NCBI RefSeq assembly: GCF_054482525.1
Contig: NZ_CM137006.1
Length of the DNA stretch: 64,000 nt
Reading direction: 5' to 3' (one strand)
A program made the translations under genes and the position numbers. Below the pieces are notes generated by a model that was not told where the DNA came from, ran no database searches, and saw nothing but the letters and a program-made list of their open reading frames with translations. Below are positions 1 to 64,000 of the stretch, piece by piece (within the stretch, counting starts at the first letter, position 1; the number at the start of each line of letters is the position of its first letter).

Positions 1-1
1 C

Positions 2-1351
2 GTTGGCATTCTGGGGGCACTGAAAGCCGCAGGTGGACTGTGGTTTGGCTGGAGTGGCGAAACAGGGAATGAGGATCAGCCGCTAAAAAAGGTGAAAAAG
101 GGTAACATTACGTGGGCCTCTTTTAACCTCAGCGAACAGGACCTTGACGAATACTACAACCAATTCTCCAATGCCGTTCTCTGGCCCGCTTTTCATTATC
201 GGCTCGATCTGGTGCAATTTCAGCGTCCTGCCTGGGACGGCTATCTACGCGTAAATGCGTTGCTGGCAGATAAATTACTGCCGCTGTTGCAAGACGATGA
301 CATTATCTGGATCCACGATTATCACCTGTTGCCCTTTGCGCATGAATTACGCAAACGTGGGGTGAATAATCGCATTGGTTTCTTTTTGCATATTCCTTTC
401 CCGACACCGGAAATCTTCAACGCGCTGCCGACATATGACACCTTGCTTGAACAGCTTTGTGATTATGATTTGCTGGGTTTCCAGACAGAAAACGATCGTC
501 TGGCGTTCCTGGATTGCCTTTCTAACCTGACCCGCGTCACGACGCGTAGCGCAAAAAGCCATACGGCGTGGGGCAAAGCGTTTCGAACGGAAGTTTACCC
601 GATCGGCATTGAACCGAAAGAAATAGCGAAACAGGCTGCCGGACCACTGCCGCCAAAACTGGCGCAACTTAAAGCGGAACTGAAAAACGTACAAAATATC
701 TTTTCTGTCGAACGGCTGGATTATTCCAAAGGTTTGCCGGAGCGTTTTCTCGCCTATGAAGCGTTGCTGGAAAAATATCCGCAGCATCATGGTAAAATTC
801 GTTATACCCAGATTGCACCAACGTCGCGTGGTGATGTGCAAGCCTATCAGGATATTCGTCATCAGCTCGAAAATGAAGCTGGACGAATTAATGGTAAATA
901 CGGGCAATTAGGCTGGACGCCGCTTTATTATTTGAATCAGCATTTTGACCGTAAATTACTGATGAAAATATTCCGCTACTCTGACGTGGGCTTAGTGACG
1001 CCACTGCGTGACGGGATGAACCTGGTAGCAAAAGAGTATGTTGCCGCTCAGGACCCAGCCAACCCGGGCGTTCTTGTTCTTTCGCAATTTGCGGGAGCGG
1101 CAAACGAGTTAACGTCGGCGTTAATTGTTAACCTCTATGATCGTGACGAAGTTGCAGCTGCGCTGGATCGTGCATTGACTATGTCGCTGGCGGAACGTAT
1201 TTCCCGTCATGCAGAAATGCTGGACGTTATCGTGAAAAACGATATTAACCACTGGCAGGAGTGCTTCATTAGCGACCTAAAGCAGATAGTTCCGCGAAGC
1301 GCGGAAAGCCAGCAGCGCGATAAAGTTGCTACCTTTCCTAAGCTTGCGTAA
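2..1351 (+). CDS. otsA: trehalose-6-phosphate synthase OtsA, 5'-truncated by window start
   Basis: ORF 92..1351 translation matches OtsA; reading frame is open back to position 2 (VGILGALKAAGGLWFGWSGETG...), so the gene starts upstream of the window. Confidence 0.93.
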   Translation, partial: VGILGALKAAGGLWFGWSGETGNEDQPLKKVKKGNITWASFNLSEQDLDEYYNQFSNAVLWPAFHYRLDLVQFQRPAWDGYLRVNALLADKLLPLLQDDDIIWIHDYHLLPFAHELRKRGVNNRIGFFLHIPFPTPEIFNALPTYDTLLEQLCDYDLLGFQTENDRLAFLDCLSNLTRVTTRSAKSHTAWGKAFRTEVYPIGIEPKEIAKQAAGPLPPKLAQLKAELKNVQNIFSVERLDYSKGLPERFLAYEALLEKYPQHHGKIRYTQIAPTSRGDVQAYQDIRHQLENEAGRINGKYGQLGWTPLYYLNQHFDRKLLMKIFRYSDVGLVTPLRDGMNLVAKEYVAAQDPANPGVLVLSQFAGAANELTSALIVNLYDRDEVAAALDRALTMSLAERISRHAEMLDVIVKNDINHWQECFISDLKQIVPRSAESQQRDKVATFPKLA

Positions 1352-1357
1352 GTGCGG

Positions 1358-1786
1358 TTAATCTCCCGTAAGTGGAACTAACAGCACATCGACCTCACTT
1401 GAGGCAATCACTCTTTTCGCCGAGCAGGATGCTCGCGAAAAGAAACTGTGATTGTGATTACCGCAAATAACCAAATCGAAATGATATTTGCGACAAACCT
1501 CCAGAATATGTTCGCTTAATTCACCGTAGGCAATAAACGTCTCGTCAACGGGATACCCCGCATCCTGAATTAACTTATCAAGAAAGCTTTGTGTTTCTTC
1601 CTGCATCACGCTGCGTAAATCTTCAAGCATCGGCGCGGCTAATTGATTGTACATTTCCGGGTCGGAAGCGAGAGTAATTAAACTGATGTGTCCCTTTACT
1701 GGCCTGGCGATAGAAACCGCTTTTGCCAGCAGTTGCTGACTTTCCGGTGTAACCGCAACGGCGACAAGAATATTGCTATAGCTCAT
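1358..1786 (-). CDS. uspC: universal stress protein C
   Basis: 142-aa ORF with Usp-family sequence; convergent with otsA as in E. coli. Confidence 0.9.
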   Translation of the reverse strand: MSYSNILVAVAVTPESQQLLAKAVSIARPVKGHISLITLASDPEMYNQLAAPMLEDLRSVMQEETQSFLDKLIQDAGYPVDETFIAYGELSEHILEVCRKYHFDLVICGNHNHSFFSRASCSAKRVIASSEVDVLLVPLTGD

Positions 1787-2289
1787 AACCTGTTCCTTAT
1801 TCTGTGAACTTCAGGTGACATTAAAGCTTTACTCCTAATGGAGAATCGACGCAATCCCAACTCAGTCAAACAGGTAAATATTAGTCTGATTATTAGTAAA
1901 TACAATTAATCAATCACTCTTGGTGATCATATGATTTCAACTGTAATTATAAGAAAACAATATACTGATTCCCCATATTAAACAAGTGGTTAATATATGT
2001 AAAACATTTTATTAACATTAAGTTGATTGTTGCCTTTCTTTGTATTTAATTAGTTTGTTGTGCGGTAAGTGTCTGTTAAAAAATAGCTTATCTGGTATTG
2101 CATTAAAGCAATTATTTATAGCAGATGATTATTTACGGTGAGTTATTTTAACTGTGCGCAACATCCCATTTCGATTATTCCTGTTTCATTTTTGCTTGCT
2201 AGCGTCGCGAAAAAACTTTTTAACAGATTGAAATACACCCAAAACAAAAGTATGACTTATACATTTATGTTAAGTAATTGAGCGTTTTG

Positions 2290-2305
2290 TGTGATCTGTA
2301 TCACA
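2290..2305. promoter_or_regulatory. CRP binding site in flhDC regulatory region
   Basis: TGTGATCTGTATCACA matches the CRP consensus TGTGA-N6-TCACA exactly; centred about 72 bp upstream of the inferred flhDC transcription start. Confidence 0.6.
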
Positions 2306-2333
2306 CATTATTGAAAATCGCAGCCCCCCTCCG

Positions 2334-2369
2334 TTGTATGTGCGTGTAGTGACGAGTAAAGTTGCGTCG
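2334..2369 (+). promoter_or_regulatory. putative flhDC sigma70 promoter (-35 TTGTAT, 17-bp spacer, -10 TAAAGT)
   Basis: hexamers read from sequence; places transcription start about 198 nt upstream of the flhD ATG, consistent with the long flhD 5'UTR known from the literature. Confidence 0.4.
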
Positions 2370-2567
2370 ATTTAGGAAAAATCTTAGATAAGTGTAAAGA
2401 ACCCCTTCTATTTGTAAGGACTTATTAAATCCCAAAAAGGGGCTCTGCCTATTGCAGCTTATCGCAACTATTCTAATGCTAATTATTTTTTACCGGGGCT
2501 TCCCGGCGACATCACGGGGTGCGGTGAGACCGCATAAAAATAAAGTTGGTTATTCTGGGTGGGAATA

Positions 2568-2918
2568 ATGCATACCTCCGAGTTGCTGAAACACATTTAT
2601 GACATCAACTTGTCATATTTACTACTTGCACAGCGTCTGATTGTTCAGGACAAAGCGTCCGCTATGTTTCGTCTCGGCATAAATGAAGAAATGGCGACAA
2701 CGTTAGCGGCACTGACTCTTCCGCAAATGGTTAAGCTGGCAGAAACCAATCAACTGGTTTGTCACTTTCGTTTTGACAGCCACCAGACGATTACTCAGTT
2801 GACGCAAGATTCCCGCGTTGACGATCTCCAGCAAATTCATACCGGCATCATGCTCTCAACACGCTTGCTGAATGATGTTAATCAGCCTGAAGAAGCGCTG
2901 CGCAAGAAAAGGGCCTGA
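2568..2918 (+). CDS. flhD: flagellar master regulator FlhD
   Basis: ORF 2559..2918 matches FlhD; ATG at 2568 gives the 116-aa form [22 protein letters not shown]; the in-frame GTG at 2559 is an alternative start. Confidence 0.93.
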
Positions 2919-2920
2919 TC

Positions 2921-3499
2921 ATGAGTGAAAAAAGCATTGTTCAGGAAGCGCGGGATATTCAACTGGCAATGGAATTGATCACCCTTGGCGCTCGTTTGCA
3001 GATGCTGGAAAGCGAAACACAGTTAAGTCGCGGACGCCTGATAAAACTCTATAAAGAACTGCGCGGAAGCCCACCGCCGAAAGGCATGCTGCCATTCTCA
3101 ACCGACTGGTTTATGACCTGGGAACAAAACGTTCATGCTTCGATGTTCTGTAACGCATGGCAGTTTTTACTGAAAACCGGCTTGTGTAATGGCGTCGATG
3201 CGGTGATCAAAGCCTACCGTTTATACCTTGAACAGTGCCCGCAAGCAGAAGAAGGACCGCTGCTGGCATTAACCCGTGCCTGGACATTGGTGCGGTTTGT
3301 TGAAAGTGGATTACTGCAACTTTCCAGCTGCAACTGCTGCGGCGGCAATTTTATTACCCACGCTCACCAGCCTGTTGGCAGCTTTGCCTGCAGCTTATGT
3401 CAGCCGCCATCCCGGGCAGTAAAAAGACGTAAACTTTCCCAGAATCCTGCCGATATTATCCCACAACTGCTGGATGAACAGAGAGTACAGGCTGTTTAA
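2921..3499 (+). CDS. flhC: flagellar master regulator FlhC
   Basis: 192-aa ORF matching FlhC, with Cys-rich C-terminal region; 2 bp after flhD. Confidence 0.95.
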
Positions 3500-3524
3500 C
3501 TTATACGGTGTGGCGCAACATTCC

Positions 3525-3558
3525 AGCAGCGGTAACGACGTACCGCTGCTTTTTTTTG
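3525..3558 (+). terminator. rho-independent terminator after flhC
   Basis: 10-bp perfect stem AGCAGCGGTA/TACCGCTGCT, 6-nt loop, followed by T8. Confidence 0.6.
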
Positions 3559-3625
3559 CCCCAATCGCGCGTTAACGCCTGACGACTGAACATCCTGTCA
3601 TGGTCAACAGTGGAAGGATGATGTC

Positions 3626-4509
3626 GTGCTTATCTTATTAGGTTACCTGGTTGTTCTCGGTACAGTTTTCGGCGGTTATTTGATGACCGGTGGAAGCCTT
3701 GGAGCACTCTATCAACCCGCTGAACTGGTGATTATTGCCGGTGCAGGGATTGGGTCATTTATCGTCGGCAATAATGGCAAAGCGATTAAAGGCACGCTGA
3801 AGGCGCTGCCGTTGCTGTTTCGTCGCTCCAAATACACCAAAGCAATGTATATGGATCTGCTGGCTCTGCTTTATCGGTTGATGGCGAAATCGCGGCAGAT
3901 GGGGATGTTTTCGCTGGAACGTGATATTGAAAATCCCCGTGAGAGCGAGATCTTCGCCAGCTACCCACGCATCCTTGCGGATAGCGTCATGCTTGATTTT
4001 ATCGTCGATTATCTGCGTCTGATTATCAGCGGTCACATGAACACCTTCGAAATCGAAGCCCTGATGGATGAAGAGATTGAGACGCACGAAAGCGAAGCAG
4101 AAGTCCCGGCGAACAGTCTGGCGCTGGTCGGGGACTCACTTCCGGCGTTTGGTATTGTCGCGGCTGTGATGGGGGTCGTTCACGCGTTAGGTTCAGCCGA
4201 TCGTCCTGCCGCCGAGCTGGGGGCGCTTATCGCACATGCGATGGTGGGGACTTTCCTCGGTATTTTATTGGCTTACGGATTTATTTCCCCATTAGCGAGT
4301 GTTTTACGTCAGAAAAGCGCCGAAACCAGCAAAATGATGCAGTGCGTCAAAGTCACACTGCTTTCTAATCTGAACGGTTACGCACCGCCTATCGCCGTTG
4401 AGTTCGGTCGCAAAACGCTCTATTCCAGCGAACGTCCGTCGTTTATTGAACTGGAAGAGCATGTGCGTGCGGTGAAAAATCCGCAACAACAGACGACAAC
4501 CGAGGAAGC

Positions 4510-4513
<4 letters not shown>
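3626..4513 (+). CDS. motA: flagellar stator protein MotA
   Basis: 295-aa ORF, GTG start, multi-pass membrane protein matching MotA. Confidence 0.95.
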
Positions 4514-7405
<2,892 letters not shown>

Positions 7406-7425
7406 ATGAGTAAAAAGGTAACAAT

Positions 7426-7929
7426 ATGACCGGTATGACGAATGTAACAAAGCTGGCCAGCGAGCCGTCAGGCCAGGAATTTCTGGTATTTACCCTTGGT
7501 GATGAAGAGTACGGAATTGATATCCTGAAAGTGCAGGAGATCCGTGGCTACGATCAGGTAACACGGATTGCGAACACGCCAGCGTTTATCAAAGGCGTCA
7601 CGAATCTGCGCGGCGTTATTGTGCCGATTGTCGACTTACGAATTAAGTTCAGCCAGGTGGATGTGGACTATAACGACAACACGGTAGTTATCGTCCTGAA
7701 TTTCGGACAGCGGGTGGTCGGCATCGTGGTTGACGGCGTTTCAGACGTGCTTTCATTGACGGCGGAGCAAATTCGTCCGGCACCGGAATTTGCCGTGACG
7801 CTTTCAACAGAATATCTCACTGGACTGGGCGCACTGGGCGACCGGATGTTGATTCTGGTGAACATCGAAAAACTGCTGAACAGCGAAGAGATGGCGCTGT
7901 TAGATAGCGCGGCGTCAGAAGTGGCGTAA
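7426..7929 (+). CDS. cheW: chemotaxis coupling protein CheW
   Basis: 167-aa ORF matching CheW. Confidence 0.95.
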
Positions 7930-7955
7930 TTCTCCCGATTTCCTCAATTGCAATG

Positions 7956-7986
7956 AACCCGATGATCTGCGCATCGGGTTTTTTAT
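7956..7986 (+). terminator. rho-independent terminator after cheW
   Basis: stem AACCCGATG/CATCGGGTT followed by T-run. Confidence 0.6.
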
Positions 7987-8015
7987 TTCAATTTAGCGGT
8001 AGGTGGCATCTGCAA

Positions 8016-8042
8016 TAAAGTTTCCCCCCTCCTTGCCGATAA
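8016..8042 (+). promoter_or_regulatory. sigma28 (FliA) class III promoter of the tar-tap-cheRBYZ operon
   Basis: TAAAGTTT - 11 nt - GCCGATAA is an exact match to the sigma28 consensus, about 30 bp upstream of the tar ATG. Confidence 0.8.
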
Positions 8043-8073
8043 CGAGATCAACTTGTTTTCAGGAAGGTGCCTT

Positions 8074-9735
8074 ATGATTAACCGTATCCGCGTAGTCACG
8101 CTGTTGGTAATGGTGCTGGGGGTATTCGCACTGTTACCGCTTATTTCCGGCAGTCTGTTTTTTTCTTCCCTTCACCATAGCCAGAAGAGCTTTGTGGTTT
8201 CCAATCAATTACGGGAACAGCAGGGCGAGCTGACGTCAACCTGGGATTTAATGCTGCAAACGCGCATTAACCTGAGTCGTTCAGCGGTACGGATGATGAT
8301 GGATTCCTCAAATCAACAAAGTAACGCCAAAGTTGAATTACTCGATAGCGCCAGGAAAACATTGGCCCAGGCAGCGACGCATTATAAAAAATTCAAAAGC
8401 ATGGCACCGTTACCTGAAATGGTCGCTACCAGTCGTAATATTGATGAAAAATATAAAAACTATCACACAGCGTTAACTGAACTGATTGATTATCTTGATT
8501 ATGGCAATACTGGAGCTTATTTCGCTCAGCCAACCCAGGGAATGCAAAATGCAATGGGCGAAGCGTTTGCTCAGTACGCCCTCAGCAGTGAAAAACTGTA
8601 TCGCGATATCGTCACTGACAACGCAGATGATTACCGATTTGCCCAGTGGCAACTGGCGGTTATCGCGCTGGTGGTGGTATTGATTCTGCTGGTGGCGTGG
8701 TACGGCATTCGCCGTATGTTGCTTACACCGCTGGCAAAAATTATTGCTCACATTCGCGAAATCGCCAGTGGTAACCTGGCGAATACCCTGACCATTGACG
8801 GGCGCAGTGAAATGGGCGACCTGGCGCAGAGCGTTTCACATATGCAACGCTCTTTGACTGACACCGTCACTCATGTGCGTGAAGGTTCAGATGCCATCTA
8901 TGCCGGTACCCGTGAAATTGCGGCGGGCAACACCGATCTTTCCTCCCGTACTGAACAGCAGGCATCTGCGCTGGAAGAAACTGCCGCCAGCATGGAGCAG
9001 CTCACCGCGACAGTGAAGCAAAACGCCGATAACGCCCGCCAGGCCTCGCAACTGGCGCAAAGTGCCTCCGATACTGCCCAGCATGGCGGAAAAGTAGTGG
9101 ATGGTGTAGTGAAAACGATGCATGAGATCGCCGATAGTTCGAAGAAAATTGCCGACATTATCAGCGTTATCGATGGTATTGCCTTCCAGACTAATATCCT
9201 CGCGTTGAATGCCGCTGTTGAAGCCGCGCGTGCGGGTGAACAGGGCCGTGGTTTTGCCGTGGTGGCGGGCGAAGTGCGTAATCTTGCCAGTCGCAGCGCC
9301 CAGGCGGCAAAAGAGATCAAAGCCCTCATTGAAGACTCCGTCTCGCGCGTTGATACCGGTTCGGTGCTGGTCGAAAGCGCCGGGGAAACAATGAACAATA
9401 TCGTCAATGCTGTCACTCGCGTGACTGACATTATGGGCGAGATTGCATCGGCATCGGATGAACAGAGCCGTGGCATCGATCAAGTCGCATTGGCGGTTTC
9501 GGAAATGGATCGCGTCACGCAACAGAACGCATCGCTGGTGCAGGAATCAGCTGCCGCCGCAGCTGCGCTGGAAGAACAGGCCAGTCGTTTAACGCAAGCG
9601 GTTTCCGCGTTCCGTCTGGCAGCCAGCCCACTCACCAATAAACCGCAAACACCATCCCGTCCTGCCAGTGAGCAACCACCGGCACAGCCACGACTGCGAA
9701 TTACTGAACAAGATCCAAACTGGGAAACATTTTGA
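8074..9735 (+). CDS. tar: methyl-accepting chemotaxis protein II (aspartate/maltose receptor)
   Basis: ORF 8053..9735; the Tar N-terminus [11 protein letters not shown] starts at ATG 8074 giving 553 aa; C-terminal NWETF pentapeptide present. Confidence 0.93.
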
Positions 9736-9780
9736 CGAGTATCTACTAACGCGGTCATTGCCGCCTGATGGGGAGCGTTG

Positions 9781-11382
9781 ATGTTTAATCGTATTCGAAT
9801 TTCGACCACGCTGTTTTTAATTTTGATTCTCTGCGGGATCTTGCAGATTGGCAGTAACGGCATGTCTTTTTGGGCATTTCGCGACGATTTGCAACGACTG
9901 AATCAGGTCGAGCAGAGCAATCAGCAACGTGCGGCATTAGCGCAAACTCGGGCGGTAATGTTACAGGCCAGTACCGCGCTGAACAAAGCGGGCACTCTGA
10001 CGGCGCTTAGCTATCCGGCGGATGACATTAAAACGTTGATGACGACGGCGCGCGCCAGTCTGACGCAATCCACCACGCTGTTTAAAAGTTTTATGGCGAT
10101 GACTGCGGGCAACGAGCACGTCAGGGCCTTTCAAAAAGAGACGGAGAAAAGTTTTGCCCGCTGGCACAACGATCTCGAACATCAGGCGACCTGGCTTGAA
10201 AGTAATCAACTTTCGGATTTCCTCACTGCGCCGGTGCAGGAATCACAGAATGCGTTTGACGTTAACTTTGAGGCCTGGCAGCTGGAGATCAACCATGTGC
10301 TGGAAACTGCCAGTGCGCAAAGCCAGCGTAACTATCACATTTCGGCGCTGGTGTTTATCAGCATGATTATTGTTGCAGCGCTCTACATCAGCAGTGCGCT
10401 GTGGTGGACGCGCAAGATGATTGTTCAACCACTGGCCATCATCGGTAGCCATTTTGACAGCATTGCTGCGGGTAATCTGGCGCGTCCGATTGCGGTGTAT
10501 GGTCGCAATGAGATCACCGCCATTTTTGCCAGTCTGAAAACCATGCAGCAGGCTTTGCGTGGGACGGTAAGTGATGTGCGTAAGGGAAGCCAGGAGATGC
10601 ACATTGGTATCGCGGAGATTGTCGCAGGCAATAACGATCTCTCAAGTCGTACCGAACAGCAGGCGGCATCGCTGGCACAAACGGCCGCCAGTATGGAGCA
10701 ATTAACCGCCACGGTAGGGCAAAACGCCGATAACGCGCGCCAGGCGTCGGAACTGGCAAAAAATGCCGCGACAACGGCGCAGGCGGGCGGTGTTCAGGTC
10801 AGTACCATGACTCACACCATGCAGGAGATCGCCACCAGCTCGCAAAAAATTGGCGACATTATCAGCGTTATCGACGGCATTGCTTTCCAGACCAATATTC
10901 TGGCCCTGAATGCGGCAGTGGAAGCGGCTCGCGCCGGAGAGCAGGGGCGTGGTTTTGCGGTAGTGGCAGGTGAAGTGCGCAATCTTGCCAGCCGTAGCGC
11001 GCAGGCAGCAAAAGAGATCAAAGGGCTGATCGAAGAGTCAGTCAATCGTGTCCAGCAGGGTTCGAAACTGGTGAATAACGCCGCCGCGACCATGACTGAT
11101 ATTGTCAGTTCGGTGACCCGCGTGAACGACATTATGGGAGAAATTGCTTCGGCCTCGGAAGAACAACGGCGGGGGATTGAGCAGGTTGCGCAGGTTGTCA
11201 GCCAGATGGATCAGGTGACACAGCAGAACGCCTCCCTGGTAGAAGAAGCGGCGGTGGCAACGGAACAACTGGCGAATCAGGCCGACCATCTTTCTTCGCG
11301 CGTGGCGGTATTTACCCTTGAAGAACATGAAGTAGCACGACATGAGTCGGCGCAGTTACAAATTGCGCCAGTGGTATCCTGA
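9781..11382 (+). CDS. tap: methyl-accepting chemotaxis protein IV (dipeptide/pyrimidine receptor)
   Basis: 533-aa ORF from ATG 9781 (MFNRIRISTTLF); paralog of tar; lacks the NWETF tail. Confidence 0.92.
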   Translation: MFNRIRISTTLFLILILCGILQIGSNGMSFWAFRDDLQRLNQVEQSNQQRAALAQTRAVMLQASTALNKAGTLTALSYPADDIKTLMTTARASLTQSTTLFKSFMAMTAGNEHVRAFQKETEKSFARWHNDLEHQATWLESNQLSDFLTAPVQESQNAFDVNFEAWQLEINHVLETASAQSQRNYHISALVFISMIIVAALYISSALWWTRKMIVQPLAIIGSHFDSIAAGNLARPIAVYGRNEITAIFASLKTMQQALRGTVSDVRKGSQEMHIGIAEIVAGNNDLSSRTEQQAASLAQTAASMEQLTATVGQNADNARQASELAKNAATTAQAGGVQVSTMTHTMQEIATSSQKIGDIISVIDGIAFQTNILALNAAVEAARAGEQGRGFAVVAGEVRNLASRSAQAAKEIKGLIEESVNRVQQGSKLVNNAAATMTDIVSSVTRVNDIMGEIASASEEQRRGIEQVAQVVSQMDQVTQQNASLVEEAAVATEQLANQADHLSSRVAVFTLEEHEVARHESAQLQIAPVVS

Positions 11383-11400
11383 AGTGATTGAGAAGGCGCT

Positions 11401-12261
11401 ATGACTTCATCTCTGCCCTGTGGGCAAACGTCTTTATTGTTACAGATGACCGAGCGCCTGGCGCTTTCCGACGCGCATTTTCGGCGGATAAGTCAATTGA
11501 TCTATCAACGAGCCGGGATCGTTCTGGCTGACCATAAACGCGACATGGTTTACAACCGACTGGTTCGTCGTTTGCGTTCGCTGGGACTGACGGATTTCGG
11601 CCATTACTTGAACTTGCTGGAATCTAACCAGCACAGCGGTGAGTGGCAGGCGTTTATCAATTCGCTGACCACGAATCTGACGGCATTTTTCCGTGAGGCG
11701 CATCATTTTCCTCTGCTCGCGGATCACGCACGTCGCCGTTCTGGCGAGTATCGCGTATGGAGCGCGGCGGCTTCGACCGGCGAAGAGCCGTACAGCATTG
11801 CGATGACGCTGGCTGACACATTGGGCACCGTGCCCGGACGCTGGAAAGTGTTTGCCAGTGATATCGACACCGAAGTGCTGGAAAAAGCCAGAAGCGGTAT
11901 TTATCGCCATGAAGAGTTGAAAAACCTGACGCCGCAGCAACTGCAACGGTATTTCATGCGAGGGACGGGACCGCATGAAGGGCTGGTACGCGTGCGTCAG
12001 GAGCTGGCGAACTATGTTGATTTTGCCCCGCTGAATTTACTGGCGAAACAGTACACCGTGCCGGGGCCGTTTGATGCGATCTTCTGTCGTAACGTCATGA
12101 TCTACTTCGATCAAACTACCCAGCAGGAGATTTTGCGCCGCTTTGTTCCGCTCCTTAAACCCGACGGATTGCTGTTTGCGGGTCACTCTGAAAACTTTAG
12201 CCACCTTGAGCGCCGCTTCACGCTGCGTGGTCAGACGGTGTATGCGCTAAGTAAGGATTAA
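11401..12261 (+). CDS. cheR: chemotaxis protein methyltransferase CheR
   Basis: 286-aa ORF matching CheR. Confidence 0.95.
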
Positions 12262-12263
12262 CG

Positions 12264-13717
<1,454 letters not shown>

Positions 13718-13727
13718 GGATGCGACT

Positions 13728-14372
13728 ATGATGCAACCATCAATCAAACCTGCTGACGAGCATTCAGCTGGCGATATCATTGCGCGCATCGGCAGCCTGA
13801 CGCGTATGCTGCGCGACAGTTTGCGGGAACTGGGACTGGATCAGGCCATTGCGGAAGCGGCGGAAGCCATCCCCGATGCGCGCGATCGTTTGTACTATGT
13901 TGTGCAGATGACCGCCCAGGCTGCGGAGCGGGCGCTGAACAGTGTTGAGGCGTCACAACCGCATCAGGATCAAATGGAGAAATCAGCAAAAGCGTTAACC
14001 CAACGTTGGGATGACTGGTTTGCCGATCCGATTGATCTTGCCGACGCCCGTGAATTGGTAACAGACACGCGGCAATTTCTGGCAGATGTACCCGCGCATA
14101 CCAGCTTTACAAACGCGCAACTGCTGGAAATCATGATGGCGCAGGATTTTCAGGATCTCACCGGACAGGTTATTAAGCGGATGATGGATGTCATTCAGGA
14201 GATCGAACGCCAGTTGTTGATGGTGCTGTTGGAAAACATCCCGGAACAGGAGTCGCGTCCAAAACGTGAAAACCAGAGTTTGCTTAATGGACCTCAGGTC
14301 GATACCAGCAAAGCCGGTGTGGTAGCCAGTCAGGATCAGGTGGACGATTTGTTGGATAGTCTTGGATTTTGA
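13728..14372 (+). CDS. cheZ: CheY-P phosphatase CheZ
   Basis: ORF 13698..14372; the CheZ N-terminus [12 protein letters not shown] starts at ATG 13728 giving 214 aa. Confidence 0.93.
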
Positions 14373-14379
14373 TTTGTAT

Positions 14380-14460
14380 TGCCTGATGTGGCGTGACTAC
14401 GTCATATCAGGCGGTCGGATAACGCGATGACGCCGCATCCGACAAACGCATACTATGCTT
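14380..14460. repeat. REP-like palindromic element(s) in the cheZ-flhB intergenic region
   Basis: GCCTGATG...CATATCAGGC and GATGACGCCGCATCCGACA motifs typical of REP units. Confidence 0.5.
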
Positions 14461-14573
14461 GATGTGTGGCAGCAAAAGCCCTAAATCCCGCCTGTTTTGC
14501 CCCTTACTCAAACCATTGAACGCTTTGCGCTCTGGCATCATTTACGCTTAATACTCTTTCCAGGATTGGCGAC

Positions 14574-15722
14574 GTGTCTGACGAGAGCGACGACAAAACA
14601 GAAGCCCCCACACCTCACCGACTAGAAAAAGCGCGGGAAGAGGGGCAAATCCCGCGTTCCCGTGAACTGACTTCACTGCTGATTTTGCTGGTGGGCGTTA
14701 GTGTTATCTGGTTTGGCGGTGTGTCGCTGGCCCGTCGATTGTCGGGCATGCTCTCCGCGGGATTGCATTTTGATCACAGCATCATCAATGACCCGAATCT
14801 GATCCTCGGGCAAATTATTCTGCTGATCAGAGAAGCCATGCTGGCGCTGCTGCCGCTGATTAGCGGTGTGGTGCTGGTGGCGCTTATTTCTCCGGTGATG
14901 CTGGGAGGGCTGGTATTTAGCGGCAAATCCTTGCAGCCGAAGTTTTCCAAACTCAACCCGCTACCGGGCATTAAACGGATGTTCTCGGCACAGACTGGCG
15001 CGGAGTTGCTTAAGGCAATTTTGAAAACCATCCTGGTTGGCAGCGTGACGGGGTTTTTTCTCTGGCATCACTGGCCGCAGATGATGCGCTTAATGGCCGA
15101 GTCTCCGATTACCGCCATGGGTAATGCGATGGATCTGGTAGGGCTATGCGCGCTGCTGGTGGTGCTTGGTGTCATTCCAATGGTGGGATTTGACGTCTTT
15201 TTCCAAATCTTCAGCCACCTGAAAAAGCTGCGAATGTCGCGGCAGGATATTCGTGATGAGTTCAAACAAAGCGAAGGCGACCCTCATGTTAAAGGGCGGA
15301 TCCGTCAGATGCAGCGAGCTGCTGCACGGCGTCGGATGATGGCCGATGTGCCGAAAGCGGATGTCATTGTCAATAACCCGACCCACTATTCGGTAGCGTT
15401 GCAGTATGACGAAAACAAAATGAGCGCACCGAAAGTGGTCGCTAAAGGTGCAGGACTGGTCGCGCTGCGCATTCGTGAAATTGGCGCTGAAAATAACGTC
15501 CCGACGCTTGAAGCGCCGCCGCTGGCGCGTGCGCTGTATCGACATGCGGAGATCGGTCAACAAATCCCGGGTCAACTGTACGCCGCGGTGGCGGAAGTGC
15601 TGGCCTGGGTCTGGCAACTGAAACGCTGGCGTCTGGCCGGTGGACAGCGCCCTGTACAACCTACTCATCTTCCGGTGCCGGAAGCCCTGGATTTTATTAA
15701 CGAGAAACCGACCCATGAGTAA
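14574..15722 (+). CDS. flhB: flagellar export apparatus protein FlhB
   Basis: 382-aa ORF, GTG start, matches FlhB. Confidence 0.95.
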   Translation: MSDESDDKTEAPTPHRLEKAREEGQIPRSRELTSLLILLVGVSVIWFGGVSLARRLSGMLSAGLHFDHSIINDPNLILGQIILLIREAMLALLPLISGVVLVALISPVMLGGLVFSGKSLQPKFSKLNPLPGIKRMFSAQTGAELLKAILKTILVGSVTGFFLWHHWPQMMRLMAESPITAMGNAMDLVGLCALLVVLGVIPMVGFDVFFQIFSHLKKLRMSRQDIRDEFKQSEGDPHVKGRIRQMQRAAARRRMMADVPKADVIVNNPTHYSVALQYDENKMSAPKVVAKGAGLVALRIREIGAENNVPTLEAPPLARALYRHAEIGQQIPGQLYAAVAEVLAWVWQLKRWRLAGGQRPVQPTHLPVPEALDFINEKPTHE

Positions 15723-17793
15723 TCTGGCCGCGATGCTGCGCCTGCCCGCAAACCTGAAATCGACACAATGGCAGATCCTTGCCGGACCGATTTTGATCCT
15801 GCTGATCTTGTCGATGATGGTGCTGCCACTGCCCGCATTCATACTCGACCTGCTGTTTACCTTCAATATTGCCTTGTCGATCATGGTGTTGCTGGTGGCG
15901 ATGTTTACCCAGCGCACGCTTGAGTTTGCTGCGTTTCCGACGATTCTGTTGTTTACCACGTTGTTGCGTCTGGCACTTAATGTGGCTTCAACCCGTATCA
16001 TTTTGATGGAAGGGCATACCGGCGCGGCGGCGGCTGGAAAGGTGGTCGAAGCGTTCGGTCACTTCCTCGTTGGTGGCAATTTCGCTATCGGTATCGTGGT
16101 GTTTGTCATTCTCGTGATCATCAACTTTATGGTCATTACCAAAGGTGCCGGGCGTATCGCAGAAGTAGGTGCGCGCTTTGTTCTCGATGGTATGCCGGGT
16201 AAGCAGATGGCGATTGACGCCGACCTTAACGCCGGATTGATTGGTGAAGATGAGGCGAAAAAACGCCGCTCCGAAGTGACTCAGGAAGCCGACTTTTACG
16301 GCTCAATGGACGGGGCAAGTAAATTTGTTCGTGGTGATGCCATCGCCGGGATCCTCATCATGGTCATTAACGTTGTCGGCGGGTTGCTGGTCGGTGTGCT
16401 GCAACATGGCATGAGCATGGGACACGCGGCGGAAAGTTATACGCTATTGACCATTGGCGACGGTCTGGTGGCACAAATTCCGGCGCTGGTGATTTCTACC
16501 GCCGCCGGGGTCATCGTTACGCGTGTCAGCACCGATCAGGATGTTGGCGAGCAGATGGTGAATCAGCTTTTCAGTAACCCAAGCGTTATGTTGTTAAGCG
16601 CCGCCGTGCTCGGTTTACTCGGCCTGGTACCTGGAATGCCGAACCTGGTATTTTTGCTGTTCACTGCCGGATTGCTGGGGCTGGCCTGGTGGATCCGCGG
16701 ACGCGAACAAAAAGCGCCTGCCGAACCAAAACCGGTAAAAATGGCAGAGAATAATGCCGTTGTCGAAGCGACGTGGAACGATGTACAACTGGAAGATTCT
16801 CTGGGAATGGAAGTGGGTTATCGCCTGATCCCGATGGTCGATTTCCAGCAGGATGGTGAGTTGCTGGGCCGTATACGCAGTATTCGCAAGAAATTTGCCC
16901 AGGAGATGGGGTTTCTGCCGCCGGTGGTGCACATTCGCGACAATATGGATCTGCAACCTGCCCGCTATCGCATTTTGATGAAAGGCGTGGAGATAGGCAG
17001 TGGTGATGCTTATCCGGGGCGTTGGTTGGCGATTAACCCTGGTACCGCTGCCGGGACGTTACCTGGTGAGGCGACCGTCGATCCGGCATTTGGCCTGAAT
17101 GCTATCTGGATTGAAAGTGCGCTTAAAGAACAGGCGCAGATTCAGGGGTACACCGTGGTTGAGGCCAGCACGGTGGTGGCAACGCATCTTAACCACCTCA
17201 TTAGCCAGCATGCCGCAGAGCTGTTTGGTCGTCAGGAGGCGCAACAGTTGCTGGATCGCGTCGCCCAGGAGATGCCAAAGCTGACGGAAGATCTCGTTCC
17301 TGGCGTCGTCACGCTCACCACACTGCATAAAGTGCTGCAAAATCTGCTCGATGAAAAAGTGCCGATTCGCGATATGCGCACCATTCTCGAAACGCTGGCG
17401 GAACATGCGCCCATTCAGAGCGATCCACATGAATTAACCGCCGTCGTGCGCGTGGCGTTGGGACGGGCGATTACCCAGCAGTGGTTTCCTGGCAAAGATG
17501 AAGTCCATGTTATTGGCCTTGATACGCCGCTGGAACGTTTGTTACTACAGGCGTTGCAGGGTGGGGGCGGACTGGAGCCAGGGCTGGCGGATCGTTTGCT
17601 GGCGCAAACTCAGGAAGCGCTATCCCGTCAGGAGATGTTGGGTGCGCCGCCAGTATTGTTGGTGAACCACGCGCTGCGACCATTATTGTCTCGTTTCCTG
17701 CGCCGCAGCTTGCCGCAGTTAGTGGTGCTGTCGAATCTGGAACTATCTGATAACCGACATATCCGCATGACGGCGACAATTGGCGGTAAATGA
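15715..17793 (+). CDS. flhA: flagellar export apparatus protein FlhA
   Basis: ORF 15640..17793; the FlhA N-terminus MSNLAAMLRLPANLK starts at ATG 15715 (692 aa), overlapping the flhB stop by 8 bp. Confidence 0.93.
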   Translation: MSNLAAMLRLPANLKSTQWQILAGPILILLILSMMVLPLPAFILDLLFTFNIALSIMVLLVAMFTQRTLEFAAFPTILLFTTLLRLALNVASTRIILMEGHTGAAAAGKVVEAFGHFLVGGNFAIGIVVFVILVIINFMVITKGAGRIAEVGARFVLDGMPGKQMAIDADLNAGLIGEDEAKKRRSEVTQEADFYGSMDGASKFVRGDAIAGILIMVINVVGGLLVGVLQHGMSMGHAAESYTLLTIGDGLVAQIPALVISTAAGVIVTRVSTDQDVGEQMVNQLFSNPSVMLLSAAVLGLLGLVPGMPNLVFLLFTAGLLGLAWWIRGREQKAPAEPKPVKMAENNAVVEATWNDVQLEDSLGMEVGYRLIPMVDFQQDGELLGRIRSIRKKFAQEMGFLPPVVHIRDNMDLQPARYRILMKGVEIGSGDAYPGRWLAINPGTAAGTLPGEATVDPAFGLNAIWIESALKEQAQIQGYTVVEASTVVATHLNHLISQHAAELFGRQEAQQLLDRVAQEMPKLTEDLVPGVVTLTTLHKVLQNLLDEKVPIRDMRTILETLAEHAPIQSDPHELTAVVRVALGRAITQQWFPGKDEVHVIGLDTPLERLLLQALQGGGGLEPGLADRLLAQTQEALSRQEMLGAPPVLLVNHALRPLLSRFLRRSLPQLVVLSNLELSDNRHIRMTATIGGK

Positions 17794-18185
17794 TGAGAAC
17801 CTTATTAGCAATATTATTGTTTCCGCTGCTGGTGCAAGCCGCCGGGGAGGGGATGTGGCAGGCGAGTAGTGTGGGCGTTACGCTGAATCACCGTGGTGAG
17901 TCGATGTCGTCAGCGCCTCTTTCTACGCGACAACCTGCTGCAGGATTGATGACGCTGGTGGCGTGGCGTTATCAGCTTATCGGCCCGACACCTGCAGGAC
18001 TGCGGGTTCGCTTGTGTTCACAATCTCGTTGTGTCGAATTAGAAGGGCAGAGTGGAAACACCGTGGCCTTTTCCGGTATACCGGCGATAGAACCGTTGCG
18101 ATTTATCTGGGAAGTGCCTGGCGGTGGGCGGTTAATTCCGCCGCTAAAGGTACAACGGAATGAAGTGATTGTGAATTATCGTTAA
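17793..18185 (+). CDS. flhE: flagellar protein FlhE
   Basis: 130-aa ORF with signal peptide; start overlaps the flhA stop (TGATG). Confidence 0.9.
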   Translation: MRTLLAILLFPLLVQAAGEGMWQASSVGVTLNHRGESMSSAPLSTRQPAAGLMTLVAWRYQLIGPTPAGLRVRLCSQSRCVELEGQSGNTVAFSGIPAIEPLRFIWEVPGGGRLIPPLKVQRNEVIVNYR

Positions 18186-18189
18186 TGAT

Positions 18190-18223
18190 AAAAAAGCCGA
18201 TGTCTGCCATGACATCGGCTTTT
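18190..18223. terminator. bidirectional rho-independent terminator between convergent flhE and argS
   Basis: stem GCCGATGTC/GACATCGGC flanked by an A-run on one side and a T-run on the other. Confidence 0.6.
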
Positions 18224-18237
18224 GCCGTATAACGCGA

Positions 18238-19971
18238 TTACATACGCTCTACTGTCTCAATACCCAGCGTATCCAGACCCAGTTTCAGCGTCTTCGCCGT
18301 CAGTTGTGCCAGTTTCAGACGGCTGTTACGCACTTCTTCGTTTTCTGCGCTGAGGATCGGGCAGTGCTCGTAGAAGCCAGAGAACAGACCAGCCAGATCG
18401 TACAGGTAAGCACACATCACATGCGGTGTGCCTTCACGGGCAACCACGGTGAGGGTTTCTTCAAACTGCAGCAGGCGAGCTGCCAGTTGCGCTTCACGAT
18501 CTTCACGGATGATTACCGGAGCTGCAGCCAGTTGCTCTTCGTTAATTTCTGCTTTACGGAACACGGACAATACACGCGTGTAAGCATACTGCATGTATGG
18601 CGCGGTATTACCCTCAAACGCCAGCATGTTGTCCCAGTCGAAGATGTAGTCGGTAGTGCGGTTTTTGGAGAGATCCGCATATTTCACCGCACCAATACCA
18701 ACCGCGTTAGCCAGTTTTTCCAGCTCGTCAGCTGGCATGTCCGGGTTTTTCTCTGCCACCAGACGGCGTGCGCGTTCCAGGGCTTCATCCAGCAGATCGG
18801 CCAGTTTCACTGTACCGCCCGCGCGGGTTTTGAACGGTTTGCCGTCTTTACCCAGCATCATGCCGAACATGTGGTGTTCCAGCGGTACGGATTCCGGTAC
18901 ATAGCCTGCTTTGCGGACGATCGCCCACGCCTGCATCAGGTGTTGATGCTGACGGGAGTCGATGTAATACAGCACGCGATCGGCATGCAGTGTTTCATAA
19001 CGATATTTCGCACAGGCGATATCAGTGGTGGTGTAGAGATAGCCACCATCTTTCTTCTGAATGATCACGCCCATCGGTTCGCCTTCCTTGTTTTTGAACT
19101 CATCAAGGAATACGACGGTCGCGCCTTCGCTTTCTACTGCGAGACCTTTGGCTTTGAGATCTGCCACGATACCCGGCAGCATCGGGTTATAGAGGCTTTC
19201 GCCCATCACGTCATCACGGGTCAGCGTCACGTTGAGACGATCGTAGGTGATCTGGTTCTGCGTCATGGTGATGTCGACCAGTTTGCGCCACATCTCGCGG
19301 AAATATTCGTCACCGCTTTGCAGTTTTACCACGTAGTTACGTGCACGCTCGGCAAACTCTTCATCTTCATCGTAATGCTTTTTCGCATCGCGGTAGAAAC
19401 CTTCAAGGTCAGCCAGCTCCATTTCACCGGCGTTTTCCTGCTGCTGCTTTTCCAGCCATGCAATCAGCATACCGAACTGAGTGCCCCAGTCGCCGACGTG
19501 GTTTGCGCGAATCACTTTGTGACCGAGGAACTCCAGAGTACGAACTGCTGCGTCACCAATAATGGTAGAGCGCAGGTGACCAACGTGCATCTCTTTCGCC
19601 ACGTTTGGTGCAGAGTAGTCAACCACAATGGTCTGTTTTTCTGGCGTAGCAACACCGAGACGATCGGACGCCAGCGCCTGCTGAACATGTTCAGCCAGGA
19701 ATGCCGGATCAAGGAAAATGTTGATAAAGCCAGGACCCGCGATCTCAACTTTGCTGGCGATACCGTTAAGATCCAGATGAGTCAGCACCTGCTCTGCTAA
19801 TTGTCGCGGTGCCATACCCAGTTTTTTAGCAACTGCCATCATGCCGTTAGCCTGATAGTCGCCGAACTGAACTTTTGCTGACTGACGAACCTGCGGTTCG
19901 CAATCCGCAGGCGCGCCTGCCGCAATCATGGCCTGACGGACTTTTTCTGAGAGAAGAGCCTGAATATTCAC
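18238..19971 (-). CDS. argS: arginine--tRNA ligase
   Basis: 577-aa ORF matching ArgRS, including the HVGH motif. Confidence 0.96.
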
Positions 19972-20186
19972 CGGAATACCTTACATTGATGAAGCGAGCA
20001 AAAATTGCCCGCACCAGTTAAAGAAATTAGGGCGGGAGTATACTGCAAATGGCTGTTTTCGTCAGCAACGTGCGCGTGGCGTATTGCCGTTTTCACTATT
20101 GCATCAGAAGCGGCGTGAAATCAGCGGTTGGTTGGCGCAGGGCAACAGGGTAAATTAACGCTTTTACTGAAAGACGAAGAGTGATT

Positions 20187-20753
20187 ATGGCGAACTGGCA
20201 ATCTATCGACGAGCTGCAGGATATTGCATCGGATTTACCGCGATTTACCCACGCATTAGATGAACTTTCCCGCCGTCTGGGGTTGGATATCACTCCGCTG
20301 ACTGCCGATCACATTTCTTTGCGTTGCCATCAAAACGCCACTGCTGAGCGCTGGCGTCGCGGGTTTGAACAGTGCGGCGAGCTTTTGTCAGAAAATATGA
20401 TCAATGGCAGGCCGATTTGTCTGTTTAAATTGCATGAACCGGTACAGGTTGCGCACTGGCAGTTTTCCATTGTGGAGCTACCGTGGCCCGGGGAAAAACG
20501 TTACCCGCACGAAGGTTGGGAACATATTGAAATCGTTCTGCCGGGTGATCCAGAAACGCTGAATGCCCGTGCGCTGGCATTGCTTTCTGATGAAGGACTC
20601 AGCCTGCCGGGGATCTCAGTTAAAACCAGTTCGCCAAAAGGTGAGCATGAGCGATTACCGAATCCGACGCTGGCGGTCACCGATGGCAAAACGACCATTA
20701 AATTTCATCCGTGGTCCATTGAAGAGATCGTTGCCAGCGAGCAGTCGGCGTAA
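20187..20753 (+). CDS. yecM: YecM, conserved metal-binding protein of unknown function
   Basis: ORF 20181..20753; ATG at 20187 gives the 188-aa MANWQSIDELQD form. Confidence 0.85.
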   Translation: MANWQSIDELQDIASDLPRFTHALDELSRRLGLDITPLTADHISLRCHQNATAERWRRGFEQCGELLSENMINGRPICLFKLHEPVQVAHWQFSIVELPWPGEKRYPHEGWEHIEIVLPGDPETLNARALALLSDEGLSLPGISVKTSSPKGEHERLPNPTLAVTDGKTTIKFHPWSIEEIVASEQSA

Positions 20754-20757
20754 TTGA

Positions 20758-21513
<756 letters not shown>

Positions 21514-21559
21514 TTTTTACCGTTGCATCATGTCGCCCAATATGATGCTTGCTCGTACC

Positions 21560-21592
21560 AGGCCCCTGCAATTTCAACAGGGGCCTTTTTTT
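21560..21592 (+). terminator. rho-independent terminator after cutC
   Basis: stem AGGCCCCTG/CAGGGGCCT followed by T7. Confidence 0.65.
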
Positions 21593-21898
21593 ATCCCTGA
21601 ATAGTATAAAAAATGAACGATTATCGCGATCTGTTGAGCGGGTGACAGTGCACATAGCGTTGTGCTAAAAATTTTTATATATTCATATTAATTATGTAAT
21701 TTAAATTACTAAAACTGACAAATATGTATTCTAAATAACAACTGGGTTATTCCTTAGCAATTAATGATTACATTGTAATAAATCATATTCTTTATCGATT
21801 ATTTCAGGCAGTGTTGTGCCGAATTATGCAAGCGGTCAATTCGTTGTGTATTTAATTATACAATGATTTCGGTGTTCTGGAATTAATTAGAGGAATCT

Positions 21899-22999
21899 AT
21901 GCGAGGGAAAAAACGCATTGGGTTAATGTTTTTGCTGATAGCGGTTGTGGTTGGTGGCGGCGGGTTATTGCTGGCGCAAAAAGCCTTACATAAAACGTCG
22001 GATACCGCATTTTGCCTTTCCTGCCACTCGATGAGTAAACCTTTTGAGGAATATCAGGGAACTGTCCACTTTTCGAACCAGAAAGGGATACGTGCGGAAT
22101 GTGCCGATTGCCATATTCCAAAGTCAGGGATGGATTATTTATTTGCTAAATTAAAAGCATCTAAAGATATTTATCATGAATTTGTTAGCGGCAAAATAGA
22201 CAGTGACGATAAGTTCGAAGCGCATCGCCAGGAAATGGCCGAAACAGTATGGAAAGAATTAAAAGCCACTGACTCTGCAACGTGCCGTAGTTGCCATTCT
22301 TTTGATGCCATGGATATTGCCTCGCAAAGTGAATCTGCGCAGAAAATGCATAACAAAGCGCAAAAGGACGGCGAAACCTGCATCGATTGTCATAAAGGCA
22401 TTGCCCATTTTCCACCAGAAATAAAAATGGATGACAACGCGGCGCATGAGCTGGAAAGTCAGGCCGCTACTTCAGTTACCAATGGCGCACATATTTATCC
22501 TTTCAAACCTTCTCGTATAGGCGAACTGGCTACCGTGAATCCTGGTACCGATCTCATCGTCGTTGATGCCAGTGGCAAACAGCCGATCGTTCTGTTGCAG
22601 GGGTATCAAATGCAGGGCAGTGAAAACACGCTCTACCTGGCGGCAGGTCAACGGCTGGCGCTAGCCACATTAAGTGATGAAGGTATCAAGGCGCTGACGG
22701 TAAACGGGGAATGGCAGGCTGACGAATACGGCAATCAATGGCGTCAGGCGTCTTTACAGGGTGTGCTTACCGATCCCGCATTAGCGGACCGTAAACCGCT
22801 ATGGCAATACGCTGAAAAACTTGACGATACCTATTGCGCTGGTTGCCATGCCCCTATTGCCTCCGACCATTACACCGTCAATGCATGGCCGTCCATTGCC
22901 AAAGGAATGGGTGCGCGAACCAGCATGAGCGAAAACGAACTGGACATTTTGACGCGGTACTTCCAGTACAACGCCAAAGATATTACCGAGAAACAGTGA
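21899..22999 (+). CDS. torY: membrane-anchored pentahaem c-type cytochrome TorY (NapC/NirT family)
   Basis: 366-aa ORF with multiple CxxCH haem-binding motifs. Confidence 0.92.
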
Positions 23000-23023
23000 T
23001 CCTCGTTGATCAGGGAGGAAGTT

Positions 23024-25453
23024 ATGACATTAACAAGACGTGAATTTATTAAACACAGCGGTATTGCCGCTGGGGCGCTGGTGGTGACATCGGCTGCACC
23101 GCTACCCGCATGGGCAGAAGAGAAGGGTGGCAAAATCCTCACCGCGGGCCGTTGGGGAGCGATGAACGTAGAAGTGAAGGATGGCAAGATTGTTTCTTCG
23201 ACAGGCGCGTTGGCGAAAACCATACCGAACTCCTTACAGTCTACGGCGGCGGATCAGGTACACACCACGGCGCGTATTCAGCATCCGATGGTGAGAAAAA
23301 GCTATCTCGATAATCCACTGCAACCGGCGAAAGGTCGTGGCGAAGATACCTATGTACAGGTGAGCTGGGAACAAGCATTAAAACTGATTCATGAGCAACA
23401 CGATCGTATTCGTAAAGCTAACGGACCATCGGCCATTTTTGCCGGATCTTACGGCTGGCGCTCTTCTGGCGTGTTGCATAAAGCGCAAACCTTACTGCAA
23501 CGTTATATGAACCTTGCGGGCGGTTATTCCGGGCATAGCGGCGATTATTCAACCGGGGCGGCACAGGTGATCATGCCGCATGTGGTGGGTTCCGTGGAGG
23601 TGTATGAACAGCAGACCTCCTGGCCGCTGATTCTGGAAAACAGCCAGGTGGTGGTGCTGTGGGGGATGAACCCGCTGAATACCTTAAAAATTGCCTGGAG
23701 CAGTACCGATGAGCAAGGGCTGGAATACTTCCATCAGCTGAAAAAATCTGGCAAACCAGTGATTGCCATTGATCCTATCCGCTCCGAAACTATCGAATTC
23801 TTTGGCGATAATGCCACCTGGATCGCGCCGAATATGGGCACCGACGTGGCACTGATGTTAGGGATCGCGCATACCCTGATGACACAAGGCAAACACGATA
23901 AAGTGTTCCTTGAAAAATACACTACCGGATATCCGCAGTTTGAAGAGTATCTGACAGGTAAGAGCGATAATACCCCGAAGAGCGCGGCCTGGGCGGCGGA
24001 AATTACTGGCGTACCGGAAGCGCAGATAATCAAACTCGCTGAACTGATGGCGGCGAATCGCACAATGCTGATGGCTGGCTGGGGAATTCAGCGCCAGCAA
24101 TATGGTGAACAGAAACACTGGATGCTGGTGACGCTGGCGGCGATGTTAGGGCAGATTGGTACACCGGGCGGCGGTTTTGGTTTCTCTTATCATTACTCCA
24201 ATGGTGGCAACCCGACGCGTGTTGGCGGCGTGCTGCCGGAAATGTCTGCGGCGATTGCCGGACAGGCCAGCGAGGCCGCTGATGATGGCGGAATGACGGC
24301 GATTCCTGTTGCCCGTATCGTCGATGCGCTGGAAAATCCTGGCGGAAAATATCAGCATAACGGTAAAGAACAAACGTATCCGAATATCAAAATGATCTGG
24401 TGGGCGGGTGGCGGTAACTTTACCCATCACCAGGATACTAATCGTCTGATCAAAGCCTGGCAGAAACCGGAGATGATCGTCGTTTCTGAATGCTACTGGA
24501 CCGCAGCTGCTAAACATGCAGATATCGTATTACCGATCACCACATCGTTTGAGCGCAATGACTTAACGATGACCGGTGATTACAGCAACCAGCATATTGT
24601 GCCGATGAAGCAGGCTGTCGCTCCGCAATTTGAAGCGCGTAACGATTTTGACGTGTTTGCCGATCTTGCTGAATTACTGAAACCTGGCGGAAAAGAGATC
24701 TATACCGAAGGTAAAGATGAGATGGCGTGGCTGAAATTTTTCTATGATGCCGCTCAGAAAGGTGCCCGTGCGCAACGCGTGACTATGCCGATGTTTAATG
24801 CCTTCTGGCAGCAAAATAAACTGATCGAAATGCGCCGCAGCGAGAAGAACGAACAGTACGTTCGTTATGGTGATTTCCGCGCCGATCCGGTGAAAAATGC
24901 GCTGGGTACGCCAAGCGGCAAAATTGAGATTTACTCCAAAACGCTGGAAAAATTTGGCTATAAGGATTGCCCGGCACACCCAACCTGGCTTGCGCCTGAT
25001 GAGTGGAAGGGTACCGCCGACGAGAAGCAGTTGCAGCTTCTGACCGCACATCCGGCACATCGTTTACACAGTCAGCTTAACTATGCGGAACTGCGTAAAA
25101 AATATGCGGTTGCCGATCGTGAACCGATCACTATTCACACCGAAGATGCTGCTCGCTTTGGTATTGCGAATGGCGATCTGGTGCGTGTCTGGAACAAACG
25201 TGGTCAGATTCTGACAGGCGCGGTGGTGACTGACGGGATCAAAAAAGGCGTGGTATGCGTGCATGAAGGTGCATGGCCAGATCTGGAAAATGGCTTGTGT
25301 AAAAACGGCAGTGCGAACGTGTTAACGGCGGATATCCCCAGCTCTCAGCTGGCAAATGCCTGTGCCGGTAACTCTGCGCTGGTGTATATCGAAAAATATA
25401 CGGGCAATGCACCGAAGTTAACGGCGTTTGATCAGCCAGCTGTTCAGGCATAA
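23024..25453 (+). CDS. torZ: trimethylamine-N-oxide / biotin sulfoxide reductase TorZ (molybdoenzyme)
   Basis: ORF 23006..25453; ATG at 23024 gives 809 aa starting [10 protein letters not shown], a twin-arginine (Tat) signal. Confidence 0.93.
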
Positions 25454-25499
25454 GACGTGAAAAGCGCCCGGAAACAGGCGCTGAGGTTATGCAAACGTA

Positions 25500-25610
25500 A
25501 AACTGCCTGATGCGCTATGCTTATCAGACCTACATAGTCCCTGCAACATATTGAATTAAAAAGGCTTTGCAGGCCGGATAAGGCGTTCACGCCGCATCCG
25601 GCAGTAATAC
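25500..25610. repeat. REP/BIME palindromic elements between torZ and cmoB
   Basis: GCCTGATGCGCTATGCTTATCAGACCTAC and GGCCGGATAAGGCGTTCACGCCGCATCCGGCAG match the REP consensus. Confidence 0.65.
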
Positions 25611-25617
25611 CAGACCT

Positions 25618-27765
<2,148 letters not shown>

Positions 27766-27817
27766 ACAAACTCCCTTTAAAATGGCCGATGGCACCTGTC
27801 TATGATAGGTGGCAAAT

Positions 27818-28636
27818 TCAGAAAAGAGAAGATTGCTGTGGAATAGCCGGAACTGCTCCGATCTCTGGAAGCGTTTTACGTAAGTCTTCCCACAGGGTAT
27901 GTACCAGTTCCGGGGCCTGGGCAATATCTGGCGTATGTAAAAAAAGATAAGGCGTAGTGGTCTGATGCCACTGCGCTAATTTTTGTAACCAGACCTGAAA
28001 TAATTCCCGGTTTTGCGTCATATCATCACTACCGATAAAACGGATCAGCGGATTTGTCGCCGTCAGTACAGCATGTACCGGAACCTTAGGTTTTTTTCGT
28101 TGAGCGTCGCGAATAGCTTCACTGTGTGGACGTGCTGCATGAACCGGGCGGCTGTCTAAAATCACCCGATTAACGCCGCGCTGATGTAAACCGCGATTAA
28201 GTGTTTGTTCCTCTTCCCCTTTGGCGAAAAACTGTGGATGGCGAACTTCCACACCATAATTAAACTCGCCGGGAAGAGAGTCGAGAAAATGCCAAAGCGC
28301 AGGCAGATCCCGTGGGCCAAATGTGGCAGGCAGTTGCAGCCAGTATTGCCCAATGCGCGGCGCTAACGGTGACATGCGGGTCAAAAATTCAGTCACTAAA
28401 TCATCGCAATGCCGTAATGCTGCCTGATGCGAAATGGTCGCCGGAAACTTAAAACAGAAGCGAAAATTATCTGTGGTCTGCTCACGCCAGCGCAGGACAA
28501 CCTCGAGTTTGGGCAGGGCGTATAGCGTGGTGTTGCCCTCCACACAGTTAAAGTGGCGGGCATACTCTTCAAGGCTGGTGATCCCCAACCGCACCCATTT
28601 AGGATGCGACCATTGCGGCAGACCGATGTAAATCAT
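27818..28636 (-). CDS. yecE: DUF72 family protein YecE
   Basis: 272-aa ORF matching YecE. Confidence 0.88.
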
Positions 28637-29199
28637 AATGCGTTGAGGATCTCTTCCACACTGCGCACACGGGCGATGCGTGGGTAGATATGGTTGATGC
28701 TGTTATTGTGCTGCTCGGCGCTGGCGGCGCTACAGGCATCTTCGGCAATCACCAGATTAAAACCGAGTTCCCAGGCATTGCGGGCGGTGGATTCAACACC
28801 GATATTGGTCGAGATCCCACATAATACTATTGTATCGATACCCCGGCGGCGTAATTGCAACTCCAGATCTGTACCGTAAAACGCACCCCACTGACGTTTG
28901 ATGATTTCGATATCACTGTCAGTTGCACCTAATGCAGCAGGATGTTGCCACCAGTTTTCGGGTAACACTTTAGCGGGGGAGGGGACATCAACCGGCTGTT
29001 TTAATGCTTCGGCATAATCGGCAGACCAGCCAACGCGCACCAGAAACACGGGCTGACCGCTCGCGCGAAATTTCGCCGCCAGCTTCCCGGCGCGATTAAC
29101 CACCTCATCGGCAGTATGTGGACCTCCGGCAAAAGGTAAGATGCCTTCTTGTAAATCAATCACCACCAGCGCAGTGGTTTTAGCATTAAGTTCAAGCAT
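28633..29199 (-). CDS. yecD: isochorismatase-family hydrolase YecD
   Basis: ORF 28633..29214; the internal ATG gives the 188-aa [17 protein letters not shown] form. Confidence 0.85.
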
Positions 29200-29508
29200 G
29201 ATGACTCCTGACAAAACAAAATCGTGCCTCTCACCTTAATGCGATTAGCCGATGGCGGAACGACAAATTTTGTTAATTTTTATGAGTTCGGGCAACACCT
29301 TTATAGCAAACTGGCGTAGAGTCTGATTTCAGGCCCGATATAAAGTGGTAACGAGGCGTTCCAGCGCGGGCCAGGCTCTTACGGTGCGGCAGAATTTCCA
29401 GTATAATAGCCGCCTTTTTTCATTCAGTTGTGACATACAGCTAACGCTGCGACTTGGTCACCTGCGCAGCAGGGGGCATCCGCCGGCAGCTAAGTTAAGG
29501 GATATCTC

Positions 29509-31281
29509 ATGCGTACAGAATATTGTGGACAGCTCCGTTTGTCCCACGTGGGGCAGCAGGTGACTCTGTGTGGTTGGGTCAACCGTCGTCGTGATCTTGG
29601 TAGCCTGATCTTCATCGATATGCGCGACCGCGAAGGTATCGTGCAGGTATTTTTCGATCCGGATCGTGCGGACGCGTTAAAGCTGGCCTCTGAACTGCGT
29701 AATGAGTTCTGCATTCAGGTCACGGGCACCGTACGTGCGCGTGACGAAAAAAATATTAACCGCGATATGGCGACTGGCGAAATCGAAGTACTGGCGTCCT
29801 CGCTGACTATCATCAACCGTGCAGATGTTCTGCCGCTTGACTCTAACCACGTCAACACCGAAGAAGCGCGTCTGAAATACCGCTACCTCGACCTGCGTCG
29901 CCCGGAAATGGCTCAGCGCCTGAAAACCCGCGCTAAAATCACCAGCCTGGTGCGCCGTTTTATGGATGACCACGGCTTCCTCGACATCGAAACTCCGATG
30001 CTGACCAAAGCCACGCCGGAAGGCGCGCGTGACTACCTGGTGCCTTCTCGTGTGCACAAAGGTAAATTCTACGCACTGCCGCAATCCCCACAGTTGTTCA
30101 AACAGCTGCTGATGATGTCCGGCTTTGACCGTTACTATCAGATCGTTAAATGCTTCCGTGACGAAGACCTGCGCGCTGATCGTCAGCCTGAATTTACTCA
30201 GATCGATGTGGAAACTTCTTTCATGACCGCGCCGCAAGTGCGTGAAGTGATGGAAGCGCTGGTGCGTCATCTGTGGCTGGAAGTGAAGGGCGTGGATCTG
30301 GGCGATTTCCCGGTAATGACCTTTGCAGAAGCAGAACGCCGTTATGGTTCTGATAAACCGGATCTGCGTAACCCGATGGAACTGACCGACGTTGCCGATC
30401 TGCTGAAATCTGTTGAGTTTGCAGTATTTGCAGGTCCGGCGAACGATCCGAAAGGTCGCGTAGCGGCTCTGCGCGTTCCGGGCGGCGCATCGCTGACCCG
30501 TAAGCAGATCGACGAATACGGTAACTTCGTTAAAATCTACGGCGCGAAAGGTCTGGCTTACATCAAAGTTAACGAACGCGCGAAAGGTCTGGAAGGTATC
30601 AACAGCCCGGTAGCTAAGTTCCTTAATGCAGAAATCATCGAAGCCATCCTGGATCGTACTGCCGCGCAAGATGGCGATATGATTTTCTTCGGTGCCGACA
30701 ATAAGAAAATTGTTGCCGACGCGATGGGCGCACTGCGCCTGAAAGTGGGTAAAGACCTTGGTCTGACCGACGAAAGCAAATGGGCACCGCTGTGGGTTAT
30801 CGACTTCCCGATGTTTGAAGACGACGGTGAAGGCGGCCTGACGGCAATGCACCATCCGTTCACCTCACCGAAAGACATGACGGCTGCAGAACTGAAAGCT
30901 GCACCAGAAAATGCGGTGGCGAACGCTTACGATATGGTCATCAATGGTTACGAAGTGGGCGGTGGTTCTGTGCGTATCCATAATGGTGATATGCAGCAGA
31001 CGGTGTTTGGTATTCTGGGTATCAACGAAGAGGAACAGCGCGAGAAATTCGGCTTCCTGCTCGACGCCCTGAAATACGGTACTCCGCCGCACGCAGGTCT
31101 GGCATTCGGTCTTGACCGTCTGACGATGCTGCTGACCGGCACCGACAATATCCGTGACGTTATCGCCTTCCCGAAAACCACGGCGGCAGCGTGTCTGATG
31201 ACTGAAGCACCGAGCTTTGCTAACCCGACTGCACTGGCTGAGCTGAGCATTCAGGTTGTGAAGAAGGCAGAGAATAACTGA
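29509..31281 (+). CDS. aspS: aspartate--tRNA ligase
   Basis: 590-aa ORF matching AspRS. Confidence 0.97.
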
Positions 31282-31398
31282 TATGACTCAAATACACGAA
31301 ATCATTCGCGTTGCATCGAGGCGGCAACTGAGTGAACTCCCATGAGCATAGATAACTATGTGAATGGGATGAGCGAAGGCAGTCAACGAAGAGGCAGC

Positions 31399-31851
31399 GT
31401 GAAGGATAAAGTGTATAAGCGTCCCGTTTCGATCTTAGTGGTCATCTATGCACAAGATACGAAACGGGTGCTGATGTTGCAGCGGCGTGACGATCCCGAT
31501 TTCTGGCAGTCGGTAACCGGCAGCGTGGAAGAGGGTGAAACCGCGCCGCAAGCTGCCATGCGCGAAGTAAAGGAAGAGGTCACCATCGATGTTGTCGCTG
31601 AACAACTGACCTTAATTGACTGTCAGCGCACGGTAGAATTTGAAATTTTTTCACATTTACGTCATCGCTATGCGCCGGGCGTGACGCGTAATACGGAATC
31701 ATGGTTCTGTCTTGCGCTCCCGCACGAACGCCAGGTCGTCTTCACTGAACATCTGGCCTACAAGTGGCTTGATGCGCCTGCTGCGGCGGCGCTCACTAAG
31801 TCCTGGAGCAACCGGCAGGCGATTGAACAGTTTGTAATTAACGCTGCCTGA
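31399..31851 (+). CDS. nudB: dihydroneopterin triphosphate diphosphatase NudB (Nudix)
   Basis: ORF 31342..31851; GTG at 31399 gives the 150-aa [15 protein letters not shown] form; Nudix box [20 protein letters not shown]. Confidence 0.85.
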
Positions 31852-31879
31852 ACAGGCAGGGCTATCTGGAGATATTTTT

Positions 31880-32620
31880 ATGGCAGGTCATAGTAAATGG
31901 GCCAACACCAGACATCGTAAAGCTGCGCAGGATGCTAAGCGCGGTAAAATCTTCACTAAAATCATTCGTGAGCTGGTAACCGCGGCTAAGCTTGGCGGTG
32001 GTGACCCGGACGCTAACCCGCGTCTGCGTGCAGCAATTGATAAAGCATTGTCTAACAACATGACCCGTGACACTCTGAACCGCGCAATCGCACGTGGTGT
32101 GGGGGGGGATGATGATGCAAACATGGAAACCATCATCTACGAAGGTTACGGTCCTGGCGGCACGGCAATCATGATTGAATGTCTGTCTGACAACCGCAAC
32201 CGTACCGTTGCTGAAGTGCGCCATGCATTCAGTAAATGTGGCGGTAACCTCGGTACTGATGGTTCCGTAGCTTATCTGTTCAGCAAAAAAGGCGTGATCT
32301 CCTTCGAGAAAGGCGATGAAGACACCATCATGGAAGCAGCCCTGGAAGCAGGTGCTGAAGACGTTGTGACCTATGATGACGGCGCAATTGATGTCTACAC
32401 TGCATGGGAAGAAATGGGTAAAGTGCGCGACGCTCTGGAAGCGGCAGGTCTGAAAGCAGACAGCGCGGAAGTTTCCATGATCCCGTCCACCAAAGCTGAT
32501 ATGGATGCAGAAACCGCACCGAAACTGATGCGTCTGATCGATATGCTGGAAGATTGCGACGACGTGCAGGAAGTCTACCATAACGGTGAAATCTCTGATG
32601 AGGTTGCAGCGACTCTCTGA
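31880..32620 (+). CDS. yebC: YebC/PmpR-family transcriptional regulator
   Basis: 246-aa [30 protein letters not shown]. Confidence 0.93.
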
Positions 32621-32654
32621 TGGGGCCTGCTAAACAGCAAAACGGAGACGCGTG

Positions 32655-33176
32655 ATGGCTATTATTCTCGGCATTGACCCGGGTTCGCGCGTGACCGGCT
32701 ATGGCGTCATCCGCCAGGTAGGCAGGCAATTGTCCTACCTGGGTAGCGGATGCATACGCACCAAAGTGGATGATTTACCGTCTCGTCTGAAGCTCATCTA
32801 TGCGGGCGTGACGGAAATCATTACCCAGTTCCAGCCTGATTATTTCGCCATTGAACAAGTCTTTATGGCGAAGAACGCTGACTCAGCCCTGAAACTGGGG
32901 CAGGCACGCGGCGTGGCGATTGTGGCGGCGGTGAATCAGGAATTGCCGGTATTTGAATATGCGGCACGTCAGGTAAAGCAAACGGTGGTAGGTATTGGTA
33001 GTGCTGAAAAAAGCCAGGTGCAGCATATGGTCCGCACCTTGCTGAAACTGCCCGCTAATCCACAGGCGGATGCTGCCGATGCATTAGCTATCGCGATTAC
33101 CCATTGTCACGTCAGTCAGAATGCGATGCAGATGAGCGAATCGCGGCTGAACCTGGCGAGAGGGCGACTGCGTTAA
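32655..33176 (+). CDS. ruvC: Holliday junction resolvase RuvC
   Basis: 173-aa ORF from [17 protein letters not shown]. Confidence 0.93.
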
Positions 33177-33177
33177 G

Positions 33178-33780
33178 TTATACCGCCTCGGTCAGTTCCG
33201 GCTGAGGCGTTTCCACTCCCTCCGCATGAATCAACACCAAACCCGGATGATGCCACAAACTGGCTGGCGTGACGGTTTTACGCTCCCACGGAATAGAACC
33301 TAAGAACCAGAATTTCCAGAAAGTGAGTTTTGCATTCGGATTGCTATTTAACAATTCTCCAAACGTCTCTATTTCACCCACCGGAATACATAGCGCCTTT
33401 TTATAAATATCAAAAACAAATTTTGAACAGAACTGGCGCGAAGATTCGTATTTAAAACCGGTGTGGTAAAGTTTGCGTAGCCGGGAGGGAACCTGTTCAA
33501 CAATTCGTTGTTTTTGTTGTTCTGTAAGCCCGGCGTCTAATCGCTTTATAGCATAGCGTTGATTAGAAGAACGTTTAATAAAACGAGATAGCGTGGTGAT
33601 GGTTGAAAGGGGAACCCGGCTTTCTGCAACCATGAAGTCTTCACCGTTATGACCGATAATGATCCCGACGTGATTACTCCAGCAATTTGATGCAGCTGAT
33701 ATTTGACCAAATAAGGCAGCACCTATACATGTAAAGACGATATCACCAATTTCATATTCAGCAGGATAATTAATATTCAC
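33178..33780 (-). CDS. yebB: YebB, conserved protein of unknown function
   Basis: 200-aa ORF between ruvC and ruvA on the opposite strand, as in K-12. Confidence 0.8.
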
Positions 33781-33987
33781 ATTGTCATTCCATTGAAATA
33801 GATACGAATATACGTAATAGCATAAAAAATTTATTTTTTCAGGAGGCGCAATATGTATTTTTATTACGCATTTCTTCGCTGAATATGTAATATTTAAATA
33901 TTTGCTTCCAATATAACCTGTAGAATAAATTATACTGCGCCATTTTTCAGATCATCGGGACGCCTCGCAAGTTTTCTTCATCCTTCG

Positions 33988-34003
33988 CTGGATATCTATC
34001 CAG
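33988..34003. promoter_or_regulatory. LexA (SOS) box of the ruvAB operon
   Basis: CTGGATATCTATCCAG fits CTG-N10-CAG, about 50 bp upstream of the ruvA start. Confidence 0.8.
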
Positions 34004-34054
34004 CATTTTTTTATCATACAGCATTATCTTTGATTCATTACGCAGGAGCGTCAT

Positions 34055-34666
34055 GTGATAGGCAGACTCAGAGGCATCATCATTGAAAAACAACCCCCGC
34101 TGGTGTTAATTGAAGTGGGCGGCGTAGGCTATGAAGTGCATATGCCGATGACCTGTTTTTATGAACTCCCTGAAGCGGGTCAGGAAGCGATCGTTTTCAC
34201 CCACTTTGTGGTGCGTGAAGACGCGCAACTGCTGTACGGTTTTAACAATAAACAAGAGCGCACGTTGTTCAAAGAGTTGATCAAAACCAACGGCGTCGGC
34301 CCGAAGTTGGCGCTGGCGATCCTCTCCGGAATGTCAGCGCAGCAGTTCGTTAATGCCGTTGAGCGTGAAGAAGTGGGGGCACTAGTGAAACTGCCGGGTA
34401 TTGGCAAAAAAACCGCCGAACGCTTGATTGTTGAAATGAAAGACCGATTTAAAGGTTTGCATGGCGATCTCTTTACGCCAGCCGCCGACCTGGTACTCAC
34501 ATCACCTGCCAGCCCGGCGACCGACGATGCTGAACAGGAAGCGGTTGCCGCGCTGGTGGCGCTGGGCTATAAACCACAAGAAGCAAGCCGCATGGTGAGC
34601 AAAATCGCTCGCCCTGACGCCAGCAGTGAAACATTAATTCGCGAAGCCCTACGCGCCGCGTTATGA
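34055..34666 (+). CDS. ruvA: Holliday junction branch-migration complex subunit RuvA
   Basis: 203-aa ORF, GTG start, [15 protein letters not shown]. Confidence 0.95.
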
Positions 34667-34671
34667 GGTAA

Positions 34672-35685
<1,014 letters not shown>

Positions 35686-35689
35686 GTCG

Positions 35690-35830
35690 GATCGGTCGCT
35701 CGCGGCGCATCCGACACTGGCAGTGTTGCCTGATGCGCCGCTATTCGCGTCTTATCAGGCATATACCAGAGATAGCGAACCATAGGTCGGATAAGGCGCT
35801 CGCGCCGCATCCGACAAATGTGTTCAGCGA
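35690..35830. repeat. BIME/REP cluster between ruvB and znuB
   Basis: several copies of GCCTGATGCGCCGC... and CGGATAAGGCGCTCGCGCCGCATCCGACA palindromic units. Confidence 0.7.
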
Positions 35831-35834
35831 AAGA

Positions 35835-36620
35835 TTAGCTGGCCTGTTTTTTCATCATACTGAGAATAAATAACAGTGCCGCGCATAGCACCACCGACGG
35901 GCCTGCTGGTGTATCGTAAAATGCGGAAAAGGTTAAACCGCCAGTCACTGCCACCATTCCCACCAAAACAGCGACACCTGCCATCTGTTCCGGCGTGCGG
36001 GCAAAGCGACGTGCAGTAGCAGCAGGAATAATCAGCAACGAAGTAATAATCAACGCGCCGACAAATTTCATCGCTACACCAATCGTCAATGCCGTCACCA
36101 GCATCAACAACAATTTCACGCGCTGTAATTTCACACCATCAACAAACGCCAGATCCGGGCTAATCGTCATCGACAGCAAATTGCGCCATTGCCAGAACAA
36201 AATCGCCACCACGATGACCACGCCAATTGCAATAGAGATGAGATCTTCTGGCGTCACTGCCAGCAAATCACCGAACAGGTAAGCCATCAAATCAACACGA
36301 ATATTAGACATCAGACTAACGACCACCAGGCCCAGCGACAGGGCACTGTGCGCCATAATCCCTAATAACGTGTCGATCGCCAGCTGTGGACGCTTCTCCA
36401 GCCATACCAGACCGCCCGCCAGCAGCAGCGTAACTGCAATCACCGCATAGAATGGATTCACGTCCAGCAACAAACCAAACGCGACACCAAGTAATGAGGC
36501 ATGGGCCAGCGTATCACCGAAATAAGACATACGACGCCAGACCACAAACGAACCCAGCGGACCCGCGGCACAGGCGAGCATGATCCCGGCTAACCAACCG
36601 GGAAATAATAATTCAATCAT
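35835..36620 (-). CDS. znuB: zinc ABC transporter permease ZnuB
   Basis: 261-aa ORF matching ZnuB. Confidence 0.95.
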
Positions 36621-37372
36621 GAGCGATCATTTCCCCGACGCAAAACAATTCGTCCCTGTAAATCGTGACGATGATTATGATGATGGCGATAGATACCCAT
36701 TTGTTCAGCACCACGAGGACCAAACATAGAAATAAACTCCGGATGCAGGGAAACAACTTCCGGTGTACCGGAACAACAAATGTGGTGATTCAGGCAAAGC
36801 ACTTCATCGGTTTTTGCCATTACCAGATGCAGATCGTGAGAGACCATTAAAACGCCACAATCCAGTTCGCGACGCAACTGGTCAATAAGGTCATATAACG
36901 CCACCTGACCATTCACATCCACGCCCTGAGTGGGTTCATCCAGCACTAATAATTGCGGTCGATTTAACAATGCTCGCGCTAACAATACACGCTGTGTTTC
37001 GCCACCCGAGAGCTTTTGCATCGGTGCGTTAATCAGATGCCCGGCCTGGACACGTTTCAGTGCAGGCAAAATATCTTCTTTATGTGTGCCAGGGCGTAAG
37101 CGTAAAAAACGGTGTACGGTCAGTGGCAACGTGGTGTCGAGATACAGCTTCTGCGGTACATAGCCGATGCGCAGTTTTCCGTTGCGCTTGATAACCCCTT
37201 CATCGGGTGTTACCAGCCCGAGCACTACCCGTACCAGTGTCGACTTACCTGCGCCATTTGGCCCAAGTAAAGTCAAAATTTTTCCAGGTTTAAGTTCCAG
37301 CGACACATCAGAGAGGACGCGGCGTTGGCCAAAAGAAACCGAGACATTTTCCAGGGAAACCAGACTTGTCAT
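36617..37372 (-). CDS. znuC: zinc ABC transporter ATPase ZnuC
   Basis: 251-aa ORF with Walker [10 protein letters not shown] and ABC signature LSGGETQR. Confidence 0.95.
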
Positions 37373-37397
37373 GTTAATTTTAGTCTTGCAGTAGTCA

Positions 37398-37417
37398 TGA
37401 AATGTTATAATATCACA
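37398..37417. promoter_or_regulatory. Zur box in the divergent znuCB/znuA promoter region
   Basis: TGAAATGTTATAATATCACA, an AT-rich palindrome matching the known Zur operator, lies between the divergent starts. Confidence 0.75.
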
Positions 37418-37450
37418 CTTCTCATATTCATTACGATGATTGGTCGCATT

Positions 37451-38383
37451 ATGTTACATAAAAAAACGCTTCTTTTCGCAGCATTATCCGCCGCTCTCTG
37501 GGGCGGTGCAACACAGGCCGCAGATGCTGCCGTTGTCGCTTCGCTTAAACCCGTTGGGTTCATCGCTTCTGCCATTGCTGATGGGGTAACAGAAACGGAG
37601 GTTTTACTACCTGACGGCGCTTCAGAACATGATTATTCACTGCGTCCATCAGATGTAAAACGCTTACAGAACGCGGACTTAGTCGTTTGGGTTGGCCCGG
37701 AGATGGAAGCGTTCATGCAAAAACCGGTAAGTAAATTACCTGAAGCGAAACAGGTAACGATTGCGCAGCTAGAGAATGTGAAACCGCTGCTGATGAAAAG
37801 TATTCACGGCGATGATGATGATCACGACCACGCGGAAAAAAGTGACGAAGATCACCATCACGGCGATTTCAACATGCATCTTTGGCTTTCCCCAGAGATA
37901 GCGCGGGCTACAGCGGTTGCAATCCATGGAAAATTAGTGGAACTTATGCCGCAAAGTCGAGCCAAACTTGACGCCAACTTGAAGGATTTTGAGGCACAAT
38001 TAGCCTCAACCGAAAAGCAGGTTGGTAACGAGCTCGCGCCGCTCAAGGGGAAAGGTTATTTCGTTTTTCACGATGCTTACGGCTATTTCGAAAAACAGTT
38101 CGGACTGACACCGCTTGGTCATTTTACCGTTAACCCTGAGATTCAACCTGGCGCGCAGCGTTTACATGAAATAAGAACACAGTTGGTTGAGCAAAAAGCA
38201 ACCTGCGTTTTTGCTGAGCCACAGTTCAGGCCAGCGGTCGTTGAGAGCGTCGCACGAGGGACATCCGTTCGTATGGGAACGTTGGATCCCCTGGGGACGA
38301 ATATCAAACTGGGTAAAACAAGCTATTCAGAATTCCTGAATCAATTAGCCAACCAGTATGCGAGCTGCCTGAAAGGAGATTAA
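37451..38383 (+). CDS. znuA: periplasmic zinc-binding protein ZnuA
   Basis: ORF 37325..38383; ATG at 37451 gives the 310-aa [14 protein letters not shown] form with signal peptide; His/Asp-rich loop present. Confidence 0.92.
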
Positions 38384-38398
38384 TGAGGAAGTGATTAC

Positions 38399-39721
38399 GT
38401 GCAACAGATAGCCCGCTCTGTCGCCCTGGCGTTTAATAATTTACCGCGACCACACCGCGTTATGTTGGGGGCGCTCACCGTTCTTACTCTGGCCGTCGCT
38501 GTCTGGCGGCCCTATGTTTATCACCGCGATGCCACGCCAATTGTCAAAACCATTGAGCTGGAACAGAACGAAATTCGTTCGCTCTTACCTGAAGCCAGTG
38601 AGCCGATTGATCAAGCTGCACAAGAAGATGAAGCCATTCCCCAGGATGAACTGGATGACAAAATCGCCGGTGAAGCGGGCGTGCATGAATATGTTGTTTC
38701 CACTGGCGATACGCTAAGCAGCATTCTCAATCAGTATGGTATTGATATGGGTGATATCACCCAACTGGCTGCTGCCGACAAAGAATTGCGTAACCTGAAA
38801 ATCGGTCAACAACTCTCCTGGACATTAACCGCGGACGGCGAACTGCAGCGCCTCACCTGGGAAGTGTCTCGTCGTGAAACCCGAACCTATGACCGTACTG
38901 CCGCTAACGGTTTTAAAATGACCAGCGAAATGCAGCAAGGAGAGTGGGTCAACAATCTGCTGAAAGGTACCGTCGGGGGAAGCTTTGTTGCCAGCGCCAG
39001 AAACGCCGGTTTAACCAGCGCCGAAGTGAGCGCAGTGATTAAAGCCATGCAGTGGCAAATGGATTTCCGCAAACTGAAAAAAGGCGATGAATTTGCGGTG
39101 TTAATGTCACGAGAAATGCTTGATGGTAAACGTGAGCAAAGCCAGCTGCTGGGCGTACGTTTGCGTTCAGAAGGTAAAGATTATTACGCAATCCGCGCTG
39201 AAGATGGCAAATTCTACGATCGTAACGGTACTGGTCTGGCGAAAGGATTCTTGCGATTCCCGACGGCGAAACAGTTCCGTATCTCATCTAACTTTAACCC
39301 GCGTCGTACTAATCCGGTGACCGGTCGCGTTGCGCCACACAGAGGTGTTGATTTCGCAATGCCACAAGGTACGCCAGTGCTTTCAGTGGGTGACGGTGAA
39401 GTGGTGGTTGCCAAACGCAGTGGCGCAGCAGGTTATTATGTGGCTATTCGTCATGGTCGCAGCTACACCACGCGTTATATGCACTTGCGCAAGATTCTGG
39501 TGAAACCGGGACAGAAGGTGAAACGTGGCGACCGTATCGCGCTTTCCGGTAATACCGGACGTTCAACCGGGCCGCATCTGCACTATGAAGTATGGATAAA
39601 CCAGCAGGCCGTAAACCCGCTGACGGCAAAACTGCCGCGTACCGAAGGGCTGACCGGCTCCGATCGTCGCGAATTCCTGGCGCAGGCCAAAGAGATTGTG
39701 CCGCAGCTACGGTTTGATTAA
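38399..39721 (+). CDS. mepM: murein DD-endopeptidase MepM (M23/LytM family)
   Basis: 440-aa ORF, GTG start, with M23 peptidase motifs. Confidence 0.93.
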
Positions 39722-39840
39722 TTAACATCCATTCGCAGCCGGTACGCAGTCAGTACCGGCTTTTTTTATTTGGTGCGGGGCAAGTTGCGCCGCTACACTA
39801 TCACCAGATTGATTTTTGCCTTATCCGAAACTGGAAAAGC

Positions 39841-40812
39841 ATGGAAACGAAAAAAAATAATAGCGAATACATTCCTGAGTTTGATAAATCCTTTCGCCAC
39901 CCGCGCTACTGGGGAGCATGGCTGGGCGTAGCAGCGATGGCGGGTATCGCTTTAACGCCGCCAAAGTTTCGCGACCCCATTCTGGCACGGCTGGGACGTT
40001 TTGCCGGACGCCTGGGAAAAAGCTCACGCCGTCGTGCGTTAATCAATTTGTCGCTCTGCTTTCCAGAACGTAGTGAAGCTGAACGCGAAGCGATTGTTGA
40101 TGAGATGTTTGCCACCGCGCCGCAAGCGATGGCAATGATGGCTGAGTTGGCAATACGCGGGCCGGAGAAAATTCAGCCGCGCGTTGACTGGCAAGGGCTG
40201 GAGATTATCGAAGAGATGCGACGTAATAACGAGAAAGTGATCTTTCTGGTGCCGCACGGTTGGGCCGTCGATATTCCTGCCATGCTGATGGCCTCGCAAG
40301 GGCAGAAAATGGCAGCGATGTTCCATAATCAGGGCAACCCGGTTTTTGATTATGTCTGGAACACGGTGCGTCGTCGTTTTGGCGGTCGTCTGCATGCGAG
40401 AAATGATGGTATTAAACCATTCATCCAGTCGGTACGTCAGGGCTACTGGGGATATTATTTACCCGATCAGGATCATGGCCCAGAGCACAGCGAATTTGTT
40501 GATTTCTTTGCCACCTATAAAGCGACGTTGCCCGCGATTGGTCGTTTGATGAAAGTGTGTCGTGCGCGCGTTGTACCGCTGTTTCCGATTTATGATGGCA
40601 AGACGCATCGCCTGACGATTCAGGTGCGCCCACCGATGGATGATCTGTTAGAGGCGGATGACCATACGATTGCGCGGCGGATGAATGAAGAAGTCGAGAT
40701 TTTTGTTGGTCCGCGACCAGAACAATACACCTGGATATTAAAATTGCTGAAAACTCGCAAACCGGGCGAAATCCAACCGTACAAGCGCAAAGATCTTTAT
40801 CCCATCAAATAA
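39841..40812 (+). CDS. lpxM: lipid A myristoyltransferase LpxM (MsbB)
   Basis: 323-aa [27 protein letters not shown]. Confidence 0.95.
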
Positions 40813-40840
40813 AAAAAGCCTCTCGCGAGGAGAGGCTTCC
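40811..40840. terminator. hairpin terminator between lpxM and the REP/IS (probably bidirectional for lpxM and pykA in the uninterrupted locus)
   Basis: stem GCCTCTC/GAGAGGC with an A7 run on the 5' side. Confidence 0.5.
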
Positions 40841-41449
40841 GCCGTGTGATAAGTTCAAGTTTGCTTCAGAAGATTCGAAATCTGTTGAACTATCATTGAA
40901 CTGTAGGCCGGATGAGGCGTTTTGAACTGCACCCCAAATGTTGGACATAATCTGACATCTGAAGGTGCAGTTTATGAAACATTCATTTGAAGTAAAACTT
41001 GCCGCTGTAAATCACTACCTGGCTGGTCATGCAGGCATCATTTCTACGGCAAAACTCTTTCAACTTTCTCACACCAGCCTCTCACACTGGATTAATCTTT
41101 TTCTTCTTCACGGTCCTCGGGCACTGGATTGCAGACACAAGCGTAGCTATTCTCCTGAAGATAAACTTTGCGTGGTTCTTTATGCTCTCGGGCATTCTGA
41201 GTCTCTACCCCGGGTAGCTGCCCGGTTTAACATTCCCAGCCACAACACGGTTAAAAACTGGATAAAAGGCTACCGCAAATCTGGTAATGAGGCCTTTATC
41301 AGGCGCAGGAAGGAGAAAAGCATGACCCGTTCTGATGATACCCATGAAAACGAGGCAAACATGACGCCGGAAGAGATGAAGAATGAGCTGCGTTATCTTC
41401 GCGCAGAAAATGCATATCTGAAAGCCATGCAGGAGCATCTCCTGGAAAA

Positions 41450-42354
<905 letters not shown>

Positions 42355-42379
42355 GTTTTCGCCGCATCCGGCAACGTAC

Positions 42380-43822
42380 TTACTCTACCGTTAAAATACG
42401 CGTGGTATTAGTAGAACCCACGGTACTCATCACGTCGCCCTGGGTGACAATCACCAGGTCACCAGACATCAAGTAACCTTTATCGCGCAGCAGATTAACC
42501 GCTTCGCTGGCAGCTGCTACGCCGTCATTAGCGCTATCAAAGTGCACCGGCGTAACGCCGCGATAGAGAGCAGTCAGGTTCAGCGTACGTTCATGGCGTG
42601 ACATGGCGAAAATTGGCAGACCAGAGCTGATACGGGAGGTCATCAGCGCCGTACGACCCGATTCGGTCATGGTGATGATCGCCGTAACGCCTTTCAGGTG
42701 GTTAGCCGCGTACATTGCTGACATGGCGATAGCTTCTTCCACATTGTCGAACTGAACGTCCAGACGGTGTTTAGAAACGTTGATGCTCGGGATTTTTTCC
42801 GCACCCAGGCAAACGCGCGCCATGGCTGCAACAGTTTCTGAAGGATACTGACCAGCAGCAGTTTCTGCAGAAAGCATCACAGCGTCAGTACCATCCAGAA
42901 CGGCGTTTGCTACGTCCATGACTTCTGCACGCGTCGGCATCGGGTTAGTAATCATTGACTCCATCATCTGGGTCGCCGTGATTACTGCGCGGTTAAGCTG
43001 ACGCGCACGACGGATCAACGCTTTCTGAATGCCGACCAGTTCCGGGTCGCCAATTTCCACACCGAGGTCGCCACGTGCAACCATTACCACGTCAGAGGCG
43101 AGGATGATGTCATCCATTGCATCCTGGCTGCAAACGGCTTCCGCACGTTCAACCTTGGCAACAATTTTCGCATCACAGCCTGCATCGCGTGCCAGGCGAC
43201 GGGCATAGTTCAGATCTTCGCCGCAGCGTGGGAAGGAGACAGCCAGGTAATCTACGCCAATTAACGCCGCAGTCTTAATGTCTGCTTTGTCTTTTTCGGT
43301 CAGCGCTTCAGCCGACAAACCGCCGCCAAGTTTGTTGATACCTTTATTGTTGGAGAGGGGACCACCGACGGTCACTTCGGTGAACACTTTCATGCCCTGA
43401 ACTTCCAGTACTTTTAACTGAACGCGACCATCGTCCAGCAGCAGGATGTCACCAGGCACGACGTCAGCAGGCAGGCCTTTGTAGTCGATACCGACTTTTT
43501 CTTTGTCGCCTTCACCTTTACCCAGGTTGGCGTCGAGCAGGAATTTATCCCCAATATTGAGGAAAACTTTGCCTTCTTTAAAGGTGGATACACGGATTTT
43601 GGGCCCCTGGAGGTCACCCAGAATAGCCACATGACGCCCCAGTTTTGCGGCAATCTCACGAACTTTATCCGCGCGCATTTTGTGATCTTCAGGCGAGCCG
43701 TGAGAAAAGTTCATACGTACAACGTTTGCACCCGCTGCGATAACTTTTTCAAGGTTATTATCGCGATCTGTTGCTGGGCCTAACGTGGTAACGATTTTAG
43801 TTCTGCGAAGCCTTCTGGACAT
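42380..43822 (-). CDS. pykA: pyruvate kinase II
   Basis: ORF 42380..43963; the PykA N-terminus [19 protein letters not shown] starts at 43822 (480 aa); the 47 extra upstream codons are not part of the gene. Confidence 0.93.
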
Positions 43823-43949
43823 GTAATACTCCGTTGACTGAAACAACCAGGTGTTGCTTGAACATGAAATCCGAATGAAATAACGCCGCGATGGCGATAA
43901 ATTAATCTCATTCGGATGTCGTATAAGATTAGGACAGTGACAGTCGTTT

Positions 43950-44819
43950 TTAGCGATCGTCACTTAAATTAAGTAACTGCTTATCAAAACGCGATTCCTT
44001 CAGCGCTTCCTTGACCCGCTTCAAGTTATCTCTGAATTTTGCACCGCGTCGCAAAGTAAATCCTGTCGCCAGCACATCTATCACGGTCAGCTGCGCAAGT
44101 CGAGAAACCATGGGCATATAAATGTCAGTATCTTCCGGTACGTCGAGGGTAATTGCCAGCGTTGCTTCCCGGGCGAGCGGGGTACCCGCAGAGGTGAGGG
44201 CAATCACCATGGCGTCGTTTTCGCGTGCCAGCTGCGCCAGCTCGACCAGATTTTTTGTTCTTCCCGTGTGAGAAATCAGCACCACCACGTCTCCGTCGCT
44301 ACAATTCATACAACTCATGCGTTGCAGCACAATATCATCGGAGTACACCACCGGAACATTAAAACGAAAGAACTTATTCATCGCATCGTGGGCAACGGCG
44401 GCTGAAGAGCCTAATCCGAAAAAGGCGATTTTTTTTGCCTGAGTGAGCAAGTCGACGGCGCGGTTGATGGCAGATTTATCCAGTGAATGACGGACATGAT
44501 CGAGCGTTGCCATTGCGGACTCAAATATTTTCCCCGTGTATGATTCAACGCTGTCATCTTCATTGACGTTGCGATTAACATAGGGAGTGCCATTCGCCAG
44601 ACTTTGTGCCAGATGAAGTTTAAAATCAGGAAAACCGCGCGTATCCATGCTGCGACAGAAACGATTCACCGTCGGTTCGCTAACATTGGCTTCCAGCGCC
44701 AGAGCAGCAATACTCGAATGGATCGCGTTATCGGGAGAAGCCAGAATGACCTCGGCAACTTTGCGCTCTGATTTGCTCAAATGTTCCAGCTGAGACTGGA
44801 TTTTTTCCAGCATATTCAT
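43950..44819 (-). CDS. hexR: RpiR-family transcriptional regulator HexR
   Basis: 289-aa ORF with HTH and SIS domains. Confidence 0.92.
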
Positions 44820-45093
44820 GATGTAAAGAGACTCACGGGTAATGACGATTTCCGCACTGAAAGAAATCGAAATGCAGTTTTGTCAGATATTACGCCTGTG
44901 TGCTGTGTTAATGACAAAAGCAGATAAAAAAGTTGTTATTTTTTTTCATAACATGATCAGTGTCAGATTTTTACCCAATGGAAAACGATGATTTTTTTAT
45001 CAGTTTTGCCGCACTTTGCGCGCTTTTACCGTAATCGCACGGGTGGATAAGCGTTTACAGTTTTCGCAAGCTCGTAAAAGCAGTACAGTGCAC

Positions 45094-45108
45094 CGTAAGA
45101 AAATTACA
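45094..45108. promoter_or_regulatory. candidate HexR operator upstream of zwf
   Basis: CGTAAGAAAATTACA, an inverted repeat GTAA-N5-TTAC resembling the HexR-box palindrome as I recall it, about 50 bp upstream of the zwf ATG. Confidence 0.35.
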
Positions 45109-45156
45109 AGTATACCCTGGCTTAAGTACCGGGATAGTTAACTTAAGGAGAATGAC

Positions 45157-46632
45157 ATGGCGGTAACGCAAACAGCCCAGGCCTGTGACCTGGTCATTTT
45201 CGGCGCGAAAGGCGACCTTGCGCGTCGTAAATTGCTGCCTTCCCTGTATCAACTGGAAAAAGCCGGTCAGCTCAACCCGGACACCCGGATTATCGGCGTA
45301 GGGCGTGCTGACTGGGATAAAGCGGCTTATACCAAAGTTGTCCGCGAGGCGCTCGAAACTTTCATGAAAGAAACCATTGATGAAGGTTTATGGGACACCC
45401 TGAGTGCACGTCTGGATTTTTGTAATCTCGATGTCAATGACACTGCTGCATTCAGCCGTCTCGGCGCGATGCTGGATCAAAAAAATCGTATCACCATTAA
45501 CTACTTTGCCATGCCGCCCAGCACTTTTGGCGCAATTTGCAAAGGGCTTGGCGAGGCAAAACTGAATGCTAAACCGGCACGCGTAGTCATGGAGAAACCG
45601 CTGGGGACGTCGCTGGCGACCTCGCAGGAAATCAATGATCAGGTTGGCGAATACTTCGAGGAGTGCCAGGTTTACCGTATCGACCACTATCTTGGTAAAG
45701 AAACGGTGCTGAACCTGTTGGCGCTGCGTTTTGCTAACTCCCTGTTTGTGAATAACTGGGACAATCGCACCATTGATCATGTTGAGATTACCGTGGCAGA
45801 AGAAGTGGGGATCGAAGGGCGCTGGGGCTATTTTGATAAAGCCGGTCAGATGCGCGACATGATCCAGAACCACCTGCTGCAAATTCTTTGCATGATTGCG
45901 ATGTCTCCGCCGTCTGACCTGAGTGCAGACAGCATCCGCGATGAAAAAGTGAAAGTACTGAAGTCTCTGCGCCGCATTGACCGCTCCAACGTGCGCGAAA
46001 AAACCGTACGCGGGCAATATACTGCGGGCTTCGCCCAGGGCAAAAAAGTGCCGGGATATCTGGAAGAAGAGGGCGCGAACAAGAGCAGCAATACAGAAAC
46101 CTTCGTGGCGATCCGCGTCGACATTGATAACTGGCGCTGGGCCGGTGTGCCATTCTACCTGCGTACTGGTAAACGTCTGCCGACCAAATGTTCTGAAGTC
46201 GTGGTCTATTTCAAAACACCTGAACTGAATCTGTTTAAAGAGTCGTGGCAGGATCTACCGCAAAATAAACTGACTATCCGTCTGCAACCTGATGAAGGCG
46301 TGGATATCCAGGTACTGAATAAAGTTCCTGGCCTTGACCACAAACATAACCTGCAAATCACCAAGCTGGACCTGAGCTATTCAGAAACCTTTAATCAGAC
46401 GCATCTGGCGGATGCCTATGAACGTCTGCTGCTGGAAACCATGCGTGGTATTCAGGCACTGTTTGTTCGTCGTGATGAAGTGGAAGAAGCCTGGAAATGG
46501 GTAGACTCCATTACTGAGGCGTGGGCGATGGACAATGATGCGCCGAAACCGTATCAGGCCGGAACCTGGGGACCCGTTGCCTCGGTGGCAATGATTACCC
46601 GTGATGGTCGTTCCTGGAATGAGTTTGAGTAA
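45157..46632 (+). CDS. zwf: glucose-6-phosphate 1-dehydrogenase
   Basis: 491-aa ORF matching G6PD. Confidence 0.97.
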
Positions 46633-46657
46633 TATCTGCGCTTATCCTTTATGGTTA

Positions 46658-46673
46658 TTTTACCGGTAACATG
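46658..46673. promoter_or_regulatory. putative GntR operator (edd-eda regulation)
   Basis: TTTTACCGGTAACATG contains the palindrome TTACCGGTAA and resembles the GntR operator consensus as I recall it. Confidence 0.4.
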
Positions 46674-46711
46674 ATCTTGCACAGATTGTAGAACAATTTT
46701 TACACTTTCAG

Positions 46712-46745
46712 GCCTCGTGCGGATTCACCCACGAGGCTTTTTTTA
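46712..46745 (+). terminator. rho-independent terminator-like hairpin downstream of zwf
   Basis: stem GCCTCGTG/CACGAGGC followed by T8. Confidence 0.55.
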
Positions 46746-46866
46746 TTACACTGACTGAAACGTTTTTGCCCTATGAGCTCCGGTTACAGGCGTTTCAGTC
46801 ATAAATCCTCTGAATGAAGCGCGTTGTGAATCATCCTGCTCTGACAACTCAATTTCAGGAGCCTTT

Positions 46867-48678
46867 ATGAATCCACAATTGTTACGCGTAACAAATCGAA
46901 TCATTGAACGTTCGCGCGAGACTCGCTCTGCTTACCTCGCCCGGATAGAACAAGCGAAAACTTCGACCGTTCATCGTTCGCAGTTGGCATGTGGTAACCT
47001 GGCACACGGTTTCGCTGCCTGCCAGCCAGAAGACAAAGCCTCTTTGAAAAGCATGTTGCGTAACAATATCGCCATCATCACCTCCTATAACGACATGCTC
47101 TCCGCGCACCAGCCTTATGAACACTATCCAGAAATCATTCGTAAAGCCCTGCATGAAGCAAATGCGGTTGGTCAGGTTGCGGGCGGTGTTCCGGCGATGT
47201 GTGATGGTGTCACCCAGGGGCAGGATGGAATGGAATTGTCGCTGTTAAGCCGCGAAGTGATTGCGATGTCTGCGGCGGTGGGGTTGTCCCATAACATGTT
47301 TGATGGTGCGCTGTTCCTCGGAGTGTGCGACAAGATTGTTCCGGGTCTGACTATGGCAGCCCTGTCGTTTGGGCATTTGCCTGCGGTGTTTGTGCCGTCT
47401 GGACCGATGGCAAGCGGTTTGCCAAATAAAGAAAAAGTGCGTATTCGCCAGCTTTATGCCGAAGGTAAAGTGGACCGCATGGCATTACTGGAGTCAGAAG
47501 CCGCGTCTTATCATGCGCCGGGAACATGTACTTTCTACGGTACTGCCAACACCAACCAGATGGTGGTGGAGTTTATGGGGATGCAGTTGCCAGGCTCTTC
47601 TTTTGTTCATCCGGATTCTCCGCTGCGCGATGCTTTGACCGCAGCCGCTGCGCGCCAGGTTACACGCATGACCGGTAATGGTAATGAATGGATGCCGATC
47701 GGTAAGATGATAGATGAGAAAGTGGTGGTGAACGGTATCGTTGCACTGCTGGCGACCGGTGGTTCCACTAACCACACCATGCACCTGGTGGCGATGGCAC
47801 GCGCGGCCGGTATTCAGATTAACTGGGATGACTTCTCTGACCTTTCTGATGTTGTACCGCTGATGGCACGTCTCTACCCGAACGGTCCGGCCGATATTAA
47901 CCACTTCCAGGCGGCAGGTGGCGTACCGGTTCTGGTGCGTGAACTGCTCAAAGCAGGCCTGCTGCATGAAGATGTCAATACGGTGGCAGGCTTTGGTCTG
48001 TCTCGTTATACCCTTGAACCATGGCTGAATAATGGTGAACTGGACTGGCGGGAAGGGGCGGAAAAATCACTCGACAGCAATGTGATCGCTTCCTTCGAAC
48101 AACCTTTCTCTCATCATGGTGGGACAAAAGTGTTAAGCGGTAACCTGGGCCGTGCGGTTATGAAAACCTCTGCCGTGCCGGTTGAGAACCAGGTGATTGA
48201 AGCGCCTGCGGTTGTTTTTGAAAGCCAGCATGACGTTATGCCGGCCTTTGAAGCGGGTTTGCTGGACCGCGATTGTGTCGTTGTTGTCCGTCATCAGGGG
48301 CCAAAAGCGAACGGAATGCCAGAATTACATAAACTCATGCCGCCACTTGGTGTATTATTGGACCGGTGTTTCAAAATTGCGTTAGTTACTGATGGACGAC
48401 TCTCCGGCGCTTCAGGTAAAGTGCCGTCAGCTATCCACGTAACACCAGAAGCCTACGATGGCGGGCTGCTGGCAAAAGTGCGCGACGGGGACATCATTCG
48501 TGTGAATGGACAGACAGGCGAACTGACGCTGCTGGTAGACGAAGCGGAACTGGCTGCTCGCGAACCACACATTCCTGACCTGAGCGCGTCACGCGTGGGA
48601 ACAGGACGTGAATTATTCAGCGCCTTGCGTGAAAAACTGTCCGGTGCCGAACAGGGCGCAACCTGTATCACTTTTTAA
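46867..48678 (+). CDS. edd: phosphogluconate dehydratase (Entner-Doudoroff)
   Basis: 603-aa ORF matching Edd. Confidence 0.97.
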
Positions 48679-48714
48679 GACGACAAATTTGTAATCAGGC
48701 GAGAGAAAACTCTG

Positions 48715-49356
48715 ATGAAAAACTGGAAAACAAGTGCAGAATCAATCCTGACCACCGGCCCGGTTGTACCGGTTATCGTGGTAAAAAAACTGGAACACGC
48801 GGTGCCGATGGCAAAAGCGTTGGTTGCTGGTGGGGTGCGCGTTCTGGAAGTGACTCTGCGTACCGAGTGTGCAGTTGACGCTATCCGTGCTATCGCCAAA
48901 GAAGTGCCTGAAGCGATTGTGGGTGCCGGTACGGTGCTGAATCCACAGCAGCTGGCAGAAGTCACCGAAGCGGGTGCACAGTTCGCAATTAGCCCGGGGC
49001 TGACCGAGCCGCTGCTGAAGGCTGCTACCGAAGGGACTATTCCTCTGATTCCGGGGATCAGCACTGTTTCCGAACTGATGCTGGGTATGGACTACGGTTT
49101 GAAAGAGTTCAAATTCTTCCCGGCTGAAGCTAACGGCGGTGTGAAAGCCCTGCAGGCGATCGCGGGTCCGTTCTCCCAGGTCCGTTTCTGCCCGACGGGT
49201 GGTATTTCTCCGGCTAACTACCGTGACTACCTGGCGCTGAAAAGCGTGCTGTGCATCGGTGGTTCCTGGCTGGTTCCGGCAGATGCGCTGGAAGCGGGCG
49301 ATTACGACCGCATTACTAAGCTGGCGCGTGAAGCTGTAGAAGGCGCTAAGCTGTAA
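48715..49356 (+). CDS. eda: KDPG / KHG aldolase
   Basis: 213-aa ORF matching Eda. Confidence 0.97.
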
Positions 49357-49364
49357 AAGTCAAA

Positions 49365-49392
49365 ATGCCCGATCGAGGATCGGGCATTTTTG
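49365..49392. terminator. bidirectional rho-independent terminator between eda and purT
   Basis: 10-bp perfect stem ATGCCCGATC/GATCGGGCAT with a T-run after and an A-run before. Confidence 0.7.
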
Positions 49393-49410
49393 TAGCGTTT
49401 TTCGCCGGGG

Positions 49411-50589
49411 TTAAGCTTGTACTTTTATCTGTGCTGCGGCGTGCTTTGCGCGCTCAATCGCTTCATCAACACTCTCTGCAGTAGCCAGTGCCACCCCCAG
49501 ACGACGGCTGCCATCAATTTCCGGCTTACCAAATAAACGAATCTGTAGGCCTGCGCCTACGGCATTCTGCACATTATCAAACGTGACATTCTGACTGGTC
49601 AGTTGTGGCAGGATAACGGCAGAAGCTGCAGGACCATACTGACGGATCCCGCCAACCGGAAGTCCGAGGAAGGCACGTACATGCAGGGCAAACTCTGAGA
49701 GATCCTGAGAAATTAACGTCACCATCCCGGTATCATGTGGACGAGGGGAGACCTCACTGAAAATCACCTCATCACCACAGACAAACAGCTCGACACCAAA
49801 CAGACCATAACCGCCCAGTGCCAGCACCACTTTACGGGCAATCTCTTGCGCACGTTCAAGGGCAAGCTGGCTCATTTGCTGTGGTTGCCAGGATTCACGG
49901 TAGTCGCCATCTTCCTGGCGATGACCTACTGGTGCACAGAAATGGACGCCATCCACCGCGCTGACGGTTAGCAGGGTAATTTCGAAGTCAAACTTAACGA
50001 CGCCTTCAACAATTACGCGGCCCGCTCCGGCGCGACCGCCTTGCTGAGCGTACTCCCATGCATGAGCAAGTTGCTCTGCAGAACGAATAAACGTCTGCCC
50101 CTTGCCGGAGGAACTCATCACCGGTTTAACAATGCAGGGATAGCCGATTTCAGCAACCGCCTCGCGGAAAAGGTTTTCGTTATCGGCAAAACGATAAGTG
50201 GAAGTGGGCAGCTGCAGCTCTTCTGCCGCCAGGCGACGGATACCCTCGCGATTCATCGTTAATTTCGTTGCGCGCGCGCAGGGGACAACATTCAGTCCTT
50301 CCTCTTCAAGTTGGATCAGCATATCGGTGGCAATAGCTTCGATCTCCGGCACGATATAATGTGGTTTTTCCAGTTCAACCACACGGCGTAATGCATCACC
50401 ATCAAGCATATTAATGACATGGGAGCGATGCGCGACATGCATGGCTGGTGCGTCGGCATAGCGATCAACGGCAATCACTTCTACGCCGAGACGCTGACAC
50501 TCGATTGCCACTTCTTTACCCAGTTCACCGGAGCCTAATAACATCACGCGAGTTGCTGCCGGACGCAGCGCAGTGCCTAATAACGTCAT
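49411..50589 (-). CDS. purT: formate-dependent phosphoribosylglycinamide formyltransferase PurT
   Basis: 392-aa ORF, ATP-grasp family, matches PurT. Confidence 0.95.
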
Positions 50590-50626
50590 AACGAATATCC
50601 CCTGATTAATTCCGCGCGCAGTATAA

Positions 50627-50642
50627 ACGAAAACGTTTGCGC
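50627..50642. promoter_or_regulatory. PurR box upstream of purT
   Basis: reverse complement GCGCAAACGTTTTCGT matches the PurR operator consensus ACGCAAACGTTTTCNT; 38-53 bp upstream of the purT start. Confidence 0.75.
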
Positions 50643-50687
50643 GTGTCTTTATTGCTGATGTTGATTTCCCAACCGAAAAGAAATATA

Positions 50688-50703
50688 CTGTATAAAATCA
50701 CAG
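50688..50703. promoter_or_regulatory. LexA (SOS) box upstream of yebG
   Basis: CTGTATAAAATCACAG fits CTGT-N8-ACAG, 20 bp upstream of the yebG ATG. Confidence 0.8.
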
Positions 50704-50722
50704 TTATTATGAGAGGCTGCAA

Positions 50723-51013
50723 ATGGCGGTTGAAGTTAAATACGTAGTCATTCGTGAGGGCGAAGAGAAAATGTCGTTTACCAGCAAAAAGGAAGCCGAT
50801 GCTTATGACAAAATGCTTGATACGGCGGATCTGCTTGACACCTGGCTGACAAATTCTCCAGTGCAAATGGAAGACGAGCAACGTGAAGCCCTTTCGCTAT
50901 GGCTGGCAGAACAAAAAGATGTGCTTAGCACCATTCTGAAAACCGGCAAATTACCGTCCCCACAGGTCGTCGGTGCTGAATCCGAAGAGGAAGATGCCTC
51001 ACACGCGGCCTGA
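50723..51013 (+). CDS. yebG: SOS-inducible protein YebG
   Basis: 96-aa ORF MAVEVKYVVIREGEEKMSFTSKKEADAYDK. Confidence 0.9.
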   Translation: MAVEVKYVVIREGEEKMSFTSKKEADAYDKMLDTADLLDTWLTNSPVQMEDEQREALSLWLAEQKDVLSTILKTGKLPSPQVVGAESEEEDASHAA

Positions 51014-51031
51014 AGCAACTTGCGCTCCTGA

Positions 51032-51436
<405 letters not shown>

Positions 51437-51439
51437 TGG

Positions 51440-51560
51440 CTTCTGATAATTCGATTGACCGTTGGCGGATGCGGCGCGAATGCCTTGTCCGCCCCACAAC
51501 GCACCACAATCGTAGGCCTGAGAAGACGCAACAGCGTCGCATCGGGCAATCAGCATCAAA
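51440..51560. repeat. REP-like palindromic elements between yebF and yebE
   Basis: GGATGCGGCGCGAATGCCTTGTCCGCC and CGTAGGCCTGAGAAGACGCAACAGCGTCGCATCGGGC motifs. Confidence 0.5.
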
Positions 51561-51762
51561 CAGTGCTACTCAAAACGTCAAACTACTTTCACCTAAAATA
51601 CCCTTATCACCTGATATACAGTGAACACCTTACCTGGCGCGAATTTCTTTGAATAACGGCCTACCGACCCGCTTATTTGCGCATCTTTTGTCTCGATATA
51701 CATTTTCTGACATCCTCATCCGCTATGCTACAGGCACTAAAAATGGTTATTGAGGAGCAAAT

Positions 51763-52422
51763 ATGGCTAACTGGTTAAATCAACTGCAATCCTTGCTTGG
51801 GCAAAGCAGTTCTTCTGCCTCCTCGTCTGCGGATCAGGGATTGGGCAAACTTTTAGTGCCAGGCGCATTAGGCGGACTGGCTGGGCTGCTGGTCGCAAAT
51901 AAATCAGCACGTAAACTTCTTACGAAATATGGCACCAACGCGTTACTGGTTGGCGGCGGAGCGGTCGCGGGTACGGTGCTGTGGAATAAATACAAAGATA
52001 AAATTCGCGCGGCGCATCAGGACGAACCGCAGTTTGGCGCGCAAAGTACGCCGCTGGATGAGCGTACGGAACGTTTGATCCTTGCGCTGGTCTTTGCCGC
52101 TAAAAGTGATGGTCATATTGATGCCAAAGAACGTGCGGCAATCGACCTGCAATTGCGTGAAGCCGGCGTGGAAGAACAGGGGCGTGTACTCATTGAGCAG
52201 GCAATCGAACAACCGCTGGATCCACAACGCCTGGCTACCGGGGTCCGCAATGAAGAAGAGGCGCTGGAAATCTATTTCCTGAGCTGCGCGGCTATTGATA
52301 TTGACCATTTTATGGAACGCAGTTACCTGAATGCACTGGGTGACGCGCTGAAAATCCCCCAGGATGTTCGTGACGGCATTGAACGCGATCTCGAACAGCA
52401 AAAACGTACTTTGGCGGAATAA
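51763..52422 (+). CDS. yebE: DUF533-family inner membrane protein YebE
   Basis: 219-aa ORF matching YebE. Confidence 0.9.
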
Positions 52423-52585
52423 TTCCGCTCTCTGGATAGCCTGAAGTTGACTATTTCGGGCTATCCAGAACCGCACAGCCATTTGAGCAGGCTGATTTTC
52501 TCTGTCTGCATAACATTCGATATCCGCGCCATTACCTGTCATCATGTGACTGCTCCCCGCCCTGTCGGGCGAGGCTTCCCACTTC

Positions 52586-53762
52586 TTAAGCCGCAACCGT
52601 CTGTGTGACGGATTTACGCTGGCCTCCATGGGCAGAAACGACGAGTCCCGCCGCTTGTAATTCCAGTATGCCCTTGCGTTTGATGTTGAGCGCCGCGTTG
52701 ATATCGCGGTCATGTTCAACTCCACACTCTGGACACTGCCAGATGCGCTTATGTAATGGCATCTCCGACATTTTGTGACAGCAGCAGTGGCAGGTCTTCG
52801 AACTGGCGAACCATTGATCCAGTTTCACCAGATGCACACCTTTCTCTGTTGCTTTGTATTCCAGTTTTGTGATGAATCCAGACCATCCAGCATCGCCTAT
52901 CGCACGAGCCAGATGGTGATTTTTCATCATATTTGCCGTTTTCAATGTCTCGACAATTACCGCTTGGTTTTCGTCAACAATTGCGCGAGATAACTTGTGC
53001 TGGAAATCGGCACGGGCACTGGCTACCCGTTCGTGAACGGCTGCAAGTTGTATTCTGGCTTTGCGCCTGTTTGCGCTCCCTTTTTTCTTACGGGACAGTG
53101 CTTCCTGCTTCCTGCTTCCGGCGCAGGTTGCGACTTGCATTGATTAGGTGGCGGGGACTGGCAATTTTATTGCCGTCCGATTTGATGACAAAATGCGCCA
53201 GCCCCATATCCAGCCCTGTCACATTTGATATCAGTGCGGGCTTTGCCGGCGCTTCCATCCCGTCGTCACAGAGTAACGACGCGTAGTATTTCCCGGTTGC
53301 GCTGCGGCTCAACGTGATACTTTTCAGCATTCCCGTAATTTCACGATGTAAACGCGCTTCAATCGGCAAGATTTTCGGTATTTTTATCGCACCATCAAGG
53401 ACTTTTATGCCAACACAATGATAGCTCGATTGTCTGCCGTGTTTACTTTTAAAGGTTGGTTTACCTGCTTTCAGTTTCGGATTGAAAAAGTTAGAAAAAG
53501 CCACGTCGAGGTTAATTACCGCCTGCTGCAACGCAATAGAATCATATTCTTTAAGCCATCCATACCGGCGGGATTTCTTCGCCACTGCAAGCAGTGGTTT
53601 GAGGTCTTTACGCGGGTTTAAATTTACGCGGTGCCGCTGGTAAGAATGTTTCTTGATATGCAGAGCTTTGTTGTACGCAAAACGCACTGCACCGAACTGG
53701 GCGTTGATAAATTCAGCCTGTTCTGGTGTCGGATAGATGCGTACTTTTGTTGCTCTTAACAT
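52586..53762 (-). pseudogene. tnpB: tnpB (IS605 OrfB / RNA-guided nuclease family), split by a frameshift
   Basis: ORF 53088..53762 (N-terminal part, HTH and RuvC-I GLDMGL) and ORF 52586..53140 (RuvC-II IVETL, zinc finger CHCC...CPEC, RuvC-III DRDINAA) are adjacent and in different frames; the break coincides with three tandem copies of a 7-bp unit at 53100..53120. Confidence 0.75.
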
Positions 53763-53818
53763 AATCAGCGCTCATTGATATAATGCTTTTATTTTAACAC
53801 TTTAGGTGAATATATCAA

Positions 53819-54232
53819 TTGAGTAATCATGATGATTTACTGGCGGGATTTCTCCGCAAACGACACAGTGTCAGTAAGCTGGTTGTGCACCTTATTTTTA
53901 CGACAAAGTATCGACGCAAACTATTCGACAGTCAGATGATCGCTCAGTTGCGTGAGGCTTTTGGCTCCGCTGCGGCAAAGCTTGAATGCGAAATTATTGA
54001 GATGGACGGGGAGCCAGACCATGTACACCTGCTGGTTGCCTACCCGCCAAAACTGGCGGTCAGTGTGATGGTCAATAATTTAAAATCGGTATCATCACGT
54101 TTGCTACGCCAGCAGAACGCGCATTTACGTATGCAGAGTAAAACGGGGCTTTTGTGGTCGAGATCGTACTTTGTCTGTAGCACCGGAGAGGCAACGATTG
54201 AAACGCTCAGAGCCTACGTTCAGAGTCAGTAA
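53819..54232 (+). CDS. tnpA: IS200/IS605-family Y1 (HUH) transposase TnpA
   Basis: 137-aa ORF with HVHLL (HUH) motif and C-terminal catalytic Tyr context WSRSYF; apparent TTG start 9 nt downstream of an AGGTGA ribosome-binding site. Confidence 0.7.
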   Translation: MSNHDDLLAGFLRKRHSVSKLVVHLIFTTKYRRKLFDSQMIAQLREAFGSAAAKLECEIIEMDGEPDHVHLLVAYPPKLAVSVMVNNLKSVSSRLLRQQNAHLRMQSKTGLLWSRSYFVCSTGEATIETLRAYVQSQ

Positions 54233-54373
54233 ACACCTGATTGATCTTTAAAGCCCTGCGGGCTTTTCGCCTTATATCCCCGCCCGCATTGGGCGAGGGT
54301 TTACGGCGTTTTTCGCTAAGCAATGACTACCCTGTTTCGCTTGCATCTCCGGTGAGTTTTGCCACCCTTATAA

Positions 54374-57120
<2,747 letters not shown>

Positions 57121-57143
57121 GGCATGCTCCAGGCCGAAAAAGC

Positions 57144-57800
57144 CTAGCGTAATGGAATGATATCGCCTTGCCAACCCTGTGATGAACGCTGACCGACTAA
57201 CAATAATGAACCACGATCGGCGCGAACGATGAGACGACCATGTTCATCCCATAGTGCACTGTTACCACGGGCATTTGCCATCAGCACGGCAATTGAGTAC
57301 TGATGTGAAAAAAATTGTAAGCGACGGGCCGACGCCAGCAGGTCGGGTTCTCCCAGACATTGCCCTGTCGTAAACAGTGAACAGGTCGGGTCCATATCCA
57401 TACCTTCCGGTTGTTCATCGACCACCGTGATGGTTCTGGAACGACGGCCCAGACATGCACCATGACTCTGATGGTAGATCCCTGGTGTTTTTCGCCACGG
57501 TGCGAACACCGCAATTCCACGAATAAAGCGATCGTTATATTCAACGGGAAGGCCGGCAATGATGGTCATTCGCCAGGTCGTTGCAGCATAACAAAGCGGG
57601 TCTAACAGCGAGAGATCGGGTGGGGCAGGAAGGGCACGTCGCGAATAATCACACCCCAGTAAAGAAAGCGATGGAAAAACTAACAGCTGACATTGTTGCC
57701 TGGCGGCGGCCCTCACAAACTCCAGATGATGAGCTACCTGTTCGGTCAGTGAGGTTTTACGAGGCTCATATTGCGCTGCTGCAACTTTCCAGAACGACAT
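57144..57800 (-). CDS. yobB: carbon-nitrogen hydrolase family protein YobB
   Basis: 218-aa ORF immediately upstream of exoX on the same strand. Confidence 0.85.
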   Translation of the reverse strand: MSFWKVAAAQYEPRKTSLTEQVAHHLEFVRAAARQQCQLLVFPSLSLLGCDYSRRALPAPPDLSLLDPLCYAATTWRMTIIAGLPVEYNDRFIRGIAVFAPWRKTPGIYHQSHGACLGRRSRTITVVDEQPEGMDMDPTCSLFTTGQCLGEPDLLASARRLQFFSHQYSIAVLMANARGNSALWDEHGRLIVRADRGSLLLVGQRSSQGWQGDIIPLR

Positions 57801-57901
57801 AATGACTTCCTTTTCAAAATGACTGCAAATTATGGGTGCGGTTTAGAAAATACTCATAATTTAGCAGGCGTTATGTAAGAAAGTGTAACTCTGTATAAGT
57901 T

Positions 57902-58132
57902 TTATTTAAGTTTGGGCTCGTAAGGTAAACGTGACAGATTGACCGAAGCCAAACGGTGGGCGATAAGCCGCTCGCGAAACCAGCTGCGCAAATGTTCAGG
58001 CTGTTCACGTTCAACCGCTTCAGCGATCACCGGCATATTGTAGCGTTCTTTAAATGCCACCCCGGCCGCCGCCAAATCGACATTCACTTTATCCATTTCT
58101 GTTTGATCCAGTTTAGCCAGATTCTTCAGCAT
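57902..58132 (-). CDS. holE: DNA polymerase III theta subunit
   Basis: ORF 57902..58219; the ATG at 58132 gives the 76-aa [35 protein letters not shown] form. Confidence 0.9.
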
Positions 58133-58270
58133 TCTTAATCTCCTCATCATTCGCGGGCAAAAGTTACTAAGAGTGAGCCTGGATGGCAAGCCGGAATTGA
58201 TGATCCTCGACTCAGACATTAGACAAGGTTATGCTCTGTAAAAAAGTTATTACAAAAAGGAATAGATAAT

Positions 58271-58645
58271 ATGACTTCAACTGCACGCTCCCTTCGCTAC
58301 GCGCTGGCAATCCTGACCACTTCGTTGGTGACACCTTCCGTCTGGGCACATGCGCATTTAACGCATCAGTATCCTGCGGCAAACGCGCAAGTGACAGCTG
58401 CCCCGCAGGCAATTACTTTAAACTTCTCGGAAGGCGTTGAAACAGGATTCAGTGGTGCAAAAATCACGGGGCCAAAAAACGAAAATATTAAAACATTACC
58501 GGCGAAGCGGAATGAGCAGGACCAAAAGCAACTGATTGTTCCACTGGCCGATTCGCTGAAACCCGGAACCTACACCGTTGACTGGCATGTTGTTTCGGTG
58601 GATGGGCATAAAACGAAAGGACACTACACCTTTAGCGTGAAATAA
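58271..58645 (+). CDS. yobA: periplasmic copper-binding protein YobA (CopC family)
   Basis: 124-aa ORF with signal peptide and CopC fold signature. Confidence 0.9.
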   Translation: MTSTARSLRYALAILTTSLVTPSVWAHAHLTHQYPAANAQVTAAPQAITLNFSEGVETGFSGAKITGPKNENIKTLPAKRNEQDQKQLIVPLADSLKPGTYTVDWHVVSVDGHKTKGHYTFSVK

Positions 58646-58648
58646 ATC

Positions 58649-59521
58649 ATGCTGGCGTTTACCTGGATCGCGCTGCGATTTATCCATTTCACCTCGCTGA
58701 TGCTGGTCTTTGGCTTCGCAATGTACGGTGCCTGGCTGGCACCCTTAACGATTCGTCGCTTGCTGACGAAGCGTTTTCTGCGTTTACAACAGCACGCTGC
58801 CGTCTGGAGTTTGATCAGTGCCACTGCAATGCTCGCCGTTCAGGGCGGGTTGATGGGAACGGGATGGACAGATGTATTTTCGCCAAATATTTGGCAGGCT
58901 GTTTTGCAAACGCAGTTTGGTGGCGTCTGGTTATGGCAAATTGTTCTCGCCCTCGTAACGTTGATCGTCGCCCTTATGCAACCGCGGAATATGCCACGTT
59001 TGCTGTTTATGCTCACTACCGCGCAATTTATTCTGCTGGCGGGAGTCGGGCATGCGACGCTGAATGAAGGGGTAACGGCGAAAATCCATCAGACTAATCA
59101 CGCGATTCACCTGATTTGTGCGGCGGCGTGGTTTGGGGGATTACTGCCGGTGCTCTGGTGTATGCAACTCATCAAAGGCCGTTGGCGACACCAGGCTATT
59201 CAGGCGCTGATGCGTTTTTCCTGGTGCGGGCATTTTGCGGTGATCGGCGTACTGGCAAGCGGCGTGCTTAATGCATTGTTGATTACCGGATTTCCCCCCA
59301 CGCTTACGACTTACTGGGGCCAACTCTTATTGCTCAAAGCCATCCTGGTGATGATTATGGTGGTCATCGCGCTGGCTAATCGTTATGTTCTTGTACCGCG
59401 CATGAGGCAGGATGAAGATCGTGCGGCTCCCTGGTTTGTGTGGATGACTAAACTCGAATGGGCGATAGGTGCGGTAGTGCTGGTGATCATCAGCCTGCTT
59501 GCGACTCTCGAACCTTTTTGA
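58649..59521 (+). CDS. yebZ: inner membrane protein YebZ (CopD family)
   Basis: 290-aa multi-pass membrane ORF immediately after yobA. Confidence 0.9.
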   Translation: MLAFTWIALRFIHFTSLMLVFGFAMYGAWLAPLTIRRLLTKRFLRLQQHAAVWSLISATAMLAVQGGLMGTGWTDVFSPNIWQAVLQTQFGGVWLWQIVLALVTLIVALMQPRNMPRLLFMLTTAQFILLAGVGHATLNEGVTAKIHQTNHAIHLICAAAWFGGLLPVLWCMQLIKGRWRHQAIQALMRFSWCGHFAVIGVLASGVLNALLITGFPPTLTTYWGQLLLLKAILVMIMVVIALANRYVLVPRMRQDEDRAAPWFVWMTKLEWAIGAVVLVIISLLATLEPF

Positions 59522-59533
59522 TGGATTACGAAA

Positions 59534-59875
59534 ATGATGAAAAAAAGTATTCTGGCGTTTCTGTTACTCACCAGTTCTGCAGCGGCGCTGGCGGCACCGC
59601 AGGTGATTACCGTCAGTCGTTTTGAAGTGGGTAAAGACAAATGGGCATTTAACCGCGAAGAGGTGATGCTGACTTGCCGACCGGGTAATGCTTTGTATGT
59701 CATTAACCCAAGTACTCTCGTGCAGTATCCGTTAAACGATATTGCACAAAAAGAAGTCGCCAGCGGGAAGACTAAAGCCCAGCCCATATCGGTGATTCAG
59801 ATTGATGATCCCAACAATCCCGGCGAAAAAATGAGTCTGGCACCGTTTATAGAACGAGCTGATAAACTCTGTTAA
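59534..59875 (+). CDS. yebY: DUF2511 family protein YebY
   Basis: 113-aa ORF with signal peptide. Confidence 0.88.
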
Positions 59876-59902
59876 TTACCTAAAATAGCCTTTTGATTTC
59901 CA

Positions 59903-59945
59903 ATAAAAAACCGCCTCAGTTCTTTCACCAGAACAGGCGGTTTTT
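59903..59945. terminator. bidirectional terminator (yebY on + strand; RyeA on - strand)
   Basis: hairpin CCGCCT...AGGCGG flanked by AATAAAAAA upstream and TTTTT downstream. Confidence 0.6.
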
Positions 59946-60032
59946 AACATTTAAGCTAATGACCCCCACGCTTTTTATTGACCATTTTGCACGCAAACTG
60001 GAAAACCTGGCGTCGTCATCTATTCTTAAAGG

Positions 60033-60135
60033 GCAAGGCAACTAAGCCTGCATTAATGCCAACTTTTAGCGCACGGCTCTCTCCCAAGAGCCATTTCCCT
60101 GGACCGAATACAGGAATCGTGTTCGGTCTCTTTTT
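60033..60135 (+). ncRNA. sdsR: small RNA SdsR (RyeB), sigmaS-dependent Hfq-binding sRNA
   Basis: GCAAGGCAACTAAGCCTGCATTAATGCCAACTTTTAGCGCACGGCTCTCTCCCAAGAGCCATTTCCCTGGACCGAATACAGGAATCGTGTTCGGTCTCTTTTT matches the SdsR sequence from memory and ends in a terminator hairpin plus U-run; -10 element CATCTATTCT with C at -13 just upstream. Confidence 0.85.
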
Positions 60136-60269
60136 ATCTGTTAAAAGCCAGAAGCATTCCTTTCGCTGACTTTATAGTCAACCATAACACACACTCTACT
60201 GTCTGAGTCCAGCATTTTTTAACATTCCTGTTAAGATTATGTGATCTTTAGCGCGGGAGGAAAATATTG

Positions 60270-60926
60270 ATGAAACAGCCTGCGCCCGTTTATCAGAGAA
60301 TTGCGGGTCATCAATGGCGACATATCTGGCTTTCAGGCGATATACACGGTTGTCTTGAGCAGTTGCGCCGCAAATTATGGCATTGTCGTTTTGATCCGTG
60401 GCGAGATTTACTTATCTCAGTGGGAGACGTTATCGATCGTGGGCCGCAAAGTTTACGTTGCCTGCAGTTACTGGAACAACATTGGGTTCGTGCGGTAAGA
60501 GGCAATCATGAACAGATGGCGATGGATGCGCTGGCATCCCAGCAGATGTCTTTATGGTTGATGAATGGCGGCGACTGGTTTATTGCGCTGGCAGATAATC
60601 AACAGAAACAAGCGAAAGCGGCGCTGGAAAAATGTCAGCATTTGCCCTTTATTCTTGAAGTACACAGTCGCACCGGCAAACATGTTATTGCTCATGCCGA
60701 TTATCCAGATGATGTTTATGAATGGCAAAAGGACGTTGATTTGCATCAGGTCTTGTGGAGCCGCTCGCGATTAAGTGAACGCCAAAAAGTGCAGGGAATT
60801 ACAGGTGCTGATCATTTCTGGTTTGGTCATACACCGTTGCGCCATCGCGTGGATATTGGCAACCTGCATTATATTGATACAGGTGCTGTCTTTGGGGGCG
60901 AACTGACTGTTGTGCAATTGCAATAA
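60270..60926 (+). CDS. pphA: serine/threonine protein phosphatase 1
   Basis: ORF 60267..60926; ATG at 60270 gives the 218-aa form; metallophosphatase motifs GDIHGC and GNHE. Confidence 0.92.
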   Translation: MKQPAPVYQRIAGHQWRHIWLSGDIHGCLEQLRRKLWHCRFDPWRDLLISVGDVIDRGPQSLRCLQLLEQHWVRAVRGNHEQMAMDALASQQMSLWLMNGGDWFIALADNQQKQAKAALEKCQHLPFILEVHSRTGKHVIAHADYPDDVYEWQKDVDLHQVLWSRSRLSERQKVQGITGADHFWFGHTPLRHRVDIGNLHYIDTGAVFGGELTVVQLQ

Positions 60927-61118
60927 TTAAAAATCACCGTACTCCTGTGCAGGTCGCCAGAAACCATCTATAAAATCCTCAATCGGAAAACAACCGCCAT
61001 GGCGGATCCGTTGATCGCTCATAGAATAAAGACACTGCTGTTCCGTGTTGTAGACATCCACAACAATATCTTCACAACCGCCATCCAGGTAGCAAACAAA
61101 AAGTACCAGCGCGAACAT
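60927..61118 (-). CDS. yebW: small protein YebW
   Basis: ORF 60927..61202; internal ATG gives the 63-aa MFALVLFVCYLDGG form. Confidence 0.6.
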   Translation of the reverse strand: MFALVLFVCYLDGGCEDIVVDVYNTEQQCLYSMSDQRIRHGGCFPIEDFIDGFWRPAQEYGDF

Positions 61119-61222
61119 TTCATCCCCGAAGTGTGGTGCCGTACCGTTAAGTTTAGGAGAGATTTTACAACGGGGAAATAACCAGGACAAATAACCCGCC
61201 ATGCCGACGGGTTCTTTTTGGA

Positions 61223-61459
61223 TCAGGCAAGACGCATAATCCAGGCATCAGATTGTTGATCGTAACGGGTACGGTAAAGGACAGAGTGTTCGCCATTTAG
61301 CAGGGCGGGAATACTGGTTTCAGCATCCCAGGCATCCAGTTGCATACATAAATCGGGGTCTGATTTACAAGGAATGGTTAACGTTCGATCACCCGGCGAT
61401 TCGCCGTGTAATTCGCCGTCGTCGATTTCAAAAGCGCCTATGCGCACACTGGTTTTCAT
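61223..61459 (-). CDS. yebV: small protein YebV
   Basis: ORF 61223..61474; ATG at 61459 gives the 78-aa MKTSVRIGAFEIDDGELHG form. Confidence 0.75.
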   Translation of the reverse strand: MKTSVRIGAFEIDDGELHGESPGDRTLTIPCKSDPDLCMQLDAWDAETSIPALLNGEHSVLYRTRYDQQSDAWIMRLA

Positions 61460-61576
61460 CTTCGTGCTCTCCATTTAGCTGCCGGTTGTGGTACGACCAG
61501 TCCGATCGCACCATTTTTCAGCCTAGTTGAGGCAGCCGAATGTGCCAGTCAAAAAGTGCGCTTTTTTTGTGCGCTG

Positions 61577-63016
61577 TCAGGCGTTACCGGTAAAAAGTTT
61601 CCCGTCTCGCACCAGTTCACGCGGGTAGCTGTTTTTCAGTCGCGAACCAATTCGTTTGGCTAAACCAATCGGCTGATGCTGGAAAGTTACCAATACATCA
61701 TCCGCTACTGGCGCGGCTTGCGGGTAAACATCGCGCCCGCGATACCACTCTTCCGCCTCCTGCGGTGTCAGTTCAAAAGCGTTCACATTGTCGGGGGAGG
61801 CAAGGGCAATAACCGCTTCATGCTGCCAGCGATAACCTTTGTTATGCGTTTCGGCAAGTTTAATCCCCAGGCGAGAAAATCGGACTTTACCGATCAGGGC
61901 TTCAATGCCTACCGGGAACAACCACAGTTCTTTGTCGCGTTGCCAGAGTCGCAGGTTTCCATCCCAGTTTAAGCCAACACTTGCAGCCGCCTGACAAATT
62001 TGTCCAGCTTCGCGATCTTTCACCGGGCTGAACGGGAAATTGCCCACTTTGTATTTTGGGGCGGGTAAGGCGGGAATCGCCTGAGTTTTACGCAGACGAG
62101 CAACGAAGAAGCCTTCGCAGTCGTAAATTTGTGGGAAAACATGCAAAAAGCCTTCTTCTGTCAGCGCCTTGTTTGCACCAGGGAAGAGATCGCCAAGCGG
62201 TAAAAACTCTACTGCGTCGGGGTAAGTCTCTTTCAGCCACAGGCAAACTGCTTCGTTTTCTTCCCTGTTTAAGGTACAGGTCGAGTAAACCAGCGTACCG
62301 CCAGGGCGTAATGCATGAAAGGCGCTGTCGATCAGTTCCCGTTGGGTAGCTGCGATTTCCTGATTGCTTTCTGGTGACCAGTTTTTTAGCGCATCGGGAT
62401 CTTTACGCACCACGCCTTCGCCGGAGCAGGGAGCGTCCAGCAAAATGGCATCGAACATTTCTGGCACTGCCGCACCAAATACACGGCCATCAAAATGCGT
62501 GAGCGCAACATTACGGATGCCACAGCGGCTGATATTGGCATGTAACACTTTTACTCGACTGGCGGAAAACTCATTGGCAAGGATCGCCCCTTCGTTATTC
62601 ATCCGCGCGGCAATTTGCGTCGTTTTGGAGCCTGGCGCAGCAGCGACATCCATCACCCGCTGTGGTGCATTACCGTCAGCAAACAAGGCGGCGACGGGCA
62701 ACATTGAACTGGCTTCCTGAATATAAAACAGGCCACTTAAATGCTCGGCGGTACTACCCAACGGCAATGCATCTTCATCGTCGCGTTCAATCCAGAAACC
62801 TCCTTCACTCCACGGAATTGGCGTAAGCGTCCAGCCATAAGGAGCGGTTAATTGCAGGAAATCAGCAACGGAGATTTTCAGCGTATTAACGCGAATGCTG
62901 CGGCGCAACGGGCGCTGACAGGCGGCAAGAAAATCATCAAAAGAGAGCGTCGAAGGCATCGCTTCGCGCATTTGCGTCAGAAAGGCGTCCGGGAAATAAA
63001 CGGTGTGTTGGGCCAC
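61577..63016 (-). CDS. rsmF: 16S rRNA m5C1407 methyltransferase RsmF
   Basis: ORF 61577..63022; NOL1/NOP2/Sun-family methyltransferase; the GTG at 63016 would give a 479-aa product (ATG at 63022 is an alternative start). Confidence 0.9.
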
Positions 63017-63095
63017 GAGCATATACCACTGGCAAAAAAACAGGCGCGCAGTTTAGCATAAACGCTCCGGCGCAGGCACGCCGGAGCAGTGGGCA

Positions 63096-64000
63096 TTATT
63101 TGGGAAGCGCAGTACCCCATTCACGCCACTCTTTCGGTTCACTTTCCTGCAACAGGAAGTGCTTGCCTTCCTGGGCTTTCGGTGCCAGCGGCGTACCCGG
63201 AGGCGTAGCGAAGGCGATGCCGCCACGGATAAACTGGTTAAAGGTGCCGGTTTTCACGACGCCGCCCGTCAGACCAAAGTCCAGACTGTAACCCGATGCC
63301 AACCAGAAGACGGAATTGTTACGCACCAGGTGTTGATAGCGTTTACTGATGCGCATCGCAATCATCACGCGATCTGACAATGTCCCCAGCGTCATTCCGG
63401 TAACCGTACCGACTTCCAGACCACGGAATAGCACAGGCGTACCGATGCCTAACGAACCGGCTTCCGGCGCTTCAACAATAATGCTTAAGCCATCCAGGTA
63501 ACGCGAATCAGTTATGGTGGCCTCTTGTAATTCAAAGTCGCGGCGAGGGTTGCCCCGTCCTGGTTCGACGTTGATATACGGCTGGAGGATAGTATCAAGA
63601 TGCTCAACGCCAGCTGCCGAAATTTGCGGTGTGACAACTGAGAAGCGCGTACCACCGCGAGCAAAGGTCTGGACATATTCCGGATAGAGCACCGCCTTTG
63701 CCTGTACTTCATTGCGCGCGGTAATCAGATCCAGCGTCTGGATTTGCCCGATATCAATACCGAGATAGCGAATTGGCATCCCGACCGCCAGTTTTCCGGC
63801 ATCGAAAGCGTGAAGCGTAATCTGCCCGCCAACCGCACGGGCTGCTGTTTCGGAAGCATACAGAATACGCTTGTCGCCTTTACGCTGACTGGCGCTGGCA
63901 CCGCTGAGGTTATCGAAGCTAATAGCCCCCTTTAATGCTCTGGAGAGCGGGGATGCCTGTACAGTCAGACCACTACCATTCAGCTGAACTTTCGCCCCAC
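63096..64000 (-). CDS. letB: MCE-domain lipid-transport protein LetB (YebT), C-terminal part; 5' end lies beyond the window
   Basis: ORF 63096..63779 continues in frame, without a stop, to the window edge; MCE-domain sequence. Confidence 0.85.
   Translation of the reverse strand, partial: GAKVQLNGSGLTVQASPLSRALKGAISFDNLSGASASQRKGDKRILYASETAARAVGGQITLHAFDAGKLAVGMPIRYLGIDIGQIQTLDLITARNEVQAKAVLYPEYVQTFARGGTRFSVVTPQISAAGVEHLDTILQPYINVEPGRGNPRRDFELQEATITDSRYLDGLSIIVEAPEAGSLGIGTPVLFRGLEVGTVTGMTLGTLSDRVMIAMRISKRYQHLVRNNSVFWLASGYSLDFGLTGGVVKTGTFNQFIRGGIAFATPPGTPLAPKAQEGKHFLLQESEPKEWREWGTALPK

Follow-up and report, generated by a model that had tools for sequence, protein, structure and literature searches.

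A heptanucleotide repeat of variable unit number splits tnpB in an ISEc46 copy of one Escherichia coli clone

On the Escherichia coli chromosome analyzed here, a copy of the insertion sequence ISEc46 lies between yebE, which ends at position 52422, and ptrB, which starts at 54401, and its tnpB gene is divided into two open reading frames at a short tandem repeat. The arrangement raises the question of whether the repeat records a single accident that befell the gene, or whether its unit number continues to change and sets the reading frame of tnpB as it does so. The DNA under study was a stretch of 64,000 nucleotides from contig NZ_CM137006.1 (RefSeq assembly GCF_054482525.1), referred to throughout as the window, and all positions are those of the window. 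An earlier note, made from the letters of the sequence, had proposed that a recent slipped-strand duplication of one 7-bp unit inactivated TnpB and that the change was potentially reversible.

Several features identify the element as a member of the IS200/IS605 family (Table 1). RefSeq gives the tnpA product as 'IS200/IS605-like element ISEc46 family transposase', and the protein scored as a Y1 (HUH) transposase (NCBIfam NF033573, 142 bits against a cut-off of 55, over model positions 3-125 of 126). The two genes are divergent, with tnpA on the plus strand and tnpB running on the minus strand from 53762 down to 52586. K-12 is without ISEc46 at yebE-ptrB, and its empty site, CATCAT/CTAAGC (the slash marks the insertion point), indicates that no target duplication accompanied the insertion. 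The copy measures 1770 bp in this genome and 1763 bp with two repeat units, and a second, independent ISEc46 insertion has identical ends. A repeat search with a 6-bp seed found no inverted repeats at these ends; reading and folding instead revealed the same 8-bp stem, with one G-T pair and in the same orientation, just inside both of them. Absence of a target-site duplication, absence of terminal inverted repeats and subterminal hairpins at both ends are what is expected of the IS200/IS605 family.

The flanks of the element are also arranged as in this family. CTTAG adjoins the left end at two unrelated insertion sites (54316-54320 in the window and the locus L030), and the right-end flanks of these sites differ. 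Comparison of the two sites suggests that CTTAG serves both as insertion target and as target-adjacent motif of TnpB, which would be of the TTAG type. TnpB proteins of the IS605 family draw their guide from the right-end flank (PMC10097598; PMC10055086), and a constant CTTAG on the left with a variable flank on the right is the layout expected for such a TnpB. Judged by its position relative to the right end and by the logic of the IS605 family (PMC10097598; PMC10055086), ATGATGACAGGTAATGGCGC is the sequence that an ISEc46 omega RNA guide would carry. The omega RNA itself would come from the 3' end of tnpB together with the right end of the element, as the architecture of the family predicts (PMC10097598); a search of Rfam returned no match to an omega RNA family. 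The sole Rfam match, to mir-4662 (E = 0.52), was discarded as spurious, as it falls on the palindrome of the yebE terminator. This near-perfect palindrome of 39 nt (52431-52469), just downstream of yebE and present in K-12 as well, is probably the terminator of that gene.

Table 1. Coordinates of the ISEc46 copy, its genes and its flanks in the window.
Feature	Position	Strand	Description
Right-end flank	52526..52545	-	ATGATGACAGGTAATGGCGC on the tnpB-sense strand
ISEc46 copy (IS200/IS605 family)	52546..54315	- (tnpB orientation)	Right end 52546, left end 54315
Right-end subterminal hairpin	52555..52574	-	CCCCGCCC-TGTC-GGGCGAGG on the plus strand; read directly and folded
C-terminal tnpB reading frame	52586..53140	-	184-aa ORF from an internal ATG, starting MQVATCAGSRKQEALSRKKK...
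Gly326Cys	52780, C>A (coding G>T)	-	CHCCGH to CHCCCH, zinc-finger knuckle beside Cys325
N-terminal tnpB ORF	53088..53762	-	224 aa, ending ...RRKQEAGSTVP (stop); TnpB residues 1-219 plus 5 out-of-frame residues (GSTVP)
3 x 7 bp array of TGCTTCC	53099..53119	GGAAGCA on coding strand	Tract of variable unit number; one extra unit gives a +1 shift in tnpB
tnpA	53819..54232	+	137 aa here, Y1/HUH transposase
Left-end subterminal hairpin	54278..54298	-	CCCCGCCC-GCATT-GGGCGAGG on the plus strand; read directly and folded
Flanking CTAAG	54316..54320	-	CTTAG on the tnpB-sense strand, directly 5' of the left end

Tandem Repeats Finder reported a single array between 52500 and 54350, with a period of 7, 3.0 copies and 100% matches. 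It is the array that the earlier note had described as two copies of GCTTCCT followed by GCTTCCG at 53100-53120; that reading begins one base later, and all three copies are perfect when the unit is taken as TGCTTCC. Perfect two-copy arrays are frequent in the 64-kb window, where 39, 18 and 3 were counted for periods of 5, 6 and 7, respectively. Because the whole window contains no other perfect threefold tandem with a period between 5 and 9, this array is not a product of chance. Both minus-strand ORFs were found as the note had described them, each reading RKQEA across the array in a different frame. The extra unit moves the frame after Ala219, and a stop codon follows five codons on. The N-terminal ORF contains the HTH/WED/REC region and the RuvC-I residue Asp185, and the C-terminal frame has the RuvC-II residue Glu269, the zinc finger (Cys322/325/341/344) and the RuvC-III HDRD motif. 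Because the shift parts RuvC-I from RuvC-II, the zinc finger and RuvC-III, neither fragment would be able to form the active site. Moreover, the 184-aa C-terminal ORF is probably untranslated, since direct reading of CAGTCCCCGCCACCTAATCA-ATG revealed no Shine-Dalgarno-like sequence ahead of it. We infer from this separation of motifs that the nuclease has been lost and that tnpB is a pseudogene in this genome. RefSeq labels the 3- and 4-unit genes of PCN033, SCU-102 and 19KM1776 as 'frameshifted' pseudogenes.

Removal of one 7-bp unit yielded a single 389-aa ORF (...NASRNLRRKQEALSRKKKGSANRRKARIQ...), as had been predicted. The repaired protein scored as TnpB (NCBIfam NF040570, 342 bits against a cut-off of 100), had the Pfam domains HTH_OrfB_IS605, OrfB_IS605 and Cas12f1-like_TNB, and aligned over residues 4-380 with the ISDra2 TnpB structures 8BF8/8EXA (E = 2.6e-74). 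The HTH/WED-REC N-terminus, the split RuvC D-E-D and the CxxC...CxxC zinc finger that define a TnpB came together only with one unit removed, and the corresponding motifs were D185, E269, C322/325/341/344 and H348-D351. The claim that all motifs are intact in the repaired protein was thus upheld for the continuity of TnpB and not in full for the zinc-finger region, which departs from the consensus through the private substitution at 52780.

That substitution was present in no relative compared and in none of 476 complete-genome records with the segment, and it replaces a Gly that is at least 90% conserved in homologues. In a second private change in the element, C>A at 54231, a TCA codon of tnpA has become the stop TAA, so that the protein lacks the final 4 of the 141 residues found in PCN033; the change was seen in none of 452 complete-genome records with the segment, and the residues lost lie past the conserved Y1 domain. 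Matches to a 137-aa TnpA on short contigs were rejected as true truncations, these being genes cut by contig ends that accompany an intact 389-aa TnpB, and only one NCBI contig appears to have the real variant. Gly326Cys and the early tnpA stop look like decay of the IS copy in this genome. The 1.77-kb element makes up 2.8% of the 62.6 kb compared between the window and PCN033 and contains two of their nine SNPs, a distribution that is suggestive at best and on which we base no claim of enrichment.

What the gene looked like before the third unit is indicated by its relatives. In 19KM1831 the same ISEc46 allele occupies the same site with two units and is annotated with an intact 389-aa TnpB (WP_089563107.1). 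Two units are present in 465 of the 468 complete E. coli records with the segment; the exceptions are PCN033 and SCU-102 with three and 19KM1776 with four, and no record has a one-unit or a five-unit array. Identity bands from megablast could not separate perfect from imperfect repeats, because its linear gap costs allow split gaps, and other comparisons were used for that distinction. The window, PCN033, SCU-102 and 19KM1776 are 3-4 SNPs apart over 31.6 kb and therefore represent one clone; PCN033 belongs to ST597, serogroup O11 and phylogroup D (PMC9828833). That same-site intact copies have two units and a continuous 389-aa TnpB supports the proposal of a slipped-strand duplication that inactivated the gene. 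No homologue was found with three units in a continuous frame, the observation that the earlier note had named as one that would overturn its proposal. The duplication also deserves to be called recent, with 3-unit genomes differing from 2-unit members of the clone by 0-2 SNPs in 20 kb. As a separate observation, about 8.4 kb surrounding the IS (window about 47645-56017) are the same in 19KM1831 and the clone, barring the repeat and the private SNPs of the window, and outside this IS-bearing portion the two are about 1% divergent. To judge from this pattern, the shared segment looks like a recombination import between lineages.

The repeat itself has a prehistory in this lineage. The usual ISEc46 sequence at this position is an imperfect repeat, TGCTTTC TGCTTCC, which reads GGAAGCA GAAAGCA on the coding strand and encodes RKQKA. 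A T>C change in the lineage (A>G on the coding strand, AAA to GAA, Lys218Glu) made it a perfect 14-bp direct repeat. We aligned 114 proteins: 112 cluster representatives (76-99% identity) together with this allele and its 5-unit form. All 112 representatives have RKQKA or RKQKS, with no length variation at that point, and RKQEA occurs in this allele only. The repeat is imperfect in each of the 112, and the tract is not conserved across the gene family. The Lys218 allele, one residue away from this one, is the commonest ISEc46 TnpB and was found on 967 contigs; an exact look-up in the protein collection found neither its two +1-unit products nor its -1-unit product. For the Glu218 allele, 329 of 349 contigs are expanded. 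This link between a perfect repeat and instability is striking but traces to a single evolutionary origin, since all expanded alleles belong to one clone.

The same substitution may bear on the activity of the protein. Residue 218 aligns with Gln227 of ISDra2 TnpB, and Arg222 and Lys223 align with its Arg231 and Arg232; these three ISDra2 residues are reported to contact the omega RNA from RuvC helix alpha-1 (PMC10097598). Lys218Glu reverses the charge of an invariant Lys, and the 7 residues added in the 5-unit allele fall, by alignment, in the same RNA-binding helix. Because both changes strike this helix, it is doubtful that the Glu218 and 5-unit TnpB proteins are active. An AlphaFold2 model of the 5-unit protein, computed from a 35-sequence alignment, was unusable (mean pLDDT 47, pTM 0.31) and was left uninterpreted.

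To follow the unit number beyond the complete genomes, the TnpB products expected from 0 to 9 units were predicted and looked up as exact sequences in a collection of 15 billion proteins. The unit number of this coding repeat sets the frame: the predicted TnpB is intact at 2, 5 and 8 units and truncated otherwise. Public contigs, whose counts reflect sampling and clonal expansion and are not rates, numbered 20 for two units (389 aa, intact; all backgrounds), 190 for three (224-aa fragment), 98 for four (248-aa fragment), 37 for five (396 aa, in frame, with GSRKQEA added), three for six (231-aa fragment) and one for seven (255-aa fragment). The truncated products of 0 and 1 units, the 403-aa in-frame product of eight and the 238-aa fragment of nine were on no public contig. 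The contigs with the 3-unit product were drawn from NCBI, ENA and Logan assemblies. The in-frame 5-unit product (P0061, 396 aa) is annotated by NCBI as an ordinary TnpB, for example in L019 and L020 (10001-11191).

The DNA of representatives of each class was then read, and a regular expression found 2-7 perfect units, in every case at yebE-ptrB. Our designation of the tract as variable in number rests on Tandem Repeats Finder, on alignment with 2-, 3- and 4-unit relatives and on these 2-7 units in members of the clone. Over about 20 kb, the backbone of the loci with 2-7 units differs from the window essentially only at the private SNPs of the window. With 0-1 informative SNPs per 20 kb on one backbone, unit number varies among very close relatives. 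Two of the two-unit loci (L017 and L018) are on the clonal backbone, where they may simply be basal, and the others (L015, L016 and 19KM1831) belong to a backbone that shows about 145 differences in every 20 kb. The 4-unit 19KM1776 and the 7-unit L024 have the SNP 50686C in common, and the 5- and 6-unit loci lack it, so that expansion past four units must have taken place on at least two branches. The minimum number of repeat-change events is about five to seven, and these could span decades, which does not call for a truly high per-generation rate. No contraction was proven among the clone loci compared. The suggestion that the inactivation is potentially reversible is plausible, given the visible instability of the tract (2-7 units in one clone). 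Continuing change of the tract, the prior point mutation that perfected the repeat and the extra TnpB missense change in this copy had all been absent from the earlier note.

A prophage next to yebY was considered as a four-gamete marker for repeated change or reversion and was rejected, the four prophages concerned being independent lysogenies. They are lambdoid prophages with int, xis, recT and exonuclease VIII genes, located near window position 60136 in four members of the clone, L011, L012, L017 and L020 (positions 1-3900). Since they are 2-3% apart, this site has been lysogenised repeatedly.

Taken as a whole, the comparisons make it very probable that a slipped-strand expansion from two to three units broke tnpB, and that the tract is prone to slippage in this lineage only, where it now has 2-7 units. 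The A>G change on the coding strand would have created a slippage-prone tract by perfecting the heptanucleotide repeat. The first step, from two to three units, would have been taken early in the PCN033-like clone; it was presumably rare and is probably rate-limiting. Later steps would be easier with a longer tract, which went on changing to its present range of 2 to 7 units. MutS recognises 7-nt loops poorly, and slippage changes of 7 bp would for that reason tend to persist. The frames alternate along the series, from intact at two units to broken at three and four, intact with GSRKQEA at five and broken again at six and seven. In the model proposed for the IS605 family, TnpA excises the IS, and RNA-guided cleavage of the empty site by TnpB re-installs a copy (PMC10055086). 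Without TnpB, the IS copy would still be excisable by TnpA and would no longer be re-installed through RNA-guided cleavage of the empty site, and its retention would be weakened to that extent.

Other accounts of the split gene were weighed against this one. If the extra unit were a sequencing or assembly artefact, the same 21-bp array would hardly be present in two independent complete genomes and its product on 190 public contigs; the tract, at 21-49 bp, is also far shorter than a read, and we regard an error as practically inconceivable. Hardly more credible is the idea that the 3-unit allele continues to yield full-length TnpB, through programmed ribosomal frameshifting or through transcriptional slippage on the repeat. 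All that speaks for it is that the tract is open in both frames. Such a mechanism needs a +1 shift and the 4-unit allele would require a different one, whereas homologues keep one continuous frame, mostly of 389 aa. The 3-unit state is derived, and the conserved two-frame architecture typical of programmed frameshifting was not found, the split being restricted to one clone; the NCBI annotation is likewise that of a frameshifted pseudogene and not of a programmed frameshift. Taken literally, the earlier note implies a one-off duplication of 7 bp in an otherwise stable sequence. A single origin does suffice for the step from two to three units, and all 3-unit contigs read share the locus and the backbone, but 4-, 5-, 6- and 7-unit alleles on that same backbone contradict it and make it very improbable.

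A further reading is that of a true contingency locus, in which high-frequency reversible slippage turns TnpB on (2 and 5 units) and off (3, 4, 6 and 7 units) and is maintained by a benefit to the element or the host. Members of one clone do differ in unit number (2-7), and with it the reading frame opens and closes; the 5-unit allele, which is in frame, is fairly common (37 contigs), and at least two branches saw expansion beyond four units. E. coli, moreover, has a documented phase-variation device in the form of a heptanucleotide coding tract on a mobile element, that of neuO (PMC9659370). Against this, the tract is a recent accident of one allele, with 112 of 112 relatives lacking it, and contig numbers fall steadily with unit number (190, 98, 37, 3 and 1); in-frame lengths are not clearly enriched, and out-of-frame alleles prevail in the clone. 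In addition, the founding mutation replaced an invariant Lys aligned to an omega-RNA contact, ISDra2 Gln227 (PMC10097598), and the 5-unit insert is located in that RNA-binding helix too; the 'on' states may therefore be non-functional. The further damaging changes in the IS of this genome also look like decay. A maintained switch of this kind is quite unlikely on balance. We also think it unlikely that the tract is a newborn mobile contingency locus, with frequent slippage in both directions, active 2- and 5-unit TnpB and stochastically switched retention of the IS; if it were, it would be the first phase-variable TnpB and a natural series for assessing what TnpB is worth to its transposon in the wild.

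The closest precedent is neuO of prophage CUS-3 in E. coli K1, for which the account in PMC9659370 of Deszo et al. 2005 gives heptanucleotide-repeat phase variation. Within the compass of that account, the two tracts have in common the species, a 7-bp unit, a coding location, a mobile element, slipped-strand mispairing and a frame that is open only at unit numbers three apart. As portrayed there, the neuO tract is long and conserved, its phase variation has been shown by experiment, and a selected phenotype goes with it. The tnpB tract, in contrast, has 2-7 units, owes its origin in one allele to a point mutation, occupies a mid-gene position in an RNA-binding helix and is known from sequences alone. 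The VNTR loci used for MLVA of E. coli likewise consist of short tandem units that vary in number from one closely related isolate to the next; they occur in many lineages and serve as typing markers. The tract described here differs from them in being confined to one ISEc46 allele and in switching the frame of a nuclease gene. It resembles ordinary pseudogenisation of IS200/IS605 tnpB genes, which NCBI PGAP flags as 'frameshifted', in that tnpB is split and tnpA largely intact, but the lesion here is a repeat number that is still mutating and, as the 5-unit allele illustrates, is formally capable of reopening the frame. Relative to the TnpB of ISDra2 (PDB 8BF8, 8EXA and 8H1J), the reference RNA-guided nuclease, domain order and motifs are the same, whereas this copy is broken and has Glu where its relatives have Lys, at the position aligned with Gln227. 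We found no published account of the 7-bp tract in the literature on ISEc46 or on tandem repeats and slipped-strand events in TnpB.

The novelty is modest, in that a tnpB frameshift is routine and already flagged in RefSeq and the tract is a fresh example of a well-known mechanism. Even so, the locus captures the birth of a variable repeat, in which one substitution perfected 2 x 7 bp; the imperfect allele, on about a thousand contigs, is unexpanded. It further provides a natural allelic series in otherwise isogenic strains, with TnpB intact, broken, or intact with a 7-aa insert in the omega-RNA-binding helix. With this series one could probe whether an IS605-family element is kept or lost differently in nature once TnpB is gone, and how well the helix tolerates an insertion. 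The tract is also a potential high-resolution typing marker for the PCN033-like lineage. For annotation pipelines it holds a caution, as the 5-unit allele passes as a normal TnpB.

Elsewhere in the window, an IS1397-like insertion of the IS3 family (about 1.43 kb, 40924-42354) lies between lpxM and pyk and is missing from the three closest complete genomes. An IS1397 is present in the same lpxM-pyk region of 19KM1831, in the opposite orientation and with 98.3% identity, which suggests that this region is a preferred target.

What the first reader, a model, noticed from the sequence alone, without database searches (positions are those of the whole stretch)
59900..60170. SdsR/RyeA overlapping sense-antisense sRNA pair between yebY and pphA
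The SdsR sequence is recognisable on the plus strand with a sigmaS-type -10 element (C at -13) and its own terminator. Its antisense partner RyeA would be transcribed from the minus strand and end at the bidirectional terminator shared with yebY. The pair has been described as a toxin-antitoxin-like sRNA module.
Basis: partly seen in the sequence, partly recalled or inferred. Interest (0 to 1): 0.5.

Follow-up and report, generated by a model that had tools for sequence, protein, structure and literature searches.

The report
Known SdsR/RyeA antisense small-RNA pair

Summary
The observation and the interpretation both hold. The window is E. coli. Rfam models match at full length: SdsR_RyeB at 60036-60135 (+), 114 bits against a threshold of 38, and SraC_RyeA at 60139-59995 (-), 175 bits against 37. 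Mapped from K-12 annotation and published end-mapping, SdsR is 60033-60135 (+). RyeA runs from 60173 down to about 59904 (-). It ends in the U-tract of a hairpin that also terminates yebY on the other strand.

The sdsR promoter has TGGAAA, a 16-nt spacer and C(-13)TATTCT. The ryeA promoter has an extended -10, TGtTATGGT. Both are identical to the K-12 boxes that were tested by mutation.

In 107 species-level loci, conservation is confined to 59997-60136, which is the sdsR promoter plus SdsR. C(-13) is present in 106 of 107. The terminator stem covaries. Its G·U pairs fit only the SdsR strand: 910 of 913 cells pair there, against 810 of 913 on the RyeA strand. The ryeA -10 motif was found in only 27 of 114 other species.

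So SdsR is the ancient selected unit and RyeA is a lineage-restricted antisense brake. "Toxin-antitoxin" is a published label (type VIII), but the locus is core and syntenic, not mobile. Nothing here is new, and interest is low.

The parts
59534..59875 (+). yebY coding sequence (113 aa), the upstream neighbour
   Evidence: ORF list. RefSeq annotation of the 100% identical PCN033 locus. A yebY homologue lies upstream on the same strand in 104 of 120 related loci.
59905..59945 (.). Bidirectional intrinsic terminator. The hairpin is at 59911-59940, flanked by an A-run (59905-59910, which reads as the U-tail for RyeA on the minus strand) and a T-run (59941-59945, the U-tail for yebY).
   Evidence: Inverted repeat I1. 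The folds give -14.1 kcal/mol on + and -15.5 kcal/mol on -. RyeA 3' RACE ends at +263 and +269/+270 in K-12 fall here (mapped). The window allele has A at 59935 where K-12 has G, and 6 A's where K-12 has 7.
59999..60026 (+). sdsR sigmaS-type promoter: -35 TGGAAA (59999-60004), 16-nt spacer, C(-13) at 60020, -10 TATTCT (60021-60026, with C at -8), then the A/T-rich discriminator TAA
   Evidence: Read directly from the sequence. The box is identical to the K-12 box mutated in PMC6610125. The sigmaS criteria are listed in PMC3333887. Cross-species conservation: C-13 in 106/107, T-12 in 107/107, A-11 in 106/107, C-8 in 104/107, T-7 in 106/107.
60033..60135 (+). SdsR (RyeB) sRNA, about 100-103 nt. 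It has a 5' hairpin (60033-60051), then a conserved single-stranded base-pairing region (about 60052-60074) that holds C15=60047, G26=60058, the RNase E site at nt 31=60063 and C38=60070. Stem-loop 2 is at 60075-60092, and the terminator hairpin at 60101-60129 is followed by a U-run to 60135.
   Evidence: RF00111 at 114.4 bits. K-12 annotation maps to 60032-60135. The TSS lies 1 nt downstream of the old annotation, and the 3' ends are at +100 to +102. Fold z-score is -4.05. The terminator stem covaries. Functional residues come from PMC5137417. The sequence is identical to K-12 across the whole RNA.
59903..60173 (-). RyeA (SraC) antisense RNA, about 270 nt, fully containing the complement of SdsR (RyeA nt 39-141)
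   Evidence: RF00101 at 175.1 bits over 60139-59995. The K-12 ryeA annotation maps to 60173-59903. There are three TSS at 60173-60175, and 3' ends at +261 to +270. The paper's construct coordinates put ryeA +10 at sdsR +132, which gives ryeA +1 = sdsR +141 = 60173.
60181..60189 (-). ryeA sigma70 promoter, extended -10 TGtTATGGT on the minus strand. No convincing -35 is present.
   Evidence: The plus-strand ACCATA at 60181-60186 is the box changed to CTCGAG in the ryeA promoter mutant of PMC6610125. The motif recurs downstream of sdsR in 27 of 114 other species, against about 0.5 expected by chance.
60270..60926 (+). pphA (serine/threonine phosphatase 1), co-oriented downstream gene. It is reported to be transcribed mainly by read-through from the sdsR promoter.
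   Evidence: ORF list, RefSeq annotation, PMC6610125.

Best explanation
This locus is the E. coli sdsR/ryeA unit. SdsR (60033-60135, +) is transcribed by RpoS-RNA polymerase from a C(-13)TATTCT promoter when cells enter stationary phase. It ends at its own intrinsic terminator, binds Hfq, and represses many mRNAs in trans through its conserved single-stranded region. [quoted passage not shown] RNase E cleavage at nt 31 yields a second, roughly 70-nt active form. RyeA (60173 to about 59904, -) is transcribed by sigma70 polymerase from an extended -10 promoter during growth. It reads convergently across the whole sdsR unit and ends at the bidirectional yebY terminator. RyeA restrains SdsR in two ways: perfect duplex formation followed by RNase III cleavage (mutual degradation), and transcriptional interference with the sdsR promoter. 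Because part of sdsR transcription reads through the SdsR terminator into pphA, RyeA transcription also keeps pphA off during growth. What is shown here: the sequences, boundaries, promoter boxes, terminators, the structure and its covariation, and the conservation pattern. What is taken from published K-12 and Salmonella experiments on identical or near-identical sequence: sigma-factor dependence, RNA ends, RNase III and RNase E processing, Hfq binding, targets, toxicity and read-through. What is inferred: that this strain behaves like K-12.
For: Rfam matches are full-length and far above threshold on both strands. SdsR, its promoter, the ryeA -10 and the ryeA TSS region are base-for-base identical to K-12, where the transcripts are annotated and were mapped by primer extension, RACE and in vitro transcription with E-sigmaS and E-sigma70. 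The conservation block across 107 species-level loci coincides exactly with the sdsR promoter plus SdsR (59997-60136, identity 0.64-1.0). It drops to 0.2-0.45 just outside. The sigmaS determinants are nearly invariant. The terminator stem has 4 pairs with compensatory changes. 102 G·U cells are tolerated only on the SdsR strand, against 2 only on the RyeA strand. A 5' hairpin is predicted in most of the 64 distinct 5' variants, all of the 60 listed. Within E. coli, the sdsR unit is at least 99% identical in 5152 of 5425 genomes, whereas both RyeA-only flanks reach that level in only 3 genomes. The ryeA-ryeB duplex was the top stationary-phase RNase III dsRNA cluster in vivo.
Against: No expression data exist for this strain. 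RyeA here differs from K-12 at 6 positions (RyeA +13, +15, and 59965, 59958, 59953, 59935) and has one U fewer in its terminator tail, though none of these lies in the promoter, the TSS or the SdsR overlap. The RF00101 hit is not independent evidence for RyeA, because 100 of its 145 positions are the complement of SdsR. The model also scores 47-53 bits on Shewanella and Paraglaciecola loci, where the E. coli-type ryeA -10 motif was not found. The simple sigma70 consensus scan did not pick up either promoter.
Confidence: 0.93

Rival explanations
1. The locus is first and foremost a genuine type VIII toxin-antitoxin module. On this reading, SdsR is an RNA toxin that arrests or kills cells by repressing yhcB, RyeA is its RNA antitoxin, and the pair is maintained for addiction, persistence or defence like other TA systems.
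For: Choi et al. 2018, as summarised in PMC6610125, report SdsR overexpression toxicity through yhcB and its neutralisation by RyeA. TADB 3.0 lists SdsR-RyeA as one of two experimentally validated type VIII TA loci. The perfect antisense overlap needed for neutralisation is present.
Against: The locus behaves like a core housekeeping regulator, not a TA cassette. It is present in 5425 of 5426 complete E. coli genomes at one chromosomal place. It sits downstream of yebY in 104 of 120 loci across Enterobacterales. sdsR is conserved without a recognisable ryeA -10 motif in at least three quarters of the species sampled, so the 'toxin' usually occurs without this 'antitoxin'. Selection on structure acts on the SdsR strand only. 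Deleting the sraC promoter raises SdsR only about 1.5-fold and is tolerated. The ryeA promoter mutant is viable and changes few genes.
Confidence: 0.05
2. The conserved block encodes a small protein (for example the 63-codon TTG ORF at 59978-60169 on the plus strand) rather than, or in addition to, non-coding RNAs.
For: Mechanical ORFs overlap the region: 59978-60169 (+, 63 aa), 59893-60045 (+, 50 aa) and 59925-60041 (-, 38 aa).
Against: The ORFs start with TTG, and none is annotated in K-12 or RefSeq. The cross-species alignment has 1-nt indels inside the block (alignment columns 15, 22 and 82) and 3-nt-plus changes in Shewanella that break any frame. Conservation follows stems, loops and promoter boxes, with compensatory pair changes. 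The conservation block starts at the -35 box, not at a start codon.
Confidence: 0.01
3. Only SdsR is functional here. On this reading, the RyeA call is an artefact of the antisense overlap in the Rfam model, and no discrete minus-strand RNA is made in this strain.
For: RF00101 scores above threshold on Shewanella and Paraglaciecola loci purely through the SdsR complement. RyeA-specific sequence is poorly conserved. Frohlich 2012 regards SraC as dispensable.
Against: The extended -10 (TGtTATGGT), the three mapped start sites and the first 12 nt of RyeA are identical to K-12, where RyeA is seen by Northern blot, RACE and in vitro transcription. The -10 motif, with flanking AAACCATAACAyAC, is conserved in 27 other Enterobacteriaceae species, against about 0.5 expected. 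A good minus-strand terminator is in place.
Confidence: 0.02

Closest known systems
E. coli K-12 sdsR (b4433) / ryeA (b4432), Rfam RF00111 and RF00101 (clan CL00105)
   Same: The genomic position is the same (yebY - sdsR/ryeA - pphA). SdsR, the sdsR promoter, the ryeA -10 and the TSS are 100% identical. The terminators are the same, and both Rfam matches are full-length.
   Different: There are only strain-level polymorphisms outside SdsR. Ten differences were found over the 431 aligned bases (59860-60290). These include two in the RyeA 5' hairpin loop (60159, 60161), a perfect U-A pair (59935) where K-12 has a G·U/C×A position in the shared terminator, and a 6-nt rather than 7-nt U-tail for RyeA. 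This flank haplotype is rare: it is at least 99% identical in only 3 of 5425 genomes.
Salmonella SdsR/SraC (Frohlich 2012, 2016)
   Same: It has the same sigmaS promoter logic (C-13, C-8, 16-nt spacer, A/T discriminator), the same three-stem architecture and the same functional residues C15, G26 and C38. It also has the RNase E site at nt 31 and the same location downstream of yebY.
   Different: SraC is about 35 nt longer in Salmonella and Shigella because its -10 box lies further from sdsR. In my scan the ryeA -10 lies 45 nt beyond the SdsR 3' end in E. coli but about 81 nt beyond it in most other genera. OmpD, the founding target, is Salmonella-specific.
Type VIII toxin-antitoxin systems (creTA; SdsR-RyeA as listed in TADB 3.0)
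   Same: Both partners are RNAs. The antitoxin neutralises the toxin by base pairing, and the two lie on opposite strands with full overlap.
   Different: creTA is tied to CRISPR-Cas loci and behaves as an addiction module. sdsR/ryeA is a core, vertically inherited, sigmaS-regulon locus, and its 'toxin' is conserved far beyond the range of its 'antitoxin'.
Other cis-antisense sRNA pairs and antagonists processed by RNase III
   Same: Convergent overlapping transcription produces a perfect duplex that RNase III cleaves. ryeA-ryeB was the most abundant stationary-phase dsRNA cluster captured in E. coli.
   Different: Here both partners are discrete sRNAs with their own promoters and terminators, and one of them is also a global Hfq-dependent trans-regulator.

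Membership tests
Rfam RF00111 SdsR_RyeB | Covariance-model score at or above the curated gathering threshold over the full model | tested here: met
   114.4 bits against 38, model positions 1-100 of 100, E=1.8e-21, at 60036-60135 (+) (repeated).
Rfam RF00111 SdsR_RyeB | Three-stem architecture with a Rho-independent terminator, supported by covariation | tested here: met
   The MFE fold has a 5' hairpin, stem-loop 2 and an 11-bp terminator, z=-4.05. RNAalifold on 83 distinct sequences keeps stem-loop 2 and the terminator, with 4 pairs changed on both sides. A 5' hairpin is predicted in most of the 64 distinct 5' variants, all of the 60 listed. Stem-loop 2 was fixed by my search pattern, so it is uninformative.
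Rfam RF00111 SdsR_RyeB | sigmaS-type promoter: C at -13, a -10 box with C at -8, an A/T-rich discriminator and a 16-nt spacer | tested here: met
   The sequence is TGGAAA, 16 nt, C-TATTCT-TAA, at 59999-60029. The criteria are from PMC3333887. These positions are conserved in 104-107 of 107 loci. Actual RpoS dependence in this strain is not testable with these tools.
Rfam RF00111 SdsR_RyeB | Location immediately downstream of yebY, on the same strand | tested here: met
   yebY ends at 59875, 158 nt before SdsR +1. The same arrangement holds in 104 of 120 related loci.
Rfam RF00111 SdsR_RyeB | Hfq binding, stationary-phase accumulation and trans-repression of targets | not testable with these tools
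   Published for the identical K-12 RNA and for Salmonella. The known targets lie outside this window.
Rfam RF00101 SraC_RyeA | Covariance-model score at or above the gathering threshold | tested here: met
   175.1 bits against 37, model positions 1-145 of 145, at 60139-59995 (-). Caveat: the model largely mirrors SdsR. It also scores 47-53 bits on Shewanella and Paraglaciecola loci, so this alone does not prove that a RyeA gene exists.
Rfam RF00101 SraC_RyeA | Own sigma70 promoter downstream of, and convergent with, sdsR | tested here: met
   The extended -10 TGtTATGGT is at 60189-60181 (-), 7-9 nt upstream of the mapped starts at 60173-60175. It is identical to the K-12 box whose mutation abolishes RyeA. 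The motif is conserved in 27 other species.
Rfam RF00101 SraC_RyeA | Termination at the yebY-proximal intrinsic terminator (about 270-nt RNA) | tested here: met
   The minus-strand hairpin folds at -15.5 kcal/mol and is followed by UUUUUU. The K-12 3' RACE ends map into this U-tract. Termination itself was not measured in this strain.
Type VIII toxin-antitoxin system | RNA antitoxin able to base-pair with the RNA toxin | tested here: met
   SdsR lies wholly inside RyeA on the opposite strand, giving about 103 bp of perfect complementarity.
Type VIII toxin-antitoxin system | The toxin RNA arrests growth and the antitoxin relieves it | not testable with these tools
   Reported for K-12 upon SdsR overexpression via yhcB, as cited in PMC6610125. 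The primary paper, PMC6284582, is not held.
Type VIII toxin-antitoxin system | Toxin and antitoxin co-inherited as one module; patchy or mobile distribution typical of TA loci | tested here: not met
   sdsR occurs without the recognisable ryeA -10 motif in 87 of 114 other species. Conservation and structural selection are confined to the SdsR strand and unit. The locus is core (5425 of 5426 genomes) and syntenic.

The most novel reading that the evidence does not exclude
The 'toxin-antitoxin' pair may be a recent regulatory overlay on a much older sRNA. A sigmaS-type sdsR sharing the same 3' two-thirds exists outside Enterobacterales. In four Shewanella loci it lies about 110 nt downstream of rsmF, a gene that is also a near neighbour of sdsR in E. 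coli, and one Paraglaciecola locus carries the same sdsR-like core. The ryeA promoter, by contrast, is recognisable only in a subset of Enterobacteriaceae and at variable distance. In E. coli that distance is about 36 nt shorter, alongside the direct sdsR-pphA read-through arrangement. If so, RyeA evolved as a growth-phase gate for SdsR and pphA, not as an antitoxin. The first half of this idea (sraC less conserved than sdsR) was already stated by Frohlich 2012. The extension to Alteromonadales and the rsmF linkage rest only.
Probability: 0.55. Interest if true: 0.2.

Novelty: already known. Interest (0 to 1): 0.08.

Why it matters
For the scan, the value is in closing the item.

Biologically, SdsR/RyeA is a useful model. 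A global stationary-phase sRNA, linked to porin and efflux control and to mismatch repair and mutagenesis via mutS, is gated by an antisense RNA through both RNA degradation and transcriptional interference. Through terminator read-through, SdsR transcription also carries a downstream phosphatase gene.

The comparative results add modest support to one view: SdsR is the selected unit, RyeA is a lineage-specific add-on, and the type VIII toxin-antitoxin label should be read as a phenotype description.

Tried and rejected
1. The simple sigma70 promoter scan found neither experimentally defined promoter. The sdsR promoter matches only 4+4 of 12 consensus positions, and ryeA relies on an extended -10. 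The scan's one hit (CTGATA-16-TAAAAT, 59859-59886) is at chance level (1.2 expected). It lies near the old 'heat-shock pphA promoter', which Choi 2019 found inactive.

2. The terminator scan missed the yebY/RyeA terminator because of its internal bulge and loop criteria. It was recovered by the inverted-repeat search and by folding.

3. The small-ORF reading was rejected (see the rival explanations).

4. I tested whether the C-interrupted U-tract of the SdsR terminator (UCUCUUUUU) goes with a downstream pphA, as a possible read-through design. It does in 15 of 43 loci, against 6 of 51 for uninterrupted tracts. This is confounded by phylogeny, and pphA is often kilobases away, so I did not pursue it.

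5. A candidate -35 for ryeA (TGGACT) has a 19-nt spacer, and hexamers at 17-18 nt match poorly, so no -35 is claimed.

6. The permissive Rfam scan of 59400-60700 added only a noise hit: rliE, 26.5 bits against a threshold of 90, E=0.077.

7. The 2018 toxin paper (PMC6284582) is not in the held library. Its claims are cited second-hand.

8. The ryeA -10 motif count (27 of 114) is a lower bound. Salmonella arizonae, which is reported to express SraC, has a different box and was scored as absent.

It also required an invariant stem-loop 2, so taxon counts are not exhaustive and stem-loop 2 conservation is ascertained, not observed.

Full report
**What is in the sequence.** The window is Escherichia coli. 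The 441 bases around the finding are 100% identical to three complete genomes (PCN033, SCU-102, 19KM1776) and 95-99% identical to 5,422 others. In the identical RefSeq record the flanking genes are yebY and pphA. In the window these are 59534-59875 (+) and 60270-60926 (+).

A whole-window Rfam scan at curated thresholds gives four hits. Two lie in the finding:
- SdsR_RyeB (RF00111) at 60036-60135 (+), 114.4 bits against 38, E=1.8e-21, full model.
- SraC_RyeA (RF00101) at 60139-59995 (-), 175.1 bits against 37, E=2.9e-40, full model.

**Boundaries.** K-12 MG1655 annotates ryeA (b4432, 272 nt) and sdsR (b4433, 104 nt) between pphA and yebY. A pairwise alignment maps these to window 60173-59903 (-) and 60032-60135 (+).

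Choi et al. 2019 (PMC6610125) re-mapped the ends in K-12.
- The sdsR start is 1 nt downstream of the older annotation, which is window 60033 (GCAAGGC...).
- The SdsR 3' ends are at +100 to +102.
- ryeA has three starts. The most downstream is the annotated 5' end (60173, so 60173-60175 for the three).
- The RyeA 3' ends are at +263 and +269/+270.

The paper's construct coordinates put ryeA +10 at sdsR +132. That gives ryeA +1 = sdsR +141 = 60173, which matches. The RyeA 3' ends fall at the base of, and in the U-tract after, a hairpin at 59911-59940. This hairpin folds on both strands, at -14.1 kcal/mol on + (followed by UUUUU) and -15.5 kcal/mol on - (followed by UUUUUU). SdsR has its own terminator: an 11-bp stem at 60101-60129 followed by CUUUUU.

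**Promoters.** Upstream of SdsR the sequence reads TGGAAA (59999-60004), a 16-nt spacer, C (60020), TATTCT (60021-60026), then TAA. With +1 at 60033, the C is at -13 and there is a C at -8. These are the sigmaS-selectivity features listed by Frohlich et al. 2012 (PMC3333887). TATTCT is the box that Choi 2019 replaced by CTCGAG to kill the sdsR promoter.

For ryeA, the plus-strand ACCATA at 60181-60186 is TATGGT on the minus strand. It is preceded by TGT, giving an extended -10 (TGtTATGGT), with the canonical start position at 60174. This is the box Choi 2019 mutated to CTCGAG. I found no convincing -35 for ryeA. The generic sigma70 scan detects neither promoter.

All of 59967-60158 is identical to K-12. 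This stretch covers both -10 boxes... more precisely, it covers the sdsR promoter and the whole of SdsR, and the ryeA -10 and start sites further right are also identical.

**Evidence from relatives.** One scan of species-representative genomes used the SdsR core pattern TAGCGCACGGCTCT-N6-AGAGCCATT.

- *Conservation.* In 107 non-redundant loci with full flanks, identity to the window is 0.64-1.0 per 10-nt bin from 59997 to 60136. It falls to 0.2-0.45 immediately outside, apart from the yebY terminator stem. The conserved block is thus exactly the sdsR promoter plus SdsR. The RyeA-only parts (60137-60173 and 59904-59996) are not conserved.
- *Promoter positions.* C(-13) is present in 106/107 loci, T(-12) in 107/107, A(-11) in 106/107, C(-8) in 104/107 and T(-7) in 106/107. 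The -35 TGGAAA is kept in 88-106 of 107, and the +1 G in 105/107.
- *Structure.* In 83 distinct SdsR sequences the terminator stem has four pairs with changes on both sides, and essentially no broken pairs. A 5' hairpin is predicted in most of the 64 distinct 5' variants, all of the 60 listed.
- *Strand test.* 910 of 913 terminator-stem cells pair on the SdsR strand, but only 810 of 913 on the RyeA strand. 102 cells are G·U on the SdsR strand, which become A×C on the other strand; the reverse case occurs only twice. Structural selection therefore acts on SdsR.
- *Within E. coli.* The 142-nt sdsR unit is at least 99% identical to the window in 5,152 of 5,425 genomes. Each RyeA-only flank reaches that level in only 3 genomes.

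**RyeA as a lineage-restricted overlay.** The ryeA -10 motif (plus strand ACCATAnCA, usually within AAACCATAACAyAC) occurs within 300 nt downstream of SdsR in 27 of 114 other species. All are Enterobacteriaceae. About 0.5 such loci are expected by chance. The motif lies 17-82 nt from the SdsR 3' end. The most common distance is 81 nt, against 45 nt in E. coli. This fits the report that SraC is about 35 nt longer in Salmonella and Shigella, and that sraC is found in only about half of enterobacteria. The count is a lower bound, because Salmonella arizonae has a different box.

The RF00101 hit is not independent evidence for RyeA. The model is mostly the complement of SdsR, and it still scores 47-53 bits on Shewanella and Paraglaciecola loci, where the E. 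coli-type motif was not found. For this window, the case for RyeA rests on three things: identity to the experimentally characterised K-12 promoter and starts, conservation of the motif, and a good minus-strand terminator.

**How it works.** The mechanism below comes from the literature and applies to an identical SdsR and a near-identical RyeA.
- E-sigmaS transcribes sdsR, and E-sigma70 transcribes ryeA in vitro. Both RNAs end by intrinsic termination.
- SdsR binds Hfq at two sites. RNase E cleaves it at nt 31 (window 60063), giving a roughly 70-nt form.
- SdsR uses two pairing regions, around C15/G26 and around C38 (window 60047, 60058, 60070), to repress many mRNAs. The E. coli targets named are tolC, mutS and yhcB.
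- RyeA and SdsR destroy each other via RNase III. Their duplex was the most abundant stationary-phase dsRNA cluster captured in vivo.
- ryeA transcription also interferes with the sdsR promoter.
- pphA is transcribed mainly by read-through from the sdsR promoter.

The net result is a growth-phase switch: RyeA is on and SdsR/pphA are off in growth, and the reverse holds in stationary phase.

**Toxin-antitoxin label.** The pair was described as a novel TA type and is listed as type VIII in TADB 3.0. On membership, the base-pairing feature is met and the toxicity feature is untestable here. The co-inheritance and patchy-distribution feature is not met. The locus is core (5,425 of 5,426 genomes) and syntenic with yebY in 104 of 120 loci. 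The 'toxin' is also far more widely conserved than the 'antitoxin'. I therefore treat 'TA' as a description of an overexpression phenotype, and favour the reading of a sigmaS-regulon sRNA with an antisense gate.

**Strain-specific details.** Compared with K-12, the window has differences at 59863 (in yebY), 59935, 59953, 59958, 59965, 60159, 60161, 60214 and 60228. It also has one A fewer in the 59905-59910 run. Position 59935 turns a G·U (plus strand) or C×A (minus strand) position of the shared terminator into a Watson-Crick pair. The minus-strand hairpin is -15.5 kcal/mol here against -14.8 in K-12, while the RyeA U-tail is one U shorter. None of the differences touches SdsR, either -10 box or the start sites.

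**Verdict.** The feature is already known, annotated in K-12, and represented by two Rfam families and several experimental papers. Interest is low. The only mildly new items are side observations, listed separately.

Noticed in passing
L029:9565-9667 (+), L065:2041-2143 (+), L109:4103-4204 (-), L052, L096:11011-11110 (+): SdsR-like RNAs occur outside Enterobacterales, in four Shewanella genomes and one Paraglaciecola genome. They score 62-87 bits on RF00111 against a threshold of 38. They share the 3' two-thirds of SdsR and show compensatory changes in the terminator stem. In Shewanella a sigmaS-like -10 (C-TACACT-AAT or C-TATACT-AGT) lies upstream. No paper in the held library has SdsR and Shewanella together in its title or abstract (the papers were not read).
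   Followed up: partly
L029:7948-9486 (+); window 61577-63022 (-): In all four Shewanella loci the sdsR-like gene sits about 110 nt (593 nt in L052) downstream of rsmF, which encodes the 16S rRNA m5C1407 methyltransferase. The two are on the same strand, and there is no yebY. rsmF is also a near neighbour of sdsR in E. coli and many Enterobacteriaceae, but there it is convergent and 0.7-5 kb away. This may be a remnant of an ancestral linkage.
   Followed up: partly
L029, L065, L096, L109: The Rfam SraC_RyeA model (RF00101) passes its gathering threshold (47-53 bits against 37) on loci where the E. coli-type ryeA -10 motif was not found. This happens because 100 of its 145 positions are the complement of SdsR. 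An RF00101 hit alone should not be read as evidence for a RyeA gene.
   Followed up: yes
window 60137-60189 compared with L004, L007, L033, L035 and others: The ryeA -10 box lies 45 nt beyond the SdsR 3' end in E. coli (59 nt in Escherichia sp. E1V33), but about 81 nt beyond it in most other genera that have it. So E. coli carries a deletion of about 36 nt in the RyeA 5' region. E. albertii (L006) lacks both the motif and an adjacent pphA.
   Followed up: partly
L123:1749-2446 (E. coli FDAARGOS_944): An IS1A element is inserted in the 5' part of sdsR, with the break near window 60041 (about SdsR nt 9). It separates the sdsR promoter from most of the RNA. This is a rare natural disruption: only 2 of 5,425 genomes lack at least 80% coverage of the sdsR unit.
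   Followed up: partly
window 59876-59994 and 60137-60266: The two flanks of sdsR carry a rare haplotype. They are at least 99% identical in only 3 of 5,425 complete E. coli genomes (PCN033 among them), while the sdsR unit between them is the species consensus.
   Followed up: partly
E. coli RefSeq genomes other than K-12: RefSeq/PGAP annotation lists no feature for sdsR or ryeA in the matching genomes; the features under the match are given as 'none'. Only the curated K-12 record carries them. The region looks like an empty 394-bp intergenic gap in ordinary annotations.
   Followed up: no
window 21285-21592 (+): Full-length match to the MicL sRNA (RF02654), 368 bits, E=4.9e-111.
   Followed up: no
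window 7949-8026 (-): Full-length match to the candidate sRNA C0465 (RF00116), 91.2 bits against a threshold of 40.
   Followed up: no
window 59859-59886 (+): A sigma70-like promoter match (CTGATA-16-TAAAAT) overlaps the yebY stop codon. It lies near the position of the formerly reported pphA heat-shock promoter, which Choi 2019 found inactive. The match is at chance level for the region.
   Followed up: no
L118 (record titled Martelella alba BGMRC 2031): A genome labelled as the alphaproteobacterium Martelella alba carries a typical enterobacterial-type yebY-sdsR locus. It scores 109 bits on RF00111, and its YebY is 52% identical. The record may be misnamed or contaminated.
   Followed up: no
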